Origin: Haloquadratum walsbyi C23
GTDB lineage: Archaea; Halobacteriota; Halobacteria; Halobacteriales; Haloferacaceae
DNA: 6,056 nt
Direction of reading: 5' to 3'
NCBI RefSeq assembly: GCF_000237865.1
Contig: NC_017458.1
Coordinates: 1 to 6,056 of the forward strand
In this document: positions 1 to 6,056 of the stretch, one piece after another
Layout of the letters: each line of letters starts with the position of its first letter
Numbering within the stretch: position 1 is the stretch's first letter
The notes under the pieces: generated by a model
Database searches by the model: none
Told to the model about the DNA's origin: nothing
The model's input: the letters and a program-made list of their open reading frames with translations, nothing else
Made by a program: the position numbers and the translations under genes

Positions 1-77
1 CCTGATCAGCAACGCCGGACAACGATTAAGTATCATGCTGGACTCATACCAGACAGGCAAAGAAGTAACTCAGTAAT

Positions 78-380
78 ATGAAACAGCCCTTCGAGGAGGA
101 AGGGCACGCCCCAAGAGGAGCGCACCACCGCTCCTCTTGGACTGAACCGACCTTTGGGACGGGTCTTGGTTCAAGTGCTCTTTCTCTTGCTGATTGTAAG
201 TATCCGTCGGAAAAAGCAAATCAGTCGTATACCAGCCGTATAACGTCAGATTGTACAGATAACGACCGTGTTAGTCGTCTTGCGTCAACTTGCGCAAGGT
301 TGCACCGTACTGTGTCAACTTGCACGGTACTGTGTAAGATTGCACGAGTGAGTGCAAATCTGCGAGGGACGTGCGCATGA
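78..380 (+). CDS. Doubtful small ORF (100 codons); possibly the first gene of the forward module, otherwise non-coding control region
   Basis: For: ATG start, 100 open codons in an otherwise non-coding stretch, and a TGA stop (378..380) that overlaps the ATG of the next gene (377..379) as ATGA, the same junction seen at 1270..1273. Against: the product is basic and rich in Cys/Ser/Thr/Arg, unlike the acidic neighbours. Third-position G+C is about 44% by hand count, whereas neighbouring genes mostly use C/G-ending codons. The ORF also contains a perfect 12-bp hairpin and the phased DNA repeat array. Confidence 0.25.
   Translation: MKQPFEEEGHAPRGAHHRSSWTEPTFGTGLGSSALSLADCKYPSEKANQSYTSRITSDCTDNDRVSRLASTCARLHRTVSTCTVLCKIARVSANLRGTCA
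111..140. repeat. Perfect 12-bp inverted repeat (hairpin/cruciform), 6-nt loop
   Basis: CCAAGAGGAGCG (111..122), loop CACCAC (123..128), CGCTCCTCTTGG (129..140). The two arms are exact reverse complements. Confidence 0.9.
143..173. repeat. Imperfect hairpin immediately following the first
   Basis: TGAACC+GACC (143..152) pairs with GGTC (162..165) and GGTTCA (168..173), with a 2-nt TT bulge (166..167) and a 9-nt loop. Confidence 0.6.
280..369. repeat. Helically phased (10-bp) TTGC(A/G)C repeat array with embedded 20-bp tandem unit and palindromes; candidate operator/iteron set
   Basis: YTG(C/T) begins at 280, 290, 300, 310, 320, 330, 340 and 360. TTGC occurs at 280, 290, 300, 320 and 340. 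The 20-bp unit TTGCACCGTACTGTGTCAAC (300..319) is repeated as TTGCACGGTACTGTGTAAGA (320..339), 16/20 identical. GTCAACTTGC occurs at 284..293 and 314..323. TTGCGCAA (290..297) is a palindrome, and TTGCAC-N6-GTGCAA (340..357) is an inverted repeat. The array ends 8 bp before the ATG at 377. Confidence 0.8.
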
Positions 381-1273
381 GTCGAGAAAGTCCGTCTCGA
401 CGTGCCGAAAAACGTGCCCAGTACCTCACGGCGACGACCGAGTTAGAATATCGCAAGGCACACGCCCTCGCATTTTGTGAGCAAGGCTGTAACGAACGTA
501 CCGTCGCCGAACAAATCGGCTCCACGAAAGGCACCGTCTCAAATTATCTCGATGAGATCGCCGAGCGATACGGTCCCGAGACTGTCGTCTCTGTCGGCGT
601 GGACGAGAAAGAGGACCTCACGCCGGTCGAGGACCAACCGACGAAAGGACCGCTGGAGACCATCGACGCCGGTCGTAAAGTCGTCCTTGAAGGAGAGAGT
701 CGAGGACCGCACACTGTTGAACGATACTTCCGAACATGGGTGCGAGACGGTCGGATTCATCGAGATGCAAAACTCGCACTCTCACTACATGATCACGGCG
801 ACGGGGACACACGAGACCGTCTCAGTAATCTCGAATGGGACGCACACCACTGCACATACAACCCCGATTATACTTTTGTGAGTACCGCCGAGAGTCGCGG
901 CTGTTGGACCTTCGATACTGACCCCGTGACTCTCAATGCCATTCGTGAGGTCGTGCATGTCCCGCCTCTCGATACGACGCCTCTTGTCGCCGAGACTCTC
1001 CCTCGTCGTGAGGACCTCGACCCATTCGAGTGCATTAATCCCGATTGCTCAGTCAACGAGGCACACTCAGGTCTCGACCTTCGTGCCTATCCGAGTCTCA
1101 GTGGTCCGGCGATTGAAATTACTGAGATGACAGACTTCGAGACCGTCTCGCACGTCTGTCTTGAGTGCCGGTCGTTGTTTACACCCGTGCCGGTCGGCGT
1201 GCCTGATCAGAAGAACAACGGCGACGACGAGGACGAGGACGACGATAACGTGCTCGTGGAGGCAATGCAATGA
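377..1273 (+). CDS. DNA-binding protein: N-terminal HTH (sigma-70 region 4 / LuxR / HTH_10-like) plus C-terminal Cys4 zinc-ribbon-like cluster and acidic tail
   Basis: The ORF-track start at 371 is a GTG, and the first ATG is 377 (MSRESPSRR...). The HTH pattern is LTATTELEYRKAHALAFCEQGCNERTVAEQIGSTKGTVSNYLDEIAERY (recognition part approx. nt 491..556). The cysteine cluster is C-x4-C (ECINPDC) then C-x2-C (VCLEC) 36 residues later (nt approx. 1031..1168). The tail is DDEDEDDD. Composition is acidic with C/G-ending codons, and the stop overlaps the next ATG (ATGA at 1270..1273). Confidence 0.85.
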   Translation: MSRESPSRRAEKRAQYLTATTELEYRKAHALAFCEQGCNERTVAEQIGSTKGTVSNYLDEIAERYGPETVVSVGVDEKEDLTPVEDQPTKGPLETIDAGRKVVLEGESRGPHTVERYFRTWVRDGRIHRDAKLALSLHDHGDGDTRDRLSNLEWDAHHCTYNPDYTFVSTAESRGCWTFDTDPVTLNAIREVVHVPPLDTTPLVAETLPRREDLDPFECINPDCSVNEAHSGLDLRAYPSLSGPAIEITEMTDFETVSHVCLECRSLFTPVPVGVPDQKNNGDDEDEDDDNVLVEAMQ

Positions 1274-2979
1274 CCGTCGAGACCGAGACCGAGGACGCCG
1301 ACGAGATACGCCGACTCATCAAGCCGCAAGACCACGAGTTTACCGCGAATTTCAATTATGATAACGGACTCGACGCATGGCTTGCCTGTGACTCGGTAGT
1401 GAAGCAACACGACGGCTCATACGAGACCGAGACCGAGGCTCTCGGCGAAACATGGGACGTTACTCTGTACTATCAAGACTCGTCTATCTTGCCACCTCGT
1501 GACGGCACGACGCCCAACGGCACGAAGATCGAGCACGACCAAATCCGTGAGTTTCGCATCCGTGTCGAGGCTCAGGACGAGCTCGGAGAGAAAAAGGCGA
1601 ACTATCATATCCGTCCCCGCTGGCGTCGTATGCGCGTCGAGACTGACGAGGGAGACCAACACGAGTTATCAATCCCTCGTACTCTTGTGAACGAACACGA
1701 CGCCATGAACGTCCGCGTCTCAGGGTCTAATATTGACTTTTGTGATTATGGCGACCTACTCATGTGTGCCGCAAGCTCTCTCGGCGTGAGTGCTCACCAC
1801 TTCCGCGAGTCATATCGACACGAGACCAGCAATGTTCAGGACGCCGCGAAATACGTGCGTGTCCACGAGGACGTATCTGGTCCCGTCCATGCTCGCACTG
1901 GTCCCTTAGTCTCACTTGCGCACGTATTGGAGAACGACCGTGAGGGCTATCGGAAACTCGTGCAAAACGACACCAACGAGCGAGGGCGTCAGTTAGCCGG
2001 TTATTATCATACCGCCACACTCGGTCCTCAGAGAGTCCGTGAGGTATTCCCTGATCATGCCTTGCCCGTCGAGTGCAAACACTACTACGCTCGCGAGGCG
2101 CACTCTCGACCTGACTCTGACGCTCTGGCTCACCCAAAGGTCGAAGTCGCCTATCAGACAAGCCGGACTGACGACACACTGCATCTTACCGACGAGAATC
2201 TTGCCCAACTCGACGAAGAACTCACCGAATGGCTGTATGCTATCCTCGCCGACGCCGGTCTCGACCTGAGGGCGAATGAGAACGTCTATGTCGAGGACGA
2301 ATATTTCTCAGTCGAGAACGCCACGACGACCGCATCCGTTGTCGACCTCGACCTTACCGAAGTCAGACACGAGCAAGAGTCGGTCGTCTACAAGCATCTT
2401 GCTGACGGCATGGCACCCACTGATCAGGAATGTCTCAATGTGCTCGTCTCCGACGGTGGTGCCGTGAGTCCTCAGGACCTTGCCGAGTCCACAGGACGAC
2501 ACGAAGATACTGTTTACAATTCCCTTGCGAGAATGAACGACCTCGTGACACACACCTACGGCGAGGTCTCATTGAAGTCCACATATACCAGTGAACTTGT
2601 CGCCGACGCACTTGATCAGGCACAACAAGCCGTCGATAACGCCGCTAAAACTGCCGCTGATGCCGTCCACGCCAGTAAACGAGGTCTCGATAATGCCACG
2701 AGTGCCTTTGTTGCATGGTGTGAACGATACGGCGTCAACTACAACGACAACGGCGACGGCATGATCATCGACCTCGGTCGCGTCGATAGTATCAAAGAAG
2801 TGCGTAATATCTTGCGTAGTGGCTTCGACCGCTGGTGCAAGATGAAACGAGACGCTATCACCTTCAAATCTGCAAAAGTCAAATGGGAACACGAGGACGA
2901 CGGCAAAGACCTCAATTACTTGCCGTCCTCTCCTACCGTCCGGTCTCACTCTCAACGAGCGTTTACTCTCCTCAAGTGA
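1270..2979 (+). CDS. Large acidic protein (569 aa) with C-terminal winged-helix-like DNA-binding segment; candidate replication/initiator protein (function inferred only)
   Basis: It is the longest ORF, with an ATG start coupled to the upstream stop and strong C/G third-position bias. The segment ECLNVLVSDGGAVSPQDLAESTGRHEDTVYNSLARMNDLVTHTYGEVSL (nt approx. 2416..2574) has the helix-turn-helix plus wing pattern of MarR/TrmB-type wHTH domains. The N-terminal 370 or so residues have no motif I can name. From memory, the largest forward protein of PL6-family plasmids has homologues in betapleolipoviruses; this was not checked. Confidence 0.9.
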   Translation: MTVETETEDADEIRRLIKPQDHEFTANFNYDNGLDAWLACDSVVKQHDGSYETETEALGETWDVTLYYQDSSILPPRDGTTPNGTKIEHDQIREFRIRVEAQDELGEKKANYHIRPRWRRMRVETDEGDQHELSIPRTLVNEHDAMNVRVSGSNIDFCDYGDLLMCAASSLGVSAHHFRESYRHETSNVQDAAKYVRVHEDVSGPVHARTGPLVSLAHVLENDREGYRKLVQNDTNERGRQLAGYYHTATLGPQRVREVFPDHALPVECKHYYAREAHSRPDSDALAHPKVEVAYQTSRTDDTLHLTDENLAQLDEELTEWLYAILADAGLDLRANENVYVEDEYFSVENATTTASVVDLDLTEVRHEQESVVYKHLADGMAPTDQECLNVLVSDGGAVSPQDLAESTGRHEDTVYNSLARMNDLVTHTYGEVSLKSTYTSELVADALDQAQQAVDNAAKTAADAVHASKRGLDNATSAFVAWCERYGVNYNDNGDGMIIDLGRVDSIKEVRNILRSGFDRWCKMKRDAITFKSAKVKWEHEDDGKDLNYLPSSPTVRSHSQRAFTLLK

Positions 2980-3010
2980 TGCCGTCCTCGTGAGTGGCAA
3001 CACTCTCGAC

Positions 3011-3022
3011 GACCCTCTTTTT
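3011..3022 (+). terminator. Candidate oligo-T terminator of the forward module
   Basis: GACCCTC is followed by a T5 run (3018..3022), about 40 nt after the TGA stop at 2977..2979. Archaeal termination commonly occurs at oligo-T tracts. There is no experimental support here. Confidence 0.3.
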
Positions 3023-3170
3023 CGACCCTCACGCGACATCTGACCGCCTTCGAGGGTCCCCTTTCGTCGTGATCGGTGTGGTGCGCGTCGAGATCGGCGT
3101 CAGTGCTGGTTTGGAATTTGGTGCGACTCACCGGACTCGCTGTTAGGGGTGTGCCTAAGGGCACAACATC

Positions 3171-3670
3171 AAAACACATACCGTAGTTTTGCTCGCGCAA
3201 AAATTTCTACACACAATATCACTCGTGATGTTGTCTCGTTCGGAGCTCCAATTGAGAACGAGACTGCACACTCACAGATTAGACAGATTAGTTGTGCAAC
3301 TACAATATCCTCTGATAAATTCAAGCTCTTGATATTATCATTGTTAAATCTATTCCTGCAACACTTGCTGATACCGTTCAGACCTGTACGCTATCGGAAT
3401 ATATTGCTGATTAATTAAACTCGTTTATATTCTCATTGATAAAAGTAGGGTCACTCGGGAATCCCTGATTTGCGAGTGGTGGATTTTCTAATTTAAATAG
3501 TGTATCTGAGAATAGATCCAAATTTCTCAGACCCTCACGGTTTGTTAGATTCAATGTGAGATTATGAGGAGACTCTCGACGAGAGATATGCCTCTCTCTA
3601 TGTCGGTAACTCAAATCCAGCGTTAATCAGTGTGATTCAGGGTCGGTATATTCAGGATAGATTAACTCTG
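3171..3670. other. AT-rich, ORF-poor convergent intergenic region (candidate origin/DUE, ncRNA locus or insertion hot spot)
   Basis: Hand count gives 194 G+C in 500 bp (about 39%), compared with about 52 to 62% in the two sampled coding stretches. The only ORFs here start at GTG or TTG, lack any internal ATG and are non-acidic. The region contains AT palindromes TTAATTAA (3411..3418) and ATTTAAAT (3491..3498), AGATTA at 3277, 3286, 3559 and 3659, ATTCAGG at 3635 and 3650, and small inverted repeats at 3187..3202, 3505..3531 and 3574..3586. Confidence 0.7.
3274..3291. repeat. Perfect tandem direct repeat, 9 bp x 2 (ACAGATTAG ACAGATTAG)
   Basis: 3274..3282 and 3283..3291 are identical. They are followed directly by TTGTGCAA, which contains GTGCAA, the reverse complement of the TTGCAC half-site of the 280..369 array. 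Confidence 0.9.
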
Positions 3671-3704
3671 TCTCAACGTGCGCGTGTCTGTGGCGCCGTG
3701 CTCA

Positions 3705-3722
3705 CAAAACACAAAAATAAAT
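3705..3722 (-). terminator. Candidate oligo-T terminator of the reverse module
   Basis: On the minus strand, directly after the TGA stop (3725..3727), the sequence reads GGATTTATTTTTGTGTTTTGTG, which includes a T5 run (3713..3717) and a T4 run (3706..3709). Confidence 0.35.
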
Positions 3723-3724
3723 CC

Positions 3725-4051
3725 TCAGAAAAATGAGTCCACGCTGACGAATTGATGCATATACCCACGGTCGCTGTGCCAGTCCTCGCCGAGCTCGTCG
3801 GCGACCTGATCAGCCTCGACTTGCTTGGGCGGTTGATTATCTTGGAGATCGTCGAAGATGTATGTGCCGTCGTTCTCGACTAACGTCTCGTGCGTGTCTT
3901 TGTTCAATCGAAACCTATCTTCTTTCTTTGCGAGTCGGACCTCGGTGGGCTCGTCGCCGATCATGCCGTCAGGTCCGAACGACTCACTCGGCGTCCCTCC
4001 GAAGTCTTTGATCAATTGTTTCTCAATGTCTGTGTGGTCGAAGTCTGTCAT
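3725..4051 (-). CDS. Small acidic protein (108 aa), unknown function; weak PD-(D/E)xK / VRR-NUC-like pattern
   Basis: The start is taken at the internal ATG (4049..4051, MTDFDHTDIEKQ...). The upstream 93 codons of the track ORF (to 4330) are basic and mostly overlap the 3' end of the ATPase gene in another frame. The product is acidic. The segment FGPDGMIGDEPTEVRLAKKEDRFRLNKDTHETLVENDGTYIF loosely resembles a PD...E-x-(K/R) nuclease core. Confidence 0.8.
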   Translation of the reverse strand: MTDFDHTDIEKQLIKDFGGTPSESFGPDGMIGDEPTEVRLAKKEDRFRLNKDTHETLVENDGTYIFDDLQDNQPPKQVEADQVADELGEDWHSDRGYMHQFVSVDSFF

Positions 4052-4080
4052 TTGTCTGTTATTTTTTCTGAATAGCGCGT

Positions 4081-4090
4081 ATGTATTATA
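4081..4090 (-). promoter_or_regulatory. Candidate TATA-like element for the 4051..3725 gene
   Basis: The minus strand reads TATAATACAT at -39 to -30 relative to the ATG, inside the 58-nt gap after the ATPase stop. It shares an AATACA core with elements upstream of the other reverse genes. Confidence 0.3.
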
Positions 4091-4109
4091 CTGTTCAAGT
4101 GGTCGGTGG

Positions 4110-4940
4110 TCAGTCGTCGGCAGGTTGTTCGGTCGGGTTTGTCGCATCTGTGTACTTACTGACCCATGACTGCGACATATCCACGACCTCAGATACCTCT
4201 CGCGTCGAGAGACCGAGGTCTCGTGCTCGCTGGGCATCTGCCTTTTTCTGGTCTCTCTCAACTTCCTCAGGGTCGGGCTCGTCCTCTTGCAGTTCGTCGG
4301 CGTCGAAGTGCTCACTGTCGAGTAAATCATCCTTTTTCTCAGTTACCGCCTCAAAATATGGGTCGTCGTGTCTGTCGAGATTTGGAAATGGTATTCTATT
4401 TCTCGGTATGTCGTCGTAACTCTCAGTGCGCACGTCGCCTCGGTCGAATGTGCTCGTCACTTTATACGGTCGAAAGTATCCTATGGGTCTCTTGAGTGCC
4501 CACAGTCGATAATCTGCAAACCGTCGCATCCGAACATCTGCATCTGACCAATGCGGCAAGGTCGTGATTGTTACAATCCGTTTCTTGCGCATGAGTTGCC
4601 ACGACCGACCGAGATTCACGTTCTTATTACTCATCGACCGTCGTGAATCTCCAGCACCGGCACCGGCGAGTTCGTCGAGGACAATTACACTCGGTTGATA
4701 TGCGTCAGGGTGCTCTCGCCAGCGTTCAAGATATTGCTCTCCTGAGAGTGTGAAGTCGTCAGGGTGTAAGTCGTAATCGAACGCTCGTGCACACATCTGT
4801 GCTATTGCACACGCTAAGGTCGTCTTACCGACGCCTGTGCTCGCATCCTCGGCGTCAATGATCAGTCGGGCACCACCTTGCCTCGGTCCATGAATGCCAT
4901 GCATAAGGTCGTTCCAAAAGTCCGTCTCTGAGATGTGCAT
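4110..4940 (-). CDS. P-loop NTPase (Walker A/B) with acidic linker and C-terminal HTH; virus/plasmid-type ATPase
   Basis: Walker A is ASTGVGKT (nt 4821..4844, verified by back-translation). Walker B is VIVLDE (nt 4671..4688). A TITT strand follows. The linker is acidic (DDLLDSEHFDADELQEDEPDPEEVERD). The C-terminal HTH is ARDLGLSTREVSEVVDMSQSWVSKYT (nt approx. 4152..4235). The ATG lies 2 nt after the upstream gene's stop. From memory, PL6-family plasmids encode an ATPase similar to a His1 halovirus ATPase; this was not checked. Confidence 0.92.
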   Translation of the reverse strand: MHISETDFWNDLMHGIHGPRQGGARLIIDAEDASTGVGKTTLACAIAQMCARAFDYDLHPDDFTLSGEQYLERWREHPDAYQPSVIVLDELAGAGAGDSRRSMSNKNVNLGRSWQLMRKKRIVTITTLPHWSDADVRMRRFADYRLWALKRPIGYFRPYKVTSTFDRGDVRTESYDDIPRNRIPFPNLDRHDDPYFEAVTEKKDDLLDSEHFDADELQEDEPDPEEVERDQKKADAQRARDLGLSTREVSEVVDMSQSWVSKYTDATNPTEQPADD

Positions 4941-4942
4941 GA

Positions 4943-5569
4943 TTAGATCAGGTCGGAATAATCGAAGTCTACCGCCTCGTCATCATTCTCATTCAATCCA
5001 ACGTCGAGACCGAGATCGGCGAGTACGTCATTTGCTTTTGTGAACGCCTCGTCAAATATCCGAGAATCAATCACCGCTGTCGGATGCTGTAATCCATCCT
5101 GATCAACGACCTCTCCAACACGGTCGCTAAACCGTCCGTGGTTTTTCTGGACACGTCGCCACTTGCGGTCGAATGTCGCGTTAATCTTCAACAGTTGCCC
5201 AAGCCCGTTAATATCAATCTCGTCGCCTTGTACCATGACCTCAGGACCACCACGACCGCCCATTGTTGTCCGTCGTTGCTGTAATTCAATCGTGCCGATA
5301 TGGTCCGTTGTCCACAGACTCGCATGCTCAGATCGCAGTATGATCGGTCGAATGTCCAGCAAAAACGAGTCGAGGCGAGACTTGAGTAACTCGGCACCGT
5401 CGGCATTACTCAAGTTGCCCGTGCGTACCGAGGACCGAATTTCATGTCGTGCAGTGATGTACCCATGTCTCAGATTGAGTATCTCTTTAATCCGCTTTTT
5501 CTGCACTACGTTGTCGTCGTCCGTTAGTGAGAGGCTTGTACTGTCGGCGTCGTCTTTCGTGCCCGACAT
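4943..5569 (-). CDS. Hypothetical acidic protein (208 aa), no motif recognised
   Basis: ATG start at 5567..5569 and TAA stop at 4943..4945, only 2 nt before the ATPase ATG, which suggests an operon and translational coupling. Composition is acidic with C/G-ending codons. It has a Gly-rich MGGRGGPE segment and an acidic aromatic C-terminus, DEAVDFDYSDLI. Confidence 0.85.
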   Translation of the reverse strand: MSGTKDDADSTSLSLTDDDNVVQKKRIKEILNLRHGYITARHEIRSSVRTGNLSNADGAELLKSRLDSFLLDIRPIILRSEHASLWTTDHIGTIELQQRRTTMGGRGGPEVMVQGDEIDINGLGQLLKINATFDRKWRRVQKNHGRFSDRVGEVVDQDGLQHPTAVIDSRIFDEAFTKANDVLADLGLDVGLNENDDEAVDFDYSDLI

Positions 5570-5606
5570 GTCTGCATATCTTTTGTGTATTCATTTGTAT
5601 GCACGG

Positions 5607-5969
5607 TTATACCAGATTTATGATGAGTAGCGATATGAGTAAGAATGTGATCACGGCACCACCGGCTATCTGCACTGTTCTGTCCGCTCGGTTAATGTCG
5701 TTGTACTGTCCCCTCAGTGGCTCGTCTTTGAGTATATCTGGCTTCGTGTCAGTCTCCTCAGAGGCGTCGTTATCTAACCGTGAGAGTATCTCATCGAGGT
5801 CATCCTGTATGTTCTCGACGCTTGCCTCGTCGTCGTCAGTATGATCGAGCCCTCGTCGAACTAACCGACGCATTGCTTCCGCCTCAGAGATATTATGCTC
5901 GTCCTGATATTCCTCGACTCGCCTCGCGTCGTCGGCATCGAGTCGTGTCTGATACTGTTGTCTTACCAT
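5607..5969 (-). CDS. Ribbon-helix-helix (CopG/Arc/MetJ-like) DNA-binding protein with acidic linker and C-terminal transmembrane tail anchor
   Basis: The N-terminus VRQQYQTRLDADDARRVEEYQDEHNISEAEAMRRLVRRGL fits a beta-strand, helix, turn, helix RHH pattern (nt approx. 5847..5963). A D/E-rich linker of about 55 aa follows. The extreme C-terminus TVQIAGGAVITFLLISLLIINLV is one hydrophobic helix (nt approx. 5610..5678). It is the first gene of the reverse module. Confidence 0.85.
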   Translation of the reverse strand: MVRQQYQTRLDADDARRVEEYQDEHNISEAEAMRRLVRRGLDHTDDDEASVENIQDDLDEILSRLDNDASEETDTKPDILKDEPLRGQYNDINRADRTVQIAGGAVITFLLISLLIINLV

Positions 5970-5988
5970 ATCTCTTACCTCTCACTGT

Positions 5989-6002
5989 ATACATATGTAT
6001 TC
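5989..6002 (-). promoter_or_regulatory. Candidate TATA-like promoter element (12-bp palindrome ATACATATGTAT) for the reverse module
   Basis: The perfect palindrome at 5989..6000 lies at -20 to -31 from the ATG at 5969. That position suits a leaderless or short-leader archaeal transcript. The minus strand reads GAATACATATGTATAC. A GAGAGG stretch nearer the ATG could alternatively act as a weak Shine-Dalgarno. Confidence 0.35.
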
Positions 6003-6056
6003 AACGATACGACAAACAACGTAAATACTGACTGACCAATTCGATACCTGTCGAAA

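What the first reader, a model, noticed from the sequence alone, without database searches (positions are those of the whole stretch)
1..5653. Dispersed palindrome TGATCA / CCTGATCAGG is about 8-fold over-represented across both gene modules
I count 12 TGATCA sites: 3-8, 790-795, 1204-1209, 2052-2057, 2421-2426, 2613-2618, 2762-2767, 3807-3812, 4009-4014, 4859-4864, 5100-5105 and 5648-5653. About 1.5 are expected (6056/4096). Total GATC is 23 by my count, close to the uniform expectation of about 24, so the excess lies in the flanks: 12 of 23 GATC sit in the T_A context. Six sites match at least 9/10 of the 10-bp palindrome CCTGATCAGG (1-10, 1202-1211, 2050-2059, 2419-2428, 2611-2620, 3805-3814). 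The 9-mer CCTGATCAG or its complement occurs 4 times, against fewer than 0.1 expected. Seven of the 11 coding sites are read as xxT-GAT-CAx (Asp-Gln or Asp-His) in genes on both strands, and they use GAT although GAC is the commoner Asp codon by inspection. This suggests selection at the DNA level. Palindromes are usually avoided in mobile DNA, so enrichment points to a function. Candidates are binding sites for one of the four encoded DNA-binding proteins (compaction, packaging or partition), a methylation-dependent signal, or a host-wide k-mer signature. The motif is absent from 2768-3806, a stretch that contains the AT-rich region.
Basis: seen in the sequence. Interest (0 to 1): 0.8.

Follow-up and report, generated by a model that had tools for sequence, protein, structure and literature searches.

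The report
Enriched TGATCA palindrome in pL6 plasmids
A small cryptic plasmid of the square archaeon Haloquadratum removes almost every 6-base palindrome from its DNA yet keeps one, TGATCA, at four to nine times the expected number, which points to a selected but still unidentified recognition site.

Summary
The window is plasmid pL6B of Haloquadratum walsbyi C23. In detail: there are 12 TGATCA sites. Base composition predicts 1.35 and dinucleotide shuffles predict 2.7. For the 11 coding sites, shuffles that keep protein sequence, codon usage and all dinucleotides give 2.6, and none of 3000 reaches 11.

It is not a host signature. In 104 kb of Haloquadratum chromosome the ratio is 1.7x by composition and 0.7x by Markov models. 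In host plasmid PL47 it is 1.1x.

The enrichment is confined to one monophyletic clade of pL6 plasmids. There the sites are both conserved and independently gained. All other 6-bp palindromes are depleted about 3-fold, and other GATC contexts about 2-fold.

The flanks favour CCTGATCAGG. None of the plasmid's DNA-binding domains (R4 RHH, F2 HTH, F3 wHTH, R6 HTH) tracks the enrichment. A prospective test of F2 failed.

The best reading is a positively selected recognition or processing site for a dimeric protein whose identity is unknown. Candidates are the PvuII/Hjc-like protein R7 found here, or a host factor. The nearest precedent is the GCCCA motif that marks single-strand gaps in the related virus HRPV-3. 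The enrichment is not mentioned in the pL6 papers I could search.

The parts
3..8 (.). TGATCA site 1 (CCTGATCAGC), the only intergenic site. It lies between the divergent R4 and F1 genes.
   Evidence: Also present at nt 3 of pBAJ9-6 and absent from pLT53-7.
790..795 (.). TGATCA site 2 in F2 (CAT-GAT-CAC, His-Asp-His).
   Evidence: Shared with pBAJ9-6.
1204..1209 (.). TGATCA site 3 in F2 (CCT-GAT-CAG, Pro-Asp-Gln). A 9/10 match to CCTGATCAGG.
   Evidence: Shared with pLT53-7 and pBAJ9-6.
2052..2057 (.). TGATCA site 4 in F3 (CCT-GAT-CAT). A 9/10 match.
   Evidence: Shared by six close relatives. Also visible in pCABO-c2 in a published spacer alignment.
2421..2426 (.). TGATCA site 5 in F3 (ACT-GAT-CAG). 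A 9/10 match.
   Evidence: Shared by eight sequences counting the window (seven relatives).
2613..2618 (.). TGATCA site 6 in F3 (CTT-GAT-CAG). A 9/10 match.
   Evidence: Shared with L001, L002, L004 and L011. Lost synonymously in L005 and L010.
2762..2767 (.). TGATCA site 7 in F3 (ATG-ATC-ATC). Private to pL6B; relatives have TGACCA or similar.
3807..3812 (.). TGATCA site 8 in R7 (GCT-GAT-CAG on the minus strand). A 9/10 match. Private to pL6B.
4009..4014 (.). TGATCA site 9 in R7 (TTG-ATC-AAA). Shared with L001, L002 and the distant L015.
4859..4864 (.). TGATCA site 10 in R6 (CTG-ATC-ATT). Shared with L001 and L002.
5100..5105 (.). TGATCA site 11 in R5 (GTT-GAT-CAG). Shared with L001 and L016.
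5648..5653 (.). TGATCA site 12 in R4 (GTG-ATC-ACA). Private to pL6B.
3725..4051 (-). R7 gene (108 aa). Its predicted fold is that of a PD-(D/E)XK nuclease (PvuII / Hjc-like). It is listed only as a candidate reader or processor of a palindromic site. No link to TGATCA has been shown.
   Evidence: AlphaFold2 model with pLDDT 83.5 and pTM 0.75. Foldseek top hits are PvuII (TMq 0.61-0.66) and archaeal Hjc, and all of the top 25 are PD-(D/E)XK nucleases, though E-values are only 0.005-0.1. E10, D28 and E37-V38-R39 are invariant in 36 homologs. Most homologs carry a precomputed PF25941 hit; the look-up tables name it PDDEXK_16 and flag it as weak.

Best explanation
TGATCA, with a weak extended consensus CCTGATCAGG, is a positively selected dispersed recognition sequence. 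It is specific to one clade of pL6-family plasmids. These plasmids purge 6-bp palindromes in general, presumably to escape restriction enzymes. This one palindrome is kept, and re-created after loss, at about 2 per kb on both gene modules.

A 6-10 bp palindrome spread over the whole replicon is what a dimeric sequence-specific protein would read. The sites are not clustered at a promoter or origin, so the protein would act on the plasmid as a whole. I think the most likely use is replication-linked processing. That would mean strand interruption or priming, or resolution of intermediates, as with the GCCCA motif that precedes single-strand gaps in HRPV-3. HRPV-3 is a betapleolipovirus that shares the F3-type replicase. 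Packaging or segregation is the second option.

Shown: the enrichment, its independence from coding constraints and from the host, its clade restriction, conservation plus turnover of sites, and the flank preference.

Inferred: that a protein reads the site, what that protein is, and what it does. No plasmid DNA-binding domain co-varies with the motif.
For: - Enrichment survives every null.
- Relatives are enriched independently against their own strict nulls: pLT53-7 7 vs 1.9, pBAJ9-6 8 vs 1.0, L015 8 vs 2.2.
- Not host-derived. In 104 kb of Haloquadratum chromosome there are 45 sites vs 25.9 (composition) or 66-68 (Markov), and only 10% of GATC are TGATCA. TGATCA ranks 23rd of 180 there. PL47 has 14 vs 12.5.
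- Other pL6-type contigs have the same GGCC/CTAG avoidance but no excess: L075 has 0 in 4.6 kb, L083 has 1 in 3.1 kb, L016 has 3 in 5.9 kb.
- The enriched elements form one clade on the F3 tree.
- Compared with 101 composition-matched control words in a 5-plasmid alignment, TGATCA has 23 distinct loci (controls mean 5.4, max 13). It has 13 single-lineage loci (mean 4.5, max 11), 6 private to L015 (mean 1.5) and 4 deeply shared (mean 0.47, max 2).
- Synonymous positions inside sites are 93-100% conserved among close relatives, against 61-80% background.
- All other 6-bp palindromes are depleted: 31 vs 100.5 in the window overall, and 19 vs 61.8 in coding DNA.
- Flanks: C at -1 and -2 in 46% of de-duplicated half-sites against 25-28% background, P = 0.01 and 0.03.
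- One-mismatch neighbours are not drained: 103 vs 117.
- Precedent: HRPV-3 carries an F3 homolog at 44.7% identity. Its GCCCA motif maps to single-strand gaps (PMC3384331) and is itself 2-fold enriched, 27 vs 13.4.
- R7 has a restriction-endonuclease/resolvase fold.
Against: - No reader was identified.
- R4 comes in two unrelated RHH types within the enriched clade.
- The R6 HTH is the same in the non-enriched L016.
- L083 has a near-identical F2 recognition helix and no excess. L015 has a diverged F2a helix and is enriched.
- The F3 wHTH of L015 resembles that of non-enriched plasmids.
- L080 carries F2, F3, R5, R6 and R7 and has no TGATCA at all.
- The HRPV-3 motif is asymmetric and only 2-fold enriched, so the analogy is loose.
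- A plasmid carrying 12 sites for its own nuclease with no methylase is awkward.
- Other GATC contexts are depleted at the same time. This hints at a GATC-centred cause that a simple binding-site model does not explain.
- Site spacing shows no reproducible order.
- There are no experimental data on pL6 DNA.
Confidence: 0.45

Rival explanations
1. Methylation-linked signal. Hosts of this plasmid clade carry a TGATCA-specific (BclI-type or orphan) DNA methyltransferase. Methylated TGATCA is then either the only GATC palindrome safe from restriction, or a positive mark for timing, self-recognition or protection, so the plasmid accumulates it.
For: - The whole GATC-context spectrum is reshaped at once. 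Over four plasmids, TGATCA is 34 vs 7.8, GGATC-containing contexts are 4 vs about 26, CGATCG is 1 vs 12.5 and AGATCT is 0 vs 3.6. Non-TGATCA GATC is halved in each plasmid.
- Strong general palindrome avoidance shows that restriction pressure dominates this plasmid's composition.
- None of the plasmid's own DNA-binding domains tracks the motif, which fits a host factor.
Against: - Immunity from restriction would make TGATCA neutral (O/E about 1), not 4-5 fold enriched with repeated gains.
- The host chromosome sample shows no excess.
- Published surveys list no E. coli Dam homolog for either H. walsbyi genome (PMC5867850 Table 4). They list only predicted GGCC methyltransferases (PMC11033074).
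- Other Haloquadratum-type pL6 plasmids lack the excess.
- AGATCA, CGATCA and AGATCG are at expectation, so unprotected GATC is not generally harmful.
Confidence: 0.2
2. Mutational drive. A sequence-biased repair or gene-conversion process creates TGATCA without any benefit to the plasmid. One candidate is a mismatch nuclease acting like Vsr, possibly the PD-(D/E)XK protein R7. The plasmid is present at about 30 copies per genome, which would give such a process many templates.
For: - Repeated independent gains in the enriched clade.
- R7 has a nuclease fold of the same superfamily as Vsr (that Vsr belongs to this superfamily is from my own knowledge).
- The plasmid is multi-copy and co-resides with pL6A (PMC11431627).
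Against: - One-mismatch neighbours of TGATCA are not depleted as a class: 103 vs 117. Only GGATCA is depleted, which is explained by GGATC avoidance, and TGACCA mildly.
- R7 is also present in the non-enriched L016, L020 and L080.
- Several gains need 2-4 substitutions.
- Synonymous positions in sites are conserved above background.
Confidence: 0.12
3. Phylogenetic inertia or chance. An ancestor happened to carry many TGATCA sites, and its descendants simply inherited them.
For: - The enriched elements are monophyletic.
- Nine of the 23 site columns are shared by two or more of the five aligned plasmids.
Against: - The chance of 11 coding sites is below 1/3000 under the strictest null.
- Single-lineage sites alone number 13, against a control mean of 4.5. 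L015 has 6 private sites.
- At 58-73% synonymous identity, inherited sites should have decayed.
Confidence: 0.04
4. Host-wide oligonucleotide signature of Haloquadratum walsbyi that is passively shared by its plasmids.
For: The plasmids do share the host's GGCC and CTAG avoidance.
Against: - Host chromosome sample: O/E 1.7 by composition and 0.67 by Markov, rank 23 of 180. PL47: O/E 1.1, rank 63.
- Only 10% of host GATC sites are TGATCA, against 50% in pL6B.
- Other pL6 plasmids with the host's GGCC/CTAG signature lack the excess.
- Caveat: the chromosome sample is 104 kb from Lake Tyrrell genomes J07HQW1 and J07HQW2, taken next to transposable elements. It is not strain C23 itself.
Confidence: 0.02
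5. A coding- or RNA-level constraint. Examples are codon-pair preference, off-frame stop codons, or pairing of UGAUC with the 3' end of 16S rRNA.
For: - Eleven of the 12 sites are in genes.
- TGATCA contains TGA in one frame on both strands.
- UGAUC is complementary to part of the 16S 3' tail (my own knowledge).
Against: - Shuffles that keep protein, codons and dinucleotides do not reproduce the excess.
- The exact complement of the 16S tail would be TGATCC, which is absent from the window and strongly depleted (1 vs 6.8 over four plasmids).
- The signal is specific to the palindrome, occurs in two reading frames, and is absent from sister plasmids that encode the same proteins.
Confidence: 0.02

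Closest known systems
GCCCA motif preceding single-strand DNA gaps in the genome of betapleolipovirus HRPV-3 (Sencilo et al. 2012, PMC3384331)
   Same: - HRPV-3 is a small circular haloarchaeal element that encodes a homolog of the F3 protein (44.7% identity).
- Its short motif is dispersed over the whole genome inside genes.
- The motif is over-represented: 27 vs 13.4, P<0.002.
- The motif differs between related elements; HGPV-1 is not enriched for GCCCA.
- No virus-encoded enzyme is known for it, and the authors suspected a host enzyme.
   Different: - GCCCA is a 5-mer, asymmetric, strand-specific and only 2-fold enriched.
- TGATCA is a palindrome and is 4-9 fold enriched.
- Physical gaps have been shown for HRPV-3 and never examined for pL6.
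- HRPV-3, HGPV-1 and HRPV-11 have no TGATCA at all.
TGATCA/G hexamers of the bacteriophage P1 pac site, whose cleavage is controlled by Dam methylation (own knowledge, not checked here)
   Same: The same hexamer with a GATC core, repeated several times, and read by a DNA-processing enzyme of a mobile element.
   Different: - The P1 hexamers are clustered within about 160 bp at one locus.
- Here the 12 sites are spread over 6 kb, with a smallest gap of 149 bp.
- No Dam homolog is listed for H. walsbyi.
HIP1 (GCGATCGC), the highly iterated palindrome of cyanobacterial genomes (own knowledge)
   Same: A palindrome with a GATC core that is greatly over-represented, dispersed and frequent inside genes. 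Its function is still debated, and it is linked to methyltransferases.
   Different: HIP1 is a chromosome-wide property of the host. Here the host chromosome lacks the excess and only one plasmid clade has it.
DNA uptake sequences (Neisseria DUS, Pasteurellaceae USS) and dispersed centromere sites (chromosomal parS, the four scattered sites of prophage N15) (own knowledge)
   Same: Short recognition sequences kept by selection at about one per kb, or scattered through coding DNA. They are read by one protein that acts on the whole molecule.
   Different: - Uptake sequences are asymmetric and chromosome-wide.
- parS sites are 16-bp palindromes, few in number, and read by an encoded ParB.
- No ParB/ParA pair and no uptake system is recognisable on pL6B.
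Restriction-site avoidance in mobile DNA, as reported for pL6 plasmids for GGCC, CTAG and GGATCC (PMC11431627, PMC3119063)
   Same: The same plasmids and the same class of words (short palindromes). The avoidance is confirmed here and extends to nearly all 6-bp palindromes.
   Different: TGATCA goes the opposite way. It makes up 12 of the 43 palindromic hexamer occurrences in the window.

Membership tests
Host genome oligonucleotide signature | The host chromosome and other resident replicons show the same observed/expected ratio. | tested here: not met
   104 kb of Haloquadratum chromosome has 45 sites vs 25.9 (composition) or 66-68 (Markov). PL47 has 14 vs 12.5. Ranks among 180 matched words are 23 and 63, against 1 for the plasmid.
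Restriction-site avoidance | The word is under-represented relative to composition-preserving nulls. | tested here: not met
   TGATCA is enriched: 11 vs 2.6. The feature is met by the other 63 palindromic hexamers taken together: 31 vs 100.5.
HRPV-3-type motif-associated genome discontinuities | The element encodes the ORF9/F3-type putative replicase. | tested here: met
   F3 matches HRPV-3 ORF9 at 44.7% identity over 94% of its length, E = 1e-143. It hits DUF7845.
HRPV-3-type motif-associated genome discontinuities | A short motif is dispersed over the genome and over-represented. | tested here: met
   pL6B has 12 TGATCA vs 2.7. HRPV-3 has 27 GCCCA vs 13.4.
HRPV-3-type motif-associated genome discontinuities | Single-strand interruptions lie physically at the motif. 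These would show as mung-bean nuclease fragments, TdT labelling or a drop in sequencing signal. | not testable with these tools
   This needs native pL6 DNA. The method is described in PMC3384331.
HRPV-3-type motif-associated genome discontinuities | The motif is asymmetric and the interruption lies on one defined strand. | tested here: not met
   TGATCA is its own reverse complement.
Operator or iteron of a plasmid-encoded HTH/RHH protein | Sites are concentrated in a promoter or origin region. | tested here: not met
   One of the 12 sites is intergenic. The other 11 lie inside six of the seven genes.
Operator or iteron of a plasmid-encoded HTH/RHH protein | The motif and the DNA-reading element of the protein co-vary among relatives. 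| tested here: not met
   - R4 has two unrelated types within the enriched clade.
- The R6 HTH is identical in the non-enriched L016.
- The F2 helix is nearly identical in the non-enriched L083 and diverged in the enriched L015.
- The F3 wHTH does not track the enrichment.
Dam/SeqA-type GATC cluster or P1 pac-type hexamer cluster | Several sites lie within about 200 bp at one locus. | tested here: not met
   Gaps between sites are 149-1045 bp, with no cluster.
Dam/SeqA-type GATC cluster or P1 pac-type hexamer cluster | The host has a GATC adenine methyltransferase. | not tested
   From the literature only: neither H. walsbyi genome is marked as having an E. coli Dam match (PMC5867850 Table 4).
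Uptake-sequence or HIP1-type genome-wide iterated motif | High density throughout the host chromosome. | tested here: not met
   The host has 0.43 sites per kb, against 2.0 per kb on pL6B.
PD-(D/E)XK nuclease superfamily (for R7 only) | An alpha-beta-beta-beta-alpha-beta core fold with an acidic triad and a Lys (E...PD...(D/E)XK). | tested here: inconclusive
   The fold matches PvuII and Hjc (TMq up to 0.66, probability about 1, but E-values only 0.005-0.1). E10, P27-D28 and E37 are conserved, but the Lys position is an invariant Arg (R39). This Pfam copy gives no hit. Most homologs carry a precomputed PF25941 hit; the look-up tables name it PDDEXK_16 and flag it as weak.

The most novel reading that the evidence does not exclude
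TGATCA is a programmed processing site that marks the plasmid's own DNA. A dimeric PD-(D/E)XK protein (R7) or a host enzyme would nick or gap the plasmid at each site, or dock on it. That would support an unusual discontinuous replication, or vesicle or virus-like packaging and transfer. The site would then be an archaeal plasmid counterpart of the HRPV-3 discontinuity motif or of bacterial uptake sequences. It would have evolved in a replicon that otherwise erases every palindrome.
Probability: 0.15. Interest if true: 0.8.

Novelty: new variant of a known kind. Interest (0 to 1): 0.55.

Why it matters
pL6 plasmids are abundant worldwide in one of the dominant organisms of salt-saturated brines. 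How they replicate, segregate and move between cells is unknown, and almost all their proteins are cryptic.

A single palindrome is held at high density while all others are purged. That makes it a concrete, cheap experimental handle. BclI digestion, methylome reads, nuclease mapping and oligonucleotide pull-downs could each reveal the factor that acts on the plasmid.

If the sites prove to be strand-interruption sites, they would link pL6 plasmids mechanistically to betapleolipoviruses. They could also help identify the enzyme behind the unexplained discontinuous genomes of those viruses.

The contrast between a purged palindrome background and one enriched palindrome may also serve as a general way to find functional sites in small mobile elements.

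Tried and rejected
1. An initial correlation looked good: full F2 or stand-alone F2a was present in all enriched elements and absent from L016 and L075. I then fetched new F2-bearing contigs. L083/L084 (F2 70% identical, almost the same recognition helix) and L080 (F2 45%) show no excess. Rejected.

2. Two unrelated R4 types occur inside the enriched clade. Rejected.

3. R6 HTH and F3 wHTH as readers. Neither tracks the enrichment.

4. Regular spacing or significance of the motif-free AT-rich stretch. There is slight over-dispersion in pL6B only (P about 0.02-0.04), which is not reproduced in L001 or L015. The largest gap is ordinary.

5. Conversion from neighbouring words by Vsr-like repair. 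Neighbours are not drained.

6. Decay of CGATCG by deamination as the source. Too few CGATCG sites are expected (about 2.4 in pL6B) to yield 12 sites.

7. Pairing with the 16S rRNA tail. The true complement, TGATCC, is depleted.

8. Searches that gave nothing:
- IMG/VR has no F3 relative.
- PL100 under my guessed accession NC_017457.1 and the Haloquadratum viruses MT764210 and MT764220 are not in the local collections.
- pL6A could not be fetched.
- One contig look-up timed out.
- Rfam has no hit in the window.
- Pfam and PHROGs give no informative domain for F1, R5 or R7.
- Literature searches found no paper that links TGATCA to haloarchaea.

Full report
**Identity of the window.** The 6056-bp sequence has 52.0% G+C. 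Two Haloquadratum walsbyi plasmids, pLT53-7 and pBAJ9-6, match it at 85-87% identity. The size and G+C are those published for pL6B of strain C23 (PMC3119063). The F3 protein is 100% identical to an NCBI H. walsbyi protein on a 6056-bp contig. The genes are F1 78-380, F2 377-1273 and F3 1270-2979 on the plus strand. On the minus strand they are R7 3725-4051, R6 4110-4940, R5 4943-5569 and R4 5607-5969.

**The observation.**
- All twelve TGATCA coordinates are exact.
- Base composition predicts 1.35 sites. Dinucleotide shuffles give 2.71, with a maximum of 7 in 200.
- GATC occurs 24 times, not 23. That is at expectation (23.5), and 12 of the 24 are flanked T_A.
- The six 9/10 matches to CCTGATCAGG (0.13 expected) are exact. 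So are the four CCTGATCAG 9-mers (0.09 expected).
- Seven coding sites read xxT-GAT-CAx and four read xTG-ATC-Axx. GAC outnumbers GAT 132 to 50.

For the 11 coding sites:
- Synonymous-codon shuffles give 2.17, and codon-order shuffles give 1.10. None of 3000 reaches 11 in either case.
- A stricter shuffle swaps third positions only between codons with the same first two bases, the same amino acid and the same following base. It therefore preserves every dinucleotide. It gives 2.59, with a maximum of 7.
- Eleven of the 20 amino-acid contexts that could encode TGATCA do so.
- TGATCA ranks first of the 180 hexamers with the same base composition. It has 12 copies and the next best has 5.

The enrichment is therefore real. 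It is 8-9 fold against a compositional null and 4-5 fold against nulls that preserve coding. The motif-free stretch 2768-3806 is not meaningful, because a gap that large occurs in 94% of random placements.

**Not a host signature.** I fetched host chromosome by searching for the end of a Haloquadratum transposable element whose sequence is printed in a supplement of PMC3119063. That gave 13 stretches of 8 kb from the Lake Tyrrell genomes J07HQW1 and J07HQW2.
- TGATCA occurs 45 times there, against 25.9 by composition and 66-68 by Markov models.
- Only 10% of the 443 GATC sites are TGATCA.
- The word ranks 23rd of 180.
- The GATC density of 4.3 per kb agrees with the published 4.66 per kb for the C23 chromosome.
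- The 47-kb host plasmid PL47 has 14 sites against 12.5 expected.

**Distribution among relatives.**
- pLT53-7 has 9 sites, pBAJ9-6 has 10, and a 7.7-kb plasmid unit within contig L015 has 9. About 1.3-2 are expected in each.
- Each is significant against its own strict null.
- Short metagenome fragments of close relatives are enriched too.
- Other pL6-type contigs have the same absence of GGCC and CTAG but no excess. L075 has 0 in 4.6 kb, L083 has 1 in 3.1 kb, and L016 has 3 in 5.9 kb.
- The G+C-rich, GGCC-rich relatives L018-L021 and L080 have no excess either.
- On a tree of F3 proteins the enriched elements form one clade. They carry 1-4 sites per F3 gene. The sister group carries 0-1 and all outgroups, including HRPV-3 and HGPV-1, carry 0.

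**Conservation and turnover.** In an alignment of five plasmids, TGATCA occupies 23 distinct columns. Nine are shared and 14 belong to a single plasmid, six of them to L015. I compared this with 101 composition-matched control words:

| Measure | TGATCA | Control mean | Control max |
|---|---|---|---|
| Distinct loci | 23 | 5.4 | 13 |
| Single-lineage loci | 13 | 4.5 | 11 |
| Private to L015 | 6 | 1.5 | 6.5 |
| Deeply shared loci | 4 | 0.47 | 2 |
| Private to L016 | 1 | 0.9 | 3 |

TGATCA is first or second on every measure except in the non-enriched L016. Synonymous positions inside sites are 93-100% identical among close relatives, against 61-80% for other synonymous positions. The sites are therefore both kept and regained, which chance inheritance does not explain.

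**The background makes the exception sharper.**
- The other 63 palindromic hexamers together occur 31 times in the window, against 100.5 expected (O/E 0.31).
- In coding DNA under the strict null they occur 19 times against 61.8.
- Host chromosome pieces are at O/E 0.76-0.86 and PL47 at 0.89.
- Within the GATC family, pooled over four plasmids, TGATCA is 34 vs 7.8. Contexts containing GGATC are 4 vs about 26, CGATCG is 1 vs 12.5 and AGATCT is 0 vs 3.6. AGATCA, CGATCA and AGATCG are at expectation.
- One-mismatch neighbours of TGATCA are not drained: 103 vs 117.
- De-duplicated half-sites prefer C at the two positions before TGA: 46% against 25-28% background, P = 0.01 and 0.03. This supports a longer CCTGATCAGG-like consensus.

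**Who reads the site?**
- R4 has two unrelated ribbon-helix-helix types inside the enriched clade.
- The R6 helix-turn-helix is the same in L016.
- F2 looked promising at first. Every enriched element encodes F2 or the stand-alone N-terminal domain F2a, and L016 and L075 do not.
- I tested F2 prospectively by fetching new F2-bearing contigs. L083 has an almost identical recognition helix and no excess. L080 has none either. The F2a helix of the enriched L015 is the most diverged. F2 is therefore rejected.
- The F3 winged helix does not track the enrichment.
- R7, previously without any assigned domain, folds with good confidence (pLDDT 83.5) into a PD-(D/E)XK nuclease core. The closest structures are the restriction enzyme PvuII and the archaeal Holliday-junction resolvase Hjc.
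- In R7, E10, P27-D28 and E37-x-R39 are conserved.
- A dimeric enzyme of this kind is a natural reader of a palindrome. However, R7 also occurs in non-enriched plasmids, so no link is shown.
- A host-encoded factor remains equally possible.

**Closest precedent.** HRPV-3 is a betapleolipovirus with an F3 homolog (44.7% identity). Its genome is interrupted by short single-stranded gaps that follow the motif GCCCA (PMC3384331). I find that motif 2-fold over-represented in HRPV-3 (27 vs 13.4, P<0.002). It is not over-represented in HGPV-1, whose motif the authors describe as less clear. Related elements can thus carry different dispersed motifs tied to DNA processing. The analogy is loose, because GCCCA is asymmetric and less enriched, but it can be tested directly.

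**Novelty.** The three pL6 papers and their held supplements discuss only under-represented words (GGCC, CTAG, AGCT, GGATCC). They contain no statement about TGATCA or about a nuclease fold for R7. Literature searches found nothing that links TGATCA to haloarchaea.

**Verdict.** Selection at the DNA level is supported and the host-signature option is refuted. The binding-protein option is neither proven nor attributable to any annotated protein. Function remains inferred. I favour a selected recognition or processing site for a dimeric protein (confidence about 0.45). The rivals are a methylation-linked signal (0.2) and a mutational drive (0.12).

Noticed in passing
window 1-6056 (whole plasmid); also L001, L002, L016, L075: Six-base palindromes as a class are strongly purged. 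In the window there are 31 against 100.5 expected (O/E 0.31), excluding TGATCA. Over four plasmids, CTCGAG is 0 vs 15.9, GACGTC is 1 vs 13.6, GATATC is 0 vs 7.2 and GTCGAC is 7 vs 19.2. The host chromosome is at only 0.76-0.86. The pL6 papers report avoidance only for GGCC, CTAG and GGATCC.
   Followed up: partly
window, all GATC sites (e.g. 3515 AGATCC is the only GGATC/GATCC): The asymmetric 5-mer GGATC/GATCC is almost absent from the enriched clade: 4 against about 26 expected over four plasmids. The host chromosome has it at expectation. This suggests pressure from a type IIS-like GGATC enzyme in the host population.
   Followed up: partly
window 3725-4051 (-), gene R7: R7 has no assigned domain in the literature. 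It is predicted to have a PD-(D/E)XK nuclease fold closest to PvuII and Hjc. E10, PD27-28 and E37-V-R39 are invariant, with Arg at the usual Lys position.
   Followed up: partly
window 276-340 (3' part of F1, upstream of F2): A tandem 20-nt direct repeat lies at 300-319 and 320-339 (80% identical). Overlapping 18-nt repeats carry recurring TTGCAC/GTGCAA words, and there is a TTGCGCAA palindrome. These look like iterons and could be the real protein-binding or origin region.
   Followed up: no
window, coding regions: CGACCG/CGGTCG is about 2-fold enriched even under the strict null: 23 vs 11.0, 0/3000. It is likewise elevated in L001, L002 and L015. This is unexplained.
   Followed up: no
L015 1-11488: This metagenome contig is about 1.5 copies of a 7727-bp circle. 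It is a pL6 plasmid of the F2b/F2a type with an extra sulfatase-like gene. Two TGATCA sites lie inside that accessory gene.
   Followed up: partly
L019 1-6116 and L080 1-5435: Two F3-bearing elements from other hosts are almost free of GATC itself. L019 has 1 against 23.7 expected and L080 has 6 against 18.7. This implies GATC-directed restriction in their hosts.
   Followed up: no
L001 6666-6995, L015 5854-6225 and L016 433-783 versus window 5607-5969: The R4 position is filled by two unrelated families of membrane-anchored ribbon-helix-helix proteins, which are swapped among otherwise close plasmids. The F3 C-terminal region of L015 resembles that of another clade. Both observations indicate frequent module exchange.
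   Followed up: partly
L072 (HRPV-3) whole genome: The GCCCA motif, published as marking single-strand gaps, is itself 2-fold over-represented: 27 vs 13.4 by dinucleotide shuffles. I did not find this stated in the passages of the paper I retrieved.
   Followed up: partly
window 3060-3100: Two GATC sites in the F3-R7 intergenic region sit in similar contexts: cgtcgTGATCGgtg and cgtcgAGATCGgcg. The first is TGATCA in pBAJ9-6, L015 and L016, so this is one of the few deeply shared positions.
   Followed up: no

Follow-up and report, generated by a model that had tools for sequence, protein, structure and literature searches.

A 20-bp phased repeat array at the 5' end of the replication operon of the haloarchaeal plasmid pL6B, a candidate operator or copy-control element

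Related control systems and the pL6 plasmid family

In iteron plasmids such as pPS10, R6K, RK2, P1 and F, the rep gene is accompanied by three or four direct repeats, each about 20 bp long and spaced at two helical turns. A similar arrangement is found in pL6B of Haloquadratum walsbyi C23, the complete plasmid of 6056 bp that forms the window analysed here, where four direct repeats of 20 bp stand in helical phase near a putative rep gene. Like iterons, pL6 repeats are homogenised within a plasmid, diverge between plasmids and vary in copy number, and they could plausibly serve Rep autoregulation and copy control. Unlike iterons, however, the pL6B array has no AT-rich unwinding element beside it and is embedded in an ORF that is transcribed and conserved in frame; its units are themselves pseudo-palindromes, and some related replicons do without it. 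Furthermore, F3, the putative initiator, belongs to DUF7845 and has a single MarR-like winged helix, in contrast to Rep_3-type initiators (RepA/pi/TrfA) with their tandem winged helices.

MarR-type dimers bind pseudo-palindromes of 16-20 bp, a format to which the pL6B units correspond, and the winged helix of F3 is structurally MarR-like. In contrast to MarR systems, F3 is a multidomain putative replicase of 569 aa rather than a small ligand-sensing repressor, and in pL6B the sites are tandemly arranged, the one promoter proposed to date lying over 200 nt upstream of them. A closer parallel in gene order is the crenarchaeal plasmid pRN1, in which the gene of the repressor Orf56 precedes that of the replicase Orf904 and is co-transcribed with it, with regulatory DNA upstream of the operon and the origin mapped downstream of the replicase (PMC4234260). 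pL6B, too, is an archaeal plasmid with the gene of a putative DNA-binding protein, F2, ahead of the replicase. Yet the two systems share no protein homology, the pRN1 operator overlaps its promoter, and in the pL6 family F2 does not track the array, which is kept in natural F2-less plasmids. Finally, the first ORF of pL6B, F1, resembles the leaders of R1 (tap, CopA-CopT) and of IncB and IncI-alpha plasmids (repB/repY): it is short and unconstrained, its stop overlaps the start of the rep module, and conserved stem-loops precede the coupling site. The pL6B leader differs from these bacterial systems in being archaeal and in carrying a DNA repeat array inside the leader ORF, which they lack.

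Plasmids of the pL6 family are abundant worldwide in hypersaline brines and have been proposed as virus satellites; they have the putative replicase F3 (DUF7845) in common with betapleolipoviruses, and pL6A and pL6B reside together in one strain. For none of their genes does the pL6-family literature report a function, a DNA target, an origin or a control circuit. Direct repeats of 16-27 nt and deletions were described in the distal half of F1, among them three copies of TTGCACCAACTCGTGCA at nt 277-353 of pCOLO-c1 (Dyall-Smith and Pfeiffer 2024, Supplementary text S1a). These authors take the repeats solely to explain deletions within a protein-coding gene; their Supplementary text S1a proposes no binding-site, operator or origin role and does not note the 20-bp/half-site architecture or its phase independence. 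In the comparisons below, W stands for the pL6B window and L-numbers for the related plasmids and contigs compared; the pCOLO-c1 repeat matches the unit type of L002, L006 and L184.

Architecture and distribution of the array

The array consists of four consecutive units (Table 1) of the form TTGCAC-N6-GTGCAA-N2, with the consensus TTGCRY-N6-RYGYAA-N2 across units. A first-pass annotation had described a YTGY core recurring in 10-bp steps, and this is borne out: eight of nine phased positions carry it (280, 290, 300, 310, 320, 330, 340 and 360; absent at 350), versus a maximum of four across 500 dinucleotide shuffles. The true period of the array is nevertheless 20 bp and not 10, with a self-identity of 60% at lag 20 vs 36% at lag 10. 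Since every 20-bp unit has two half-sites, the 10-bp phasing arises as a by-product; the description of cores placed on one face of the helix at 10-bp steps is secondary to the 20-bp unit. TRF likewise gave a period of 20 (2.5 copies, score 67), none of 200 shuffles contained TTGCAC three times at exact 20-bp spacing, and the pattern TTGCRY-N6-RYGYMA matched the four units alone, with 0.07 matches expected. We also recovered the tandem unit noticed earlier (300-319 vs 320-339, 16/20 identical), the palindrome TTGCGCAA at 290-297 and the inverted repeat TTGCAC-N6-GTGCAA at 340-357. As for the TTGCAC/GTGCAA hexamers, the count of four in the array was correct, but the whole window holds nine (4 + 5) and not about three. 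An IMG/VR scan for the exact pattern (TTGCAC three times, 20-bp spacing) returned 46 matches, on large, apparently unrelated viral contigs.

The array is not intergenic; it lies inside the published F1 CDS (78-380) and fills its 3' third. The units stand 37-97 bp ahead of the F2 ATG, and F3 lies about 0.9 kb downstream.

Table 1. Coordinates of the array and of neighbouring features in pL6B
Feature	Position	Strand	Description
F1 ORF (Hqrw_7000 in literature)	78..380	+	Interpreted as leader ORF; array covers codons 68-94
Structured sense-strand RNA	78..180	+	Three hairpins with compensatory base changes; 5' third of F1
Unit 1	280..299		TTGCGT-CAACTT-GCGCAA-GG; variant half-sites; contains palindrome TTGCGCAA (290-297)
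Unit 2	300..319		TTGCAC-CGTACT-GTGTCA-AC
Unit 3	320..339		TTGCAC-GGTACT-GTGTAA-GA
Unit 4	340..359		TTGCAC-GAGTGA-GTGCAA-AT; perfect 6-N6-6 inverted repeat
Conserved tail	360..376	+	CTGCGAGGGACGTGCGC; like a degenerate fifth unit; Shine-Dalgarno-like GAGGG at 364-368
F2	377..1273	+	N-terminal HTH and C-terminal CxxC domain; candidate binder, not tracking the array
F3	1270..2979	+	DUF7845 putative replicase; MarR-like winged helix at about residues 360-440; preferred candidate binder

Among the relatives, unit copy number ranges from 1 to 4. The array lies directly 5' of F2 in W, L001, L002 and L184, directly 5' of F2b in L006 and L083, and directly 5' of F3 in L011 and L084, two F2-less plasmids with three identical units each. 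L083 retains a single unit; the 60-bp difference from L006/L184 is in frame and is the one such copy-number change seen. In L002, L006 and L184, the 20-bp register is held even across a degenerate unit. Multi-unit arrays occur in about five independent lineages only. A PWM derived from the units was tested on held-out sequence, 369 kb from other F3 loci, and found seven independent sites, three of which fall within the 150 nt upstream of F3, a zone that makes up 2.8% of the sequence (P = 7e-4). These three sites, in L024 (TTGCCC-N6-GGGCAA), L027/L028 and L029, belong to F2-less loci whose F3 is about 51% identical to that of pL6B. The position of the site directly 5' of the first gene of the replication module is conserved, whichever gene follows.

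The repeats are not a family-wide requirement for replication: several lineages are array-less in the available sequence and L083 has one unit. The partial contigs L009, L087, L017, L018, L014 and L185 contain no site of at least 9 bits. The complete plasmid L093 has no array and only two scattered PWM matches (9.5-9.7 bits); two perfect 21-bp x 3.6 arrays are present downstream of its F3. No comparable site was found in HRPV-3, HGPV-1, HRPV-11 or Harhisp1. Scanning viral contigs with a single F3 protein found nothing, and an alignment-based F3 scan recovered distant pleolipovirus-like contigs only.

These data bear on the suggestion that the array is a replication origin. No AT-rich unwinding element adjoins it, GC being 0.50 across 1-450, and the only AT-rich stretch in pL6B lies at 3150-3600 (GC 0.37-0.38), between F3 and R7. 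Together with the loss of the array in relatives and the single unit in L083, this weakens an origin role. The array is less likely to be an essential origin than an iteron-like operator or copy-control element. The GC skew of pL6B has no interpretable switch.

Selection at the nucleotide level and the F1 leader

Across 16 unique units from seven plasmids, TTGC (positions 1-4) and G13/G15 are invariant, and the N6 spacer and the last two nucleotides vary. The cores occupy all three codon phases of F1 (13/6/4 of 23), and different residues are encoded in each, namely LH, xA(P/R) and xC(T) in phases 0, 1 and 2. In most comparisons, dN/dS of the array codons is 0.74-1.34, that is about 1, with a full range of 0.2-3.0 on these short stretches; values for F2 and F3 are 0.12-0.31. 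Substitutions in the array are spread evenly across codon positions, with a third-position share of 26% vs 58% in F3 (Fisher p = 0.001, two independent pairs). Together, these findings show selection on the array at the nucleotide level and not on the peptide. A protein-coding tandem repeat in F1 was rejected, as the period of 20 is not a multiple of three, the cores lie in three phases and dN/dS is about 1. The alignment with relatives that the first-pass annotation had called for agrees with it, the half-site core being conserved in all three reading phases; purifying selection at the amino-acid level, named there as evidence to the contrary, was not found for the array, though the array lies in a frame-conserved ORF. 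The low array divergence between some plasmids could partly reflect recombination of leader segments and not selection: L001 and L084 have nearly identical arrays, although the identity between their F3 proteins is no more than about two thirds (pN 0.24).

A dN/dS of about 1 is equally expected of a neutral stretch, and the array might have no dedicated function, being a slippage- or recombination-prone duplication in a weakly constrained F1 and kept for its open frame. This is essentially the published reading, in which repeats cause deletions, and it would fit the copy numbers of 1-4, the in-frame change in L083 vs L006/L184 and the several lineages that manage without the array. We regard it as hardly probable, because under neutrality TTGC...G.G would not stay invariant over units, phases and plasmids alongside a drifting spacer, and the same type of site recurs at the same place at about 51% F3 identity.

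The frame of F1 is kept in nine lineages from an NTG start to the TGA within an ATGA overlap with the ATG of the next gene (in pL6B, the F2 ATG at 377). Its length is 69-100 codons, and the other frames contain 1-8 stops. The ATGA overlap was also found in 11 further, more distant lineages. Overall dN/dS of F1 is 0.4-1.0, and its peptide is largely unconstrained. Given the conserved frame and the terminal ATGA overlap, F1 behaves as a leader ORF, and it has the features expected of one, i.e., a short conserved frame, a stop overlapping the next start and an unconstrained peptide. The Shine-Dalgarno-like GAGGG in the conserved tail is located 9-13 nt before the F2 ATG, and the tail also precedes F3 in plasmids without F2.

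The hairpins in the 5' third of the leader are the context of the array and not part of it. A covariance model of the leader did not reach distant lineages or betapleolipoviruses, and a search of the whole window against Rfam gave zero matches at E <= 1. On the minus strand, 105..86 forms a terminator-like hairpin with a T-run; the pL6 literature mentions generic antisense reads only.

In such a leader, the units could also act as sense-RNA hairpins that slow or gate the ribosomes on F1 and tune termination-reinitiation at the ATGA, i.e., translation of F2/F3. The array region is transcribed and belongs to a frame-conserved ORF ending in ATGA, and a truly structured RNA makes up the 5' part of this leader. 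Moreover, 10 of 19 units can pair fully with G-U allowed, TTGCGT/GCGCAA in unit 1 represents a compensated form of TTGCAC/GTGCAA, and fold z-scores are -2.0 to -2.8. However, all three identical units of L084 contain an A-C mismatch, and deviations in the right half are generally uncompensated while the left half is invariant. In addition, the predicted array folds differ among plasmids, unlike the covarying hairpins at 78-180, and independent hairpins would not need the strict 20-bp register. A function as RNA hairpins hence seems improbable to us.

Candidate binding proteins and a possible role in copy control

The form of the units, dyads TTGCRY-N6-RYGYAA beside genes whose products F2 and F3 both have HTH or winged-helix domains, would suit an operator for a dimeric regulator encoded in the same operon. 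For F3, Pfam gives DUF7845 only. Its structure model contains one MarR-like winged helix, with NadR, BpsR, MepR and MexR as top Foldseek matches; the model of the N-domain has no PDB neighbour. The recognition helix reads RH(E/Q)DTVY, vs RHRDAVY, RHTDAVR, RHIDSVY and RNIDSVY in lineages with variant half-sites, so that helix and half-site co-vary, although phylogeny confounds this pattern. Within the close clade, the helix does not separate array-bearing from array-less plasmids, since the array-less L009, L087, L017/L018 and L014 share that of pL6B, and L093 has the slightly different RHPDSVY. The MarR-like winged helix of F3 appears the most likely binder and is the candidate that we prefer.

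The adjacent HTH protein F2 had been put forward as well. The array could be the operator of F2, or of its stand-alone N-domain F2a, by which the F2-F3 operon would be autoregulated. It adjoins the start of F2, F2 has an N-terminal four-helix HTH, and all canonical-clade plasmids with F2 or F2a (W, L001, L002, L184, L006, L083 and L008) have an array; pRN1 offers a parallel in its small repressor Orf56, which is encoded ahead of the replicase in one operon. Physical adjacency alone, however, accounts for much of this co-occurrence, and F2 does not track the array. Full-length F2 (70% identical, with the same recognition helix STKxTVxNYLDEI) occurs without an array in L185/L186-L190, and the F2-carrying L191 is also without one, whereas the F2-less L011/L084 (three perfect units) and L024, L027 and L029 (variant site) keep the array or site. 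With both F2-positive array-negative and F2-negative array-positive lineages in existence, F2 was down-weighted as binder, and we consider an F2 operator unlikely. The structure model of F2 (pLDDT 57) was too poor for a useful fold search.

Arrays of short repeats are the typical targets of RHH centromere-binding proteins, and R4, the divergently encoded RHH protein, was the third binder suggested initially. The array could then be a centromere-like or packaging site for R4 and/or R6, serving partition or mobilisation by a helper spindle-shaped virus. R4 combines the RHH fold with a transmembrane end, R6, an ATPase resembling His1 gp16, has an HTH at its C-terminus, and pL6 plasmids have the proposed nature of virus satellites. 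The DNA-reading strand of R4 is nevertheless of two unrelated types among plasmids that share essentially the same array, with the N-terminus QYQTRL in W vs SVVSAKV in L001, L084 and L083, which makes R4 an unlikely binder. The array, furthermore, tracks the start of the forward operon and not the reverse module. We therefore hold a partition or packaging site to be very improbable.

On balance, we lean towards reading the array as four helically phased, 20-bp pseudo-palindromic protein-binding sites that may serve as operator or copy-control element of the rep operon, with F3 as the likely binder. The phase-independent core, the lack of selection on the peptide, the conserved position and the variable copy number support the core of the earlier reading, a phased array of dimer-type sites acting at the DNA level near the replication genes; the reading as a whole is supported in part. 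The sites, overprinted on F1, would act as double-stranded DNA within the transcribed leader, just ahead of the F2-F3 replication operon. Each unit would be bound by a dimeric plasmid-encoded protein, most likely through the winged helix of F3, with adjacent dimers on roughly one face of the DNA. Site occupancy might thus report the concentration of Rep and feed back on rep-operon expression, in that bound protein would block or modulate transcription through the leader; the feedback could also reach the initiation of replication or the pairing of plasmids. CIS I, the proposed promoter in the R4-F1 intergenic region and the only conserved one described, lies over 200 nt upstream; relative to this promoter, the array does not occupy the classical position of an operator. 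Between the leader hairpins and the array, no positionally conserved match to the haloarchaeal promoter consensus SRnnRnnnTTWW was found; a sigma-70-type promoter scan gave nothing, and this model is irrelevant to archaea.

We may further speculate, more tentatively, that F1 as a whole serves a DUF7845-type archaeal replicon as its composite control region and is not an ordinary protein gene, which we regard as possible but doubtful. F1 would be translated only to bring ribosomes to the ATGA restart site of F2/F3. Its 5' third would form the covarying three-hairpin sense RNA, possibly the target of an antisense RNA, and in its 3' third the Rep-binding repeats would be written across all three codon phases. 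If true, transcriptional (Rep-DNA) and translational (leader RNA, coupling) copy control would be overlaid on 300 nt, and F1 would be an archaeal counterpart of R1 tap/CopA or IncB repB, with iterons embedded in a leader-peptide gene. In any case, F1 urges caution, as an annotated gene that is dominated by nucleic-acid-level signals rather than by its protein product.

With the array, a testable DNA target is proposed for the first time for this poorly understood family of archaeal replicons. The 18-bp pseudo-palindrome repeated at the 5' end of the replication module provides a concrete substrate for asking what F3, or F2, binds. It also offers a route to mapping copy-number and incompatibility control, a question of weight as one strain harbours both pL6A and pL6B, and it could help in the construction of Haloquadratum shuttle vectors.

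Architecture of the repeat array

The sequence is the complete circular plasmid pL6B of Haloquadratum walsbyi C23 (FR746102, 6056 bp), whose size and gene map agree with the published description. Its F3 gene product, a putative DUF7845 replicase, is 100% identical to an H. walsbyi protein at NCBI. By megablast, sister plasmids at 85–87% identity are LT984489 (locus L002; labelled pBAJ9-6 in the table of the 2024 paper) and LT984491 (locus L001; pLT53-7); L numbers denote related loci or plasmids with F3. As F1 is annotated from 78 to 380, the interval 280–369 lies inside its coding sequence and is not intergenic.

The first-pass annotation had described this interval as a 10-bp-phased TTGC(A/G)C array, and all its sequence statements proved correct: the phasing is kept at 8 of 9 positions, compared to a maximum of 4 in 500 dinucleotide shuffles. 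The underlying period, however, is 20 bp, array self-identity being 60% at lag 20 as opposed to 36% at lag 10, and TTGCAC three times at 20-bp spacing was found in none of 200 shuffles.

Features of pL6B and tandem arrays of related plasmids (gene names follow the published nomenclature)
Feature	Position	Strand	Description
F1	78–380	+	
F2	377–1273	+	
F3	1270–2979	+	
DUF7845 domain	1270–2320		F3 residues 1–350
R7, R6, R5		−	
R4	5607–5969	−	RHH protein
Leader hairpins	78–180	+	5' third of F1
Terminator-like hairpin	86–105	−	complement of leader hairpin H1, then T-rich run
11-bp direct repeat, two copies, with the CGTCAGATTGTAC that follows	222–242 and 243–258	+	CAGYCGTATA(C/A), with conserved GTATA(A/G)C spot
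Unit 1	280–299		TTGCGT-CAACTT-GCGCAA-GG
Unit 2	300–319		TTGCAC-CGTACT-GTGTCA-AC
Unit 3	320–339		TTGCAC-GGTACT-GTGTAA-GA
Unit 4	340–359		TTGCAC-GAGTGA-GTGCAA-AT
Conserved tail	360–376		CTGCGAGGGACGTGCGC; Shine-Dalgarno-like GAGG; continues into F2 ATG at 377
ATGA overlap	377–380		
Inverted repeat	381–401	+	GTCGAGA-AAGTCCG-TCTCGAC, straight after F2 start codon
AT-rich stretch	3150–3600		GC 0.37–0.38, between F3 and R7
L093 arrays	2834–2909, 3010–3085		21 bp x 3.6, twice
L026 array	4637–4710		14 bp x 5.3
L041 array	523–630		12/25 bp x 4–7
L013 array	978–1048		21 bp x 3.4

Searching with F3 and scanning metagenome contigs by alignment yielded 80 related loci, and near-complete plasmids were added via look-ups of F3 and F2 homologues. 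In all close relatives with contigs reaching that point, the same unit type stands immediately 5' of whichever gene follows F1. L001 has four units; L002, L006/L007 and L184 have three good units and a degenerate one in the same 20-bp register, L008 has one to two and L083 has one. The F2-less L011 and L084 carry three identical units TTGCACCGTACTGCGCAAGT and a fourth, abutting the F3 ATG. Among 16 unique units, TTGC at positions 1–4 and G13/G15 are invariant. Fourteen have TTGCAC as their left half and two have TTGCGT; the right half takes degenerate forms (GTGCAA, GTGTAA, GCGCAA, GTGTCA, GTGCAC, GTGCCA, GTGTAC, GGGCAA). The N6 spacer varies between lineages (CGTACT or CAACTC) and is homogenised within one plasmid. 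The sole copy-number change seen between close relatives, L083 versus L006/L184, amounts to 60 bp and is thus in frame. Genes recur in the 11.5-kb L083 contig with a period of ~7 kb and in the 8.5-kb L027 locus with one of ~4.7 kb, i.e., both exceed one plasmid length; as both are assembly read-throughs of small circles, the L027-type plasmid measures only ~4.7 kb.

Previous work listed '16-27 nt direct repeats' in the distal half of F1, e.g., TTGCACCAACTCGTGCA three times in pCOLO-c1, and read them as a cause of deletions, nothing further. Neither paper on these plasmids refers to iterons or an origin. While the repeats as such had been published, their functional reading is new.

F1 as a probable structured leader

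In nine close lineages, the F1 frame stays open from a conserved NTG (ATG, GTG, TTG) up to a TGA that shares an ATGA with the start codon of the following gene; the ORFs have 69, 79 or 98–100 codons, and the other two frames contain 1–8 stops. Eleven more distant F3 lineages likewise show an ATGA overlap, preceded by an open frame of 58–114 codons. These overlaps suggest an obligatory termination–reinitiation coupling. They occur whichever gene comes next, F2, F2b or F3 (L001, L002, L006, L083, L084, L087, L017, L018, L012–L045).

From codon 66 to the end of F1, dN/dS was 0.74–1.34 in most comparisons (range 0.2–3.0, short stretches); in the same pairs, F2 and F3 gave 0.12–0.31. Substitutions in the array are evenly distributed over codon positions, with a third-position share of 26% versus 58% in F3 (Fisher p = 0.001, two independent pairs). 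The 23 core instances are divided among all three codon phases (13, 6 and 4) and encode xA(P/R), LH or xC(T) depending on phase; with a 20-bp period, no peptide repeat can result. Purifying selection on amino acids, which the first-pass annotation had named as a finding that would speak against a regulatory array, is hence not seen here by dN/dS, codon positions or core phases. Judged from sequence, what is conserved within the array is a nucleotide motif and not a peptide.

Three hairpins make the 5' third of F1 a structured sense RNA. A covariance model derived from ten sequences matched in 17 loci; 89% of cells pair versus 79% in shuffles, and double changes affect 11 of 22 pairs, a value reached in 0 of 500 shuffles. 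Helix 2 shows compensatory pairs in 7 of 10 cases, and in helix 3 a G-U conserved in 15 of 16 sequences fits the sense strand alone. An Rfam search of the whole plasmid gave no match at E ≤ 1. Given hairpins, ATGA overlap and a dN/dS of ~1, F1 resembles a structured leader with a leader ORF more than a typical protein gene; the ORF is kept open and is probably translated as a leader coupled to F2/F3. The region around the array resembles bacterial leader-ORF coupling (R1 tap, IncB repB). The terminator-like hairpin on the minus strand would be a suitable 3' end for a hypothetical antisense RNA spanning the leader hairpins. The inverted repeat behind the F2 start codon, together with the first ~11 codons (MSRESPSRRAE) common to F2 and the otherwise unrelated F2b of L006 and L083, suggests that the restart site harbours a nucleotide-level element.

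The array might itself act as hairpins in the sense RNA, a rival that we keep alive as unit 1 represents one compensated variant. However, predicted structures vary by plasmid (z-scores −2.0 to −2.8) with no RNA fold shared in the array, right-half deviations occur without compensation in the left half, and all three identical L084 units carry an A-C mismatch. Uncompensated changes and the lack of a shared fold favour half-site recognition in double-stranded DNA.

F3 as the candidate binding protein

F2 and the array co-occur within the canonical clade, yet F2 does not track the array. L185/L186–L190 encode a full-length F2 (70% identical, recognition helix unchanged) without an array, as does the high-GC L191, and F2-less plasmids retain the array. 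F3 is the sole DNA-binding protein present in every case. Its model (pLDDT 80) features a confident, β-rich N-terminal DUF7845 domain, with most 10-residue blocks at pLDDT ≥83 and dips to 55–77 near residues 210–250; this domain had no PDB structural neighbour at E ≤ 0.001, and its fold appears to be undescribed. Residues ~360–440 are modelled as a MarR-like winged helix with best matches to NadR, BpsR, MepR and MexR (E 6e-3 to 3e-2). MarR-type dimers bind 16–20-bp pseudo-palindromes, a size range that includes the 18-bp unit, and the sequence logic of the array matches MarR-type operators.

The 16 units were turned into a PWM, which in 369 kb of held-out F3 loci matched seven independent sites. 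Three of them lie ≤150 nt upstream of F3, which corresponds to 2.8% of the sequence (P = 7e-4), in the F2-less plasmids L024 (TTGCCC-GATGTA-GGGCAA, a perfect palindrome), L027/L028 (TTGCGC-CATTTG-GTGTAA) and L029, with F3 ~51% identical. By eye, L024, L029 and L032 contain two to three consecutive 20-bp units. In variant-site lineages the recognition helix reads RHRDAVY, RHTDAVR, RHIDSVY or RNIDSVY versus the canonical RH(E/Q)DTVY; this co-variation of helix and half-site is suggestive, albeit confounded by phylogeny. Several array-less lineages keep the canonical helix (L009, L087, L017, L018, L014).

The RHH protein R4 is an unlikely binder, because its DNA-reading N-terminal strand differs (QYQTRL in pL6B versus SVVSAKV in L001, L084 and L083) while the array is essentially the same. 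Two unrelated N-terminal RHH types occur on otherwise similar plasmids (L001, L002, L007, L083, L084), which suggests an exchangeable specificity for R4-proximal inverted repeats.

Possible operator function versus origin

In our best reading, the array would provide Rep-titrating sites in a transcribed leader that modulate rep-operon expression and/or copy number, in like manner to iterons and rep-operon operators. Its position >200 nt downstream of the sole conserved promoter proposed is unusual for an operator, and we found no conserved internal promoter motif. The two-copy 11-bp repeat is followed by CGTCAGATTGTAC, the counterpart of a motif GACGGCTGAT(A/T)T that several distant lineages (L185, L014, L017, L024, L025, L029, L191) conserve between leader hairpins and array or F3; on one strand or the other, this element may act as a TATA-like box.

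Origin function is possible but less likely. The iteron-like architecture beside a replication module and the location where two gene blocks diverge would fit an origin; however, no AT-rich region adjoins the array (in pL6B, only 3150–3600 is strongly AT-rich), and L083 has a single unit. Moreover, the site is absent from the partial contigs L009, L087, L017/L018 and L014 with pL6-type recognition helix, from betapleolipoviruses with F3 homologues, and from the complete plasmid L093 (helix RHPDSVY), which instead has two perfect arrays downstream of F3, with similar arrays in L026, L041 and L013. The array thus differs from a classical iteron origin in several defining features, namely the missing unwinding element, a non-Rep_3 initiator and its dispensability within the family, and should not be classed as one.

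The AT-rich stretch is an alternative origin candidate; in the literature, the F3–R7 stretch comprises the conserved intergenic sequences CIS III-V and insertions of accessory genes. The tandem arrays of L093, L026, L041 and L013 are perfect, iteron-like and unrelated in sequence to TTGCAC; in L093 and L026, whose arrays can be placed clearly, they are located downstream of F3. TTGCAC-type sites are absent from L093, and the L026 lineage has a single isolated one (13 bits) elsewhere. For this replicon family, the origin may reside in the F3–R7 intergenic region.

These findings recast 'gene F1' as a composite control region. Their main value is that they make the DNA target of the DUF7845 replicase accessible to a simple binding experiment.

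Follow-up and report, generated by a model that had tools for sequence, protein, structure and literature searches.

R4 of the Haloquadratum walsbyi plasmid PL6B: a tail-anchored ribbon-helix-helix protein and probable autoregulator and plasmid tether

The window, that is the whole stretch of DNA analysed here, is 6,056 bp long and represents PL6B, a plasmid of Haloquadratum walsbyi C23. PL6B belongs to the PL6 family, with the relatives pLT53-7 and pBAJ9-6 at 85-87% nucleotide identity (megablast). The published PL6 map shows two modules that run away from a common intergenic region, with replication genes (F1-F3) on the forward strand and an 'ATPase module' (R4-R7) on the reverse strand (PMC5974055, PMC11431627). 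The features of the reverse module and its upstream region that are needed below are the following.

5607..5969, reverse strand: R4 (Hqrw_7007), tail-anchored ribbon-helix-helix (RHH) protein of 120 aa plus stop codon, ATG start (ORF list, homologues)
5844..5969, reverse strand: RHH DNA-binding module of R4, aa 1-42, with beta-strand QYQTRLD, helix A (aa 12-25) and helix B (aa 29-46)
5679..5843, reverse strand: acidic linker of R4, aa 43-97 (composition, AlphaFold2, alignment conservation)
5760-5819, reverse strand: conserved amphipathic helix in the linker, aa 51-70 (AlphaFold2, alignment)
5679-5717, reverse strand: juxtamembrane motif LRGQYNDINRADR in the linker, conserved in the alignment
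5610..5678, reverse strand: C-terminal transmembrane tail of R4, aa 98-120 (TVQIAGGAVITFLLISLLIINLV), with a conserved GG pair (hydropathy, AlphaFold2, family)
5986..6001, reverse strand: candidate R4 operator overlapping the R4 promoter, 16-mer AATACATATGTATACA, the only perfect copy in the plasmid
5989-6000, reverse strand: perfect palindrome ATACATATGTAT with core ACATATGT, at -31 to -20 from the R4 ATG
4943..5569, reverse strand: R5, 208 aa, with the conserved C-terminal motif DYSDLI; in the cassette always downstream of R4
5586..5601, reverse strand: second related site CATACAAATGAATACA, at -32 to -17 from the R5 ATG, candidate internal promoter or operator
4110..4940, reverse strand: R6, AAA+ ATPase of 276 aa with a C-terminal helix-turn-helix (HTH); weak Pfam AAA and HTH matches
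3725..4048, reverse strand: R7, 107 aa, last gene of the module; orthologues carry PDDEXK_16 (Pfam: PF25941)

The product of the open reading frame at 5607-5969 (reverse strand) is a homologue of R4 from both pBAJ9-6 and pLT53-7. Like the R4 genes of the PL6 family in general, it heads the reverse module, is divergent from the replication module and encodes a C-terminal transmembrane domain. The genes follow each other in the order R4-R5-R6-R7 (ORF list; PMC5974055), so R4 leads the reverse operon, as was stated in the original prediction that we followed up. That prediction also treated the architecture of R4 as new, which it is not. Dyall-Smith et al. (2011, PMC3119063) described the C-terminal anchor and a CopG/MetJ-like N-terminus and suggested a role of R4 in tethering the plasmid to the membrane, so that both the architecture and the tether idea have been known for this exact protein since 2011. 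For Hqrw_6007 and Hqrw_7007 the C-terminal anchor, the lack of a signal peptide and the detection in membranes are all published (Dyall-Smith et al. 2011, 2018, 2024); the 2018 and 2024 papers (PMC5974055, PMC11431627) repeat the anchor and the membrane detection and drop the RHH point. No R4 homologues outside the PL6 family are reported in the papers from 2018 on.

Against the RHH_1 model (Pfam: PF01402), R4 of PL6B scores 11.4 bits over aa 9-42 (E = 0.34), where the cut-off is 20.5 bits. The orthologue of pBAJ9-6 reaches 23.8 bits and is thus over the cut-off; its RefSeq name is 'ribbon-helix-helix protein, CopG family'. RHH_1 matches at E ≤ 0.01 were found in 15 out of 34 diverse members of the R4 family, and R4 of PL6B itself matches the viral family PHROG 24852 (E = 3.6e-12) plus a 'transcriptional repressor' PHROG. 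In the AlphaFold2 monomer models, both of the full-length protein and of the isolated domain, an extended stretch (aa 1-11) is followed by a helix at aa 12-25 and another at aa 29-46/48 (pLDDT 86-94), which gives the strand-helix-helix topology of about 45 residues. The beta-strand as such is missing from these models because only a monomer was predicted. When the PDB was searched by Foldseek, once with the full-length model and once with the N-domain model, the top matches were mostly RHH folds, namely the plant TCP domain, ORF56 of pRN1 (3ft7), CopG (1ea4), PutA, MazE, AmrZ, NikR and ParD. The TM-scores were 0.5-0.65 and all E-values above 1, which is expected for a query that is a 45-residue monomer model, and we therefore used these matches as consistency, not as proof. 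A profile search against PDB sequences gave only weak RHH matches, to ArtA (E = 0.0097) and DinJ, which are not statistically significant. The R4 family is clearly an RHH family, with the pBAJ9-6 orthologue above the RHH_1 threshold and PL6B R4 below it. The predicted RHH N-terminus is supported by the family matches, by the RefSeq name and by the RHH-like fold in the AlphaFold2 models. Two R4 molecules would be expected to dimerise by pairing their RHH modules on the cytoplasmic face.

The linker of R4 is 55 aa long and contains 19 aspartate and glutamate versus 6 lysine and arginine residues (pI 4.05). This agrees with the acidic linker of about 55 aa described beforehand, and the same stretch also holds a conserved helix and a conserved motif. 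Both the amphipathic helix (aa 51-70) and the juxtamembrane motif, which reads LRxQ(F/Y)xDxNxxxxxxxIxGG, are kept in the PL6B-like subgroup, and the C-terminal part of R4 is therefore more than a simple hydrophobic anchor. Over 19 residues, the Kyte-Doolittle mean in the tail (aa 98-120) reaches 2.46, and this hydrophobic stretch forms the very end of the protein. For all other PL6B proteins the mean is at most 1.02, so that the R4 tail is the sole membrane-type segment of the plasmid, just as had been claimed. AlphaFold2 places a helix at aa 92-119, with a pLDDT of 94 over aa 111-120. The features of a tail anchor are present: the only hydrophobic segment occupies aa 98-120 of 120, and the N-terminus is polar and charged. 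The tail motif of the PL6B type, which we call group 1, is N-x-x-x-x-R-x-x-x-I-x-G-G. With two arginines (R94 and R97) ahead of the helix and nothing after it, the N-terminus is predicted to be inside. R4 was found in purified membranes by mass spectrometry (Dyall-Smith et al. 2011, PMC3119063). That bound DNA would be held at the cytoplasmic face is a reasonable reading, and the same one was drawn in PMC3119063.

By a profile search of 5.8 billion proteins we found 90 relatives of R4; when 1.84 billion cluster representatives were searched exhaustively with HMMER, 208 R4-family clusters came out at E ≤ 0.001. A simple hydropathy scan detected one or more hydrophobic segments C-terminal to the RHH module in 86 of the 90 relatives. 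Such segments also follow the module in 126 of 138 further cluster representatives, about 91% among the clusters listed, and the tailed homologues have between one and three of them. The hydrophobic tail is thus retained in homologues, as expected under the original prediction. The combination of RHH module and tail defines a large haloarchaeal family that is wider than the PL6 plasmids, which is an addition of the present analysis.

On contigs with diverse homologues the R4-like gene is followed by an R5-like gene, an R6-like ATPase gene and often an R7-like gene, an order that was confirmed by tblastn. The R4-R5-R6 cassette adjoins at least four unrelated replication modules, which are the PL6 type (DUF7845), DUF1424 Rep proteins, a 417-aa Rep and a D5-type primase-helicase. 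In all contigs examined, the R4-like gene is the first one of a leftward unit at a divergent promoter region. Small circles are indicated by several contigs, which consist of units of 4.4-4.7 kb repeated head to tail. One element, L016, has its R4-like gene beside a DUF1424 Rep gene, and R5 and R6 are missing there. From these gene neighbourhoods, R4-R5-R6 is seen as a portable cassette across replicon types, likewise added by the present analysis. We also looked for relatives of R4 and R6 in IMG/VR viral contigs and GTDB genomes, where either the alignments offered no stretch of sufficient conservation or pattern matches were not confirmed by tblastn. When R4 and two group-1 tails were compared by tblastn with 50,697 phage records, the outcome was either nothing or a chance match.

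Among the partner genes, R5 has no match in Pfam, PHROG or PADLOC; its DYSDLI motif was noted in the supplement of PMC11431627. R6 matches Pfam AAA at E = 0.0013, and its CbiA/ParA match (E = 0.034) is confined to the P-loop at aa 34-52. R6 is 41.8% identical to CDS0001 of Halorubrum virus V_ICIS4 and also matches ORF1 of BLv25 and gp16 of His1 (tblastn). Judged by these matches, R6 is related to the ATPases of haloarchaeal spindle-shaped viruses and is not a ParA-type segregation ATPase. R7 shares 61-67% identity with the PF25941-annotated genes of the elements L006, L007 and L008. A PADLOC run on R4-R7 found no defence-system match; without any such match or a supporting partner, the reading of the module as a defence system was rejected.

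Upstream of R4 and R5 lie two related sites, whose 16-mers are identical at 14 of 16 bases. The near-copy of the palindrome before R5 (5589-5600) is located exactly at -31 to -20 from the R5 ATG and thus in the same register as the R4 site. It is the sole other match in PL6B with two or fewer mismatches, and two or more matches were obtained in 1 of 200 shuffles. Inverted repeats near R4 were noted before: the 2018 paper (PMC5974055) mentions 'R4 proximal inverted repeats', with centres at -16 to -25.

To assess conservation of the site, we compared the 70 nt upstream of seven divergent homologues with a (Y/H)QTRLD strand, which come from different replicons and are 30-48% identical to PL6B R4. 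The only invariant block, A.ACATATG, keeps the same spacing to the start codon throughout, and its flanks vary yet stay palindromic (TGCATACAT with ATGTATGCA, GGGATACAT with ATGTATCCC and GCATACAT with ATGTATGC). Homologues with a VATRLD strand, e.g. R4 of pBAJ9-6, have the upstream repeat CATA(T/C)GTTTACA(A/T)ACGTGCAC, and homologues with the strand SVVSAKVP (SAKVP), e.g. R4 of pLT53-7, have GGTATA-N6-TATACC. It is the beta-strand of RHH proteins that reads the bases. Since the class of operator tracks the class of beta-strand, the comparison supports binding of R4 to its own promoter; the co-variation covers three strand classes at about 14 loci, many of which are related by descent. Most likely, R4 binds the palindrome and the near-copy before R5. 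The palindrome could also be the promoter element itself, as its position (-31 to -20) is the one in which leaderless haloarchaeal transcripts should have their TATA box, or it could be the site of another DNA binder of the plasmid, with HTH motifs being found by Pfam in R6 and in the protein encoded at 371-1273 on the forward strand. The conservation of the candidate operator, its co-variation with the beta-strand and the second candidate site before R5 are additions of the present analysis.

Three binding sites had been suggested beforehand. The one at 5989-6000 gains support from comparative conservation, whereas the array at 280-369 and CCTGATCA are without comparative support. CCTGATCA is strongly over-represented in PL6 plasmids, yet it is not conserved with R4-like genes and was rejected as an R4 site. 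It is absent from the eleven other distinct elements with R4-like genes that were examined (L003-L008, L012-L021), and V_ICIS4 has one occurrence, distant from its R4-like gene. A scan of 5500-6056 for bacterial-type promoters and terminators found none, as expected since the host is an archaeon.

The neighbourhood of the R6-like ATPase in V_ICIS4 connects the R4 family to viruses. Upstream of this ATPase, V_ICIS4 encodes CDS0061, an RHH protein with two C-terminal membrane helices. CDS0061 is placed between the ATPase and CDS0058/59, two paralogous two-helix hydrophobic proteins encoded on the opposite strand. We built a profile for CDS0058/59 from 120 relatives of CDS0059 and used 300 residue shuffles per tail as control. 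The profile matches the juxtamembrane motif and tail of one R4 subclade with 27-50 bits, while the shuffles score at most 13, and BLASTP gives 60-68% identity over about 30 aa. One of the matching tails is 'QRAAQVGTVISLVVIAVVAFVGVLLI', to be compared with the motif RAAQVGTVIS in helix 1 of CDS0058/59. The subclade includes P0087, P0106, P0163, P0062 and others, of which P0087 is encoded on the 4.7-kb element L006, and L006 shares one further gene with V_ICIS4 (68% identical). On these scores the tail of this subclade, to which PL6B does not belong, is homologous to helix 1 of CDS0058/59, and the similarity is real homology and not one of composition. The PL6B type of tail is different in that it has no detectable similarity to CDS0058/59, scoring 2.5 bits against the profile, within the range of its shuffles (mean 0.4, maximum 6.7).

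The function of CDS0058/59 was addressed by comparing them with VP21 of His1 and the capsid protein of BLv25 (hhalign), which gave a probability of 13% (P = 0.002). Pfam finds no His1_capsid match in CDS0058/59 and was uninformative for ten other V_ICIS4 proteins. Given the weak hhalign result and the missing His1_capsid match, CDS0058/59 are putative capsid proteins. In the phylogeny of a 2025 preprint (10.1101/2025.02.15.638363), the ATPases of PL6 group with ATPases from small circular elements which are proposed to be satellites of spindle-shaped haloviruses. What is proposed there is a satellite-type hijacking of these viruses, not budding in the manner of pleolipoviruses, which had been one of the routes suggested for PL6B. 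Membrane vesicles and lipid-enveloped particles, also part of that suggestion, are discussed in PMC11431627 (2024) together with data against sedimentable particles: ultracentrifugation data for a relative showed no sign of particles. Taken as a whole, the interpretation in the original prediction is partly supported.

We consider R4 likely to be a tail-anchored RHH autoregulator of the CopG/MetJ type that also tethers the plasmid to the membrane. Its tail helix would lie in the cytoplasmic membrane with the N-terminus inside, and the RHH dimer would face the cytoplasm. There the dimer would read ATACATATGTAT over the promoter of the probably leaderless R4 transcript and the near-copy before R5. 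Bound at both places, it would repress the R4-R7 ATPase module and R4 would thus regulate its own expression. Because R4 cannot leave the membrane, it would at the same time hold the multicopy plasmid there. The purpose of such a tether is most plausibly delivery, whereby plasmid DNA would be handed to machinery for assembly or egress that is embedded in the membrane and has R6 as its ATPase. The virus-type ATPase partner, the satellite proposal and the virus-like tail of the one subclade point to a hand-off of DNA and not to ParA-type segregation. What speaks against R4 as autoregulator and tether is that there are one or two sites per plasmid at a copy number of about 30 per genome (PMC11431627), that PL6B R4 alone is under the RHH_1 threshold and that the Foldseek and PDB-profile matches are not significant.

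A more far-reaching proposal, which extends the tether model rather than excluding it, is that R4 acts as a capsid or egress adaptor of a virus satellite. The RHH module would mark the plasmid and the tail would co-assemble in the membrane with the hydrophobic capsid proteins of a helper spindle-shaped virus, with packaging aided by the R6 ATPase and with the helper specificity set by the type of tail. As a joint claim we hold this to be rather unlikely, and it draws on several of the results above. R6 clusters with the ATPases of spindle-shaped haloviruses and of proposed satellites, PL6 plasmids were themselves proposed to be such satellites (10.1101/2025.02.15.638363), and R4-R5-R6 moves as a cassette among replicon types. 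The juxtamembrane motif and tail of one subclade are homologous to CDS0058/59 helix 1, the element L006 has its 68%-identical gene in common with V_ICIS4, and V_ICIS4 encodes a two-helix RHH protein near its R6-like ATPase. This is set against the tail of PL6B itself, which is without similarity to CDS0058/59 (2.5 bits), the group-1 tails, for which tblastn found nothing in phage genomes, and the capsid identity of CDS0058/59, which is putative. Furthermore, virus pellets showed a 34-fold depletion of the relative pPOLA-c1 (PMC11431627), and L016 has an R4-like gene without R5 or R6. In the most specific form of the proposal, the R4 family as a whole consists of satellite DNA-to-capsid adaptors whose tail mimics helix 1 of a helper protein (a coat or membrane protein with two helices) and enters the assembling shell, and the PL6B tail would match a still unsequenced spindle-shaped virus of Haloquadratum. 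We regard this form as unlikely.

The role of R4 could also be sought in segregation of plasmid copies, with R4 as a membrane-attached partition adaptor like ParG or omega and R6 as the motor. RHH centromere binders of type Ib partition systems are typically small, and ParG and omega share with R4, on this reading, that a small RHH protein binds repeats on its own plasmid and works with an ATPase. They differ from R4 in having a ParA-type partner and a repeat array as their site, and in lacking a membrane helix. R4 has a specific candidate palindrome and is co-inherited with an ATPase; in addition, PMC11431627 asks how PL6A and PL6B coexist, and R4 and its upstream region are the most divergent part of the plasmid. 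But the adjacent ATPase R6 is an AAA+ protein with a C-terminal HTH and not a ParA-type Walker ATPase, and there is no centromere repeat array, since the whole plasmid has one perfect palindrome and one copy with two mismatches. Moreover, the copy number is high, and the R4-like gene of L016 comes without the ATPase. We therefore rejected a type Ib partition system on these missing partner features (ParA and repeat array), and a partition role of R4 appears improbable.

The gene order, a small RHH gene followed by a second gene, is also that of a type II toxin-antitoxin pair, in which R4 would be the RHH antitoxin and R5 the toxin. Orthologues of R4 have weak matches to RelB, VapB and DinJ, and MazE, TacA and ParD appear in the Foldseek results, but these matches reflect the shared RHH fold only. 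The C-terminus of R4 is a membrane helix and not a toxin-binding peptide, R5 is without a match in Pfam, PHROGs and PADLOC, and the conserved partners of R4 are R5 and an AAA+ ATPase. With neither a neighbouring toxin of a known family nor a toxin-binding C-terminus, the toxin-antitoxin reading was rejected, and we consider it very improbable.

It is unusual for a sequence-specific DNA-binding protein to be anchored permanently in the membrane, as is proposed for R4 as autoregulator and tether. R4 is so far the only PL6 plasmid protein that was detected experimentally, and plasmids of the PL6 type occur in abundance around the world in the organism that dominates salt-saturated brines. The breadth of the family, the cassette, the co-variation of the operator, the R5 site and the tail of the sister subclade are new leads of moderate interest. 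They include a candidate operator of 12-16 bp which is present twice and whose type is predicted to follow the beta-strand. It is further predicted that the tail, rather than the RHH module, links the element to its helper virus. If the adaptor idea were true, this would be a new route for satellite DNA into the shell of another virus.

Among known systems, CopG of pMV158 and ORF56 of the Sulfolobus plasmid pRN1 resemble R4 in that the RHH protein is encoded by the first gene of an operon and a palindrome overlaps its own promoter. They are soluble, measure 45-56 aa and act on a replication gene. R4, by contrast, continues for another 78 residues, the last of which form a membrane helix, and heads an ATPase module. 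ToxR, CadC and TcpP are bacterial membrane-bound transcription factors with a winged-helix domain and a periplasmic sensor domain. Their cytoplasmic DNA-binding domain is held on one transmembrane helix, so that the target DNA must come to the membrane. R4 likewise has a cytoplasmic DNA-binding domain fixed by one transmembrane helix, but this domain is an RHH module, and with at most three residues past the helix R4 has no outside sensor. The phi29 protein p16.7 is a small dimeric membrane-anchored DNA binder with an N-terminal anchor that binds DNA non-specifically during replication. Like R4, it belongs to a mobile element, and it localises DNA at the membrane, as is proposed for R4; the N-terminal position of its anchor, its different fold and its non-specific binding set it apart. 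R4 would be a plasmid regulator of the CopG/ORF56 type made immobile, conceptually near the ToxR type and p16.7 and a member of neither. CDS0061 of V_ICIS4, in turn, has the RHH module, the C-terminal membrane anchoring and the position beside an R6-like ATPase in common with R4, but has two helices.

Seven copies of the octamer CCTGATCA are present in the window, compared with 0.27 expected, and none of 200 shuffles reached seven. The copies are positioned as follows:

1-8, 1202-1209, 2050-2057, 3805-3812 and 5098-5105, listed without a strand sign: CCTGATCA octamer
2421-2428 and 2613-2620, reverse strand: CCTGATCA octamer

The octamer is likewise present seven times in each of the PL6-family relatives pLT53-7 and pBAJ9-6, and most of these copies occupy homologous positions in the F2 and F3 genes of the forward replication module. 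The octamer was not found in the 11 other distinct elements with R4-like genes that were fetched (L003-L008, L012-L021), and Halorubrum virus V_ICIS4 has a single copy, distant from its R4-like gene. The 2018 plasmid paper makes no mention of it. The octamer may be the site of a replication-module protein, or a motif related to methylation or restriction.

The forward module also contains a direct repeat, within the small F1 ORF and shortly before the gene at 371-1273 begins:

300-339: tandem 20-nt direct repeat, TTGCAC(C/G)GTACTGTGT(C/A)A..

This repeat is part of the 280-369 array mentioned in the original prediction, and it is unrelated to the palindrome in the R4 promoter.

A near-copy of this palindrome is found at 5586-5601, at the same distance from the start of R5 as the palindrome itself from the start of R4. 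R5-R7 may thus have their own promoter or operator, as opposed to being read from the R4 promoter only. The R5 protein ends in DFDYSDLI (4943-4966), a C-terminal motif noted in the supplement of PMC11431627, and distant R5 homologues have the same terminal motif, for example EMDYTDLI on L006. The shared sequence suggests that the motif acts as a docking peptide to which a conserved partner binds; this partner could be R6, R4 or a host factor.

The last gene of the reverse module, R7, is described in plasmid papers as being without matches:

3725-4048, reverse strand: R7 gene, 107 amino acids

The ORF listed for R7 at 3725-4330 is over-extended and overlaps R6. Genes on L006, L007 and L008 share 61-67% identity with R7 and their products carry the PDDEXK_16 domain (Pfam: PF25941), which suggests a restriction-endonuclease-like fold for R7.

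The 7.7-kb metagenomic contig L007 has two differing R4-like genes (709-1128 and 6423-6812, encoding 139 and 129 amino acids) with different palindromes, GTACACACATATGCGTAC and GTACACACATATGTGTAC, as well as two tandem R5 paralogues. L007 represents either two related circles joined as a heterodimer or a chimera created during assembly. The L003 and L006 contigs consist of head-to-tail repeats, with a repeat unit of about 4.39 kb in L003 and about 4.68 kb in L006, and are therefore small circular elements assembled as concatemers.

In V_ICIS4 no R5-like gene is evident. The annotated CDS0062 (24889-25224), flanked by the RHH gene on one side and the ATPase on the other, has an Arg/Ser/Thr-rich translation and resembles a gene called in the wrong frame of GC-rich DNA. 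Besides the ATPase common to both, V_ICIS4 shares CDS0003 with L006, where a 68% identical gene is found.
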